A stretch of 64,000 nucleotides of DNA from assembly GCA_025558095.1 (NCBI GenBank), contig JAIVFI010000009.1:785465-849464 (forward strand), read 5' to 3'. Within the stretch, counting starts at the first letter, position 1. Each line of letters starts with the position of its first letter. The notes beneath the pieces are model-generated. The model saw only the letters and a program-made list of their open reading frames with translations. It was not told where the DNA came from and ran no database searches. Positions 1 to 64,000 of the stretch are shown piece after piece. The position numbers were made by a program, and so were the translations under genes. The DNA comes from Hyaloraphidium curvatum SAG 235-1 (lineage: Eukaryota > Fungi > Monoblepharomycota).

Positions 1-66
1 ATCGGGCTCAATCTCGCCGATAGCCGCCTCCAATTTGCTCCTCCGCGCCCGCCACCAACTGCAGCA

Positions 67-498
67 ATGTCGTCGTCGTTCCTCACCTCCTCGGACGGCC
101 TGAAGGCCATCGGCCTCGGCGCCGCGCTGTGGGTCGCCGGCGTCGGCATCGTCCGCGCCGTGCCGCAGCTCTTCTCGCCCCAGGGCGCCTACGGCCTCTC
201 CGCGTCGACCATCAAGACCATCCTCGTGGCTACGGCGCCGCCGATGGGTTTCCCGCAGGTCATGGCGTTCGACCTGCTCGGCGTGCCGGCGTCCAAGCGC
301 GTCTACGCGGCCGCGGCCGGATGTGCCACCGCACTTTTCATGGACGGCGTGTCGATGGCGATGGAGGGCGGCGGGGCGTACAACGTCGGGGTCGAGGAGG
401 CCAAGACCATCTCGAGCTGGCTGCTGGTCACCTTCGGTAGCGTGCTCTTTGCCGCACTCGTCTTGGACGGCGCGTCGGGAGGACACCAAGAGCTCTGA
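67..498 (+). CDS. Small 4-TM membrane protein, tandem copy 1 (DUF5367-like)
   Basis: Intronless 143-aa hydrophobic ORF, a close paralog of 875..1303. The LW..G..IVR and LFMDG pattern recalls bacterial DUF5367 (inference). Confidence 0.75.
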   Translation: MSSSFLTSSDGLKAIGLGAALWVAGVGIVRAVPQLFSPQGAYGLSASTIKTILVATAPPMGFPQVMAFDLLGVPASKRVYAAAAGCATALFMDGVSMAMEGGGAYNVGVEEAKTISSWLLVTFGSVLFAALVLDGASGGHQEL

Positions 499-874
499 AC
501 TTGATCCAGGACCGGGACTTTGGTTGGCGCAGGATACGGGGGCTTGGACGCTGATGATTTTCGGGCTTTATGGGGTTCTAGAGCACATGTACATCGTAGC
601 GGAAGAGGAACAAGGACGCTGCCACTTGCGAAGTCAGGCGAGATCTGATCTGATTGAGCGCGATGGACCTCGAACGGCGAGAGAATCAGTCTGTTGAGCC
701 CATAGGGAATCTCTAGCGGAGGATCTGTAGCGGTCGATCCGATGAAACCAAAGAAGGGACCGGCCAAAGGGTCGAACGGGCGGAGTAACGCAGCATCGTT
801 CGACGCGGAACTTCTCTATCGCATCGCATTCAATCTCTCCAGTTTGCTCCACCTCCTCCCCACCTGCCGCGGCA

Positions 875-1303
875 ATGTCGTCGTTCCTCACTTCCTCCGA
901 CGGCCTCAAATCCATCGGCCTCGGCGCCGGGCTCTGGGTCATCGGCGTCGGCATCGTCCGCGCCGTGCCCGGCCTCTTCTCGCCCCAAGGCGCGTTCGGC
1001 CTTTCCGCCTCAACCATCAAGGCCCTCCTCGTGGTCACGGCACCCCCGCTGGGTTTCCCGCAGGCGATGTGCATCGACCTGCTCGGCCTACCTGCTTCGA
1101 AGCGCGTCTACGCGGCTGCGACGGCGTGCGCGACTGCGCTTCTCATGGATGGCGTGTCCATGGCCATGGACCGCGGCGGCGCTTACGATGTCGGGCCTGA
1201 AGAAGCCAAGGCGGTATCGAGCTTGCTGCTCGTCACCTTCGGCAGCGCGCTTTTCGCCGCGCTCGCGATGGATGGGGCGTCGGAAGGGCACCGGAAGCTC
1301 TGA
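875..1303 (+). CDS. Small 4-TM membrane protein, tandem copy 2 (DUF5367-like)
   Basis: 142-aa paralog of copy 1. Flanks are also duplicated (TGAACTTGAT at the stop, AGCACATGTACA downstream). Confidence 0.75.
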   Translation: MSSFLTSSDGLKSIGLGAGLWVIGVGIVRAVPGLFSPQGAFGLSASTIKALLVVTAPPLGFPQAMCIDLLGLPASKRVYAAATACATALLMDGVSMAMDRGGAYDVGPEEAKAVSSLLLVTFGSALFAALAMDGASEGHRKL

Positions 1304-1421
1304 ACTTGATTTTTCTGGGATATGGCACTTGGACAATACGACTTCCGGAGTTGACGAGTTCTTAAGCACATGTACAACACAACCTTGCTTCTAGACGTCT
1401 CGCGAGGGCAATGCTGACACT

Positions 1422-3981
1422 TCAAAGGCGCGCGCCCGAGGCCTGCGCCGCCTTGGCGTTGCGCGCGTCCACCTCCTCCTTCTTCCTCTTCGCGGCCTCC
1501 AGCCTCTCCTCGTCGCTGGTCCAGTACTCGACGTCGTACTGCTCCAGATCGATCTTCTTGATGTGGTCCAGGTAGTGGTTGGACCTGCCATTAACGGGTA
1601 TGGTCAGCCGGAGACTGTCATGGCGCCGATTGGTCTACTCACGGGCCCGGCCACTGCACGATCCGCCCATTCCGGTCCGTGTACCACCCGCCGCACGAAT
1701 GCTTCCAGACCGTCGTCTCCTTGAGGAAGGTCTGCGAATCCTCGAGAAACTTGAAGATCGGCTCCTTGTGCGGGTCGAAGGCCCTATGAGGAGTTAGGTT
1801 CGAAGTGCGACGTAGCACCCCGCGAAGACCCACTTGACGGGCTTGGGCGACTGCTGCATGTACTTGATTGCGGAAAAGATGTAGTTCATCTGCTGCTCTT
1901 CCTGCGGACCGGGCAGATTAGCGACGCGAGGCGCCGAGCCAGACCAGACGTGCCTGGATGAAGATGGAGTTGGCGGCGACTGGTGCCAGGGGGCCCATGC
2001 AGTAGAAGAGCTTGGGATCTGCAAACAAATGAGAACGGGCTCGAAGAGTCGTTCCTGCAAAGACCCACATCCGGTTACGGTCATGCTGTTGTGCGCCCAC
2101 GCAAAGTCCGCCCAGTCGTCCTTCAGAGACCGCCCGCCGCGCCCGTAGATCGGCATGTCCTCGTTGTAGTAGGTCGTGTTGAACCCCGTCGCGCAGATCA
2201 GGGCCTCGCACTTGTGCAGCTTGCCGTCCTTGGTCACCACGCCCTCGGGCACGACGTGCGAGATGACGTCCCCGCTGACGAGGTCCACGTGCGAGAGCTG
2301 CACCACGTCCAGGAAGTTGAGGCTGGGCGTCATCCGGCGGCAGCCCCAGGGGTACGAGGGGGTGAGCTTCTTGCGCAGCTCCTCGTCCTTGACGCTCTTG
2401 ACGAGCTTGTCCATGGCCATCCCCAGGACCCGGGTCTGCATCCGCGTGCCCTCGGTGTAGGCGGCCCAGAAGCGCTCGTTCGTTTCCCACGACCGCTTGT
2501 AGTAGTTCCTGCGCCGTGTCAACAGGCCGCAGTCGAAAGGGCACGAATCCAAACTTGCCAGAAAAAGTCCTTGTCCTTGAAGTTCTTCCGCTCCTCGGGC
2601 GTAAACACGATGTTGGCAAAGTGCGGCGTGATCCAGCTCGGAGTGCGCTGGAAGATGGTCATGTGCTTGACGGTCGCCCCGATGGCACCTGCACGAGGAC
2701 TCCGTCAGTGTCACCAATCGCAACCAGGGCAGTCCGGCGAGAGCCACCAATGATTTGCATTCCGCTAGAACCCGTCCCGATAATCGCAACATCCTTGCCT
2801 ACTGTTGAGTACGTCGTATCCCAGCGCGCGGCGTGGAGCATCTTGCCCTGGTAGCTCCGAAGGCCCGGAATCTCGGGCCACTTGGGCCGGTTCAGGAAGC
2901 CCTGCCCGTTGATGACCACATCCGCCAGCTCGACGTACTCGCGGCCCGTGGTGAGGTCGCGGACGTGCACCTCCCACTTGGCGGACGCGTCGTCGTAGGC
3001 CAGCTTGAAGACGGGCGAGTTGTAGCGGACGAACTGGTCGACGCCGTACTCCCTGTCGGCAACAAGGTCAGTAAGTGGAGCAGGGCAAGTACCGTAGAAC
3101 GAACCAGTAGACGCGCCGGAAGTACTCGAAAATCTCATGAGAGGAGGGATAGCCGGAGACCCAGTCGTTGGGAGCGAAGCGCCAGACGTCTCAAAGGTGC
3201 GACGCAACGTGAGCCTTCAGGACCAGTGAGATCTTCCACAGTCCCGGACTTACAGGCATGTGAAGGAACGTCACACTTGCAGCCTGGATACCGCTGTTCA
3301 CCACGACGTTTGTCGCCCACAACGGTCCATAGCCGGAAGGCAGCAACGTACGCAATCAGGAACCACATCTGCAATCGTTGAACAGGCATCTCACGTTTTC
3401 CCACCATGTACCTCCAAGTTCTGGATTCTTCTCAAAGATCCGCAGGTTGACCTTCTTCAGACGCCACTGCGACATGATACCCGCTGTCCGGAGACATAGC
3501 ACAGTGCCAGAGAGCAAGACACCCGGAAAACCATGGCAACACAGCATATTGTGACAGTGAAAGGCACCCGGAAAAGCCAACGAGTCGTCGTCAGAGAGGG
3601 CAATGAGCCGTCAGCAGCGTGCCGACGCACCCGTGATCCCGGCCATGCCTGCGCCGATGCAGACGACGTCCAGCTCCCTCAGCATATCTTCCGGCAGCTT
3701 GTACTCCTCCACCGGCGTGATATGGAACACCGCCGCGTCCTCTGCCGACATGCCGAACGGGTCCGTGTCGCCCTTGGCCGGCGACCGCACCTTGCTCTCG
3801 TCGAACCATTCCGGCGGCACGTGCCGGGCCGGCGCGGGGACTGGGTGCGGGTTGATAATGGAGACGATGGAGGGGTCGCTCGTATCGTAGGCCTGGAGGG
3901 GAACCGGGTTGGCGACGGCCGTCGTCTCCCATTCGGCGGTTCTACCTGGAGCGCCGGCATCGCGTCCAGGTCGAACGCCAT
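1422..3981 (-). CDS. Baeyer-Villiger/flavin-containing monooxygenase, multi-exon, PTS1-like C-terminus
   Basis: Motifs VCIGAGMAG, GGTWWEN/YPGCKCDVPSHA, BVMO fingerprint YQGKMLHAARWD, AIIGTGSSG and ICATGF. First intron 3945..3893. Last exon ends ASGARL*. Confidence 0.9.
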
Positions 3982-4194
3982 AGCGGCGGCAGGCAACTGG
4001 AGACGATGCGCTCGAAAGGCACGTAGACAGACGGCGGAGGAACGGGAGCTCTGTCCGCCGAACCCAACAGAACAGAGACCGCGGAACGGCGATCGCGCGC
4101 AAGGACCCGCACACTTTGGTGGCAAGGCCAATCCTTCCACCGACCGGTCGTCGATCGAGAAACATCATTGTGATTGAGAGTGTCGGAAAAAGCC

Positions 4195-5272
4195 TTACAG
4201 CTTTCCTGCCTTGCCGTACTTCTCCCTCACGTAGTCCTCCACGGTCGCCAGCTTCGTCTCCCCGTAAACAAGCTCGTTCACGAGCTTCTCCTTCGGGATC
4301 CGGTCCTTCCCCGTCGCCAGCGTAATGCTGAGCTCCAGCTCGATCGTCTCGTACGCGGACTTGGCCTTGGCGCGCGCGGCGTCGTACTTGGCCTGCAGCT
4401 CCGCGACAGGGGTGTACTTGCGCTCGAGCTTCACGCCTGCGAGACGGAATCAGAGCTGATCGCGGCAAAACCGAGGACGGGAACCCACCCGCATACCTTT
4501 CGATGATGTCCACGATCTGGTTGTGGTTTTTCTCGTCGCCCGCGATGCAACACTCCCAGGTGCCGTCCTTAAGGCGAGACCACCACTTGCCCGTGTCCGC
4601 GACCAGGTTGGCGACCCCCTCTGCGATGTCCTTTTGGTGTGTCCAGGTTATTGCGGCGTTGCCGTCGCCGTTGATGGCCGCGGTCCGCTTTTCGATGTCG
4701 ATGGTAAGGAAGGGGGGGTAGTCGAGGTACTGGAGGCGGCAAGACGCGTCAGACCTGTGCTCATCATGGCCGTCAGAGCCAATGGAGCCCACCTCGACGA
4801 ACCAGCCGTTGCAGAACTGGACGACCGGGATCCCGGCCTCCTTGTACGCCTCCCGCACCTTCCGGCCCGCGTTGTTATAATAGTCTTGGTTAATATCCTC
4901 GCCCTCGTTCTCTCCGACGCCCCATTCAGATTGGAAGAAGAGCTTCACGCCGGCCTTGACCAGCGCCGGCGCCCAGTCGATCTGGGACGGGATCGCGTCC
5001 CCCGCGACGGCCGACACCACGCAGTCCACGCCCTTCATGGCCTCGGCGAACGCGTCCGACGCGTAGTCGGCCACGTGAATGAGCTTGGCCCCGGCATCGA
5101 TGAGCTTCTTCGCCTCGGGCTTGAGCTCCGATGCGGGGGTCCGCGAGACAACGGAAACCGCGTCCAACTGGCTCGGCACACGCGCCAGCAGGCCCGTGAC
5201 GAGGTAGTGGCCGAGGCCGCCGGTGCCGCCGAGCACGGCGACGTGCTTTATCGCGGGAGCGGGGGGAGACAT
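4195..5272 (-). CDS. NmrA/isoflavone-reductase-like NAD(P)-binding protein
   Basis: VAVLGGTGGLG Rossmann motif, FFQSEWG, NGWF, THQKDIAEGV; two short introns. Confidence 0.85.
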
Positions 5273-5517
5273 CGGGTTGTGTCGGAGTGTTGCTGGGTGA
5301 CCGCCGCCGAGCCGAGCCGCCCGCACCTTTATAGCGCCATCCCTGACATCCGTTCCGTCACCGGTTTCGAAACACTGCCGCGACGACGGCGCTATGATAG
5401 CGAAGATGGATCTCCATGGAAACGGAAAGAACAGCAAGATTCAACTACGCATCCGCACCGACGCCCAGCCAACCCTCGAGCGATCTCGACGTGTCCCATG
5501 AACCGCCCATCACCGGA

Positions 5518-7374
5518 TCACTTGGCCGCTGCCCTCACCGGCAAAGCCTGCGCGATCACCACCCTGCCCGTCTTCCCCACCCCTGCATCCTTGGCTTCCT
5601 CCACGTCCCGCACGCTCAGGAACACCCTCTCGCCGGGTGGCGCCGCGTCGTCCGGGACCGCCTCCACCTCTTCCGCAAACCGTTCCGGACTCGTCCCACG
5701 CGTATCCACCCCCGCAGCTTCCGCCTCCGACGCGAACGATCTCGCCACGTCCGCAGCCATCATCCCGTTCAACCCCGCCATCAACCCCAACGCCCTCGCA
5801 ACCGACCGTACCCCTCTCGCCAGCTCCTCCGGCGGCGGCACCCCCTTGGCCGGCCCGTGCTCCCTCGCGCTGCGCACGGCCTCGACCAGCGCCCGGCCGG
5901 CGATGTAGCTCGGCACCAGGATCACGATGTGCCCCGCGACGAAGGCCGGGTCCGCGCGGGCGAGGCCCGCGAGGAGGAGGGCGAACCGGTGCGCGCGCGC
6001 GACGGAGGCCGAGGCGAAACCGGCGGCGGCGAGGGCCTGCATGCCAATGTCTTCGATGCATAGAACGTATCGGAGGGCCGCGCTGGTGTGCAGGGGGGAG
6101 GCAAAGGGGAGGTGCGTGGAGCTGAGGAAGGCCGAGGCGTCGCCGCGGGAAAAGGCCGACGCGAGGGCGGGGTCGAGGACGGAGGGGAGCACGTCCGAGG
6201 CGGTCGCGAGCTGCACGAGGCTTTCCCTGCGCTCGTGGGAGGCGGGGAGGCGATGCAGGTGGTTGAGGCGGTGGCGAAGGTACGGCGCGGCGAAATAGAG
6301 GAGCATCGCGCTGCCCGAGCCCGAAAAGGCGGCGGCGGCGAGGCTGCGCAGGGTGGCCGCGACGGCCGGCCAGGTAGGGTCCCCAAAGGCGACCGAGGGC
6401 CACGGCTTCCCCGCCCTTGCCGCCTCCAGCGCGGCGAACACCGCCTCGGGATCGCGCGAGCTATAGAACGTCTCCGCGACCGGGAGGGGGTATTCGTGCC
6501 GGTGGAAGTAGCTGGCAAACTCGGCCCTCCCCGAAAATCGCGCGTTGGTGACGTCGACCGCGGCAACAGGGATCCGCAGGCGGAGCACCATCTCACGCTT
6601 GATCCATGATTTGGCGTCGGGCGGATCTTCCGTCGGCAGGGCGCGGAACAGCGCGTCCGCGGCGCGGGCTGCCGCGTACATGAGCGGGTAGGTGCGAACG
6701 GGGGTGTTGGAGCCCAGGAAGACGTTCACCAGCAGCATCAGCGCCTGGGCGGCCTCGAGGTCGTCCCCACCGCGTGCGAGCAGCAGCTCCCGCGCGCGAT
6801 CCGAGCACCACAGGGCGGCAGCCACACGGTCCCGCATCGGCAGGTCCGTCATCACACGGAATCCGTTGGCTGCGATGCCGAACATCAAGGCCATCGGTTT
6901 CGGTCGGTAGACGAACAAAGGGCCCGGCCGGAAGGCGCGCTCGAACGCCGTGCGGTTCATGAACGGGAAGATCGGATGAACGACATCCCAGTAGTTCGAA
7001 ATCGCCGGCAGGAACAGGTCGGCGGCGGGGTTGTTAGGGTCCACGCCGCGGGGGACGGCGGGGACGAGCGAGCCCCGTCGCGGCGGTGGTCCGTCGCCGC
7101 GCGATCCGCCCACGTCCCACGACGCCGTGCGGCCGTGAAGAGCAAACTCCAGGCGGCCGCCGGGCATCGGCAGCGAGGCCTGGCCGCGGTCGACGCGGAG
7201 GAGCTGTCCCCCGGCCTGTCCCCCGGCCTGTCCCCCGGCCTGTCCCCCGGCCTGTCCCCAGCGAAAGTCGCCTTCGCCTCCGTCGTCGTCGTCGTCCGCG
7301 GCCGGGTCCAACTGCCACGCATTCGCCCGCCGGACCAGATCGTCCCACGTCGCGCCGTCGCCTTCCGCGGGCAT
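5518..7374 (-). CDS. Fungal_trans (middle homology) domain protein with no visible Zn2Cys6 cluster
   Basis: 618-aa ORF with YWDVVHPIFPFMNRTAF, LEAAQALMLL and WIKREMVLR. Confidence 0.7.
   Translation of the reverse strand: MPAEGDGATWDDLVRRANAWQLDPAADDDDDGGEGDFRWGQAGGQAGGQAGGQAGGQLLRVDRGQASLPMPGGRLEFALHGRTASWDVGGSRGDGPPPRRGSLVPAVPRGVDPNNPAADLFLPAISNYWDVVHPIFPFMNRTAFERAFRPGPLFVYRPKPMALMFGIAANGFRVMTDLPMRDRVAAALWCSDRARELLLARGGDDLEAAQALMLLVNVFLGSNTPVRTYPLMYAAARAADALFRALPTEDPPDAKSWIKREMVLRLRIPVAAVDVTNARFSGRAEFASYFHRHEYPLPVAETFYSSRDPEAVFAALEAARAGKPWPSVAFGDPTWPAVAATLRSLAAAAFSGSGSAMLLYFAAPYLRHRLNHLHRLPASHERRESLVQLATASDVLPSVLDPALASAFSRGDASAFLSSTHLPFASPLHTSAALRYVLCIEDIGMQALAAAGFASASVARAHRFALLLAGLARADPAFVAGHIVILVPSYIAGRALVEAVRSAREHGPAKGVPPPEELARGVRSVARALGLMAGLNGMMAADVARSFASEAEAAGVDTRGTSPERFAEEVEAVPDDAAPPGERVFLSVRDVEEAKDAGVGKTGRVVIAQALPVRAAAK
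7204..7259. repeat. 12-bp coding minisatellite (CTGTCCCCCGGC) x4.7, encoding QAGG repeats on the minus strand
   Basis: Directly visible. Confidence 0.95.
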
Positions 7375-7547
7375 CGCGGCGCCCGTCAGCGGTGTCCCCA
7401 GTCGGCGGTTATTCTGGGTCCAGGCCGTCCCCCGTCACCGTCGTCGCGAAAACGACCGCGACGCGGGTGAAAAATCGAATTTGAGTGAACTGAAAAGAAC
7501 ATCGGGGTTCAACGACGAAGATGTTGTCGTCGGCACCGGCCCGGAGC

Positions 7548-8873
7548 TCAGGGTATCTCGACCGCCGCTTCCCCCGGGAGCCGCCGGAACGCCACGGGGT
7601 TCAGCGCCGCCGTGAGCATGACCTGTTGGACAAGCGACCACGGATCGGCTTCGCTCCCGCGCAAAGCCCGCCCTGGAAGGCTCCCACCTTGTTGATCGTG
7701 GAATGCGGCCTCTCCCCCACCCCCCTCTCCATCTCCCGCACCGCCATCTCCAGCGCCTTCTCCTTCGCAAACTCCCTCATCCGATCATCCCCCACCACCT
7801 GCGCGCCCATCAGCGCCCCGTAGATCCTGAAATCGAGCGGATCGCCGCCTCTCGCGCCCTCGCTTGCCCTCGCCAACGCCCCCGGCGCGACCGAGCGGAG
7901 CGCGGAAAGGTATCCCCCGCTCCCCGGACCGCCGAGCCATTGGGAGGTCCAGAGATGCGTCCCGAGTCCCAGCGGGTCCGCGGCGTCGGAGAGGGCCGAG
8001 GAAGGGGAGGCGAGGTACGCCCGCGCGATCGGGAGGAGGTCGGCGATCTCCCCGCGCAGCGAACCCGTGCCCGCATCAAGAAGGTGAAACACGGCGAGCG
8101 CCGAAAGCGCGTCGTGGTTCGGCCTCGGCTGCGGTGCCCCGGCGATTGGGGTCAAGTCGACGTTGAGTTTCCAGCGGTAGCCGCGGCCGGGGACGAAGAA
8201 GAAAGGGTGGAGCTGTTTGGCGAGCGTGACGGCGGAGGCGAGGCGGGTGGTGTCGGAGGAGACGGCGGAGTAGCGGGCGAGGGCGAAGAGCCACTTGTCG
8301 ATGTAGTGCCCTGTGGATCCCAGATGACCAGAGGACACAATCAAGTCAGCTCGTGAGAGTGCCGACCGGACGCCCCGAAAGACCCACAGTACATCCCGTC
8401 GTACTCCATGCCGTAATCCGTCCCCTTCCTCGCCATCTCCTTGCCGATCCTGAGCCCCATGTAGCCCCCCGTCGCCGGGTCGTGCCGCATCGGGAACTCG
8501 GCCGACCTCGGGTTTCCGAGGCACGCGTGGACGGCGTCGATGAGCCTGGCGGCGGCGCCTAGGTACCGGTCGGACATGGTGTCGGGTTCGCCGGCGTCCT
8601 TGGCCAGCTGCTGTGAGAGCATGGCCTGGGAGCCGAATGTGGCGACGGCGAAGGCGTCGGTCCCTGGCTTCCTGTCACAACGGCTCAGTTCCGAGGCCGC
8701 GACTGGGACCCACAGAGGTAACGCCGCTGTCCGCTCGGGGAAGGGCCGGCCTCGCTCGCGGGCATCGGCTTGGGGAAGCCCCCGGACGCGGCGGTCCAGT
8801 CACCATATACGTCCGCCAGCAGGGCGTCGGCGAGGCCCAGCAGCTCCCTTGCGCCGTCCGAAGCGGCTGCCAT
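7548..8873 (-). CDS. Conserved uncharacterised protein (RYLWTDAF / GLRIGK / DGxYxHY family)
   Basis: Spliced exons give QRRYL-W-TDAFAVATF, GLRIGKE, DGMY-HYIDKWLFALARY and HSTINK-VMLTAALNP. Confidence 0.75.
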
Positions 8874-8999
8874 CGTGCGCCTGAAAAGCGCTGCGTGGTT
8901 TCGAGGAAGAAGGAGCCGTCGAATGGCTCCGAAAACCGCGGTGAATCACGCGGAAGCGCCAACTGTCGACCCGACGCCGTCCAAACAAACCGACGCCGG

Positions 9000-9953
9000 A
9001 TGGGCAAGCGCTCCCGCGAGGCCGGCGACGGCGCCGCGGGCGGGCCGTCCAAGAAGGCCAAGAAGGAGAAGCAGAAGGCCGAGCACCGCGCGCTGCGCAA
9101 GGCCAAGAAGGAGCGCAAAGCCGCCGAGAAGATGGCGAGGCTCGCGGCCAAGGAGGCCGAGCCGGAGCCGGCGGAGGAGGAGGAGGAGCTAGCCGGGGAG
9201 GGGAAATTGACGTTCAAGGAGCGGGCAAAGGCGGCGAAGAAGGCGCGGAAGGAGCTGAAGAAGCAGCGGCTGGCGGCGGAGGCGGCGGCTGCTGCCGCGA
9301 GGGCCGAGTCGGGCGAGCCCGCCGAGCCCGAGGAGGAGGTCGAGCTCACGCCGAAGCAGCTGCGGAAGCTCGAGAAGAGGGTGGCAAAGGAGAAGAAGCG
9401 CGCGGCGGCGGCGGCGGCGGCAGCTGAGGCTGCGAAGCCCGCGAAGCCGAAAGCCGCCGACCCCGCGCCGGCCCGCTCGGGCTCGGACTCGGACTCTGCC
9501 TCCGAAAAAGAGGACCGCGACGGAGACGGCGGCCAGAATCAGGCCGCGGATGGGAACGGCGAGCCGGTGCTGAGCGACAAGCAGCGGTGGCGGCGCAACA
9601 AGAAGCTCCGCAAGGAGAAGCGCCGCGCCAAGATCGAGGCCCGCAAGGCGCGCGAGGCCGCGGCGCAGGCGGACGGCGGCGGGGGGGAGGACCACCCGGC
9701 CGACGACGACGCCGCCCCGGCCAAGAAGCCGTGGAACGACTGGTCCTCCTCCTTTGCCGGGGACGACGCCAAGCGGGACAAGTTCCTGCGGCTGCTGGGC
9801 GCAAAGAAGGCCGGGAACGAGGCGGCGCTCGCGGGCGGGGCGGTCAGGGCTGGGGAGGGGGTGGAGGAGAAGCTGGAGGCGGAGTTTGAGCGGGCGAGGG
9901 GGTTCGATGGGAGGAAGAGGTGGGGAGGGAAGGTCGGGTTGGGGGGGTACTGA
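9000..9953 (+). CDS. Lysine-rich protein with C-terminal SMAP domain (KNOP1-like, probably nucleolar)
   Basis: K/E-rich; WNDWSSSFAGDDAKRDKFLRLLGAKK...LEAEFERAR...GLG. Confidence 0.8.
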   Translation: MGKRSREAGDGAAGGPSKKAKKEKQKAEHRALRKAKKERKAAEKMARLAAKEAEPEPAEEEEELAGEGKLTFKERAKAAKKARKELKKQRLAAEAAAAAARAESGEPAEPEEEVELTPKQLRKLEKRVAKEKKRAAAAAAAAEAAKPAKPKAADPAPARSGSDSDSASEKEDRDGDGGQNQAADGNGEPVLSDKQRWRRNKKLRKEKRRAKIEARKAREAAAQADGGGGEDHPADDDAAPAKKPWNDWSSSFAGDDAKRDKFLRLLGAKKAGNEAALAGGAVRAGEGVEEKLEAEFERARGFDGRKRWGGKVGLGGY

Positions 9954-11077
9954 GGCGCTGGAGTGTTCGCCAGGGCCAGGCAGAAGCGACTTGGAGAGTG
10001 GTGCTCGTCGCCATTACATTCTTGCATTTCGTCAGTCAACCATTTCCAGATCCGAAGCGGACGAGTCAGGTGGGGCGCAACGCCGCACCTCGCGCTCTCC
10101 GCCCCCGGCTCGCCGCCCGCTCCCCGGAAATCACAACCTTGTTGAAAGCACCGGATTCCGGACATTGTCCGTCGCTTGAATGTCGCCATCGGGCCGGCGA
10201 TCCGAGGGAACCTCGAAACAAGTGCGGCGGGGCGGAGACTGTGTCTGGTCCGAGCCGGTGGCCGCCCGCATTGCCGCTCCGGGCGGAATCGTCTGAGTGT
10301 CGAGCAAGCGTGGAGCGCAGCGGACTCGAATGTTTGCGCTGATTTTGTTGCGCGAGACGTCGCCCGATCTCATCAAGGTGGCCGCCCGTCGTGCCCCAGA
10401 GTCCGACGACTCATCAAGCGCCTCCGCGCAACCGCCGTCGTTCCCCCCGCAAACGGCCAGGCATCCACCATCGCCGGCCCACTTCCAAGAAAGCGCGGCC
10501 CCATGTGGCGCCATGGCCAGCGAATGAAGACAGGTTCGGTGAACTCGGAAGCCCCGATCCCCGGGCCCCGCTTCCGGAACCCGCCCGGCCGATCCGCGGC
10601 GCCGCGCCCCGCCCCACCGCTAGTCCCTGCGCGGTTGGATGCTCCAGTGGATCCCTGGCGGATGCCGGAGGTGGACGCGGGGAAACTTGTACAAGATTCG
10701 CGGGACCGGTCCGAGGGATCGCGACGAGTCATTTGTGGCCACGATCACGGGCGAATCCCATCTCGCGGCGGCGCCCGCAGCGCGACCATCCGGGGAAGCG
10801 GAGGCCCGGATTCACGGGGAACAATGTTCTGAGCGACGTGGGCGTTTTGCCAAAGTTCCGGGGCCGCAGGGTCCATGCCGGTTGGAGGTTTGGGCGTGGG
10901 ACGAGTGGAATTGGGGACCCACGTCAGACGCCAGCTCATCCGATTTCGCGGCCGGTCCAAATCCCTGGCGGAAACCGACGTTCTCGGCCCCGGGACCAGA
11001 CCACTCGAGTGCTCCCCGCTTGCCCCGACCGAACGGCGCCGGCCCGCGGCACCCGACCGATTGCAGCAGCCGACGCC

Positions 11078-12097
11078 ATGGCGGTCGCCGCCGCCGCGCC
11101 CATCGCCGTCCGCGGCCGCCCCGCCGCCTGGAGCCCGATGACCGCCTCTCCCCCGTCGCCGCCCCGCGTGTCCGCGGTCGGCCCCATCGCCCCGCCGCCG
11201 CGGAGGGAGGCGTCGTTCCCGGCGGTCGCCGCACTTCCTCACTCGCCCGGCACACGCGCTCCCCTGCCCGACGGCGCCTCCATCGAGCTTTCCCCGCTGT
11301 CCATCGCGCACCGCCGCACCTCCTCCCTCTCCTCCGACGCCTCTGCCACCTCCACCGCGCTCTCCTCCTCCGGGCGCCCCCCCTCGGCCGAGTCGGACGC
11401 CTCCTCGGACACCTTCCCGCCTCGCCGCCCCTTACTCCTCCGCCACGACTCGGCCGTCTCGCTGTTCCACCAGGACCCCTTCGAGACCGCGCTGGGCGGA
11501 CCGCTGCCCGACCTGCTCCCCGCGATCGCCTCCTCGCCGCCCTCCTCCCCCTCCGACCGCCCCGAGAAGCCCAAGGCGTTCCGGTGCACCTTCCCCGGCT
11601 GCGACAAGGTACCTTCCTGCATCCGCTCGCCGCGCCATCGTCCCGTTGATCCGGCCCGTCCCGCATGCAGTCCTTCACCACCTCGGGCCACCTCTCCCGC
11701 CACCGCCGCAACCACGCCGCCTACGCCGACCGCCCCTTCGCGTGCCCGGTGCCCGGATGCCCGCTGCGGTTCACGAGGACGGACAACCTGAGGAGCCACT
11801 ACCGGAGGTGCGTCGATTCCGGGGAGACGTGAAGGCGGGGAGCGCTGACGGTGGCTTTCGAAATTCCGCACCCCTCACTCGCTCGCTCGACGTCCCCGGT
11901 ACTCGGCAAGCAGCCACGCGAGGCAGCTCGGCATGGAAGGCGAGCTCCCCGAGGGATACGTCGCCGGCCTGGTCGCTGCGATCGGCGCCGCGGCTGTGCA
12001 GCCGTCGTTCCCGAGCGCGTGCGACGGCGACGAAGCCGAGGTGGAGATCTGGAGCGGGGATGCAGCGGGGTACGGGTACGGCTTTGGGGCGTGGTGA
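11078..12097 (+). CDS. C2H2 zinc-finger transcription factor, Nrg1-like
   Basis: FRCTFPGCDK/intron/SFTTSGHLSRHRRNH, and a second finger CPVPGCPLRFTRTDNLRSHY; S/P-rich N-terminus. Confidence 0.85.
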
Positions 12098-12722
12098 TCC
12101 ACATGCGGGGACGCACCGATGGGGAGCGACGGGCGGGTCGCTGCGGGCAGCAGCGGTAGTAGCTGGGGAACGACACGGTAGGATGTCGGTGGGGACCTTC
12201 TTTGTGATTGGAGTGCTTCGCGAGTTGGATGTTGTATCTGGGACTTGAAATGGAAATTCTCCGCGGACGGCGATCCGCTCAGGGAAAAGATCGGGGCGAT
12301 CGCGGGGCTCAGAGCCGACGCCAGGCTGGTCGCCCTGCAACACCGGGTCGAAGGAGTGGCTGCTCGTCGGCCGCGATCAGATCACCGGCGCCGTGCGAGA
12401 TCGACGGAAGGTCAGGATCGTGGCGAGTGGGGAGCAGCACCACCAGCAGACCGGCACGTGCGTCGCCCTCGAGGACGGCTGGGCCGTGGTCGATTTGGCC
12501 GGCTTCGCCGGCGCTGCTGCCATCATTCCGGCCCACTTTGCGGCTCCGTACCGACTCTTCCGTTGATCGAATTGATGTCAGCTCGCGTAGCGGGCGACGA
12601 ATTTGACGATGGAGGGCTCGCGAAGGAGAGTTTCGGCGAGGCAGGGGGAAGGAACTGCAATAATGTTTTTCACGCTGGTGGACGGAACCTACACCGGTTT
12701 TTGCGAAGAGACTCGATCTCCG

Positions 12723-13580
12723 CTATGATTCTCCGAACGCCTCGGCGAGGACGGCGGCGACGTGGGCCACGAACCCCTCGAGGTGCTCCCTGCTGTCGTG
12801 GATCCCGTGCAGCGCCCCCGGCGTCTCGTGCACCGAGATGTTGGGCGCGCACCTGGCCGGCCTCACGGCGTGCTCGGGGAAAAACGCGGCCCCGACGTCG
12901 GCCCTGATCAGCCGCCCGGGCACGTCCGTGGGCGCGTCCTCTTCGTGGTCCAGCGCGGTGCCTCCCAGTGCCGCGTCCCACATGGTGTTGTCCATCGCAA
13001 GCCAGCTCCTGGCCGTCGCGAGGAGCGCGTGCGGGGTGTAGACGTCCCCCGCCGTCAGCGCCGACCCCGGCGCGATCGGCCTGCGCGCGTTCTCCGCCGC
13101 GTACTCCTCCGGCGTCTTGCCTGCAGCCTGCGCGGCCCCGATGTTTTCCTTGAGGATGGCGAACGCGTCGCGGTAGGGCGTGGCGTCGAACACCTCGGGC
13201 TTTAGCATGAACAGCGGCGGATCTTCCAGTACCACGGCGCGGACCAGTTCCGGCGCCTCGCGACGGCGGCGAGGTACGCTTCGACCCCGCCAAGCGAATG
13301 CCCGACCAGCACCGCCGGCCTCCGCACCACCCCGTCCAGCAGCGCCACGGCGTCCGACGCCCACGCGCTCGTGGTGTACCGCGCGGTCCGAGCCGCCGTG
13401 GCCGCGGCCGTCGACGGCGTAGCACCGGTAGCGGTCCGCGAGGCGCGCCACGATGGGCTGCCACGTCCAGCGGGAGCCCGAGACGCCGTGCAGGAAGACG
13501 ACGGGCGGCGCGTGCTCGGGGCCGCAGACGGAGTAGGCGATGCGGAGGTCGCCGTTCGCGAACGAAAGGGGGTTCTCCAT
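12723..13580 (-). pseudogene. Alpha/beta hydrolase with two compensating frameshifts (pseudogene or assembly errors)
   Basis: VFLHG, AVDGRGHGGSD, VVLEDPP and HGIH are in one frame; LVGHSLGG is in another frame between ~13379 and ~13254. Confidence 0.75.
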
Positions 13581-13778
13581 GGTCGATGGCGCGTCGAATG
13601 CGCAGAACGGTCCTAACGAGCCGCGATTGGACCCGATGCTCTCGGTTAAGGCGCGCCTGCTGTTCTGTGGGAGACGTCGCCCCGGGGAGACGCGTGCGGA
13701 TCGGCGCCGCCCGTGGCGCCGCCAAAGCATCCTCCGCTCCCGGTCCACCTCGCGCAGCGAATCTCCTCCGAAACCACG

Positions 13779-14436
13779 ATGGCCGTGCGTCCCCTCCCCT
13801 TCCCTTCCTCGCCCCGCTCACTCCTCCCTCCCCGCCCGTCCCCCGCCCGTCCCCGCGACTGTCCCCCACCCTCCACCCCTCCCCACCGCAGCCCAACACC
13901 GGCAAGGAGCTCTCCTGGATCTTCGTGATCACCGTCCTGCCCGGGAAGCGGGACGAGCTGCTCAAGGTCATGGACGACATGGTGGCGAGCACAAAGGGGG
14001 AGGAGGGGTGCCTCGAGTACCTGTGGTTCGAGAACGCGGAGAAGACCGAGGTGCGTGGCCTCCGTCCCCTCTCTCCTGCTCGGGTGCGACCGGGAGCGAA
14101 AACGGTCCGTCGGTTCCCCGGCCGCGACCCTGACCCCCCCTTCGCGGCGCCCAGGTCCAGGTCCTCGAGCGGTACAAGGACGCCGAAGCCGGCCTCGTGC
14201 ATTCGGCCAACTTCGGCAAGTTCGCCGAGCGGCTCTTTGCCGCGTCGACGTACAAGGAGATGACGGTGTGGGGGAACCTCGAGGGGGACGCCGAGAGCGC
14301 CGAGGGGAAGCTCAAGGCGGGGCTGGCGACGATGAACGCCAGGTTCTACGTGGGTCGTTCTTTGCGGTGGGGCGGGACGAGTGCTGATCGACATTTGGAA
14401 CAGGGACCGTTCGGGGCGGGAGGGTTCACGAAGTGA
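13779..14436 (+). CDS. ABM/YgiN-like dimeric alpha-beta barrel protein
   Basis: VLPGKRDELL...EEGCLEYLW...VLERYKDAEAGLVH; 6-nt first exon and three introns. Confidence 0.8.
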
Positions 14437-14468
14437 GCGGTATTGGCGCTGGGCAAGAGACACCGCTG

Positions 14469-15986
14469 CTATCGCTTGCCTTCCTCCTTCCCCGCCGCAC
14501 CGCCGTCGTCGGCCTCCTCGACCGCCTGCTCCTTCGTGCCCGGATTCGCAGTGCCCTTCCCTCTGGAAGGCGCCTCGTCGCCGTCCGACTGAAGTCCCTT
14601 GGCCGCCGGCTCCTGCGCGTCCCCTGCGGGCTCCGGCTCCTTCGCCGGCGGCTCAAGCTCCTTCGCTGCCTCTGGTGCCGGCGCGACCGGGGGCGGAGCA
14701 CCGGCTACCGCCTCCCCCTCCCCCTCCCGCCTCCCTCCCGCCGCCCCCCACGCCCCCACCTCCCCGACGTCCACGTACGGATGCCCGCACTTTGCCACCC
14801 ACACGCACCGCAGCCCGTCCACCACGCGGTCCCAGTTCCCCTCCTTCGTCCCGATCCACGCGTCCGCCTCGAGCGCCAAGGTGAGTTGCGACAGGTGGTA
14901 CAGCCCCATGTCGGCGTTGGTCGCCACCTCGCGGGTGCCCCCGAGGTTGGACCGGGGGATCTTGCTGTACAGCACGGCAAACTCCTCCGGCAGGGCGGAG
15001 GCTTCTTCGACGACCGAGGGGTCCTCGGTGGCGAGGAAGAGCTGCCGCCTGACGCGGACGGGGTTCTGCGCCTGCAGCCTCCTGGCGGCGCCGGCGTACC
15101 GCGCGTAGGGAAGCTTCCCGTGCCCGCCGCGGCGCACGTGCACGGAGATGGTGCCCGGGGGAAGCGGGTACAGCGCGGGCGGGTTCTTTGCCAGCGGGCC
15201 GCGGCGGGCGTGCTCGGGGGCGGCGTCGTTGACCCGGATCCGCCGCAGGGAGGCGACCGTCTCGTGATTGAACCGCAGCAGAAAGGCAGTGGCCTGGGCG
15301 TGCCACCATGTCCGGATCTCGTCGCATTCCAGGCCGGGGGCGGCGCGGTTCAGGAGCTCCCATGCGGCGAGCGGCACGCCGCACCGCATCCGCTGCCCGA
15401 CCGCCGGGTCCGTCTCGGCCGCGCCGCGGTCCACCGTGCTGCCCGCGTCGGCGAACCGCGTGCAGTTTGTCGGGGGCTGGAAGTAGCACAGCCAATTCCA
15501 CTTCCCGGCGAGGCCGCAGTGCCGCTGGGCGCGTGCAAAGGCGTGGCCGGCGTCGTCGGCCCACACGAAGATGCGGTCCGAGGCCAGGGCCAGGGCCAAC
15601 ACGGCGGCGGCATCGATCCACTGCGTGCCCATGCCGTGCGAATGCGAGGCGCGGAGGAAGGTCTTCCCGCCGCAGTCCGCGGGAAACTGGTGTCTCAGGA
15701 TGAGCGCCTGCGCCTCGCGGGTGGCGGGCGCCAGGCCGGCGGCGGGCAGCCTGTTCACCACATCGCGCCGCATCGCGTCGTCCGTGAAGAGGTCCATCAC
15801 GACGTCCGGCGTCGGCGGCGCGGGCGGCGGGCACGGCACGACCACCGCGCGCGGGCGGACGCGGTCCGCGGCGCGCTCGATCATCGACTTTTCCCGGGGC
15901 CACACCGCGTCGGGGGCAAGGATGTATATGGCGAACGCGAGGAGCACGAGCGCCGCGCCCGCACGGAGGAGGAACCGCGGGTGCAT
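14469..15986 (-). CDS. GT23/FUT8-NodZ-like alpha-1,6-fucosyltransferase-like type II membrane protein
   Basis: N-terminal TM, HGMGTQ, ISVHVRRG, LFLATEDP and LALEADAWIGT..GNW. Confidence 0.75.
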   Translation of the reverse strand: MHPRFLLRAGAALVLLAFAIYILAPDAVWPREKSMIERAADRVRPRAVVVPCPPPAPPTPDVVMDLFTDDAMRRDVVNRLPAAGLAPATREAQALILRHQFPADCGGKTFLRASHSHGMGTQWIDAAAVLALALASDRIFVWADDAGHAFARAQRHCGLAGKWNWLCYFQPPTNCTRFADAGSTVDRGAAETDPAVGQRMRCGVPLAAWELLNRAAPGLECDEIRTWWHAQATAFLLRFNHETVASLRRIRVNDAAPEHARRGPLAKNPPALYPLPPGTISVHVRRGGHGKLPYARYAGAARRLQAQNPVRVRRQLFLATEDPSVVEEASALPEEFAVLYSKIPRSNLGGTREVATNADMGLYHLSQLTLALEADAWIGTKEGNWDRVVDGLRCVWVAKCGHPYVDVGEVGAWGAAGGRREGEGEAVAGAPPPVAPAPEAAKELEPPAKEPEPAGDAQEPAAKGLQSDGDEAPSRGKGTANPGTKEQAVEEADDGGAAGKEEGKR

Positions 15987-16217
15987 CCCAGCGAGGGATC
16001 CCGTTGGGGGACGAAGGGATTCCGGGGGGCGGCGAAGGTACGAAGGTATGAGCAACTTCGAGATTGTGGCGCGAATCCCCAACTGGTGGCATCTCCCCCC
16101 GGCGGTCCCCGGAGCCCAGCTCACGGGCTCCGGGTTGGCTAGCCGGGGGTTACCTGTGTCCGGACCCGCCCACCCACATCGCTCGCTCCCCACCGCTTCC
16201 AGTGCGCCTACATCCAC

Positions 16218-17505
16218 CTACTCCTCCGGCACCTCCATCTCCCCCGGGTCCTCGGGCTCTTCCACGTTGCCCCCGAGCCCGTACTCGATGAACTCGGTGC
16301 CGTATTCGGACGCCTCCATCGCCTCTGTGGCCTTCTTGTAGACGAAGGCCATGGAGGCGTAGAAGTAGATGGCGCGGATGCGCGCGGAGAAGGCGTCGAT
16401 CTGACGCCGGAAAGGAAGGGGTAGGTCAGCGAGGCCGAAAGAGCAAAGTTGGTGCTTGGGGGAGGTTCACCTTGAAATGGTCCTCCTCGCTCTGGAACGC
16501 GTTGAGAGAGTCCACCAGCCCCTTCAGGTACTCGACCATGGTCCCGTTCTTCCTGTACGCGCCCCCGTAATCGGCCATGTAGCTCGTGTGCAGGTCCTCG
16601 CACAGGTACATGCCCCCCTCCTTCAGATGGAGCAGCTCCTCCTCGAAAGCAACGCGCTGCTGCACCATCTTGTGCCCGCCGTCGTCGATCACGATGTCGG
16701 GGGGCGGCACCGAGCGGCGGAAGGCGCGCCAGAAGGTGCGGTTTGCCTGGTCGCCGATGTGGATGTGCACGCCGGGGCCCTGGAACTTGACGACCTCGGG
16801 GTTGAAGTCCACCCCGTGGTACTCCAACCTGTTCGGCCCGAAATAGGCCTGCCACATGTCGATCGATCCCCCGCTCTGCACGCCGATCTCGACCAGCACC
16901 ACCTTCCTCCGCGCCCGGAACCTTTTGAAGTGCCGGTGGTACGCGTCGAAGTACCCGCTCCACTTGTGCATCCCGCGGCCCTCGTGCGCCAGCGCTATCT
17001 TCCAGAGGGGGTTGCAGTCCGGGCCCTCCTCGTCCAGCGGGTCGCAGGCCGTCGCGTTGGTTTTCGGTGTCGCCGCGGGGGCGGAAGCGGAGGTCCCGGT
17101 CGGCGGCGGTTCCTCCTTGTCCTCCTTAGGTGGTTCCTCCTTCGTTGCACCGTTCGGAGTTTCGGGTTTCTCGCCCTCTGGAGGCTCCTCGTCCTCCGGA
17201 GACGCGTCCTTTTCGGGGCGCGGCGCCGGCGCGTCCCCTTTCCCCTCCCCCTCCTTAGGCTCCCCGCCCTCCTCCTCCTCCTCCTCCTCGTCGTCGTCGA
17301 TTCCCGGCTCGCCCTCCCTTTCGCGCACCTCCCCCCCGCCGCGCCACGCGCCGCCCCGCCACGCCGCCGGTTCGCGCACCTCGACCGCGAGCGGCCAGTC
17401 CGCGGGGCACGCGAGCGACGCGAGGGGCGAGGAAAGGGGGATCACCGCGACGGCAAAGACGAAGCCGAGCGCGAAGGCGAGGGGGAAGAGGAGGCGCGGT
17501 TCCAT
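16218..17505 (-). CDS. Membrane-anchored class I SAM methyltransferase (MycE/ElmM-like sugar O-methyltransferase), copy 1
   Basis: TM plus acidic stem; HKWSGYFDAY, VEIGVQSGGS, GDQ, VIDDGGH and EDLHTSY; intron 16470..16401. Confidence 0.85.
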
Positions 17506-17923
17506 GTTCGTCGTGAGGGGAGGGACGGCCGGCCCGCGCTGCCCGCGACAGGCTTGGCTATCACTTCCATCGGGGGACGGCTCGCATTTTCGGCTCACTA
17601 ATGGGGCTCCAGATGAATGGTTATTGTGAAAGCATTCCCGGTTTCTCGCAAGTGGACCGAATCTCCAAGACCGAGCCATGCCAGCGGTCGCCTGCCAAGG
17701 AACCCGGCAAACGTTCTTTCCTTCGATCCACTGCGGAACGGATGCCGAATGCGCTCGAAGGAGTGTCGCTGGATCGAGTATCCCCAACCGGGGCAACAAC
17801 TGCGCGAGTGGACCTCGCTGAGGCGGAGGAACGGCCAGTTCCAGGGCCCCGCACAGCCACGCACGCCAATTTCGTCACAGGCCCTCCAGATCCCATCGGG
17901 ACTCCATTACGTCCCAACAGCAC

Positions 17924-19300
17924 ATGGCAGACGAGCGCACACCCCTCTCCCCCGGCCGCCCGCCGGGCCCGCGCCAAAAGGGCCCCAAACCCCGCCTGGA
18001 CGCGCTCTTCCTGTCGCGGCTCCGCAGGATCGCCGTCCTCGGCGCCGCGGACAGGCCCGCAGCCGTCGCCCCGCACTTTGCCCTGCTCATCGGGCTCGCG
18101 GGCCTCTCGGAGCTGCTCGAGTTCCTCGCCGCGGGGCGGCGCGCCGAGTTCTACCTCTTCCTCCCCGCGGGGCGGCTGGACGAGTTCTACGGCGCCGCGG
18201 GGAGCCTGGCGGGGCTTTATGCCGCGCTCGCCGCCGTCAGGGGGGCAAGGCGGTACGCGGTCGGGTGGCTCAGGACGGAGATGGGGCGGTGCGTGGTGGG
18301 GAGGCTGCAGGGGAGGGTGCTTCAACGCGGGGAGGACGAGGAGGGGCGAGGGGCGGCGGGAATCGTCTACGACAGACTGTTTGAGGTCAGGGAGGAAGGG
18401 TGGACGCAGGAGGAAGAGGGATCAGATGCACACGCGGCCCATTCATCGCGGGGGAAGCTTCAGGATCATCAGACCTCGAAGGACGAACCAGCCGGCCAAG
18501 GAGACGACGCTCGGCATAACGCGGTACCCAAGGTGGACAATCCGGACCAACGGATGACCAACGACGTCCGAGAGGTCTTCGTGGGTAACTTGTACCTCTT
18601 GCTTGCCCCGATCCCGCGCCTTATCCCTTCCCCCCCGCAGCTATACCTCGGCCTAGTCCTGGACTCCTTCGCCATCCTCCCCTTTGTCCTCGCCTACTAC
18701 CTCTACCTCCTCCTCGCCCAGATCCCCGGCCCCGCGTTCGCCGGCTTCGCCCTCTTCTGGCTCCTCGTCCTCGCCGCGTGCTGGCTCGCGTACTGGCCCC
18801 TCGTCTCGGTCGTCGTGGGTCGGGAGGAGAGGGCTGGGGAGCAGAGGTGGCTGCACGTGCACCTGAGGGATGCGGTTGCGAGGGGGGAGGGCGTGGATAC
18901 AGAGGGGTGGGGGGGGAGGCTGAGGAGGACGTTGGGGGAGCTTGTGGATTGGCAGATGCGGTACGTGAGGTGGACGAGCTTCCAGACGAGCGTCACGATG
19001 CTCTTCGAAGGGCTCAAGTTCGTCGTGGGTATCACTTCGGCCTCCATCGCACCCTCACCCCGCTGACCCACGGCACCCGATCGGCAGGCCGTCTACGTCG
19101 TCATCTCCCTCACCCTCTTCCCCACCTCCTCCCCGCCCCCCTCGGACCTCGCCTCGCGGATCAACTTCCTCGCGTACGTCCTGGAGCACGCCGCAGGGAG
19201 GCTGATGGTGCTGGTCGAGCACATGGGCGCGCTGTCGGAGCTGGCGGGGTACGTAGCGAGGGTGGGGGGGTTGCTGGACGTTGTGGGGTGGGACATCTGA
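17924..19300 (+). CDS. ABCD-family transmembrane domain only (no nucleotide-binding domain)
   Basis: LDALFLSRL, VDNPDQRMTNDV, EAA-like REERAGEQRWLHVHLRD, and LAGYVARVGGLL followed by a stop. Confidence 0.65.
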
Positions 19301-20273
19301 AAAAGATGGGGCCCGGCGGGCCGGTTGGGCTCCGGCGATGGGGCCGGTGCTTAATTTCGAACCGAGCAATAGAATTGGGGCGAGTAATCAACAGCGCAGC
19401 CAGTCGGTCCCAACCCCGCAGTTGATCTGCTTGGTTTCCCGAGGTTCTCGCTCGGCAGGAGCCCTCTTGATCGTGACGTCACGCCAGGCTCCCTCCGAAT
19501 CCAGGTCCAGCTCCGGCACGAACGACGCCGTCGTCTCTGCGTGAGCCCGGCGGCCCGCGAGAGCATTTAGCAGCATTGGCCGAGAAAGGACACTCTAACG
19601 ATGAGCAAGACCGCGGTCATGCATCCTTCGATCAGCCCCTGCTAGCGCGGTTGCTCGACCCGCGAGACCCAGCTCGACGTCTCACGAAGCGCCGACCAGC
19701 GCCGCGCGAGATGGCGGAGCCGGCCTCGCGTGCCTCACGCGCCCAAGTGACCAAGGGAGGTGCGCACCGACACCTGCGTGTGCTCCGCGCAAGTAGATGC
19801 TCCCGCCAGAGTCAATACGAACGCAATGAAGCGCTGGAGAGGGCGCTTCGTCCTGAGCAGATCTGGCAAATGCCACAGCGATGGATTCCCAGACGCGGTG
19901 GTGAAACCGCAGAAATCGGTCCGAATCTCGGAGCTAGAATGCAACCCGACTTGAGAATGAGCGCCAGAGGCCTTTAAGACCGAGTTAGAGCCCACATGCA
20001 GGCGGTTCCAGCCCAGCCTTGCAGGCGCCTGGCGAGAAGCCCCGTGTCCCGCGCAGCCAATTGACCAAGTGCGCCGTCGAAGTGCCGTCCTGCCCGCGGG
20101 TGCGGCCCCCAGGCCTGCTTGCGACCGAGTTTTCGTGGGCAGTCCTCATAACACTCTCTCCCATGGATACTAGCGAATGCAATCCCGAATCTCCTCCACG
20201 TCGTAGGCCTCCACCTTCCCAGTCCCAAGACACAGCCATCCGCGTCACCTGCAACGCCGTACCCCTCCCACCC

Positions 20274-21458
20274 CTACCCCAACCCCTCTCCCGACCCCGC
20301 CAATACCATCGGCCGCGCCATCTCTCCCGGGTCCTCCGGCCCCGTCTCCGTCATCGCCCACGCGGGCCCGTAGTCCATCCACTCGGTCCCGAACCGCGGC
20401 GCCTCGGGCGGCCCGGTGCGGCGCTTGTAGAGGAACGCCATCGAGTCGTAGAAGTACATGGCGCGGACCGAGCGGGTGAATGCGTCGGGCTGCGATCGTT
20501 GGAGGGAAGGGGTGAGCTGGCGGGCCGGGTGCGGAAGGCGGGGCCGACGCACCGCGAAGGTCGAGTTGTCCTGGCTGTGCCACGCGCTGAGCGAATCCAC
20601 CAGTCCCTTCAGCCTCTCCACCATCGTCCCGCGCGTGCGGTACCCGCCGCCGTACGCGGGCCAGTAGCTCGTGTGCAGGTCCTCGCACAGGTACATGCCG
20701 CCCTCCTTCAGGACGGGGAAGGTCTCTTCCAGCGTCACGCGCTGCTGCACCATCCTGTGGCCGCCGTCGTCGATCACGATGTCCGGCGGAGGGAGGCGGG
20801 GGAGGATTCCGCGGCGCCAGAGGGTGCGGTTGGCCTGGTCGCCCGTGAAGATGGTCACCCCGGGAGCGGAGAACTGCGTCGACTCGGGGTTGAAGTCGAC
20901 GCCGTAGTAGTCCAGCCGGTCGGGGCCGAAGTAATCGCGCCACATGTCTATGGAGCCGCCGCTCTGCACGCCGATTTCGAGGAGCACCACGCGGGGCTGC
21001 AGCCGGAAGCGCCGAAAGTGCCGGTGGTAGGCGTCAAAGTAGTGCAGCCACTTGTGCAGGCCGCGGCCCTTGGTGTGGGCGAGGGCAAACTTCCACAGGG
21101 GGTTGCAGTCCGGGCCCTCTTCGTCCGCCAGGTCGCAGGCTGAGGGCGAGGCCGCTGGCGATGTCCCGACGTCCGCGGTCCCCGCCCCGCCAGACGCGTT
21201 TTCCGGTTCCGCCGCGTCCGTTCTCGCGCCTCCCGCACTTTTCATTCCCTCCTCCGCGACATTGAGCCCCGCATCGTGCTCCGCAGGCGGCCCCGGGCCG
21301 TCTCCAGAGTGCCACCGTCCGAGCGACAGCGCAGGGTTCCGCGGCCCCGCCACCGCCGGACACGCGACCGCCGCCAGCCGCGGGAACGCGGGAAGAACGA
21401 GGAGCGCGAAGAGGAAGCCCGCCGCAAACGAGAGGGCGGAGAGCTGGCGGGGCTGCAT
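20274..21458 (-). CDS. Membrane-anchored class I SAM methyltransferase, copy 2
   Basis: Paralog of 16218..17505 (CD..DEEGPDCNPLWK, HKW, EIGVQSGGS, DDGGH, EDLHTSY), with an intron at the equivalent position. Confidence 0.85.
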   Translation of the reverse strand: MQPRQLSALSFAAGFLFALLVLPAFPRLAAVACPAVAGPRNPALSLGRWHSGDGPGPPAEHDAGLNVAEEGMKSAGGARTDAAEPENASGGAGTADVGTSPAASPSACDLADEEGPDCNPLWKFALAHTKGRGLHKWLHYFDAYHRHFRRFRLQPRVVLLEIGVQSGGSIDMWRDYFGPDRLDYYGVDFNPESTQFSAPGVTIFTGDQANRTLWRRGILPRLPPPDIVIDDGGHRMVQQRVTLEETFPVLKEGGMYLCEDLHTSYWPAYGGGYRTRGTMVERLKGLVDSLSAWHSQDNSTFAVRRPRLPHPARQLTPSLQRSQPDAFTRSVRAMYFYDSMAFLYKRRTGPPEAPRFGTEWMDYGPAWAMTETGPEDPGEMARPMVLAGSGEGLG

Positions 21459-21779
21459 AGCGGGTTTCGGCAACGGGGCGGCCGGTCGCACGGTCGGCAG
21501 ATCCCGGTCGCCACGTCCCCCGAATGTGTCCCCGACGAGCCGTTCAATTACCCGTCGTCCGGAAACGTTTGAAAAAGGAGCCGAATCCAGCATTGCCGGG
21601 CAGGATTCGGATTCACCCCGGATGGACCTCTCCCAGCAGCCCTCTCCCTGGCTCACAGAGAACGCCGATGGTGTCCTTCCGCCGTCAAGTGGGAGCTACA
21701 AGCATCCGAAGGAGGTCCATAGCAAGGCATGTTTATTGACGATGTCTCCCGGATACTCCGGTGGGAACCATCGGGATCG

Positions 21780-23477
21780 ATGGAAGACCCGTTGGGTTGG
21801 GCGGGGCATTCCCTGTCCCAGCTCGCCTCGGGCTCAACGGCCATGCAGGCCGCTGACGCGATGCCCGCCGAGCCCGCCGCCGGCGAAGCTTCCAAGCCGA
21901 CCGGCTTCTTCTCGCCCGCGGACCTGGCCGCGGCGTTCCCGCTGCCGCCGCCGCTGACCGGACCTTGGGAGCGCAAACATGCCGACGCGGAGCGCGCTTT
22001 GCCGGAGCCGCCCTCGATGGACGCGGTTCATGCGGCCCTCGCGCCGTACCCGGTCCTCCGAACGCTGGCGGCGTGGCACCTCGCGCTGTGGTGGCTGCTG
22101 CCGACCCTGTTTGTGCGGTACTCGGCGGTTTCCATCGTGGCGGCCGCGTTCTGCGCGTCGATGTTCGCGTTCGGGGACGCGTTCGGGCGCACGCAGCTCG
22201 TCGGCGGCTACGTGCTCGTGGTGCTCTACCTCGTAGCGCTGCCGACGGTGTGGGCCGTCGGCCAGGTCGTGCTGGTGCGCCAGCTGCAGCCGGACAGGTT
22301 CCCGAACTGGGCGGCGGCAGCGCGCTCGAGGCTAACGGGGAGCTTCTGGCCGTGGCCCCGGCGCAAGATGATCCAAGGCCTGCTGCTGTCCGGCTACGCC
22401 ATCGTGCCGGCGTGGGCACGTTGCGTGCGGGACGATGTGCAATCGGAAACCGCCCTCGGGCACGTCCAGGGGGACGCGGAATGCACGTGCGCCGCCCCGC
22501 GGTGCTCGGGCGCTCTTCTCGCTTCCGCTGCACGCAACTGGGTGGTGGACCTGGCTGCGCGAACGGGCTTGATAGCGGCGGTGTGGGTCTTCCTGTGCTG
22601 GACCCCGTTCTTCTCGCTCCCGCAGGTCTGGTCGCACGCGTGGAGCATCTCGTTGGGGATCTGCTACTGTGGGTGGAGCACCGCGAGCCCGCCCGGAGAC
22701 TGACCCACCCTGGGCGCAGGTCTCGGGGCGGCCCACGAAACTCTAGGGGCGGTCGCCAGCTCGACGGTGGACAACATGCTCCTCCGGCTCGAAGGCCGCG
22801 TCCGCCGGCGGCTCGTGCGCCGCGCGCTGGCCGCCTTCCTGGACCGCGCCCGCCGCGCCGCACTGGACGGGGACCCGTTCCCCCCGCCGCTCGAGCTCTG
22901 GGGATACCGCGAGGAGCCATACATGCTCCTGCACGCCGAGCTCTGCTCGCGGTGGCGGCAGGCCGTGCAGTCAAACAACATTCCCTTCGTCTACCCCATC
23001 TTTCTCTCCCTCACCGCCGTCCTGATGGCCGCCAGCATCGTTGGTCCTCCCTTCCTCCCCGGCACCGCGGACCCGCTCATCCCCGCCCCCTCCCAGATCA
23101 TCGGCGCCTGCATCCCCGCCTGGATGCTCGCCGTCCTCGCCACCTTTGCCTACTACCTCCTCCGCGACCTGTACCACGCCGCCGCCGCCAACTCCGAGAT
23201 CACCGCCCTCGGCGCGCTGTACTCATCCGCCCTGACGGAAACCCGGGAACTCCTCGCCTCCTCCTCCCCCATCCCGCAGCTCGCATCCCACGCGGGGGTG
23301 CTCGAAAGGTACGAGCGCGAGGCCGCGGAAGCGAGGCGGAGGTTCCTCGGCGTGGCGGTGGGGTTCGGGAGCTTCAGGGGGTTGCTGGTGTCGCTGGCGA
23401 CGGTGGCGTTCGCGGCGTGGGGGGTGGCGAGGGGGTTCGGGGTGAGGGCGGTGCTGGAGACCGTATGCCCGGGGTGA
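21780..23477 (+). CDS. Multi-pass membrane protein of unknown function
   Basis: Hydrophobic ORFs 21729..22703 and 22767..23477 can be joined by a GTGGGT...GCAG intron at ~22670-22719; start codon uncertain. Confidence 0.6.
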
Positions 23478-23842
23478 TCGGAGGCGGGTCCTTGGTCGAT
23501 CGTGTCGCTGCTGCGCGATAGGTACCGCCGTCCCGAATCCGGTCTCGCACTTCGGACGATGGAACCCCCGGCAAAACGGGCTCGTACGTCGACAGACGGC
23601 CCGGAACAGGCCCCGGACAAGTCCGCATCGTGTTTCCCGGCCGGCCGTCGTTCTTCCTTTCCCGCGCCGCTTTCCTGCGCCATGCGCCCGTTCGCAAGTC
23701 AGTAGCATAGATGAATTGCATAATTTCGTCTTGCAACAAGATTCATGGTGCAACGACGTCAAGTTGTGACAGCCCGCGAGTCGGGGTGGCTTTTGTGCGA
23801 CCGCTGACCAACATCTCCGCTCCGGCCGCTGTTCGACCGACC

Positions 23843-25273
23843 ATGCCCTCCGGCTCCTTCCCCTCCGACAACGATCACTCGACACCGATGCCGGCCTCCG
23901 CCCCGCCGCCGGGTCAGGGGCGCCCCCTCGAAACGCTCCTCGAGGACGAGTCCTGGCTCCCCATCGCCGCCGCCGCTTCCCTCGAACGCCTGTCGGACTA
24001 CGCCCTCGACCTGGCGGACCTCATTCGAACCCAATATGACTTCGTTCCGGATCGGACGCGTTGGCGCTCGGATTGCCCGCCCGCGGCTGAAGGCCTTCTC
24101 GAGAGCGTCGTGCAAGCAGCGGAGCGGGCTCGGGCAACAGCCGACGAGGCGCGGGCGGCTCTGAGGGATACTGAAGAAGCTTTCCTGTACGAGGCAGATG
24201 CGCTGGAGTATCTCAGGAGGGAAGAGGACCCTGGCCGTACAGTCAAGGTTCCCGCCGAGGCCCTTCGGGCCATAGGAGGCTTCCTCGAGTGGGGAGATGC
24301 CCTCGAGCTTTCGCTGGTCTGCAAGGAGTTCCACAGCCTCATGATTCCTCGCATCATGGAAACCTGCACTGTTCATGATGCTTCCGGCCTCCTCTGTCTG
24401 CTCCGCGATTCGCAGATCAAGCGCAGCGGCACGCCGCGGCAGGCCTGGATCTCCAGCCTCACCCTCGAGCCGGCCTGCTTCGGCGCCGGTCCTGACCTAG
24501 TTGCCAAACTCCTTAGCATGTGCTCGTCCCTGCGTGAGCTGGACTACCTTCCGGCCTCTTGGGCGGACTTGGGAGCGCTCGGATCGGTGCCGTCCGAGCT
24601 GGAGAGGCTCGTGATCCAATTCTACAGAGACCCGCCGTGCGACCGCGTTCCCAACTTCGAGCTGCCGCGGACGGACCGGATCGTCTACTACGGCCCGACG
24701 CATGCCGCGTTCTTGGACCGCATCCCGGAGGCGTGCCCAGGGCTCCGTTCGTTCGTCTACCAAGGCGGGGGCGGGCCGACCGGTCCCACCGACCTTTTGC
24801 GGAATGCCCCGGCCTTTATCCTGGAGCGAATGTCGGCCTTCTTTGTGGAGGACACCGAGACGCTCTTCTGCTTGTCCGAAGACTTTTTGGAGAACGAGAG
24901 CTTCAGGCCGCAAACGGTCGTCTGCGGACTGGTTCATGGCTCGGTCTTGTGGAACATCATCGACCGGCTGGATTTCATCAGGAACGTCGTCATCGATGTC
25001 CTGATCGACGACGAGGACACCTTCATCCCGGAAACGTTCCCGCGCTCCCTGGAACGGGTGGCGATCGACCACGTCTTTGTCCCGCCACCATCCGCGGACC
25101 ACGTCAACTGCGCCAGGTACATACTTCGATGTTTGGGAACCGAGTTCACCGTCGGAAGCGTGGCGGCAACCGGGAACCCCATCTTTCGGGACGAGCTGTC
25201 GAGCATGGGGAGCTGGGAACGGAGGTGGCTCCTGAGGGACTGGGGCGAGCTGGAAGACCTCTGGATGGAATAG
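23843..25273 (+). CDS. F-box protein with LRR-like C-terminus
   Basis: VPAEALRAIGGFLEWGDALELSLVCKEFHSL; CSSLRELDY and CPGLRSF repeats; intronless. Confidence 0.7.
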   Translation: MPSGSFPSDNDHSTPMPASAPPPGQGRPLETLLEDESWLPIAAAASLERLSDYALDLADLIRTQYDFVPDRTRWRSDCPPAAEGLLESVVQAAERARATADEARAALRDTEEAFLYEADALEYLRREEDPGRTVKVPAEALRAIGGFLEWGDALELSLVCKEFHSLMIPRIMETCTVHDASGLLCLLRDSQIKRSGTPRQAWISSLTLEPACFGAGPDLVAKLLSMCSSLRELDYLPASWADLGALGSVPSELERLVIQFYRDPPCDRVPNFELPRTDRIVYYGPTHAAFLDRIPEACPGLRSFVYQGGGGPTGPTDLLRNAPAFILERMSAFFVEDTETLFCLSEDFLENESFRPQTVVCGLVHGSVLWNIIDRLDFIRNVVIDVLIDDEDTFIPETFPRSLERVAIDHVFVPPPSADHVNCARYILRCLGTEFTVGSVAATGNPIFRDELSSMGSWERRWLLRDWGELEDLWME

Positions 25274-25436
25274 CGTGGTGCGATCGATCACTCCAGCTTG
25301 CTCTATTGGACGTAACCCGTCGGCAAGAGACGCGGATCGATCGATCATCCTCGGAGCGGAGACGGGCTGTCGATTGTCGATCGACGGACTCCGCGCCACC
25401 GCGCTACGCCACCCCCAACCGCCACCCGCCGCCGCC

Positions 25437-26588
25437 ATGTCCTCTGCCCCCGAGCTCCGCGTCACGGTCCTCGGCGCCGGCGTGGTCGGGCTCACCACCG
25501 CCGCGGTGCTCGCGCTGCACCTCCGCCGCGCCGGGCGCGCCGGGAAGATTTCCGTCGTCGGCCAGTCGACGCCCTCTGCTCCCCACGGCGACCGCCATTA
25601 TACGAGCCCATATGCCGGTGCCAACTGCTTGTCGTTTGCGGACGACGCGGACAAGGCCCAGCAGCGCCGAGATTCGCTCACGTACCGCGTGGCGCGGTTC
25701 CTGGGGAAGGTGCCCGGCACGCACGTCCACGAGTTCCCCGCGCTCGAGATGCGGCGGGAGGACTCGGCCAAGGGCGCCGAAATCCACCTGCCGTGGTTCA
25801 AATCGATTTACGACAACTTCCGCACCCTCGGCCCGGCGGAACTGGCACCGCACGGGGCCACGTCGGGGTTCGCGTTCGACACGGTCTGCTTCGACTGCAC
25901 GCGGTACATGCTGTTCCTGCAGCGCCTGCTGGAGCACCTCGGCCACTCGGTGACCCAGATCGAACGCGTCGGGCACATCGCCGACCTCTTCTCCCGCCCG
26001 AGCCCGCCCGACGCGCTCTTTGTCTGCTGCGGCCTCGGTGCCACCTCCCTCGGCGGCATCGAGGACGCCGCGGTGTACCCCGCCCGCGGCCAAACGGAGC
26101 TCGTCCGCGCCCCGGACGTGAAGGCGACCTCGGGCTGGGCGGGCGACTGGTACTACCTCATCCCCCGCGGCGACGGCACCGTCGTCGTCGGGGGCACCTA
26201 CCTCGTGGGCGACTGGAACACGGAGCCCGATCCGGCGGCGACCAAGCGGATCCTCGAGAACGCGAGCAAGCTGCCCCGCGCGCTGGACAGGCCGGGGCTG
26301 GGGGAGTTCGAGCACGTGCGCACTCAGGTGGGGCTGAGGCCCGCTAGGACGGGGGGGACGAGGATCGCCATAATCAACCCGCTGCTTGATGGGAGGAGGA
26401 GGCCGGTGGTGACCAACTACGGGCACGGGGGGTACGGGTACCAATCGTCGTGGGGTTCGGCAGCGGAGGCAGTGAACCTGTTCGTGGGGGTGGGCGGGAT
26501 TGGCGGGGAGGTGACGCAGGGGAGCATCCTGGAGGGGCTGGGGGAGGTGCTCAAGGAGTGGGAGGGAAAGAGCGGGGCGAGGTTGTGA
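25437..26588 (+). CDS. DAO: D-amino-acid oxidase family, peroxisomal
   Basis: VLGAGVVG, YTSPYAGAN, PARGQT, YLIPR, VGLRPAR, NYGHGGYGYQSSWGSA; ends in ARL (PTS1). Confidence 0.9.
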   Translation: MSSAPELRVTVLGAGVVGLTTAAVLALHLRRAGRAGKISVVGQSTPSAPHGDRHYTSPYAGANCLSFADDADKAQQRRDSLTYRVARFLGKVPGTHVHEFPALEMRREDSAKGAEIHLPWFKSIYDNFRTLGPAELAPHGATSGFAFDTVCFDCTRYMLFLQRLLEHLGHSVTQIERVGHIADLFSRPSPPDALFVCCGLGATSLGGIEDAAVYPARGQTELVRAPDVKATSGWAGDWYYLIPRGDGTVVVGGTYLVGDWNTEPDPAATKRILENASKLPRALDRPGLGEFEHVRTQVGLRPARTGGTRIAIINPLLDGRRRPVVTNYGHGGYGYQSSWGSAAEAVNLFVGVGGIGGEVTQGSILEGLGEVLKEWEGKSGARL

Positions 26589-26616
26589 TCTCGATCGAAA
26601 TGGCAGAACAAGACTG

Positions 26617-27408
26617 CTACGAGACATCGCTCCCCGGGACAGCGGCCGTGTAGTGCGCCGCGAACGGCTCCCCCGCGGGAACCGCGTCACTCCTCAGCGC
26701 CTCCACCGCGGCATCAAGAGCTTGTAAGCAGCTCTTCTCAGCATCGTCATCTCCTCCGGATCGGAAGAACGCCATCACCCTGCATACCGCCATGTCGCAC
26801 GCCCCGGTCCGCAGCCTCTCCACGCGCCACGTCCGCGCGGCGAGCCCCTCGCCCTCGCAGGCCTCGACCAGGTCCTCGGCGCTGGGTCTCCCGGGGTCGA
26901 CCACCAGCGCAATTCCGCCGGGGCGAAGGGCGGAGAAGAACAGTCGCGCCAAGGGGGCGGCGGAGCGGCGGAGGTAGCATACGTCCGCGCCCAGCACGAT
27001 GTCGAACTGCCTCGACAGAGAGGGAGCGTGCCAATCCAGCTTCGCCACCTCGATGTCGGCGCCGTTCAGTTCCCCGTTCTGTTTGAGGAGCTCCACCGCG
27101 CCCGCGTCCACGTCGGTCGCCAAAACGCGGGCACCCAGCCTCGAAGCGACGAGCGACGCCGCGCCTATCCCCGCGCCGACCTCGAGCACCTCCTTCCCAT
27201 CCATCTCCTTCCCAAGAAGCACCAAGAGCCGGGAAAGCGCCGCTGTCGAGCCCCATACCTGCTCCCACAACCCTCGCGGCGCGCGCGTGCGGAGGAGCCG
27301 GAGCGCGTCGCCGGGGTGGGTGGGGGAGGGGGGGAGGCCGGGGACGGGCAGGAGGTACGGGATGAGGTCGGGTGGGAGATTCGGGGGAGGAAACGCGTCG
27401 GATGGCAT
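26617..27408 (-). CDS. Methyltransf_16 (METTL21-like) protein methyltransferase
   Basis: VWGS, VLEVGAGIG, ATD, KLDW and DIVLGADVCY. Confidence 0.85.
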   Translation of the reverse strand: MPSDAFPPPNLPPDLIPYLLPVPGLPPSPTHPGDALRLLRTRAPRGLWEQVWGSTAALSRLLVLLGKEMDGKEVLEVGAGIGAASLVASRLGARVLATDVDAGAVELLKQNGELNGADIEVAKLDWHAPSLSRQFDIVLGADVCYLRRSAAPLARLFFSALRPGGIALVVDPGRPSAEDLVEACEGEGLAARTWRVERLRTGACDMAVCRVMAFFRSGGDDDAEKSCLQALDAAVEALRSDAVPAGEPFAAHYTAAVPGSDVS

Positions 27409-27839
27409 TGGATGGGGATGGGAAACGCGTCGAGAGTGGATGACGACGCGTGGTAGAGTTGTTGACGCAAGGGACTGCCCCGGGGACGGTGCAACCCCGC
27501 GATTCGACACCCGCGGGGCGACGCGGCACTTCGACGGTGCACTTACGGCGCTTTCGAATGCTCCGTGGAACTCCGGGGGGGTCGAAGCACCTCGCGGGCC
27601 CGGCATCCGCGGGACGCATCGACGGGCGAGTTCGACGCGGCATCTCGCGGCCCCGTAGCGGCGCTCAAGGGGGTTGTTGTGGTCGCCGTGAAGAGGCACG
27701 CGTCGCACCTCCTCAGAGCTCACAGAGCGTTGGGGCTTGGACCATTCTGGCCGATGAACAGGCCTGCAGGGAGCCGGAAGCAGACCACGTCATCGGTCAC
27801 GGGGGCGCACTTTCTTCCGTCGAACCGGCCCTGGAGCGA

Positions 27840-29180
27840 GACGCGCGGGGAACTCCTGGCTTTTCAAGCGGGGCGCTACGTGGTGCTCCGTTTGAGAGCG
27901 TGGAGATCCCCGCGGTTCGAGCGGCCTGGAATGAACGGGGCTTCTCGTCGATGCCGTACTGCGACCCGGCTGGAACCGCCGGAACGGGGGCTCTAGCTTG
28001 AAGAAAGGTCGCCGAGATTCACCCACGAGAACGTCGGTCGGACCCGCGGCGGCAGATCTTCCGGAGGATGGGGCCTGGTGCTGCTTCCATAGTATTGTAA
28101 GAGCCGGGCCTCCGCGGGACCGAACGACGTGGCGCTCGCGCATCCATCGGTGCATGATTGCCGTCTTCTACATTTGGCAACCGTTACTTGATGCACGTCG
28201 TGCTGCCGTCGGCCCAGCTTCAGACCCTGCTCCGCCCCGCGCGGGGCACTTGCTGTCGAGCAGCATGGAACGCCGAACGGGGCATCTCGTCGATGCTGGA
28301 CTGCGACCCGGCTGGAACCGCCGGAATGGGGTTCTAGCTTGAGGTAGTTGTTCGGACATCGTTAAGCTCCAAGCACTTCGGACCCGCGGTGGCAGATCCT
28401 CTCGGGGCAGCGCCGCCGGTTGCACCTGCATCTGGACAAAGCTCACCGGGGGACCGGTCGGGCCTAAACGCTCCTCTCCATCTACTGCTGCAGCTGCCGT
28501 CGATAGCGACTTTTCGAGAGCCCCGCGGGATCGCGCCGGTAGTACATGCAGGGCTGCGGCAGGGACTGGATGCCGTCGCTGCGCGCAAGCTGGAACCGCC
28601 GCGATGGAGGCTCTAGCTCCGCGACGCAGCGCGTCGGCATCCAATCAGTGGAAGGAAGCTGGCCTTTCGGCTTTGCGGATGAATCGCTCAAGGATGTGAC
28701 GGCGTCGTGGGATGCCGGAGACGGCTCCAGGTCGGATCTGCCGTGCTCGCGGTTCTGAATGGGGCAAGGTCGCCCGGCATCTCGCTTCAAGCCTGCTGCA
28801 CATAGGAATGAGATCGCGGCGGCGCGGGGAGACGCGGCTCCCGACGAGGCGGCATTGCCTCGCCGAAGCAACCATCATCCTCTCCGCGCCATCGCTCGCA
28901 CAAGGACCGGAAGGACATCTGCAGTCTTCCGGACAGGGACGGGAGGCGCGGGACTGCGGGCTCTGCGGACGCGCTTTCGGGGCATCCATGCATAGACACT
29001 GGTGGTCCCGCGCCGTTTTCGCCCTACGGCGGGGTGTTCCACGCATTTCGTGCATGCGAAGACAGGACCTATTGCCGGACATCGCGTACCATGGGAGAAT
29101 GGGACGCGCGGCGGGCGAATGGGACCGGAGGCGCTTTCCCGTGCTTCCGGGACCTTCAGCTGCCGATCGCCGCGCGGTCC
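27840..29180 (-). repeat. Nested-palindrome hairpin array 1 (reverse orientation, more degenerate)
   Basis: Clearest copy 28945-29014: GGCGCGGGAC-N12-inner hairpin-N17-GTCCCGCGCC. Weaker copies at ~27842, ~28820 and ~29105. Confidence 0.6.
27917..28618 (+). repeat. Degenerate direct repeats, ~342-bp offset (two near-full copies plus one partial)
   Basis: CTGCGACCCGGCTGGAACCGCCGGAA..GGG..TCTAGCTTGA at ~27959 and ~28301, partial at 28569-28618; second block TCGGACCCGCGG.GGCAGATC at 28038 and 28378. Confidence 0.9.
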
Positions 29181-29363
29181 GCAGCTACAAGGCCCACGAA
29201 CGGTTCCTCACTGTCGGTCGCACTGGGAGGACTTGTCCTGGCGCACGTGGGCGGGGTCGGGCGAAGTCGCTGGGGATCTTCCTGGGACGTGGCAGGGAAC
29301 GAGTCCGATATTGTGTGTCTTTGTACTCCTGTTGGACACACGGCCCGGGCCTCCTACTCCGCT

Positions 29364-30320
29364 CTACCCCACCCCCCCCTTCGGATCCTCCACGATGCTC
29401 GGCGACCTCGCCCTGTCCTGGAACACGATCCCCACGTGCCCCCCGTCCTGCGGCGACGGAATGTTCCTCCCCACCACGCTCAACCCGCCGACGCGCGAAC
29501 ACAGCACCTCCTGAAGCGCGAAATCGAGGAAGGACCACTCGGGCCCCTGGCCTTCAGGGAACTCCTTGCCCGCGGCCGAAAGCCGGCACCCCTCGTCGTG
29601 GCCGGAGTCGAACAGCGACCACAGCTCGCGCGCGAGGGAGAGCGGCATCCCGTAGGCGTGCACGCAACGCCCGCAGGTCCTCGCGACCTCGACGAGGGTG
29701 CCGGGGACGAAGCGCTCGTCCCGGTCGTAGTCCCGACATACGATGCAGCACAGGCCGAGGTTGACGAACGGGAGGGCGGGGGGGAGCGGGGAGTACAGCT
29801 TGCCGGAGGAGCCGCCGGGGCGGGCGAGGGAGAGGTTGGAGAGGGCGGAGACGGCGTCGAGGACCGCGCGGCGGGCGGGGAGGGGAGAGGAGGCGAACGC
29901 GGGGTGCACGTCCACGTCGTCCTCGAAGAAAAAGGCCCACGGGTCACCTTTAGCGTCTTTATAGTCGGAAACGAACTTTTCCCAGGCGCGCTTGTGGCCG
30001 CCCTTGTTTGAGCACGCGCGGTGCGCGACGCGGTTCGGCCCGTCTTTGTCGCCGAGCGCGTGCCGCCGCGGGGCGACGGTGGAAATGCGGAGAAAGCCGA
30101 GCGCGCGGATCGCCATCGCCGCACGCTGGAACCGCGGCTTGTCGGGCGACAGCGAGACGACGTAGGCGGGGAATGGGAGGGACGGGGGCGCGTCCGCGTC
30201 GTCCGTGTCGGCCGGGAACGCGCCCGGGAAGCCGCCCCGGGCAGATGTCCGGTTGAATGCAATAATGGCAAATAGAACGGCGAATGCCGCCGCGAACGCC
30301 AGACCCGCCGGCGGGAGCAT
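29364..30320 (-). CDS. GT25-like glycosyltransferase, type II membrane protein
   Basis: N-terminal TM, AYVVSL....R, GHKRAW, FFEDDV and CVHAY. Confidence 0.65.
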   Translation of the reverse strand: MLPPAGLAFAAAFAVLFAIIAFNRTSARGGFPGAFPADTDDADAPPSLPFPAYVVSLSPDKPRFQRAAMAIRALGFLRISTVAPRRHALGDKDGPNRVAHRACSNKGGHKRAWEKFVSDYKDAKGDPWAFFFEDDVDVHPAFASSPLPARRAVLDAVSALSNLSLARPGGSSGKLYSPLPPALPFVNLGLCCIVCRDYDRDERFVPGTLVEVARTCGRCVHAYGMPLSLARELWSLFDSGHDEGCRLSAAGKEFPEGQGPEWSFLDFALQEVLCSRVGGLSVVGRNIPSPQDGGHVGIVFQDRARSPSIVEDPKGGVG

Positions 30321-30525
30321 TGCGGTTTCGGCGGTTTCTCGAGGCCGTCGAGTCCCTTGGCCTCGGCGAGGTCATCGCCCAAGTCAGGATGTCGCGCGTT
30401 GTGGCGGTTCTCCTTGCTCTCATTGCATATATTGCTGGAGCTCATCAGAATTTGAAGCGGCTGATGGATCGCTCCCAGTCCCCTTTGTACGCCCAAAGTC
30501 TGTCTACTCCGTACGTCTCGACAAT

Positions 30526-33107
30526 CTACAGCTCGATCTCCTTCATCTTGGCCCTGTAGGCCTCCACCATTTCTGCCTCCTCCCTCTTTGCCCTCGCCAG
30601 CCGTTCTTCCGCGTCGCGGATCGCCTCCCTGGCGGCCAGCACGCGCTGCTGCAGCTCCGCGAGCTCGGCGAAGGCGCCCTGCGGAGGAGGGGAGGCGGCC
30701 GAGACGGATGGGGCCGCGCGGGTGGGTTTGGCGGGGGCGGGGGCGCGCTTCGCGGGAGGCGGCGAGGGCGAGCGGGGGCGGGGGGTGGCGGGGGCGCGAT
30801 CGCGCCTTGAGGAAGACGGCGCGGGGGAAGACCACTTGCCCTTGGCGTCCCTCCCCGCCTCCTTGTCCTCGTCCTTCTCCTTCTCCCGCTCCTGGTCCCT
30901 CTGCTTGGCCTCCTTCGCCTCCTTGGCCTTGCTGGCCTCCTTGGCATCACCCCCCTCCTTGCCCTCCTTGGACTCGGCCGCCTTGCCGCCCTTCCCCTTC
31001 CCGAAACAGAACTTGACATGGTCCACCGCGCCCCTCCTCTCGGCCTGTCTGCTCCCGCAACCGTGGCACGCAAACACCGGCCTGCCCTTGTCCAGCACCG
31101 GCTTCACCGTCACTGTCTTGCCGCCCGGGAGCGAGACCACCACGTCGCGGTGCATGGCGTTCATGTGCTTCTCCTTGGTCAAGCCGGCGCAGCGCGCGCA
31201 GACCGTGCAGCCGGGGAGGTGGTACCGGCCCGACGAGTCCTTGCCGCCGGGTGGGGAGGCGGAGTTCTTGGCGCGAGGGGGAGGCATGCTGCTCCGCCAC
31301 GCAGGAGGGGAGGCAGCGCGGCGGGCCGGGGAAGCAGCACGCCGCACAGGGCTCGGCGCCCTCCTTCCCACCACCGCCACCCTCTTGGCCGGCCTCGGCG
31401 GCGCGTACGACTCGCCGTCGCTGTCGATGCCCTCCACCTCGCTCCCCTCGTCCCTCTCCCGCCCGCGCTTGTGACCCTCCCTTTCCTTGTCTTCCCCGCG
31501 CGCCGGGGTCGCGGCGGGCGTCGGAAGGCCCACCTGCTCGGTACCCTCGCTCACGACCCTCTTGTCCGCCGAGAGCCGCTTGGGCGGCGCGGGTTTGCCC
31601 TTGCCCTTGGCGTCCTTCTTCTCCCTCTCCTGCTCCTTTTCCTTCGGTTTCTGCGGCGTCCGCACGGGCGGCGGCGACTCCAACCTCCTCCCCTGCGGCT
31701 TCACAGGGGCCCTCGGCGACGTCGGCGCCGGCCTGCGCGCCGGGGTCGCCGGAAGCTCCAGCAGCTCCTCCTCCACCGGGCTCTCGGGCCGCACCGACCG
31801 GGGCTTCTTGGCCTCCCGCTGCGGCGCCGGGCTCGAGGACGGTGGAGGGCGCTTGGCGCGGCGGGGGGAGGTCGGGAGGAGGTACGGCATGTCCATGCGG
31901 AGGAGGTCGAGCTCGGAGCGGGGTTGGGGCCGGGGGCGGGGAGGGTTGGCGGGGGTGGGTGTGGGGGCCGGGGAGGGGGAGGGGGAACGCGACCGGGCGG
32001 TGGTCGGGGTGGGGGAGCGCGCGGGGGCCGCGAGGCTGGCCGACGCGGGGGGACGGGGTGGGTCCCTGGTCGCGTCGATCGAAGCGAGCAAGGCGTTGAC
32101 CTCCGCGAGGACTTTCTCGTGCAAGAGGCCGTCCGAGGGCGGGGAGGAGGGGGGTGCAGGGGTGGGCGAGCGCGCGCGGGGAGGGGTGGGGGGCCGTGAT
32201 GGAGGGGGGTCTTCGGGGGCGGTTTGGGGCGACTCGGTCTCGGCTGGCTGGGTTGCCTCGGGTTCATCGCCGTCTTCGGCGGGGGCAGGGGCGGGGGAGG
32301 CGGCGCGTTCCGGCGCGGGATTGGGCGCCGGTTCCTTGGCCGTCTCGGTCTCGGCCGCCGCGGCACCCTCGCCCTGATCACCGTCCTTCTGGGCCTTGTC
32401 CGCATCGACCTCCTCCTCCTCGTCGTTCCCGGGCAGGATAAAGTACGGCATCCCGTCGCTGTCCGGCTCGGGCGGCCCCTGCGGCCTCTCGTCGACGGGC
32501 TCCCACAGTTCCATCCGGAAGTGGTTCCGCGCGTGCTCGCGGAACATCTCGTACAGCGGGTTCTTGAGCGGCGGCGTGCTGACGACCGAGCGGAGGATGG
32601 CGGCGAGGAAGGGGAGGGTGGTGAAGGGACGCCCGAACGGCTGGGGAAGCCAGGTCCACGCCTGATCAGGGGGGGATGTGAGCGGGGGACGGCGGCGGGG
32701 GACCCAAGAAAACTGACCACGGGGAACCACACCGCCGAATCCTTGAGCTCCTCGGTGGCCCTGATCAGGTCGTCCTTGGAGACCTTGAGCCACACGTCGT
32801 GGTCGGGCTCGTTGTCGATGGCGTGCCGCTTGATGGCGTCGAAATCAGACGCCTCTGAACTTTGTTTGAGAAGAGCGCCGAGGTTCCCCTGCGACGCCCA
32901 GCTGAATCCCAGCTCCGAGGCGGCGGGTAGCACGGCGAAAAGGCCGTTGTCGGTGCGGGCCGAAGGGGGGAGCGCGCGGGAAAGGCGGGCGAGCAGCCGC
33001 TTCTCGGACACGTCGCGGGGCAGCGGCGGGCGCTTGCGGCGCGTCCCGCCGGGCGCATCGGGCGATGGCGACCGCGGGCCCGGCGGTTTCGCCGCGTCGG
33101 AGGCCAT
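30526..33107 (-). CDS. Pro/Lys/Glu-rich protein with putative Cys/His zinc-binding motifs and a C-terminal coiled coil
   Basis: Two exons (intron ~32718..32662); CTVCARC..HMNAMH and FACHGC..DHVKFC. Confidence 0.65.
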
Positions 33108-33319
33108 GCCGGGCGTGATGGGCCGGGCTGCGCGGATTTCGGAGGACGCGTTGGTGGTGCGATAAGTCCCTTGTTGACCGGGGCCGCCGCTGGCCCGACG
33201 CGATTTCATTCGGCCTGCAGCAGGCTATTACAGTGTGATTATTCGTGCAGAACGCTAATACTTCGTGGATGGATGACAATCTTCGCCCAAGATGCTCCCG
33301 CTCCCGCACTTTAGGGCTG

Positions 33320-34649
33320 CTAATGGCCGCTGCGTCTCGGGATCGCCGAGTCCCGCTTTGCGCACTGAAGCAGGTCCCGCCCATTCTGGCAGTTGAACAG
33401 GCCCTCGCTCGTCTCCTTGCGGCAAAGCCAGGTCCCGGACGTGGCGAAGCACGTGGCCATTGCGTCCCTCTCCGCTGCGGCGAGGCCGTCGTCGATCGCC
33501 TGCGCCAGCGTGAGGGTGCTGCCGGAGTTGAGGAAAAAGTCCGAGCCGAAGACGGCCGCGAGGAGCTCGGGTGGGGTGTTCGGGCGGAAGAGCGGGTCCG
33601 GGGACCTGAGAATATCCGCGAGCTTCATAGCTCGGACATGCAGCGCCTGTCACGGGGAATGCGGCAGTCAGGTCCGCGCGGATGGGAGGATGAAGCAGGC
33701 GCGCGCGAAGGGCACCACGCGGTCGCACCTTGTTGGCCGTGATCGTGCCCGCGATCCCCGCAATCAGCTCGCCGAACTGGAATACGTCCACCTCGTATCC
33801 CGTCATCCTGTCAGTGTCGTCGACGTCCGGCAGTTGCTTCTGCTCCGGGTAAATATTCCTCCTTTCGTAGGCCGGGTATGCTCCCTCTTTCCCGGCGGTG
33901 CGGAGGAACAGCCGCACAGAACGCCCCGGCAGCGCCGTCCAGGCCTTGCCGATCCGCGGCAGCCTGTCACCGCAGACAAGCACGTTCTTAGGCCTCAGAT
34001 CACCATGAACGAGGTCGTTCTGGTTGATAAAGGCCAGGCCGACGGCAATCCGGGCCACCATCTCGGCGGCCGCGATGCCGGCATTGCCGTCGGCTCGGGC
34101 CTCGGCGGGCTTCCACATCGTGAGGTCGACGGCGCGACCCATTGATGTCAAACACGGCGAGGAAAGCACGACGAGCTCGTTCTTGGCGCCCGTCCACGCC
34201 TCCGAATCCAGCACGGCCCAGTACTTGGTGGTGTAGGGCCCCAGCGACAGCGCGTCGAGCGTGCTTCGCGCGCGGGGGGCGAAGATATCCTTGAAGGGTA
34301 GTTTCACCTTGGGGTCCTTCATGGCGCCCACGGGCACGCGGTGCGCGAAGAGCCCGAGCTCCGTGCCCGTCGACGCGAACTTGAGCGGCAGCATCGCAGC
34401 CTTCGTGGACGCGCGCAGGTTCCTGACGACGTCGTCCCGCCACTGATTGTCGATCGCGCTCAGGTCGAATTTGCGGCCAGCGAAATCCTCGAGGCGGGCG
34501 GAGGAGCCGGGCAGCAGGGAAGGCACTCGGAAGTGCTCTCCGAGCTTGAGCGGGTTGGAGAGGTCGAGGTCGACCCACTCTATGCCGGCGAGAGCGGGGG
34601 AGGCGAAGAACAGCGCCGCGAGGGCGAGGAAGAGGGCGGAACTTGGCAT
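33320..34649 (-). CDS. Signal-peptide-bearing pseudokinase
   Basis: MPSSALFLALAALFFASPALA; LVHGDLRPKNVLV; DFG position reads RIGKAW; DVFQFG; DPLFRP in exon 2. Confidence 0.7.
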
Positions 34650-36066
34650 CGCGCCGGGCTGCGTCGCTGTTTCCAATGGGCGACGGGGAGCTGGACCCGG
34701 TTTAGCCCCGCAGACCCACACCAACATCCCATGGACCCGAGGCACACGGCGGTGATGGAAAATGCTCGGGATCTCGCGGCTTCCCTCCAATATACAAGGA
34801 GAAGGTATCCAAATGCTCGCGCGAAGGAGAGCGCGGTCGGCCAGGCTGCCGTACCCCTGACCCCATCCATCATCGGCCCCAATCGAGTTGCCGGACTCCC
34901 ATTCCTCGCCTCGCCCTCCGACCCCTCTTCGCCCGACACCGCGCCGTCCACACGCGCCGCGTCCCCCATCCGCGTGATTCGGAGCACCGGCGATGGATCG
35001 ACCTCCGCCGCCCGGACCTCCAACCGGAGCTCTTTGGTAACGATGTAAACCTCCTTCGACGTCAAGCACTCGATCGAGAGCACCACCGCGGAGCGATTGT
35101 TTCTGAATGAGAGTAGAGCAGGTCACAAACGATCACTCATACTACGGAAACCAATAGTGATCCAGCTGGACGCGGCGCGGGAGGGCATCTATCCGAGGAC
35201 GCCTCGGCCCGGGACATACTCCTGAGCCTCCCCACCGCGGCCCCCGTCAGTGGCCGGAGCAGACTGGCGCGGAGTCGAAGGTATCCGAGAATACTTCTGC
35301 ACGATCACGTCGCGGCTCGGGAGCAGGGGTCCTCGAGCGGGCCTCGCGGCGTCAACGAGCCAACGGCAATGGCGACCGCCGTCGGATCGGCGCTGGGCTC
35401 CTAACGTGAGGACCAGGTGGCCGACGCGGAAGTTCCTTCATGTCCACGTTGTCCTAGGGACGTGGACGTTCCAGATTCCATCGCCGGTTCCCGCGACGCG
35501 TAGTGCTCGGAGAGGAGGCACCACCAGCGCCTCCCCGCCGGCAGCACGTCGCGGGTCCGCCGTCCGTGCGATGATGCGAAACCACTTCGCGAGTGACCTT
35601 GGCGCCTCCCGACAAAGCCGTCCCGCAAAACAGTGGCTTGGCCCCGCCGTCGGTGCGGGGGCGGCTGGAGGCGCCGGGCTTCTCGCCGCAGTGGTCTTCC
35701 TCGAGAGGGAGCCACGCTGCGCGACCGAGAATGTGCATATCTGATGCTCGAGCGTGCCAACCCGCGCCGGCGCTTGCGTGTCATTCTTTTAGAGCCCCCA
35801 AAGGAGGTGTCTCTGACGGGAGGAGGGCCCGCGCCGGCGCGCCGTGGTTGCGGGGCGGAAGCCCGAAGGGGCAGTGTCGCGGCGGACTGGATGCGAGCTA
35901 AGCGGCGCCCCATTTTGGAGTGCCGCTTATTGCCGGAGACTGCCACGCCCCGTCAAACCCGTCCGTTGCCGCCGCCCGACCCGTGATGGCCCCCCGGAGT
36001 GCCCGCGATGGATGAGTCAACCCGCCGTCTCAGAACCCCCTCCGCCACCCTCCCTCCCCTCCCCGC

Positions 36067-37065
36067 ATGCCCGACGCGTCCCGCGGCGCGCCCCGAACCT
36101 CCTCCGCGTCGTACACCCTCGCCCTCTCCGCGCTCGCGCTCCTCGCCGCGCTCCTCCTCCGCCCCGCCCCTCCCCGCGCCGAAATGTCCGGCGACGCGTT
36201 CGCGCACTTCGCGGGCAACCTCGCGCTCGCCCACAAGGTGCTCCGCCGCGGGGTGCACCAGATGGAGAACAACGCGCCCAAAGTCGGGGAGGCCGACGTG
36301 CCCGCGTTCGTCGGGTACTCCCTCGCCTTCCTGGCCAACCTGAAGAGCCACCACGACCAGGAGGAGCAAATCATCTTCCCCGCGCTCGACAAGGCGGCTC
36401 CGGGACTGGCGGCGCGGCACGAGGAGCACGGGGTGCTCGCGGGCGCGATGGGCAATCTGGGCGGGTACCTGGAGGGCGTGAGGGACGGGAAGGAGCCGTG
36501 GGACCACGAGCGGTTCGCGGAGGTGCTGTGGAGGGTGAAGAAGGTCGTGCTGCCGCACGTCGACGCCGAGGTGCGCCGTTCCTCCCTTCCGCCGGACGTG
36601 GCTGACGCGACGCGTTGCACCGGAAGGAAGAGGACCTCTCCCCCGCCGACTTGAAGTCTGGCGGCGTCGGCCCCGACACCATGGCGGAGCTGAACAAGGC
36701 CATGGCGGCGCACGGCAAGAGCCAGCCCAACAAGACCGTGTACGTCCCCTCGTTCCTGCTCCCTCGCTCTCGCTGATGGTTCGGGGCAGCGATTTCGCCT
36801 TCATGATCGCGCACCTATCCGCGTTCGTCCCCCGTTCCCTCCGCGGGACTGCACGCTGACTCTTCGTGCCCGACCGTGGCAGGGACGAGCGCGCCGCGTT
36901 CTTCGCCAAGGCGCCCTACTTTGTCCGCGAATGGATGTGAGTCCCTGCTTCGCTCGCGGAATGGAGTGCCGGGGAGCTGACCATTCGCGGTGCGGTGGCA
37001 GATTCTGGAGCTACACGCTGTGGAACTGGTCGTGGTGGCGGTACGCGACGACGTCGGATGCGTGA
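36067..37065 (+). CDS. Hemerythrin/HHE cation-binding domain protein
   Basis: AHKVLRR, SHHDQEEQIIFP, EEH and PHVDAE-EE; several short introns; alternative start at 36184. Confidence 0.85.
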
Positions 37066-37329
37066 GGCGTGGGGTCGGAACGGGACGGGCGCGGGCGGCG
37101 CGGGACGGCTTGGAAAGCTCATGGAGGACGGCGTCGGATTCTCGTATCGCAATCTGTTCACCTGCAGAACAATGTCTCTTCATTCGCGAGCCCGCAAAAG
37201 TCCACCATGCGTCCGCCGAACTAGGTCCGCGGGTCCGTTATCGCCATCCGCGCGGCGCAGATCCCGGAGATCGAGCCCGATCGGGGGTCCACGTTCCGTC
37301 GTTCCGGATGACCGGCCATCACGGATCGG

Positions 37330-39150
37330 TTCCTGCGGCGGCTCTGTACATCGACGGCGATATAGGAGGGATCCAGGGACGCCTCCGTTCGTGGCCGCGC
37401 CGTCCGGAGCCGCCCCGTCCGATTCGGCCCCGAAACCCCAGCTCGTCCGATCCGGAGAGGCACGGACCTCTTTGGACTGATCGAGAGGCATCCGACGACG
37501 CTTCCTCAGGGCCCGAGGCGTGCGCGCCGGCCCGAGTCTGCCGCGTTGCAGAAAACGCATCCAGGATGCACAATGGTTGCCGCATGAATGAAAGCTGAGC
37601 GCGCCCGCGCGTCCCCGTCCTTGGCCGTCCGGATGCGACGACGTGTCCTTCCGTGGGGGTGCCCGCGGCCTGTCCTGCTGCTGTTATCGGGTGCGATGCC
37701 ATTGAAGCGGCGCGCCCAATTGCGTTGCGAACCTGGACTGGCCGAGGGCGCCCCACAGAGCGCAGCACTGGCCCTCTTGCTCCGAGGGCGCGGGAGTTAG
37801 CAAACGACCCGCGGGGGCGTCGACGCCTCCGCGCTCGCAGCCTTCCTGCGCCCCCCGGCTACCGTCCCCGTCCGTGGCCGGGAACAGACCGGCGCGGAAG
37901 AGAGTTTTCGCGCATTTCGAAGGTATCCGAGAATACTTTCGATGCCGTCCGCGTCCGCGCCGGCATGGCCGACCGATGCGTCATCCCAAAGCCACACCTC
38001 CCTCCCGTCGTCCCGCGGTCCAGAAGTGGCCAGGACAGGTGCGAGCTTGGGCTTGCATGACCCTGCTTTGGGCGGCGCGAGAGGGTTTTCCTCCATACGG
38101 GGGCATCCTTGAACGATCTCCGTCCTGCGCCTCTGGATATAGGGAACCCCCGCGAAACCACGGCCCCCAACCGCCTTCCCTTCGTTCGTCGTCTGGTCTG
38201 TTCGCGACAGTCCGTGCCCGCGCCGGCCGCGCCCGTGCCGTTCGTGCCGGCGCCGCGTCGATCGTTCCCCCGCGTTGTCGCGGGGCCTCACCGCCCGGAA
38301 CCGTTGGCGTACCGGCTTTGTCGCAGTTAGTTGCTCCAGACGAAAGTACCTGGCACGCTGCGGGTGGCGCGGGATGCGCACAGGTCAGACTGGAGGGCTT
38401 CCCGGGATGCCCCGCTCCGTGCCACTGGCCGTCCGCGCCTCGGGTTTCGGGTCCTCGTCCCGGTCCCTCAGCCCGGCAGGCGCAGATCATCGGATTCCGA
38501 TCACATCGGAGGCGTCCGAAAATACCTCCGAAGCCATCCGCATTGATCCGCGCCGCCCTGCATGTCGGGAGCGAAGCCCCAAAGTTCCCCTCTTCTGGCT
38601 ATCCTGACGTCCTTGCGCTTTTTGTTTTCCGAGCCCGAAGTAGGTCGACTGCTGGCATCCTAGGGTGCCTTCGCGTCCGCCGTCGTCCGCGCCCGCCGGC
38701 CCGACAGATGCGTGACCCTATCAGCCACGTGCCCCCGCCTCCCCGTCCGCGTCCTTGTTCGGATCCTTAAGCACGCCGGCTCGGAGCAATGGGAGCCGTG
38801 CAAGGAAGTATCAGGCGGAGACACCTCCGCGTCCCTCGCCATCCGCGCCGGCCTGCCGGACCGCCACGTCATCGGCCAAGCAGCACGGCACCCTGCCCTC
38901 CCGCAGCTTCCGGTGATTGCGACGCCCGTTGCGCCGTTAGTGACGTCCCCGTGGTGGTCTGCGGCAGCTTGGGGAGCCGAGAGCGATGGGCATGTCCCGC
39001 CGCCCGCCCCACCATGGAGGTCTCGAGGCCTTCCGGCCGGCGGCCGCACGCGCCGCCCGAGGCGACGCGTGCAGTCTCGCTGCGCGACTTGACGGCCCCG
39101 GACACCTGAGGTCGGGCTGCGGGGTGTCGTTGGACGCCCTCGGGGGTCGC
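37330..39150 (+). repeat. Nested-palindrome hairpin array 2 (~12 copies)
   Basis: Clear copies at 37889-37963, 38366-38439, 38475-38557 and 38775-38852; others near 37366, 37485, 37813, 38099, 38654, 39016 and 39121. Confidence 0.8.
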
Positions 39151-39192
39151 GCAGAGTCGGACGGTGGTTCACCTTCGACAAGGGCTATCTAG

Positions 39193-39412
39193 TATCAACC
39201 GCCTCGCCTGGATCCGCGCGCACGTCACCCTAGGGCGGAGCTGCATCGGCTTGAACCGGCTCAGGGAGGCGTTTGCGGCGGTGGTGGAGGAGCGGCCGGC
39301 GGACGTGGAGCGCATGTGGCAGCTCGGGATCGTGCTGACCAACATCCCGGGCCGGGCGGCGAATGCCGTCGCGGTGCTGGAGAGGGCGGATGCGCTGGTG
39401 GCGCGGCGCTAA
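39193..39412 (+). pseudogene. TPR-like coding fragment lacking a 5' end
   Basis: AHVTLGRSCIGLNRLREA...MWQLGIVLTNIPGRAANAVAVLERA; no ATG. Confidence 0.5.
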
Positions 39413-40030
39413 TGGATGCCAGGAGGGTGGTGGCGGCGGCCTGATGGTTTCCGTCCGATGTATGTCGTTGGAATGTTTACCGTATTCGATGCGGGCGTGT
39501 CACGACTGGCAGACTGGGCGGGGTTCGCACCGGCAAAGAGGTGCCCGCGATAGCGCAATGCACCCGGTAGTCCGGTCCCTACCGGCGACGCGGAGCTTCG
39601 CAACGCCAGCGACCATCCGCACCACCCCGGGCTCAGGAGTCCCGAAAAAGCGACGTTGCTTTACGAGCGGCAGGCATTGCAGCTGTGGAACCAGCCGCCA
39701 GTGTCCGGATGCTGGAATGGGGTGGTTCGCAACCAAAGTTGGCCGCCGTAGGGCTTCGCGGCGGTTGGCTTCCGCTCCGCCTCCGCCCGCTCCCCGCCCA
39801 AGCACGCCAAAGCCGCGGGGCCACCGGCGGAAAGTGGGCGACGAAGCAACCACTTTATTTCCTGATGGGTTTCGTCGAAGCAGCGGCCGGAAACGGCCGA
39901 TTTCTCGGCTTCTGTTTTCCGCACGAAGTGGCCGGATTGGTCTGGGCCCACGGTTCGGCCGGCCGGAATCGGGCCGCCGATTGCCAATAATTGCACCGCC
40001 AAACAAACGGAACCGAAACCCTTCGAAAAG

Positions 40031-40753
40031 ATGCGTTCCGCCGCCGCCGCCGCCCTGCTCGGGCTCTGCGCCGCCCTGCTCGCCTCCGCCGCGTGGGCCC
40101 CCGCCACGCCCCCCGCGCGCGGGTGCCGGCTGACGCCCGATGCGACTTCCCGCCCGCAGGCCCATCGCCGACGAGCTGCCCGCCATCGCGGAGGACGGCC
40201 CCATGGAGCGCGCGATCTTTGTCCGCTCGTGCAGCGACTGCGTCGGCGAGGACGCGTATTGGTCTGCCAATCGCACCGCCGTTCCACCGCCCACGGTGCT
40301 GACGCGCCGCCTCCCCCGTCCGCGCCGCGCAGCGAGTTCAACCACCCCGACGCCACTCCCGACGCCCCCCTCGCCTGCGTCTCCCACGGCACCGACCACG
40401 CGCTTTACCGGCGCTACGAGGACCTCAACTGCCTCTCCCGCCCAGGCATCAGCGACAAGCACTACGAGGGCAACCTCGGCGTCGTCGTCTGCTACAACTT
40501 TGTCGTCAACGCCTCGGGGGTTACGTTTAACCAGGGCCAGGGCCCGTGCCCCTTTGGTTCCGGCGGCGGGCAGAAGATCTCCACCCTGTTCCCCACCGCG
40601 ATCACCACCAGCGCCCCGGGAGCGGCGGTGTGCATGGCATCGTACGCGCCATTCATATTTGGGGACAACTGCAACTCAGTGACGCAGTACTCGGGCTTGA
40701 CGTGCCCCGCCGCCACGAGCTTCGTGTTCAACATCACCGTGCCGTTCGCCTGA
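40031..40753 (+). CDS. Small secreted Cys-rich protein
   Basis: Signal peptide MRSAAAAALLGLCAALLASA; two introns; about 10 Cys. Confidence 0.7.
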   Translation: MRSAAAAALLGLCAALLASAAWAPATPPARGCRLTPDATSRPQAHRRRAARHRGGRPHGARDLCPLVQRLRRRGRVLVCQSHRRSTAHGADAPPPPSAPRSEFNHPDATPDAPLACVSHGTDHALYRRYEDLNCLSRPGISDKHYEGNLGVVVCYNFVVNASGVTFNQGQGPCPFGSGGGQKISTLFPTAITTSAPGAAVCMASYAPFIFGDNCNSVTQYSGLTCPAATSFVFNITVPFA

Positions 40754-41180
40754 TATGCACAGAAGAGCGCGGGAGCAACCCGTGTGGCAGAAGGACGGTC
40801 AGCGGCGCATGGGGACAACGAGGAGGTTCAAGACTGGTGGGAAGGCTCGGAGTGCGCAGACACGACTTTAGACGGAGTGACGTGGACGGTTGGGGTTGGC
40901 GGACCGGGGCTATTGGCATGTACTGCCAGCCTTTATGCATCTATATGCCGAGAGTTGCGGGGCTGTCGACACCGGCGATCGGTCCAGGGCGGTCATGGCC
41001 TCGGGCTTCTCGGTGGCACGCCCGGGCGGTCCTCTTTCGGAGGCTGTGCGGGCCGCAGCACGACAAATCCCCCCGGCACCGAGTGCCGCGACCGTCCGTG
41101 GTCGACGTCTTCCCGGCCGAGCTGGGGCGGCGGGACGCACGACCGGCGCGATCGCGGCGCCGGATTTCCAGGATCGTCTC

Positions 41181-41524
41181 TGAACGATGATGGGGCGCGT
41201 GAAGAGGCCGACCTCGGCCCGCACGTCGATGCGGACGGCGCCAACGGTGCGGACGGTGCCGAAGTGGGCGAAGCGCAGCGGCGCGGTGAGGGTGACGGCG
41301 GTGCCGGAAAGCGAGGCGATGGTGGCGACGTCGCGGTGTTCCATGTCCACGTCCGAGGTGGCGATGACGATCTGGTCGCCCGCGGCCCAGCCGGCGGCGC
41401 CGGCGACGGAGATGGTGGTGGCACCGGCGGAGACGTCGGTTGTCAGCTTCGTCCACCTGGTCCGCGGGGCGCCGTGCATGTGCAGCTGGCAGCCGTCGAC
41501 GGCGAACACCTTTGCTCCGAGCTC
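41181..41524 (-). pseudogene. Isolated fragment of a G8/fibrocystin-L/CEMIP-type protein
   Basis: LHMHGAPRTRWTKL...GWAAGDQIVIATSD...LTAPLRFAHFG...RAEVGLFTRPIIVQ; flanks do not continue the domain. Confidence 0.75.
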
Positions 41525-41685
41525 CGCCACAATGTCACTCGGGCCACAGCATCGGACCCGCAGGCCTCGAAAGCAGCGCCACGCGGCACAGCGGCTCGCT
41601 CCGGGTCGATCGCAAGCGGGGGCAGCGATTCCAGCCGCGGCAATCCATATTGTTCGCTACACGTGTTTCCCCGATTTCCGGTCCT

Positions 41686-42270
41686 TCACGTGCACCTGAT
41701 CACCGCCGGTTTGAGGGCGTTGTTGAGCCGGGCGTAGGTGTCCCCCTTCGAGGCGACCTGGACCACGGGAATGCAGCTGAAGTTGCCGGAGGCTGTGTAG
41801 GCCGAAATGAACTGGGTTGCGGTCACCTTGCCTGTCTCGCACTTGGCGGGGTCGGAGGGGATTAGTGACACTGTCGGCGGGCCGGCCGGAATGCCCCACC
41901 TGGTAACTCCACTGCCCGCCGGTCGAGCTCCTGAACTTGTAAATGGCTTGATAGGCGTTCGAACCGAGGCACTTGTAGCTGAGGTACACGCCGTTCTCGG
42001 AGGAGGTGGGGGTGGCGACGCCCCCCGTTGACGACGCGTAGCCCTTGGCGTTCTGCACGAAGACGTAGGGGAGGGCGGGGTCGGCGAAGGATCCCCAGAC
42101 GCCCGCGGCGAAGGGCGGGCCACCGGTCTTGGGGAAGGTGGGGGGCTGCGGCACGAATTGAGGGGAGGGGGTGCGGGGCGGCTTCGGAAGCTCACCCCTC
42201 CGTTGTTGGCGAGCGCGAGCGGCACAAAGGCGAGCATGGCGGAGACAACGAGGGCGGAGAGGCGCAGCAT
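41686..42270 (-). CDS. Small secreted protein
   Basis: Signal peptide MLRLSALVVSAMLAFVPLALA; two introns; 4 Cys in the mature part. Confidence 0.7.
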   Translation of the reverse strand: MLRLSALVVSAMLAFVPLALANNGGVSFRSRPAPPPLNSCRSPPPSPRPVARPSPRASGDPSPTPPSPTSSCRTPRATRRQRGASPPPPPPRTACTSATSASVRTPIKPFTSSGARPAGSGVTRWGIPAGPPTVSLIPSDPAKCETGKVTATQFISAYTASGNFSCIPVVQVASKGDTYARLNNALKPAVIRCT

Positions 42271-42534
42271 GGCGGCGTCGTCGGGACGGACCGACCGTTG
42301 CGGAAAAGTGCGACGTGGGGGACGTGGGGGATCGAGTCCGAAATCGGACGCGCCGTGCCAAGTGCCTGGCAGGTTGTCCCCACTTGCGAACCGGGTTCAC
42401 CTCGTCAGTGCCATGCATCGGAGATAACTACCATTGTGAGCCGACTGGCCCTGCCCGACCCGGGGGCGAGGTATGCAATGGAGGTCGAGTGGGGACCACT
42501 AGGAGAGGTTGGGAATGAACACAGCCCTCGCACG

Positions 42535-42708
42535 CACAGGCCTCCCACTGCTTACGCGACGTTTGCTCGTGATGCCGGCACGCCGTTTCCGTGGGCGGCG
42601 ATGCCGTTGCGAGCGGCCGCCCACAGTCAGAGAAGGCCCGAGCCACCGCATCCGGCAAGCCGGCATCACGAGCAAACATCACACGCCGAAAGCAGTGGGA
42701 GGCATGTG
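42535..42708. repeat. 174-bp fold-back element (MITE-like)
   Basis: Arms GCCTCCCACTGCTT/AAGCAGTGGGAGGC and GTTTGCTCGTGATGCCGGC/GCCGGCATCACGAGCAAAC; inner stem GTGGGCGGC/GCCGCCCAC. Confidence 0.85.
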
Positions 42709-42775
42709 TATCCAGTAGGCACATCTCGAAGGTCGAATCGCACGTAACACATTTCGCGGGCTCCGAAGCCCGGTA

Positions 42776-45700
42776 CTACCAGTTCAGCCCGGCCACTGCG
42801 ACCCGAGGCAGGACGCCCGGGATCGTGTACTGCGGCAACCATCAGCAATCGAATAACTCCATCTGCCCATTTGAAACACTCACAGCATCTTTGAAGATGA
42901 TGGGCGACGAAGGCGAGCGCACGTAGGTCTTCTTGGCGTAGGTCCTCGCCCCGCGGAAGCAGGTGCACCCCGTGTCGCGGAACCCGTCGTCGCAGGAATC
43001 TGTCGTGGCGGCCCCATCAGCGACACCACCGCACGGCCCCGCAAGCGCTGCTTACCGCAGCACGACTTCCTCCACCTGCAACGCCACCTCCTGCACCTCA
43101 GCCTGACGTGGCAGCACCCGCACCTCTTCCTCCTCGTCGCCGCGGGGCGGAAGCACAGCGCGCCCAGGTCCATGTAGTCGTCATCGCACCGCTCCCAGCA
43201 CACGGGGCCGATCCCGTCGAAGCCGGAGCGGCAGCGGGGATAGCACAGGCCGCCCTGCTTTTCCTGGCCCGAGGGGCAGGGGTCGTCCGAGTCGCGGGCG
43301 CAGGTGACCCTGTGAAAGGGCGACGCGTAAGCATAGCATCGCACGAGATGGATCGGCGCGCAGTACCCGAGATCTGTCCACCGCGACGGGCAGTTCTGCC
43401 AGCATATCCCCAGGACGTTCGTGTACCCCGCGCGACAGCTCCCGTAGCAAAGTATCCCCTGCAGGTTCGGATACGACGCCGGGCACCCGAAGGTCGCGCA
43501 CAGCCCCGAATTGCACCTGTGGTCTCCGGGGCAGTCCCAGTCCCTGCGGCAGAAGTAGAGTGAGAGCGGCTTGCCCAGGGCGCGGAAGGTGGCGACGATG
43601 GGGAAGCCGGTTCCGGAAAAGGGTCCCCCGACGGAAAAGCACGCGTCAATCCGCGAGGGGAGCGAAGGGATGTACATGGTAAGGATTTTCCAGGCCACAC
43701 CGAGCTGCGGCAGCGCGCCCGTGCCGTCGAGGCACACGCGGAAGCCCCACCCCGCCGGCGACGCGTAGATGTCGAGCTGTCCCGAAACCCTGACGCCGCC
43801 AAAGATCTGGTCGATAGGGTCCGCGAGCAGGTCGCCTATCTGCGGCATTGCCTGGAAAAAGTCGCCCAGATCCGACGTCAGGGATGTCTGCAGGGCAAAC
43901 TCCCAGTCCGAGGGGGTCAGGTACCGGACCACCGTGGCGCACGTGGCCGTGGCCAACCCCGACAGGTCCATCTCGACCATCCCGTCCAGCAGGCTGGCGG
44001 AGGGGGCCGCGGAGACCTGTACCGCCAGCGCCACGTCGACCCTCGCGAGCCCGTTCCGCCGGGGGTCCGAGTCGAGGAGCACGATCCCGGACGAGGCAAA
44101 AGTCAGCGCCACGGGCTCCAGGTCGAGGGTGATGCTCGCCGTGCCCTGAAAGTAGGTCTGTCCGCTGACGACCACCGAGCGGGTCCCGTGCGGCGTCCAG
44201 AACTCGCTGACGATGCCCAGCGCGTCCGAGGTGACGGTTCCGTCGAGGGCGAAGCCGGCGAGGTCCAAGCTGACGGTTATGTTGATCGGCGGCTCGGGCC
44301 AGAGGACGGTGGTCTCGACGCCGGCGAAGGCGAAGAGGTACTCGTTCCGGCATCTGCGTGGACCGTCAATGAGAGCCTTCCAAATCAAGGCGAAGAGACC
44401 CACGGATTCATCGCCGCCGCGATCTGCATGTTGGGCGCGTCCTCCGGGTACTCCACCCCCGGCACCTGCGTCGTGTAGAACCCCAGGACGTAGTACAACT
44501 CGTCGACCGCCGGGAGCGAGGCGAACATCTCGAGCCACTCCTCGACCTCGTCCCCCGGCAGAGGGGGGCGGGGGATGCGTGAGACCCAGGACGCGAGGGG
44601 GTTGGAGCCGAGGGTGTCGAGGTCGGAGCCCTTGAACGTCTAGCGGGGCTGGTCATCAGCGTCCTCGCGAAGGGAAGAGGGAAGGTGCGTTGCCCACCAT
44701 GCTGCAGATAGTCGCCCCGGCCCTCGCGCCGAGGAACCTTCCCAGCGGGAACCAGCCGAAAAGGTTCCCAACGCCGGGCACGTCGAGCCGCAGGGCTGAG
44801 CTCGCGGCGTCGAGGGCCGAGAGGGCGAACCGGCACCCGTGCAGGGGGCAGGCCGAGTTGTCGGATTGTCGGCGGAAGAGGGCGGAGAGGCGTGATGCCA
44901 GGGTCGGGGGTGGAGCAGTATCTGCGTGGGAGGGTGATGTGCCGCGCCTGACGATCTGCGGGTAGCTCCGGGCTGAGGGGACCGTCGGCGCCCCGGCGCC
45001 GGCGGTGAGGTTGACCCTGTCCCTCCTGTAGATCTCGTACGCGTACGGGAACAGCGTCGCACTCCCCTCCAGCACCGCCGTCCAGTTGCCCCCCCGATCG
45101 CACGGCGCCGAGGCAAACACCCGCAGCAGGTAGGACAGCGCGGGGTCGTCCTCCGCGTCCTCGCCGTACGGCAGCTCCGCGCGGCATCCCGCCAGAACCC
45201 GCACCTCGGAGCGGAGCTCCAGCTCGCGGGTGATCTGGGCGCACGTGCCGTTCAGGCCGCGGGACAGGTACGTCCCCGCGAGGAGGAAGAACACGGGGTC
45301 GTGGAGCTCCATGCGGTCCCCGTCGCCGACGTGGGCGTAGCCGGCGGGGCAGGGGAACGTGTCGTTCTGCGAGAACTCGGGTGCGGCGCGGGCGGCGGCC
45401 AGCATGCCGTTGGCGGGGGATGCCTCCTCCGCTTTCCGCAGCTCGATCGCGGGCAGCTTGACGTCGAAGCTCGCCCCCACTTGGACCCGCACCGCCGGTT
45501 CTCCGGGAGCAAGACACCGCGTCTTGTTCGCCCCCATCTCCACCCTGACTCTCGCCCCATCGGCGCCCACGGGCTCCGCGCACACCCCGCGCATGGCGAA
45601 CCGCCACCCCCCGTCGTCGAACCCGCACCGCTGCCCCGCGCGCTCCCCGATCCCGAGCTCGCGGAGCACCGCGTCCCTCGGCCGCATCGCCCCGTCCGCC

Positions 45701-46922
45701 GGAGCAGCGACTCCGTCCTCCTCGTCCCAGGAGCGCTTGGCGGCCGCCAGCACGTCCAGTAGCGAGCTGCGCACCCGCGAGGCGAAGGCCGGGTCCTCGA
45801 GGACGAAGGTGGGGGAGATGCCAGCGACGGGGGGGACGGGGCAGGTGATGGCGGGGACGGCGGCGACGAGGGGGGAGGGGGAGAGACGGCCGAGGGCGTC
45901 GGCGGTGAGGGTGAAGAAGGGGGAGGAGAGGGGGTTGCTCGCCGAGACGACGGCGAGAGTTTCGTTCGGCCTGCGGGGGAAGGGGGGTTAGTGGAGGGCC
46001 ACGGGGAGACGCCGGGCATGGCGCACGGGAGGAAGACGGAGAAGCTGAAGGAGCCGTCGGCGAGAGTGGTGTTGGCGCCAATAAGGTCCGGGTCCCTGGC
46101 CGCACGCGTCGTCAACCCGGGCAACGCGACCATCCTGCGCAGCTGTATCGCGACGTTGGCAAGGGGCGGCTCGCCGGCCTCGAACCTGTAGTTGGCGTTG
46201 GTGTCGTTGAAGATGCGGCCGGCGACGAGCTGAAGCTGCTGCCGCACTGTGGCGGTGCTGGTGGTGCGGCGGGTGGCGGTGACGGTCCTCGTGCGGGTAA
46301 CGTAGGCGGTGAGGGCGCGGTTCGTGACAGTGACGGTCGGGCGGGCTGGGCAGCAGTAGCGCAGCGGGCCGGAGGGCGGGGCCGGCGTGCCCCGCGTGAC
46401 GTTGGCAGCTGCGGGGCACGGCGGGCACACATTGCGGCGTTCCAGCTCGTGGTGGCGAAGCGGTGTGCTGTCGAAGCTGCCCTTGGGCGCGTCGACCGAT
46501 CCGAAGTCGACGTCCCCTAAGGTCGAGTCCCCGGCCAGCGAATCGCGCGCCCCGAGCCTCTGGCCCACGGCGACCGTCGTCGTCACCGTTGCCACAACGA
46601 CAATCCGGGTCGTCGTGCGCGTGCGCAGCCGCGTCGACGTGCGGCCGGCCGCGGTGCGCGTGACGGGGACGAGGCCGCGCCGCCCGCAGCAACACGTCGC
46701 GGGGGCATAGTTGCAGCCGGGGCAGCTGTAGCGGGGTCAGCAAAAGCCAGCGGGGACGGCGGCGAAGGCTTGAGCCCACCAGAAGGGAGCGGGGGCCCAG
46801 CGAGGTGCGGTGTTTGGGGCGGCCGAGCCCGCGGGGGCGGGGTCCTGCGCGGAGGAGGAGGAAACGCACGCCGCGAGCACCAGAAGCACAAAGGCGCCCG
46901 CGAAAGCAGCCGTGTGCCTCAT
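42776..46922 (-). CDS. Large secreted multi-exon protein: Thr-rich modules, SdrD-B-like domain, C-terminal Cys-rich repeats
   Basis: Signal peptide; GRIFNDTNANYRFEAGEPPLANVAIQL...TTLADGSFSF; LCYPRCRSGFDGIGPVCWERC-type repeats. Could be two genes. Confidence 0.65.
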
Positions 46923-47409
46923 TGCTCTTCCCCGGAATGATGGTCCCCCGTCAGCGGCCGACTGCGGGAGGTCAGCACCGCCCTGCGCATCGTCCCTTCC
47001 TCTAGCCGCCCGCTGCCGCCCGGTGATCCCCCATCGCAAGGCGGTTGGTGGCCAAGGCCTAGGGCCGAGCCTCAACGCGGTCAAAGTGGGCATCGATCTT
47101 CCTTTCCGATCCGGCTTGTCCCGCAGACCGGCGTAGCAAGACGTACCGTGGGGCGCGCACGGCGCAACGGCACGCTCTAGCCGCCCGCCGTCCGTCCCTC
47201 ACAGCCCCATCCCTCAGCGGCGAATGCAAACCAGCCGCAGCATCCCGTTTCAGGCGACGGGGGCGGAAGATGAGGGGGCAGCAGGCCGTGCGCACCGTCC
47301 CCCTGGCTCCTAACATGTCCACACGAAGCAGACTGAGGAGCAGGGTTATGCAGTGGTGAGGCATTTGGACGTCTCCACGATTGGCGCAGGCTTGTGCTTC
47401 AAGGATCTG

Positions 47410-48660
47410 GTGGGCACGTCCGGGGACGTCTTCGCGCCAGCCTGAGTCCTGCGTCTTCCTCCGTGGCCTCTTGGACCCCGTCCAATCTGGTTCGACAATG
47501 CTGCAGCCCATCGTCCCATGTTGGCTGCAACGGTGAGGGTGGCGCGGGATCTCACTCCTCGCACGGGAACATCCGAGGACGTCCCCGCGTCCCCCCGGTC
47601 CCCGCGCATTCCCGCCGCGTCCTCGACCCGGTCCGAAATCGGGCAGGCGTTGAGGCAGGAGAAGGTGCATCCCAATACGTAGTCGTCCACGTCGGCTCAC
47701 CGTCCGCGGAAAAGTTCGTACATTCGGGCGGCGCGGGTCGTTCATGATGTCGGAGGGGGCATCGCATCCAGGGATGCCTCCCAGTTTCTACCGTCCCGCG
47801 CCTCTCGGTTCAAGTCCTTGTCGGGGTCCAGAAGCATACCGAACATGTACTTGGGTTTCGAGACGGAGGCGTCCGCAGATGCCTCCAGCGAAGTCCGCGT
47901 CCGCGCCGGGGCCTCCGCACCGATGACCTAATCCCCGACGCCACATCGTGTCCAGCTACTCAAAACGTGCCCAGCGTCCGCGTCAGCAGCCGTTCGGAAC
48001 GACCCCGCTTGCTTCGGGCGGCGCGGGAGGGTAGTGTTCAGGGCGGGGGCATCCAGCGACGCCTCCGTTTCTCCCACCGTCCCGCGCTCTCCGGTACAGT
48101 GCCCCGAAAAAGACCGGCGCGGAATGCGCGTCCTCATCCGCGTACTGCTGTCGTGCCGGCGCGAAGTCTTCCGCTAGGTCGCGGAGGAATCATAAGATGC
48201 CTCCGTGTTCCGAGGCGCTCCGCGTCCGCGCCGGCCTGCCGGTCCGCGAAGCCGCCGCATGGACTCCCGGTCCGGCCCCAGCAAGCATGACCTGCGTTCT
48301 CATGTCGACCGGCCTGGTGTGCTGGCTGGGCGGCGCGCGACGGAGTCGCGGCGAACCATCGTGGGGGGCTGAGCTTCGTCCGAAAACCTGTCCAGGCCAC
48401 AGGCGCCACCGGCACGAACCTGGTGGTTCTACGGAGGAGTCCGAGGATGCCTCCGGGGCTCCGTTGCTAGTCCGCGCCGGCCTGCCCGAGTTCGAAAGCC
48501 TCCCCGTCCGCCGTCCCGCGCCGCCCCGTCCGCGTCCGCGTCCATGTCACTGAGGCTCGTCGCGAGGACACCATCCGGTCTTTGTGGAAGTGTCCGAAGG
48601 CGCCTCCAGCGCAAACTGCGTCCGCGTCGGCCCACCGGACCGATGCGTCACCGCGGAAGC
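47410..48660 (+). repeat. Nested-palindrome hairpin array 3 (~9 copies)
   Basis: Copies at 47541-47607, 47730-47802, ~47864-47909, 48020-48087, 48155-48235, 48409-48480 and ~48554-48632. Confidence 0.85.
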
Positions 48661-49071
48661 CCCCCCGTCCCCGGGCTCCCCGGCATCGTCGAGGCCCCCG
48701 GCGCGCTCGCCACGACCCGTCCGGAAGCCCGCATTCCCAGCGAGGTCCTCACAGCTGCTGCGGGCGGCACACGGGGCACCCGCCGCCCGCGCAACGGGGA
48801 GGCGTGGCCGTCCGCCGCCGGGCCGTGCGCACCGCCCTTGCGCGGCGCACGCGGCCCCGGGTCGGAGCGGGACGGCCCCGGGAGGCCAGGGCGGGGCGCA
48901 GGCGGACTTCGGTGTGTTGGGGCTTGCGGCGCGGTGGGTCGCGCGCGGGGAGACGACCCATCGCGTCCCCCGATCCCGCCCGACTCGCTCGGAAAATCGG
49001 AAACGGGCGTTCGAATTAAAGCACCAGCACGCGCACATCCACCATGCCCTGATCCGCCCCTCCTTTCCCTG

Positions 49072-50604
49072 CTACCACCACCTCCCCCTCCTGCTGCTCG
49101 CGGTCGCCGACGCCGCCTTTGCCCCGGTCCTCGTCGCCCCCGGCTTCCCCGTGAAGAAGGTGAACACCACCCTCGATCCCGTCATTTTCGCGGGGTCGTA
49201 CGGGATCGTCGGCGGCGCGTCGATGTAGTCCGGCACCCAGGAGGTCGAGAACCGCGTGGTCGTGGTCGTCGTCGGCTCCAAGGAGGTGGTGGCGAGGGTG
49301 GTGGTTTCGAGTGGGGATGGGGTGAGCAGTTCGATGTCGCCAACCCAGCCCGTGGGTTCGGGGTATTCGGTCGTCGTGAAGGTGGTCGTCCTCTTTGCGG
49401 ATTTGGTGCGCTTCGGGGTGGTGGATGCCGTGCGGACGGTGGTGGTGGGCGTGCCGAGCAGCACGAGCCCGTTGCCTTGGGCGGAAGCGGCGGGAGGGTT
49501 CAAAACGCGGGGAAGGAGGATGCCGAGGGCGATCCCGACCGCGACGACCAGGACCGCGAAGGCGACCCCCATCCCGATCTTGGCCGGCAGCGAATAGAGG
49601 CAGAAGCAGCAGCACCCCTCCCCGCAGCACTTTCCGCAGTCCTTGGGCTTGCGGCGGTGCGCTACGGCGTCCCATTCCGGGTAGTCGCCCGACGGCGGGG
49701 GGAGGAGGGACTGCCGCGGGTCGTCCCGCCCCGAGGAGGCGGCGGAGCGGGTGGAGGAGTACGAGGAGGTGTAGGGCGCGCCCGAGCCGGCGGAGAGGGT
49801 GCCCGGCGGGGCGAGGGACATGGCGGTGCCGGCGCGGACGACGGCGAGGTTGGCGGTCGCCGCGCGGGGGAGGGTGGCGGTGCCTGCGCGCGCGACGGAG
49901 GGGAGGGTTGAGCCGTAGGGGAGGGTCGACGAGAAGGGGGGGGAGGTGCCCGTGGGGATGGTGCTGCCGAAGGGGAGGGTGCTCCCGAAGGGGAGGGTGG
50001 AGCCGAAGGGCAGGGTCGAGGCGAGGGGCGGGGAGCCGGCCATCGCCGCGGGGAGGGTTGTGCCGTACGGCAGCGTGGAGCCGTGCCCGATGCTGGCCAT
50101 GGCGCCCCGCCCCTGAGCGGGGACCGCCACCGGCCGCGCGGCGTGTGCCCAGGCGGCGGCGGGCTCGAGCGGCACGGCGACCGAGTCCCACAGCCCCGAC
50201 GCCTCGGCGTCGCCGGCCTCCCGCCGCAGCAGGGCGTCGAGCAGGGCGGCCCGCTCGGCGCGCGTCATCGTGGCCAGCATCGCGGGGGCGTCGACGGTGC
50301 CGGGCGCGACGGGCGCGCGGCCGCGGGGCGTCTGCAGCGTGGCGAACCCCGCGGGCGGGTCGAGCGGGGCGTTGCGCGGCCACGTCGCCGTGGGGTCCCC
50401 GCCGCGGCTGGCCGCCCGCGAGGCGCTGCCGGTGTTTGGCCGCGGCGGGCTGCCCTCGCCGGCCGTTCCGGGCTTCGCCTCGCTCTTCCGCCGGCCGCGG
50501 CTGCCCGACCGCGCAGAGTGCGGCAGCGACCCGCCCGCAGAGGAGCCGCCGCCCGACGACGCCGCGCCGGGCAGAGGGCCGGTGGGGAGCGGCTGGTAGG
50601 ACAT
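49072..50604 (-). CDS. Single-pass membrane protein with STLP(F/Y)G repeats, juxtamembrane Cys cluster and Thr-rich tail
   Basis: CGKCCGEGCCCFC precedes TM IGMGVAFAVLVVAVGIALGILL; 18-bp coding repeats at ~49900-50080. Confidence 0.7.
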   Translation of the reverse strand: MSYQPLPTGPLPGAASSGGGSSAGGSLPHSARSGSRGRRKSEAKPGTAGEGSPPRPNTGSASRAASRGGDPTATWPRNAPLDPPAGFATLQTPRGRAPVAPGTVDAPAMLATMTRAERAALLDALLRREAGDAEASGLWDSVAVPLEPAAAWAHAARPVAVPAQGRGAMASIGHGSTLPYGTTLPAAMAGSPPLASTLPFGSTLPFGSTLPFGSTIPTGTSPPFSSTLPYGSTLPSVARAGTATLPRAATANLAVVRAGTAMSLAPPGTLSAGSGAPYTSSYSSTRSAASSGRDDPRQSLLPPPSGDYPEWDAVAHRRKPKDCGKCCGEGCCCFCLYSLPAKIGMGVAFAVLVVAVGIALGILLPRVLNPPAASAQGNGLVLLGTPTTTVRTASTTPKRTKSAKRTTTFTTTEYPEPTGWVGDIELLTPSPLETTTLATTSLEPTTTTTTRFSTSWVPDYIDAPPTIPYDPAKMTGSRVVFTFFTGKPGATRTGAKAASATASSRRGRWW

Positions 50605-51197
50605 CGTTCGGGGGAGCTGAGGGGAGCGGGCAAGGGACGCTCGCGGTGCGGGAGCGCCGGAGGTCCCTACGGCAAACAAACGGACGCGCGGCCGAGTGCC
50701 TACTTGCGGGGGCAGGCGGGGCCAAACTGGTGCTCACCGAGCTCTCAATTGACCTATCTAGCTGATTCGCCTGAGATTCGGGTGATCCGCGGCCTGGCGG
50801 GGGGCGGAGAGGCGGGTCCCTCCCACGCCAATTCTAGGGACCGCCGGCCACAGCCCCCCCTTATCCCACCGGGTCCGCGCTTTCGGCCGGCGAATGAAAG
50901 GCCGCGGCATCGCTGAATCAAAGAAAATGAAGGTGGAATCTGACGCGAACCCCCCAGCTTGTGACTCGCCTGCGGAGCCGTGCGCGGCGATTGATTGGGG
51001 GCGCGAGGAGCTTCCCGGGGCGGGGAGCCCTGATGGGGCAACGCGCCAGCGTATCACATTCGGCTCGGATACCGCGCACGGGGAGAGAAAGTCGCGGCCG
51101 TTCGACGAATTGGAGCTGGAGACGCACTGCCGCATGGAGAAAGGCACACTGCATGTCCTTGTTTGACCACTATGAATGCAGCATCGCATGCTTCCTA

Positions 51198-53264
51198 TCA
51201 GCACGACGCGACCTCAAACTTCACCTGACTGGTGTACCCCATGTCCGACGTGACCTTCATCCTCTTCCGCTTCACCTTGCCGTAGAAGAAATACTTCCCG
51301 GGCGCAAGCTTGGTGCCCGCCGGGATCCGGAGCGAGATGTGCTGCGCGCCACGGTTGGCCTTCTGCGCTTCGGCGAGCCAGTTGCACGCCGGGACCTTGA
51401 GGACCTCGACGGGCTTGACCTTGGAGAAGTAGTTGTTGCGGCCGGCGTCGGGCGACAGGCGGAACGAGATCCAGGCGTTCCTGCGCCCCGATCGCGGATC
51501 AGCGGCCGCCGGTCCCCGCGGTGACGTTCACGACCCACTGGTCGGAGATCTTCCCCCGCTCGCACTGCGACTCCATGAACGACGACATCGACACCTTGAT
51601 CTTGACCTCGCCCCCGCACCGGTACCCGCCGATCGCGCTCTGCGCGTCCTGGCGCGGCTCCTGCTGCCCGTCCCACACCTTGAGCCCGCCCAGGTACGCG
51701 TCCGACTCGAGCAGCACGTTGTCCATCGCCGCCGCGTCGATGCCGTCCTGGTTGAGCCGGGCGATCATGTTGAGGGCCCGCTGCTCCGCCGCCGTCCCCT
51801 GCACGTCTAGCTCCGGGATGCCCGCGCCCTGCATGTACTCGCTCTCGAACACGGTCTTGAGGAGCGCCTTGGCGTTCTGAGGCCGCAGCGTCTGATCTTG
51901 GCTCGCGAGCAGGTTCGCCAGCGCGAAGATGGCGGCGTGCCGCTGCGGGTTGCCCTGGACGAGTTCGGGGAAGCGGAGCTCGAACCGGAGGCCCTGTTCG
52001 GATGCCGCGGTGAAGGGGGTGCTCGGCAGAGGGGTGTTGGCGGTCGCTTGTCTCTGAGCCGTGGGCAAGCCGTTGTCAGAGCGAGGCAAGGAGGCACGCG
52101 GACGCAAAGAAGACCGACCGCGGTGCGATGCTCCTGGGCGGGGGCAAGGATGTTGAACTTCCCCTCTGGCCGCTGCACCTTGGGGTGGCCGACAAAGTAC
52201 ATTTGCCCTGTGGTGCGAGGCGAGACGTGTGAATCGAAAGCGCCGGAAAAGAGGCAATGTACAGACATAGCGTGACTCCCAGAGCATAGACATCGGACCC
52301 AAAGCCCAACATCCTGAAATTGGCTCCACGTTCTTGTTTGCCGGCCCGCGTTCCCAGGAACCTGGGAATAAAGCCGTCCGTCCCTCCAAGTATGCCACCA
52401 GCATTGACGATTTGTTCGACCTCGGTCCTGGGCTTGGTTTCCCCGAAGTCGATGATGCGTGGGTTGCCGTCCGAGCAGATCATGACGTTGGCGGGTTTGC
52501 TGGGTAGAGGAGGGGCCGGGGCGTCAGCATAGGCCTCACAGCGAGCCGGAGGGGAGTTCCAACATGTCGCCGTGCACGTAGCCCTTGCCGTGCATGTAAG
52601 CAAGGCCGATCACGAATTTGGCAAACAGCAAGGTGATCTGCGCATCCGACGGCGCCGCGTCGTCGTTGGGGTCGCGCGCCGCGAGCTTTTCGAAGTCGCC
52701 TCCCTGGCACTTGTTGAGGAGCATGACGAGGAGCTTCTGGTCTCGAATGAACCATGAAGGATCATCCTTCGGCAGGGGCATCACGTAGATGCCCCAGAGC
52801 TTCATGATGAACGGGCCCCCCTGCAGCGCTTCCAAGATCTGGACCTCCTTCCGTGCCGCGTCCAGGTCGTCCGCATTGAGGATGTCCTTCTTCATCGCCA
52901 CCGGATCCCCTCCATTTGGAGAGCTCCGGACCGACGCCAGACTGCCGGGTGACCAGTTCCCGACGCGCTTGGCCGCGAGCCGGCGCGGGTTCTGGTCCTC
53001 GAGGTTCTTGAGGACGACCTCCTCCACGATGCCGTAGCCGCCCCTGCCAAGCAAGCCGATGACCGTGAACGACTCGGCTGTTGGCGCCTCGCCCGTGTAG
53101 TCCGCCAGCGTGCGCGTCTTCACGTTTGCGGTGCGCAGGTCGGCCAGCGCCCACGGGTCGCGCGCCTCGGCGGCCGCGCGCTGCCGCGTCTCGGCGGCGC
53201 GGCCGCCGCCAGCGAGCGCTAGGACGAGCAGCCACAGTGCCGGGCCCGCGGCGGAGAGCCGCAT
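51198..53264 (-). CDS. Signal-peptide-bearing protein kinase with C-terminal beta-rich domain
   Basis: MRLSAAGPALWLLVLALAGGGRA; LGRGGYGIV, AAKR, HGD/intron/KPANVM, IIDFG, SDVYALG; last exon ends KFEVASC*. Confidence 0.8.
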
Positions 53265-53393
53265 CTCGTTCGCCGGGCCGGGGAGAAGGGTCGTGGGCTG
53301 CTGGACCCGACGAGGACCCGCGGCCAGACCAGCCCCCAAAACTAAAAGCCGAGCCCTCGCGGTCCCTCACAGGAAATCTGCACTGCGCGTCAT

Positions 53394-53933
53394 CATGGAC
53401 GCGTCCGATGCGGACGGCAGTGCCGCGGTGCGATTTTCCGCGCCGTCGGCGAGGGGAGCGGAGGCGTTGGGTCCAGCCAGGCCCCTCGCAGAGCTCGCGG
53501 ATCTCCTAGACGAGGTGAATCGCGGCCATCGCGTCTTCAAAGCCATGATTGATCATCGAATGTTTTGTTTCGCAGCTTTTTGCTGCAGATGCTTTCCTTC
53601 CTGCCGTTCTCCGCGCGCCGCAGAGTGCGACGCGTCTGCCGCCGCTTCGCCAGCGTCGCCGCCGATCCCTCCCTGTGGGCTTTTCTGGGCCTTGAGATTG
53701 AAAACGAAAAGGCGGCTCGCAGTGCGGCGACGGCGGTCGGGTACGCCGCTGCGGGGATCCGCGGGTGCACTCCGCGTGTCGCCGACGTGCGCTGCCACCA
53801 CGGCAGAGACCCGCCGATCGAGGCGGCCGCTCTGCGCTCGTCGACCCTCGTTCAATTGTCGGTGGCGGACCACCGCTTGGACCGAAGGCGCGGCGGCGGC
53901 TTCCTGCTTGGCGCGTTCTGGGGCTGGGGCTAA
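53394..53933 (+). pseudogene. Truncated F-box gene
   Basis: LLQMLSFLPFSARRRVRRVCRRFASVAADPSLW; short, with no C-terminal repeats. Confidence 0.5.
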
Positions 53934-54256
53934 ACGGCGGCGAGCTCCAGCCCGGCCTTGCGGTTCGGCGCGACGTGCCCCGTCCTGATCCCCGCGCGCA
54001 GGCATGCGTTCGCCGTGCGCGGGTGCTCCACCCCGCTCGCCCTCAGTATCGCGTCGACGTCGACGCGGCCGGCGCAGGGAACCTTTTTCGCGCGATGCCG
54101 TTTGTGCAGCTCGGGGTGGAGGATGCGCTCGACGATAGCGGGTTTGGAGCCGCCCACCGGGAGGTGGAGGGAGGCGCAGAGGGCGCGGAGGTCCGAGGCG
54201 GGTTTGAGGAGGAGGGATGCGCGGGTGTCGGGGGGCGTGGGGGTTCCGGCGGCCAT
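53930..54256 (-). CDS. Small SAP-domain protein
   Basis: ASDLRALCASLHLPVGGSKPAIVERI. Confidence 0.6.
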   Translation of the reverse strand: MAAGTPTPPDTRASLLLKPASDLRALCASLHLPVGGSKPAIVERILHPELHKRHRAKKVPCAGRVDVDAILRASGVEHPRTANACLRAGIRTGHVAPNRKAGLELAAV

Positions 54257-54633
54257 TGGCTGATGTGCGAGTAGAGGTGGAAGAGGTCATGCCCCAACTG
54301 CACGTGATATAGATGATTGGATGAATTCCGAGCTCGATGCGATGGCACACGCGGTGATGCTGGCTGGCCCACTGCCGCCGACTGCGGAGCCCTTCCGTCC
54401 TAAGGCTCCTAAGGGCAATCCATGCTCCATCGCGCCATCCGGAGGTCGAAGTAGCCTGAAAGAGACGCGTAGATTCGAACAAAAAGGCAAGTAGGGTCCG
54501 CGAGTTTGGTTGGCCCGTCCGCCCCTCTCCTGCCCATCGCCCAAGTCGCGCGGCGAGTCACGTGACCGTCGGCATTGCGCGTCCGGGGTCCGTCCTCCGC
54601 GCCTCCCGGCCTCCCCTCAGGGAAGTCGCCGCG

Positions 54634-57388
54634 ATGTCGTACCCGTACTACACGCAGCCGCCCCCGGGCTCGTACTACCCGGCGCCGCCGCAGCGCCCGC
54701 CGCCGCCGCGCCGCCCGGCTACGGCTACCCGCCGCAGCAGCAGGCCTACAGCACCGCGTACAACGCGGCGTACAGCTACCGCCCGCCGCAGACCGTGCCG
54801 CCGCCGATGCCGGCAAGGCCTCCTCCCCCGCCGCCCGCCGCCCGCCCGCCGCCGCCGCCCGTCGCGGTGCCGCGGCTGTCGTTCCTCGACCAGAACAGGG
54901 CGCAGAGCTACACAAACGGCTGGCTAAGGATGGGGCCGCAGGGCGGCAGGCTGTCTCGTAAGCATCGCCGGAGGGAGGGGGCGGGCGGAGGAGGGGAGGG
55001 GACGCGTTGATGGGCGGGAGGCCTCCCCGCCCCTCCCCGGCAGCACACGCCCCTTGAAACGCGGTTCGCATGTCAGCGGCCCCGTGCGACGTCGCGGTGC
55101 CCTTGGGTGCGAACGACAGCGACGGCCGCCTCTTTTCCTGGCGCCCGATCATGGCGCGTGGGCTAGATCCGCGGCCGACATTCCACGGAGGGGCGGCGCG
55201 GCTCCCCCCACATCTGCACGCGCTCTCGCTCGCTGCCTTTGCGCGCTCTAACATTCATTCTCCCCCACCCGCAGGCGACTCGGCCCGCTCCCTCCTCATG
55301 CCGTACCAGCTCCCCCCCTCGGCCCTCGACCAGGTCCTCCGCCTCGCCTCGGTCGTCCCATCCCCCAGCGGCGGTTACACCCTCCCCGAGTGCCTCCTGG
55401 CCATGTACATGTGCGACGACTACCGCCGCAACGGGCGGATCCTGAACCCCGTGCCGGAGGGGTGGGTGCGCGAGGTGCAGGCCGCCGCGGGGTACCACCC
55501 GCCCGCGAGGCCGGCGCCCGCCGCGCAGCCGCCGCCGCCCCCGAGGCCGGCGCCGGCGCCGATCACGGCGCCCAGCAGGCCGCCCCCTCCGACGTCGTCG
55601 TACCGCCCGCCTCCCCGCCCGTCGGGATCGACGGCGCCGCCGGCCCCGTCGACCGGCGGAAGCTCGCAGTACCGCCCCCCGCCCCCGCGGCAGCGCGCGG
55701 ACCCGCCCACGTGGGCCGTGCCGTCGAGCGAGAGGGCGAGACACGAGTCGATATTCAGGGCTTTTTCCAAGGATGGCGTGATCACGGGTGGGTGTGCCGG
55801 CGCTCGATGAAATTGGGTGGAGGGACTGATCGACGTCCGGGGTGGCAGGCGAGCAGGCCAAGGAGGTGTTTGGCCAGTTCGACGTGCCGATCGAGAAGCT
55901 CGCCGACATCTGGTGCGTCCCCCTCCCCCTCCCCAACCCTTCCTTCCTCCTGACGCAGCCCCGGCCCCCAGGGACCTCTGCAACGAATCCGCCCCCGGCT
56001 CCCTCAACGAGCGCGAATTCGTCGCCTGCATGCACCTCATCGACCTCTACCGCCGCGGGTACGCGCTGCCCAAGGGCCCCGGCGCCCCCGCGCAGCTGTG
56101 GGAGAGCATACCAAAGACCCCCAGCGCGGCGCCACAGGGGAGCAGGCCGGCGCCGGTGCTTCCCGGTGCGGCGGCGGGCGGAGGGGCGGCGAGGCCGCCG
56201 CCGCCGCAGGCGGGGAGCTCTGGAGGGAACAACTACCGCCCCCCTCCCCGCCCCTCCCCCGGCACCGCCTCCACATTGACCCCCACGACCGCCCCCCCGC
56301 CCCCCCGCCCCGTCCCCCCGCCGCCCTCCACCACCCCCGACATCTCCACCCTGGACGACGACGCCATCGCCACGCTACCCGGGGAGGACCCGATGACGGC
56401 CGCGCAGGTGCGCGCGCGGCAGGAGGACGAGGCGCGCAAGGGGCAGGATCGGATGGCCGTGTTCCGGGAGCAGAGAAGGAAGGCGAGGATCGCGGCGGGG
56501 TTGCCGCCAGAGGAGGAGGAGGAGGCCAAGCCGCCGCCGGTGCCGCCGCTTCCCGCCACCGGCGGGGCGTCGGCCAGCGGCGGTGGTGGTGCGGCCGCGA
56601 GCGGCGGCACCGCGCCGCCGGCGCCCGCGCCCAAGCCCGGCCCCCCGAAGCCGCCGCCCAAGCCGACTGACCCGCGGGCGGCGCGGGAGCAGCAGGAGAA
56701 GGAGGAGCGGGAGCGGGCTGCCAAGGAGGAGGCGGACCGCCAGGCGCGGGTGGAGAAGGAGGAGAAGGAGCGCGAGGAGGCGTTCCGGAAGCGGATGGAG
56801 GAGGAGCAGGCGAGCAAGCGGGCCGAGGAGGAGCGGCGCGCGAAGGAGGCGGAGGAGCGGAGGAAGAAGGACGAGGACGAGAGCAGGAGGAAGAGGGCGG
56901 AGGAGGCGGAGGCCCGGCGGAAGGAGGAGGAGGCGATCAGGAAGCGGGAGGAGGAGGAGAAGCGCAAGTGGGAGGGGGAGGAAAAGAAGAGGGCGCAGGA
57001 GAGGAAGGAGAACGAGGAGAGGGAGAAGAAGGAGAGGGCGGAGAGGGAGGCGGCGGAAGGTGGGGCGATCGAGCTGCCGTTTGCCGTTTTGGGGGCTAAC
57101 GACATCGGTTCTGTGTTCGACCCACAGAGGCGGAGCGCAAGCGGCAGTTCGAGGAGAACCGCAAGAAGCTCGCAGCGGGGCTGGCGACGACGGGCATGGG
57201 CGGATCCGTGCCTTCGCCCGCCGTGGCGGAACCGACCGCGGCGGCAGGCGGCGGCGTCGAGATGGCTGGCGATGGTTGGTATCCTGGCCCTTTGGTTCTC
57301 TCGCCGAGCTCATCTCCCGGGGCAACGCAGAAGCGGAGCGGAAGAAGCGCATGGAGGAGAACAAGAAGCGGCTCGAGGCCTCGCTCTT

Positions 57389-57432
<44 letters not shown>

Positions 57433-58554
57433 AGGAGGACGACGCGCAGTCCGCCGCACCCTCTGGCGCCGGTTCCGACTCGACCGCCGTCAACCAGGCC
57501 CCAGCCGCTGCGCTCTACAAGGCCCGAGCCATCTTTGCCTACGAGGCCGCGGACGCCGAGGGGCTCAGCCTGGAGGAGGGCGACGAGGTGTCGGTGGAGC
57601 AGGACCAGGACGACTGGCTCTACGGGACGGCGGTCGGGAGCGGCAAGAAGGGGTGGTTCCCCAAGACGTACGTCGAGAAGGCGGACGCGGCGGCGCCGGC
57701 GGTGCCCGCCCTCTCGGTCGGAGGCGACGCGGCGGCGGCCCCGGCGCCCGCAGCCGTCACCGCCGCGCCGGCCATGCTCTACCGCGCCAAGTCGCTGTAC
57801 GACTACGACGGTACCGCCGCGGGGCCGGACAACCTGACCCTGGCCGAGGACATGGTCGTGACGGTGACCAAGGAGGACGGCGACTGGCTCTTCGGCACCG
57901 ACCCCGCGGGCAAGGAGGGCTGGTTCCCGGCCTCGTACATCGAGAAGCTGCCCGAGGGTGGGTCGGCGAGCCCGGTGCCGCCGACGCCGCTGCCGCCGGG
58001 AGCGGGCGCGCCGCCGGTTGAGGGCACCGCGTACCTGTGCAAGGCGACCGTGCTCGCCGACTTTTCGCCCGCATCGGCGGAGGAGCTTGCGGTGGCCGAG
58101 AACGAGGTCGTCGGCATCGTGGAGAAGCTCGAGGACGGATGGTGGATGGCCGAGAAGCTCACGGCGGACCGCAAGCGCGGGCTGGTGCCGGCGACCTACT
58201 GCGAGGAGATACCGGACACGGGCGGGCAGGGGGTGGCGGGCAAGAAGGAGAACGACGCGAGCGCGGCGATCGCGCTGGCGACGAGCGCGTCGGCGGCCAA
58301 GGTCGTCGACCCTGCGGTGGTGGGTATACTTGCTGCGGTCGACCTCTTCGCCGGCTCACTCCGCTCGCCCTTCGCAGGCCGCAAAGCTGGCCCCGCTCAA
58401 CGACGCCCTGACCAAGGAGCTCCGGGCCAAGGAGGGCTTGGAAAAGATGCTGCAGCAGCCGTCGATCCCCAAGGAGGCCGTGCAGGCGCAGCTCGCGGCG
58501 TCGACCAAGAAGATCGACGATATCCAGCGGCAGATTGCCGCTCTGACGGGGTGA
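54634..58554 (+). CDS. Intersectin/Pan1-like endocytic scaffold: 2 EH, coiled coil, 3 SH3, HR1-like tail
   Basis: EH (LADIW-DLC...LNEREFVACMHLI); SH3 motifs GWFPKTYVE, GWFPASYIE and GLVPATYCE; LTKELRAKEGLEKM; one apparent indel at ~54708. Confidence 0.85.
57390..57428 (+). repeat. (GGC)13 coding microsatellite (poly-Gly)
   Basis: Directly visible. Confidence 0.95.
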
Positions 58555-58718
58555 TCTTGCTCGGACCTTGCCACGTGGGACATGGAATAGACGTTCGTCT
58601 TGGAATCGGACCGCGCGGGGAAAGTCCGGTCCCAAAACTGCATCTGCCATTTGCTCAACGTCGCGACTTCCAAATCGTCCTTCCCATGGCCCGAGAACCG
58701 CCTCACTCCGGGCGCGCA

Positions 58719-61138
58719 TCAGCACGCGACGCAGTCATCGACCAACGCGGAGAAGAGCTCCGAGAAGCTTCCCATGCTTTCAATCTGGGGCCGGCCGTCG
58801 TACCCCGCGGGCCGGGCCGTAGCGGGCGAGCCTAGCTCCAGGTCGGACGCTGCCTCGAGCGCGTGCGTCGCCGACGAGCTCGTCGCGGAAGGCGACGTGC
58901 AGCCCGCCGGAGCCGGGCCGCCGGCGATCCAAGGATGAGCGAGAGCCTCCGCAGCGGATGGCCGCGTGCTCTGGTCGACGCAGAGCGCGCCGCGGATAAA
59001 GTCCTTGGCATCGTCCGAGACGGGCCGGTCTTCCGGGAAGGCGAATTCCGCGGTGCTGATCCGCCGGTAGAGGTCGCTGTAGGATTCCGCGTCCTGGAAC
59101 GGGGTGAAGCCGAAGAGCAGCTCGAAGGCCAGGCACCCCGTGCTCCACACATCGACCTTGGCGGTGTAGCTTTCAGCGCCGCCGCCAATCTCGGGCGGCA
59201 GGTAAAAGGGCGTGCCGACGATGGTGGAGAGGAAGTCGGGTCCGTTGTCCCGGGTGCGCGGCCGGGCGCCGGGGCAGTACGCGCAGCCAAAGTCTACGAG
59301 GGCGAGCGAGGACAGATGGCGCGTGTCGCGGACGATCACGTTCGATGCCTTGACGTCGCGATGCACGACGCCGCGGTCGTGCAGGTAGGCCAGGGTGAGG
59401 AGGAGGGTCGAGACGATGCCGGCGGCCGCGTGCTCGGGGACCGTGCGCCGCTTGACCAGGAGCGCCGCGAGGTCCTGCAGCCGGAGGATGGGCGTGAGGT
59501 GCGATGCCGGGCCCGGCCAGCTGCGCCCACCTGTCCGGGCACACTGGATACCTGCTTTAGGCCCTCGTCATCCTACCGTGACCGCGTCCAGCGCGACGGT
59601 GTTGCTCCGCCTCGGCCGCGCGAGGTGCTCCATCATCCCTGCGCTCACGAGCGGCAGCGCCAGGTCCAGGGTCTTGCTGTCCGAGCGGAAAAAGACCTCC
59701 ACCCCCGAGGAGGTCCGGTGGTGTTTAGATCCGGGCACGGTGCCGAGGATCCAGGGGTGCTGCAGCGCCTGGAAGGCGCCGAGGCGGAGGGAGGGGTCCG
59801 GCTCGAGGACCTCGCGGACAAAGTTGGCCGCGGCGGGGGAGACGTGGTCGTAGCCGGGGGGAATGGTATAGGCGCCGCGGCAGATACGGGTGAATAGCTC
59901 GGTGAAGGAGCCGCTGGCCTGGAAGGGGGTCTCGCCGTACAGCATCTGCGGGCGGCGGGTAAGCGGAGGCCGGTTCGGACCGAAGGCGGCTCACCTCATA
60001 GACGATGCAACCCGCGGACCACACATCGACCTTGGCGGTGTAGCTTTTGCCGGCGACGACCTCGGGCGCGAGGTACTGCCGAGCCAAACACGATGAGAAC
60101 GCGAATCTCCGGCACCCGGTGCACGGTAACCCACGAAAGGAGTCCCGACTAGCGTCTGCATCACGGCGCCCGAGCTCCCCACGCTCGTACTCGCGATCTC
60201 GGCCTCAGCAGTCTGCGCCCCTTTGCCTGCCCACGCATCGTTGCCCGATCCGACAAACTGCCACGTCTCGGCCAGGCACTCCTCCTGCTCCTCGCCCGGG
60301 ATCACCGGGGGCCCGACGTGGCACCCGTCCCAATCCATGATCACCAGCGAGTCCAGGTTTCCCGCCTCTTTGAGCATGATGTTGGCCGGCTTCAGGTCGC
60401 GGTGCACAAGGCCGGCGCCGTGCGCGTAGGCGAGAGTGCCGAAGATCATGGACGCGATGAAGAGGGCCTCGGATTCGTCCAGCTCGCCGCCTTGGTCGAG
60501 GATGTACTTCTGCAGGGTGCCGCCTTCGCACACGGTGGTGACCAGATAGATCTGGTGTCGGGGCATCGCGGTGAGCCGACGTGCCCGTGCACGGTCCGCC
60601 GCGAGCCCACCTTCTCCTCCGTCTCGAATAGTTCGATGTAGAACGGCATATGCGGGTGTCCGTTGTGCGACTTGACGGCGAAGAAGCGCTCGCGTATGGA
60701 CCTCTCGAAGGCGGCCCTCGTCTCGGCCATCTGCGTCCCTGCACGGCCGCCGCGGTTCCCCGGCGCCGGCGGCTTGTTCATGGCCTTGAGGGCCACCATG
60801 GCGCCGTTGTCGATGCAGCGGCACAGCTTGACCGTTCCCTCGGAGCCGCTGCCCAGCACGCGGACGTCCTGGTAGGCCTTCCGGCGGGAGGAGCCCCAGG
60901 AATAGAGCGCGCGAAGCTGCTCGGCGTTGGGCTCGAGCGGGTACGGGAAGGCGGGGGCGGGGGCCTCCGGGAGAGGTCCGTCCCAAGAAGCACGCCTCGG
61001 GGCCCCGCCGGCGGCCACGCGGGGGAGGGGGGTGAGGAGTCCTTCGGTCATTGCGGGGCGGGGGAGCGATTTCGACGCGCGCCGCTCGCGGGACGCGGAG
61101 CGGTGCGAGCCTAGGAACCGGGCGAGGAAGCCCGGCAT
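58719..61138 (-). CDS. CAMK-like kinase followed by a second, N-lobe-less kinase C-lobe
   Basis: Domain 1: GSGSEGTV, VALK, HRDLKPAN, DWD, YLAPE, DVWSAG. Domain 2: HRDVKASN, DFG, YLPPE, DVWSTG. Confidence 0.8.
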
Positions 61139-61762
61139 TTCGAGGTTTTTTGTCGGTGTTTTGGGGTTGGTTGTGTGCGAGTGAATCGTCGACGGTGCTG
61201 TCCCAAGGGGAATCAGGGACGGGACGACGTCATAGGGGTCGCGATGAGCCAAATCTCGATCCCTCACACACTTCGGCGGCCGGACGGCAGCGAAGTGCAT
61301 GGCGAGGGGTGGAATTCGGACGGAACGCCTTTTCGAGCGGGCCGATTATGTCGGGGGAGCAACTTGCACCAGGGTGAGTCGTCCGACGTTCCGCCTCACC
61401 GCCCGCCTGAACGCCCCATATGAATCGATCTCGGGAGCAGCAACCAGCCAGCGGGCAGCGCACCCTCGAATGAACCCGACGATTTCGCCTATCCTTCCAT
61501 AAAATCCCAGAGCTGGGAAGGCGACGGAGACCGGTCCTGTCGTCGTCGTCGCGCGGGAGGCCGCTGCCCACCAACACGGACGGGATCTGGTGCAGATAGT
61601 GGAATTCTTCGAGCAGGACAATCATTGACGCCAAAAGACGCAATCCGTGCGAGATTCGGGCGTTCCCGAAGAGTTGAGGCGCGACCGGCAAAACTCGGCC
61701 GGGAGACGCCCGACACCACAACTGGACAACTGGACGCCAAACTCGCCTCAGAACACCCCGCC

Positions 61763-63306
61763 ATGGCCGCCGAAGCCGCCGCCGAGCAGCCCCCGCCCCC
61801 GACCATGCCCTCCTGGCCCCCGCCATTCGCCGCGGGGATGGCGATGTGCAAGTTTCGAGCGTTTCTTTTGTCTCCCCCGTCGCTGAATCGGCCGCCTGGC
61901 AGTCCGTGGGGCCACCGGGCCGCTGTACGAATCGATGGGTGGCGACATCGTCGGTTTCCGCAACGCGATGGCGGCCGCCCCGCTGGCGCCGGTCAAGGAC
62001 GGCGTGGTGCTCACCGAGGTGGGCCGTCTCCCGACCATCCGGTCGGCTCTGACCCTGCGCAGGTCGTGATCCCGCGCGCTCCGGTCCCCGGGCTCGAAGA
62101 GAAGAACGAGGGCGAGCTGGTGGCGGAGTGGCAGATCAAGGAGGGCACGCCCAAGGATGCCCCGGTGGTTGTGCGTTGATCCCCTTCGTCGACACGGGTA
62201 CAGCGTCTGACCGCCCATCGAAGGTCTGGTACCACGGCGGTGCCTACACCATCTCGACCGTGGCCAGCTACCGTGACTCCTCGTCGGAGATGTCGGTCCG
62301 CGGGCTGCGCGTGCTTTCGGTCGAGTACCGGCTGGCGCCCGAGGCCCCGTTCCCGGCCGCCGTGGCCGACGGCGTCATCGCTTACAAGTGGCGTGGGTCT
62401 TGGCCACCGCTTACAAACGGACACGTTTCTGAAGCGCCCCCTTCCCCTCCTTAGTCCTCGCCCAGGGCGAGAAACCGTCCAACATCGTCCTCGCCGGCGA
62501 CTCGGCCGGCGGCGGGCTCACCTTCGGCGTCGCCACGTACCTCCGCGACCACGGGCTGCCCCTGCCTGCTGGCCTTGCCGTCTTCACGCCCTGGGTCGAC
62601 GCCACCTTTAGCGGTCCGACGATCCACCTCGGAGACGAGTTCGGTGGGCCCTTCCTTCTCTTCTGGGCAGGGCCGGGGCTGACGGGCGGGCAGACATGTG
62701 CGTGCTCCCCAAGGGCCAGGAGAAGGGGTGGCTCGTCGACTCGGCCAAGGTCTACATCAAGGACTCGGACAAGTACTCGCCCTACGTTTCATTCCTTGCC
62801 GACTCCAAGGGCGGCATGCCCCCGACCTACGTGGGATCGCGCTCGGGAAACTTGCTGGATCACGGTTCCTGACTTGCGGCTGCCTTCGCAGATCGAGACA
62901 GGGACCGTGGACCGGTTCTACGCCGAGGACATTGCGCTTGCGGTCACCCGCGCTGCGCTTGGCGACACTGTTGTCTTCGAGATGGTGGGTCCCCATACAT
63001 CCCCTCACACCGACCACCCCTGACCCGCGTGCCGCCCGACAGATCGCGGAGCAGCCCCACGCGTTCTACCTCATCCCCCCGGTCCCGGCAGTGCAGTCGT
63101 TCTACGACCGCGTGGTTGGTTTCGTCCGCGATGCCACCACGGGCAAGGTCAAGGGCGGGTTCTCGCACGTCAACCCCGACGGGTCTTCGACCCCTGTCAC
63201 GGTGCAGGAGGCAAAGGCGCGGCTGGCGGCGCTGTTCGCGAGGGACGGGGTGCCCAAGCCGGACGCAAGGATGGGGGAGGTTTTCGCCAAGGCGATGGCC
63301 AAGTAG
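61763..63306 (+). CDS. HSL-family (Abhydrolase_3) esterase/lipase
   Basis: YHGGAY, VEYRLAPEAPFPAAVADG and LAGDSAGGGL; many short introns. Confidence 0.9.
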
Positions 63307-63645
63307 GGGTCGAGGCGAGGCAGGCTATATCTATCGTCGCGCTCGTGCTCTCCGGAGCAATGTATTTATCTCATCTTATCCAGGGTGCCCTCGGCCGTCC
63401 ACGTCTCTGTCGGCCGCTCCCGTTCCCGCGGATCGCCAGCCGCCGGACGCCTGTGCGGCATAGCACATGGCGCAGCGTCGGTGGGGAGCCCTCAGAGCCC
63501 CGGGAAAGGCGCCGTGCCGTTCGCCACCCGGCGCACCCCTTCCCCTCTGTCAGGGACTACGCCACCCTGGAAGGTTCTGAGGCTTTCCCGGACTCTTCCT
63601 GGCTCCGCCACACGCACCTACGCCTCACGCTTGCGCGGACCGGAC

Positions 63646-63653
63646 TATATAAA
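63646..63653 (+). promoter_or_regulatory. LTR TATA box
   Basis: TATATAAA in GC-rich context, ending 26 nt upstream of the PBS-complementary segment. Confidence 0.7.
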
Positions 63654-63774
63654 CCGATAGATCTTTGCCTGTACAACCCGAACGTTCGGATAGAGTTACA
63701 AGCCCCCGTACCCCGTCTACCCGTCCTCCCGATCCCGCAGGCCAGGACCGGCCTCCCACGGCCTCTCCTGACAT

Positions 63775-63787
63775 TATCCGAACGTTC
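63775..63787 (+). promoter_or_regulatory. Self-priming-type primer binding site
   Basis: TATCCGAACGTTC is the exact reverse complement of GAACGTTCGGATA at 63680-63692; no TGG tRNA-type start. Confidence 0.75.
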
Positions 63788-63869
63788 ACCCCGACACCCG
63801 ACATCCCGACCCGACCATGGACCCCAACGAGATGCTCGCCCAGATGGCGACGCAGATCCAACAGCAGGG

Positions 63870-64000
63870 TTAGGTTAGGTTAGGTTAGGTTAGGTTAGGT
63901 TAGGTTAGGTTAGGTTAGGTTAGGTTAGGTTAGGTTAGGTTAGGTTAGGTTAGGTTAGGTTAGGTTAGGTTAGGTTAGGTTAGGTTAGGTTAGTTAGGTT
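63870..64000 (+). repeat. Telomeric array (TTAGG)n
   Basis: 24 perfect TTAGG, one TTAG, then TTAGGTT to the window end; G-rich strand runs outward. Confidence 0.95.

Follow-up and report, generated by a model that had tools for sequence, protein, structure and literature searches.

A small, partly decayed family of nested-palindrome hairpin arrays in the nuclear genome of Hyaloraphidium curvatum

Among described systems, the nearest fungal analogue of the arrays reported here is the set of mitochondrial double-hairpin elements of chytrids and fission yeasts (PMC10085805), which resemble them in being GC-rich, intergenic and potentially mobile, in occurring in early-diverging fungi and in having no known cognate enzyme. 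Those elements are mitochondrial and short and adopt a double-hairpin fold, whereas the family in H. curvatum is nuclear and carries one nested hairpin per tandem unit of about 150 bp. TIGR stem-loop arrays (PMC12045711) also consist of transcribed tandem hairpin units, each with two variable segments. The H. curvatum units, in contrast, have no fixed short spacers or C/D boxes, and a scan of a subset of the ORFs neighboring the arrays gave no Nop-domain (Tas) gene. The RAYT-associated REP, REPIN and BIME elements are short GC-rich imperfect palindromes in intergenic clusters, as are the units here. They differ from the H. curvatum family, which lacks a tetranucleotide foot and a Y1 transposase, lies in nuclear eukaryotic DNA and amounts to about 30 copies at two loci, compared with the hundreds of copies of REP. 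Integron attC arrays are likewise made of polar two-stem sites with an asymmetric unpaired middle, and likewise gain and lose units. The unpaired segments of attC are 5-6 nt, compared with 11-22 nt in H. curvatum, where an R-box consensus, cassette ORFs and strand bias are all absent.

Two further comparisons bear on what the arrays might be. Clusters of miRNAs and fungal milRNAs offer tandemly duplicated hairpins of about 75 nt within a transcribed non-coding block, in genomes with Argonaute genes, and all of this is matched here; in H. curvatum, however, conservation and apparent pairing are lowest in the mid-stem, and the strand-specific G-U signature is absent. Degenerate satellites and minisatellites with dyad symmetry are similar in their period of about 150 bp, A/B higher-order dimers, block duplication, gain and loss of units and, on the contig studied here, near-telomeric position. 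The difference is that the H. curvatum arrays are too diverged for Tandem Repeats Finder, with only the dyad arms surviving, and are short (0.1-1.8 kb).

H. curvatum is a freshwater fungus, and its genome assembly comprises 31.9 Mb in 55 contigs. The stretch analyzed, referred to below as the window, is the final 64 kb (64,000 nucleotides) of an 849,464-bp contig (C9), and coordinates are those of the window unless another contig is named. A literature search of incomplete coverage found no description of such hairpin arrays in this organism. Our analyses define a family that is small, partly decayed, statistically solid and apparently undescribed.

Unit architecture and extent of the family

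A sequence-only reading of the window had proposed that the interval 37330-39150 holds an oriented array of nested-palindrome hairpins, and this was borne out: the interval (array 1, Table 1) is a succession of nested dyads with conserved arms and free spacers. In each unit an outer core, GGCGNGG/CCNCGCC, encloses an inner stem, GGRGGCRTC/GAYGCCYCC, with a 4-nt loop. The spacers between the two stems measure 14-22 nt on the left and 11-20 nt on the right, where most units have 11-14 nt. Only about 4 of the 13 or so slots are complete, 5 being partial and 4 decayed, and several units lack the left outer arm while still keeping the right one. The monomer as quoted is a majority consensus, and its exact inner consensus occurs 0 times in 37330-39150. 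Both worked examples in that reading, 37889-37963 and 38475-38557, are present, the latter with slightly tighter bounds. In the former, the inner stem is an A-T-rich variant and the conserved tail runs to about 37986.

The units are polar, with a basic tandem unit of about 150 bp, and fall into two alternating types, A and B, of which the A-type has a conserved tail of about 22 nt beyond the hairpin. Loop centers in array 1 are 105-294 bp apart (mean about 147 bp per slot), and the short and long spacings add up to about 290-300 bp per A/B pair. Internal matches in the arrays at offsets of 153, 156 and 290 bp show head-to-tail periodicity with unit-to-unit homology, as expected of a degenerate tandem repeat. 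Tandem Repeats Finder found no array at 37330-39150, where the units are too diverged and fall below its threshold, and Rfam searches at gathering and E-value thresholds gave no real match.

Table 1. Arrays, individual units and adjoining genes in the window
Feature	Position	Strand	Remarks
Array 1	37334-39160	+	About 13 unit slots; mean period ~147 bp; short and long (A/B) spacings alternate
B-type unit	37786-37853	+	Tetraloop lost, leaving a spacer-less inner palindrome
Complete A-type unit	37889-37963	+	Outer stem of 10 bp without mismatch; inner stem variant; spacers 18 nt (left) and 11 nt (right); folding z -3.4
B-type unit	38074-38131	+	Right spacer deleted
Complete B-type unit	38366-38439	+	
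Complete unit	38479-38554	+	Outer stem extended to 11 bp with one A-C mismatch; folding z -4.0
A-type unit	38620-38720	+	Left outer arm absent; right arm and tail kept
A-type unit	38775-38875	+	Inner stem degenerate; tail present
Array 2	47380-48900	+	Collinear paralog of array 1, ~60% identity
Array 3	28815-29180	-	Three units, inverted relative to array 1; detected by a model built without them
Two-unit remnant	35166-35300	+	Paralogous to 37787-37938; both left spacers missing
Hemerythrin HHE-domain gene	36067-37065	+	4 introns confirmed in RNA; upstream context, outside the element
TPR-like orphan coding fragment	39164-39412	+	Directly 3' of array 1; weak assignment; context

Nested dyads are enriched in the arrays. 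A strict nested-dyad scan, which is blind to sequence, gave 2 matches in each cluster compared with 0.02-0.03 in shuffles (p=0.003 each), corresponding to 1.2 per kb inside the arrays and 0.08 per kb outside, an approximately 15-fold difference that shuffled sequence hardly ever gave. Folding z values of -3.4 to -4.4 against dinucleotide shuffles were obtained for 4 of 6 full-length units that were folded from arrays 1 and 2, while the units at 38360, 37333 and 47536 did not fold at that level against the same shuffles; folding energies were similar on both strands. Left spacers are 54% GC compared with 66% in the linkers (p=4e-4), and ApT is raised within the arrays.

The family is larger than the sequence-only reading had stated, as it also includes array 2, array 3, a remnant pair and two arrays on contig C29. 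Arrays 1 and 2 align with a global score of 426, compared with 217 +/- 37 for random windows, and the offset between them shifts from about 9.95 kb to 9.79 kb, a change that corresponds to the gain or loss of roughly one unit. The DNA between monomers had been described as largely unrelated, which is true within an array; between arrays 1 and 2, however, the linkers are homologous (z 2.2-5.0). Arrays that are otherwise about 60% identical have exact patches of 16-22 nt in common, centered on the arms, and an exact 22-mer inner hairpin is found at both 35275 and 37917. Scars of the hairpin-slippage type are the loss of the loop at 37823, a 5-nt duplication near 47755-47765, the deletion of a right spacer near 38120 and the absence of both left spacers at 35166-35300.

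The C29 arrays, found via the inner stem, are two direct copies 4 kb apart that are 88% identical at aligned sites. Their units independently show the geometry of the C9 units, and their outer stem is compensated, the central pair changing from C-G to G-C or T-A. The C9 and C29 families have the same arm consensus and geometry and no detectable common spacers or linkers. In this youngest copy pair the arms diverge as fast as the rest, with 117/132 identical positions in the arms (89%) against 1116/1273 over the whole block (88%). One of the copies contains a fresh 113-bp tandem duplication, and the homology of the other copy begins inside a left outer arm.

BLAST of array 1 against its own genome returned only itself. 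A covariance-model search of the genome, trained on C9 and C29, recovered C9, C29 and one weak C42 match among the 150 candidates scored, and the extent of the family in this genome is to that degree a lower bound. The weak match (C42:14517-14588; 33.5 bits, E 1.4), 14.5 kb from the contig start, is a possible further unit. The family thus described numbers about 30 copies at at least two loci. Pattern scans gave 0 matches in viral contigs and 0 in prokaryotic genomes, a relaxed scan gave 2 isolated singletons, and a second family was not found in the public sequence collections searched. A single metagenome match to the full consensus was obtained on a Clostridia-like contig (L034, 3230-3720). 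It is a palindrome with GTAG before it and a second inverted repeat around it, in the midst of other REP-like repeats; we take it to be a REP-like element and judge its resemblance to the consensus to be due to chance or convergence.

Covariation, strand symmetry and transcription

Arms were proposed to change together within a copy, and covariation was indeed detected in both stems (p<0.005). Watson-Crick cells numbered 150 in the inner stem compared with 133 in shuffles (p=4e-4) and 189 in the outer stem compared with 156 (p=2e-4), p values that are optimistic in that column shuffles ignore relatedness and units were chosen by consensus resemblance. The signal persists within C9 alone and when close paralogs are dropped, covariance-model pairing counts agree with it, and it collapses in slid registers.

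It had also been suggested that selection is on the fold rather than on the primary sequence. The dyad and its geometry are kept while the spacers are free, consistent with that suggestion, and spacers, loop and overall tails are at shuffle-level identity between non-orthologous units. The four arms, however, are 59-64% identical between such units compared with 30-38% in shuffles, and are conserved as sequence too. Conservation is not purely structural, since the right outer arm matches the consensus better than the left (6.6/7 compared with 5.7/7) and in several units outlives a lost left arm. Nor need covariation mean selection, because template switching during replication creates, maintains and repairs paired stems in one step and so produces covariation by itself (PMC8794818).

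A selected RNA helix should tolerate G-U pairs and purge A-C mismatches. The core stems contain 25 G-T and 21 A-C mismatches (p=0.66 against 1:1; p=0.003 against an RNA-like 3:1, a benchmark that is itself an assumption), a balance indicating that neither strand is favored as RNA. In array 1 the counts are 4 G-T and 8 A-C, while the C29 units alone lean to G-T (11:4, p=0.12). Pairing between left and right spacers is slightly above that of shuffles (mean z -0.66 +/- 0.21) and equal on both strands. Where a duplex of about 22 nt in the stem was looked for, 5 of 24 units had z<-1.64. The mid-stem appears to pair poorly and has an asymmetry of about 5 nt.

Array 1 is transcribed. It is covered by contigs from run X1, which is RNA since it splices six GT-AG introns. 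One contig extends from the 5' end of the hemerythrin gene through to 38250 and another from 38312 to 39934, so that 37002-38250 and 38312-39934 are covered and only 38251-38311 of the array is not; the contigs give neither strand nor transcript limits. No splice joints occur inside array 1 in these contigs while the flanking introns are spliced, and a mirtron or hairpin intron was rejected for array 1 on these grounds. At the two gene starts that are known, the adapter types are consistent with a stranded library. Under that assumed protocol, and from one fragment per end, there is a weak indication that a minus-strand RNA starts at 38250 and that a plus-strand RNA ends at 39934. Divergent transcription from within array 1 (38250-38312), with no tie to unit polarity, is therefore possible. 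A separate RNA contig joins 255 letters of contig C1 to a short match at 38733 in an array 1 linker, either through a short paralogous patch or as a chimera; the C1 site concerned is C1:1556597-1556619.

Origin and possible roles of the arrays

The arrays resemble a DNA repeat that copies itself and is growing old more than they resemble a proven RNA or recombination system. Our preferred explanation, to which we give somewhat less than an even chance, is a lineage-specific, ageing hairpin minisatellite in which template switching and conversion of the DNA itself drive amplification and restore the symmetry of the arms. The data show that A/B dimers of about 290-300 bp were amplified in tandem, that entire arrays were duplicated into intergenic DNA nearby in one or the other orientation, that units were gained, lost and internally deleted, and that the arm covariation is strand-neutral. 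We infer that a unit made single-stranded during replication would fold in vivo into a two-tier hairpin or cruciform, which would stall the polymerase and lead to template switching. A switch within a unit would copy one arm from the other, giving Watson-Crick covariation in one step without G-U intermediates. Switching or conversion between units would duplicate or delete them and would hold the arms near the family consensus while the spacers drift. The repeat would have no function, no dedicated enzyme would be needed today, the fixed geometry may be a legacy of recognition by a transposase acting in trans, and transcription across the array would be incidental.

The minisatellite reading is supported by the balanced mismatches, the similar folding energies of the two strands, the slippage scars, the exact arm-centered patches, the divergence of the C29 arms, the tandem duplication and the copy boundary on C29, the variable orientation relative to genes and the restriction to C9 and C29. 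It is weakened by the arm consensus and spacing kept between C9 and C29, which are hard to obtain by conversion alone, suggest a real constraint in the form of present or past protein recognition, and limit our confidence. The low GC of the left spacers, the RNA coverage of array 1 and the G-T lean of the C29 units also count against it. If the minisatellite reading is right, the family is a natural example of DNA-level template switching that mimics functional-RNA covariation, a caution for structure-based ncRNA discovery, and an additional nuclear hairpin-repeat family with no description in the literature searched.

The main rival, which we consider unlikely, is a polycistronic structured-RNA locus resembling a miRNA or milRNA cluster, with imperfect hairpins of about 75 nt and arms of 33-38 nt. 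The hairpins would lie on one long transcript, and an RNase III/Dicer that recognizes the conserved basal and apical stems would cut small RNAs out of the variable middle, to be loaded into Argonaute. This small-RNA precursor reading, one of those originally put forward, is favored by the transcription of array 1 in a run that splices introns, by at least three Piwi-domain loci in the genome, by hairpin size and unit polarity, and by the weak native pairing of the spacers. Against it, neither strand shows a G-U preference and the asymmetric mid-stem appears to pair poorly. Most hairpins are crossed without a break by the sequenced RNA, no Rfam family matches, and there is a hint from adapter polarity, with one fragment for each half, of minus-strand reading on the left and plus-strand reading on the right. 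Most unlikely, in our view, is a dual-segment array in which the two variable segments between conserved stems guide a trans-encoded protein, on the model of TIGR units, the loops of bridge RNAs or H/ACA pockets. The stem-variable-stem-variable-stem layout, the polarity and transcription, the odd base composition of the left segment and its absence from one paralog (35166-35300), and the presence of TnpB/Fanzor-type zinc-ribbon matches in the genome would fit. The segments, however, vary in length (14-22 and 11-20 nt) and diverge between paralogs like ordinary DNA, have no target match in the sequences examined or by BLAST of the genome at E<=10, and lack C/D, CCA/UG, H and ACA boxes, and no unit lies near the Fanzor matches. 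A wider claim, which is quite improbable, is that the arrays form a polycistronic system of structured RNAs in a eukaryote, one of several such hairpin-array families in this genome, and that unit-length hairpins with two variable segments are released from a long transcript to serve in trans as guides or as small regulatory RNAs. Were an RNA rival correct, this lineage, whose small RNAs appear not to have been studied, would have a polycistron of miRNA-like or guide-like type. H/ACA snoRNAs were rejected, as an H box within 20 nt and an ACA-like motif were each found in 1 of 28 units and Rfam was negative. Fanzor omegaRNA or ghost loci, which are dispersed copies flanked by inverted repeats and in which two side-by-side stem-loops at the right end of the transposon precede a variable guide, were rejected too: the units are single nested hairpins in tandem with conserved A-type tails, no model match lies near the PF07282 matches, and the literature did not support the likeness.

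Readings at the DNA level other than a minisatellite were also weighed. As in attC or REP systems, the units could be substrates of a dedicated single-strand recombinase or HUH transposase whose gene lies elsewhere or has been lost; the enzyme would cut the folded units so that they are gained or excised as cassettes. We regard this as very unlikely. The fixed two-stem geometry with its asymmetric internal loop, the gain or loss of one unit between arrays 1 and 2, the C29 copy boundary inside an arm and the REP-like nature of the sole metagenome match are in its favor. The attC and REP/HUH candidates of the sequence-only reading nevertheless failed their defining tests: attC R boxes (RYYYAAC/GTTRRRY) are not at the unit ends, where the consensus is that of the outer core; a GTAG/CGTC foot is absent, and across 28 units neither flank of the inner stem carries a conserved 4-mer; and the Y1 HUH transposase (PF01797) gave 0 matches in the H. 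curvatum genome, the control being positive in 6 of 14 genomes. There are no cassette ORFs and no strand bias, copy number is low, two runs contain no excision joints (contigs drop rare forms), and no tyrosine-recombinase integrase was found among ten flanking ORF pieces. As that reading had noted, a cognate enzyme was not found in the window. Also improbable is a cis-regulatory or chromatin element in which the arms are half-sites for dimeric DNA-binding proteins, placed about once per nucleosome, the array acting as a bidirectional promoter, an enhancer or a nucleosome-phasing array. A period of about 147-155 bp, strand-symmetric mismatches, half-sites kept as sequence without their partner, raised ApT, the possible divergent transcription and the fact that all six arrays adjoin a gene 5' end (chance about 0.18) are consistent with such a role. 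Double-stranded binding sites alone, however, do not predict covariation across the dyad, the neighboring genes are functionally unrelated, and the family is present in only two genomic regions. Among simpler candidates, a MITE was rejected (only self matches in BLAST, a family recovered at two loci, no target-site duplication by eye in the flanks), as were Helitron 3' ends (no CTRR at a fixed distance after the hairpins, by eye), a 3'-UTR element of the upstream gene, since array orientation relative to neighbors is inconsistent, and capture of spacers from local DNA (longest exact matches 9.8 compared with 9.5 in shuffles).

Genomic setting and neighboring sequences

Array 1 lies about 25 kb from the telomere-like end of C9, where a run of 26.8 copies of the pentamer GGTTA, a telomere-like 5-nt repeat, occupies window positions 63868-64000. 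It is flanked by the spliced hemerythrin-domain gene and by a gene starting near 40031. Genes adjoining the arrays encode hemerythrin, methyltransferase, kinase-like, RING-like and other products of unassigned type, and the arrays are downstream, upstream or divergent relative to them, with no fixed orientation.

The hemerythrin exon used as query is 100% identical to a protein of H. curvatum. The hemerythrin-domain protein, queried with its first exon only, had two homologs at E<=1e-8, both from Cladochytrium (51-55% identity), and its distribution among chytrid-grade fungi appears patchy by this search. No unit is present at the homologous loci of the two Cladochytrium species. The ORF immediately beyond array 1 is coding-like (82 aa) with TPR-like features, is unspliced in RNA and is not on record as a called gene; it is probably a gene remnant.

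The zinc-ribbon search (PF07282) gave matches above the cut-off at C2:397554, C2:426655 and C5:336026, together with ten weak, mostly identical dispersed matches. Within the window, a direct repeat of a different family lies just beyond array 3 (27917-28001, 28256-28342 and 28569-28618; 80-86% identical with a 27-nt exact core). Two tandem gene duplications were also seen, 28-505/837-1310 (80%) and 16227-17049/20310-21140 (73%). Finally, an imperfect palindrome of about 175 bp (42535-42708), 68% self-complementary, is located between exons of the minus-strand gene or genes at 41186-46922.
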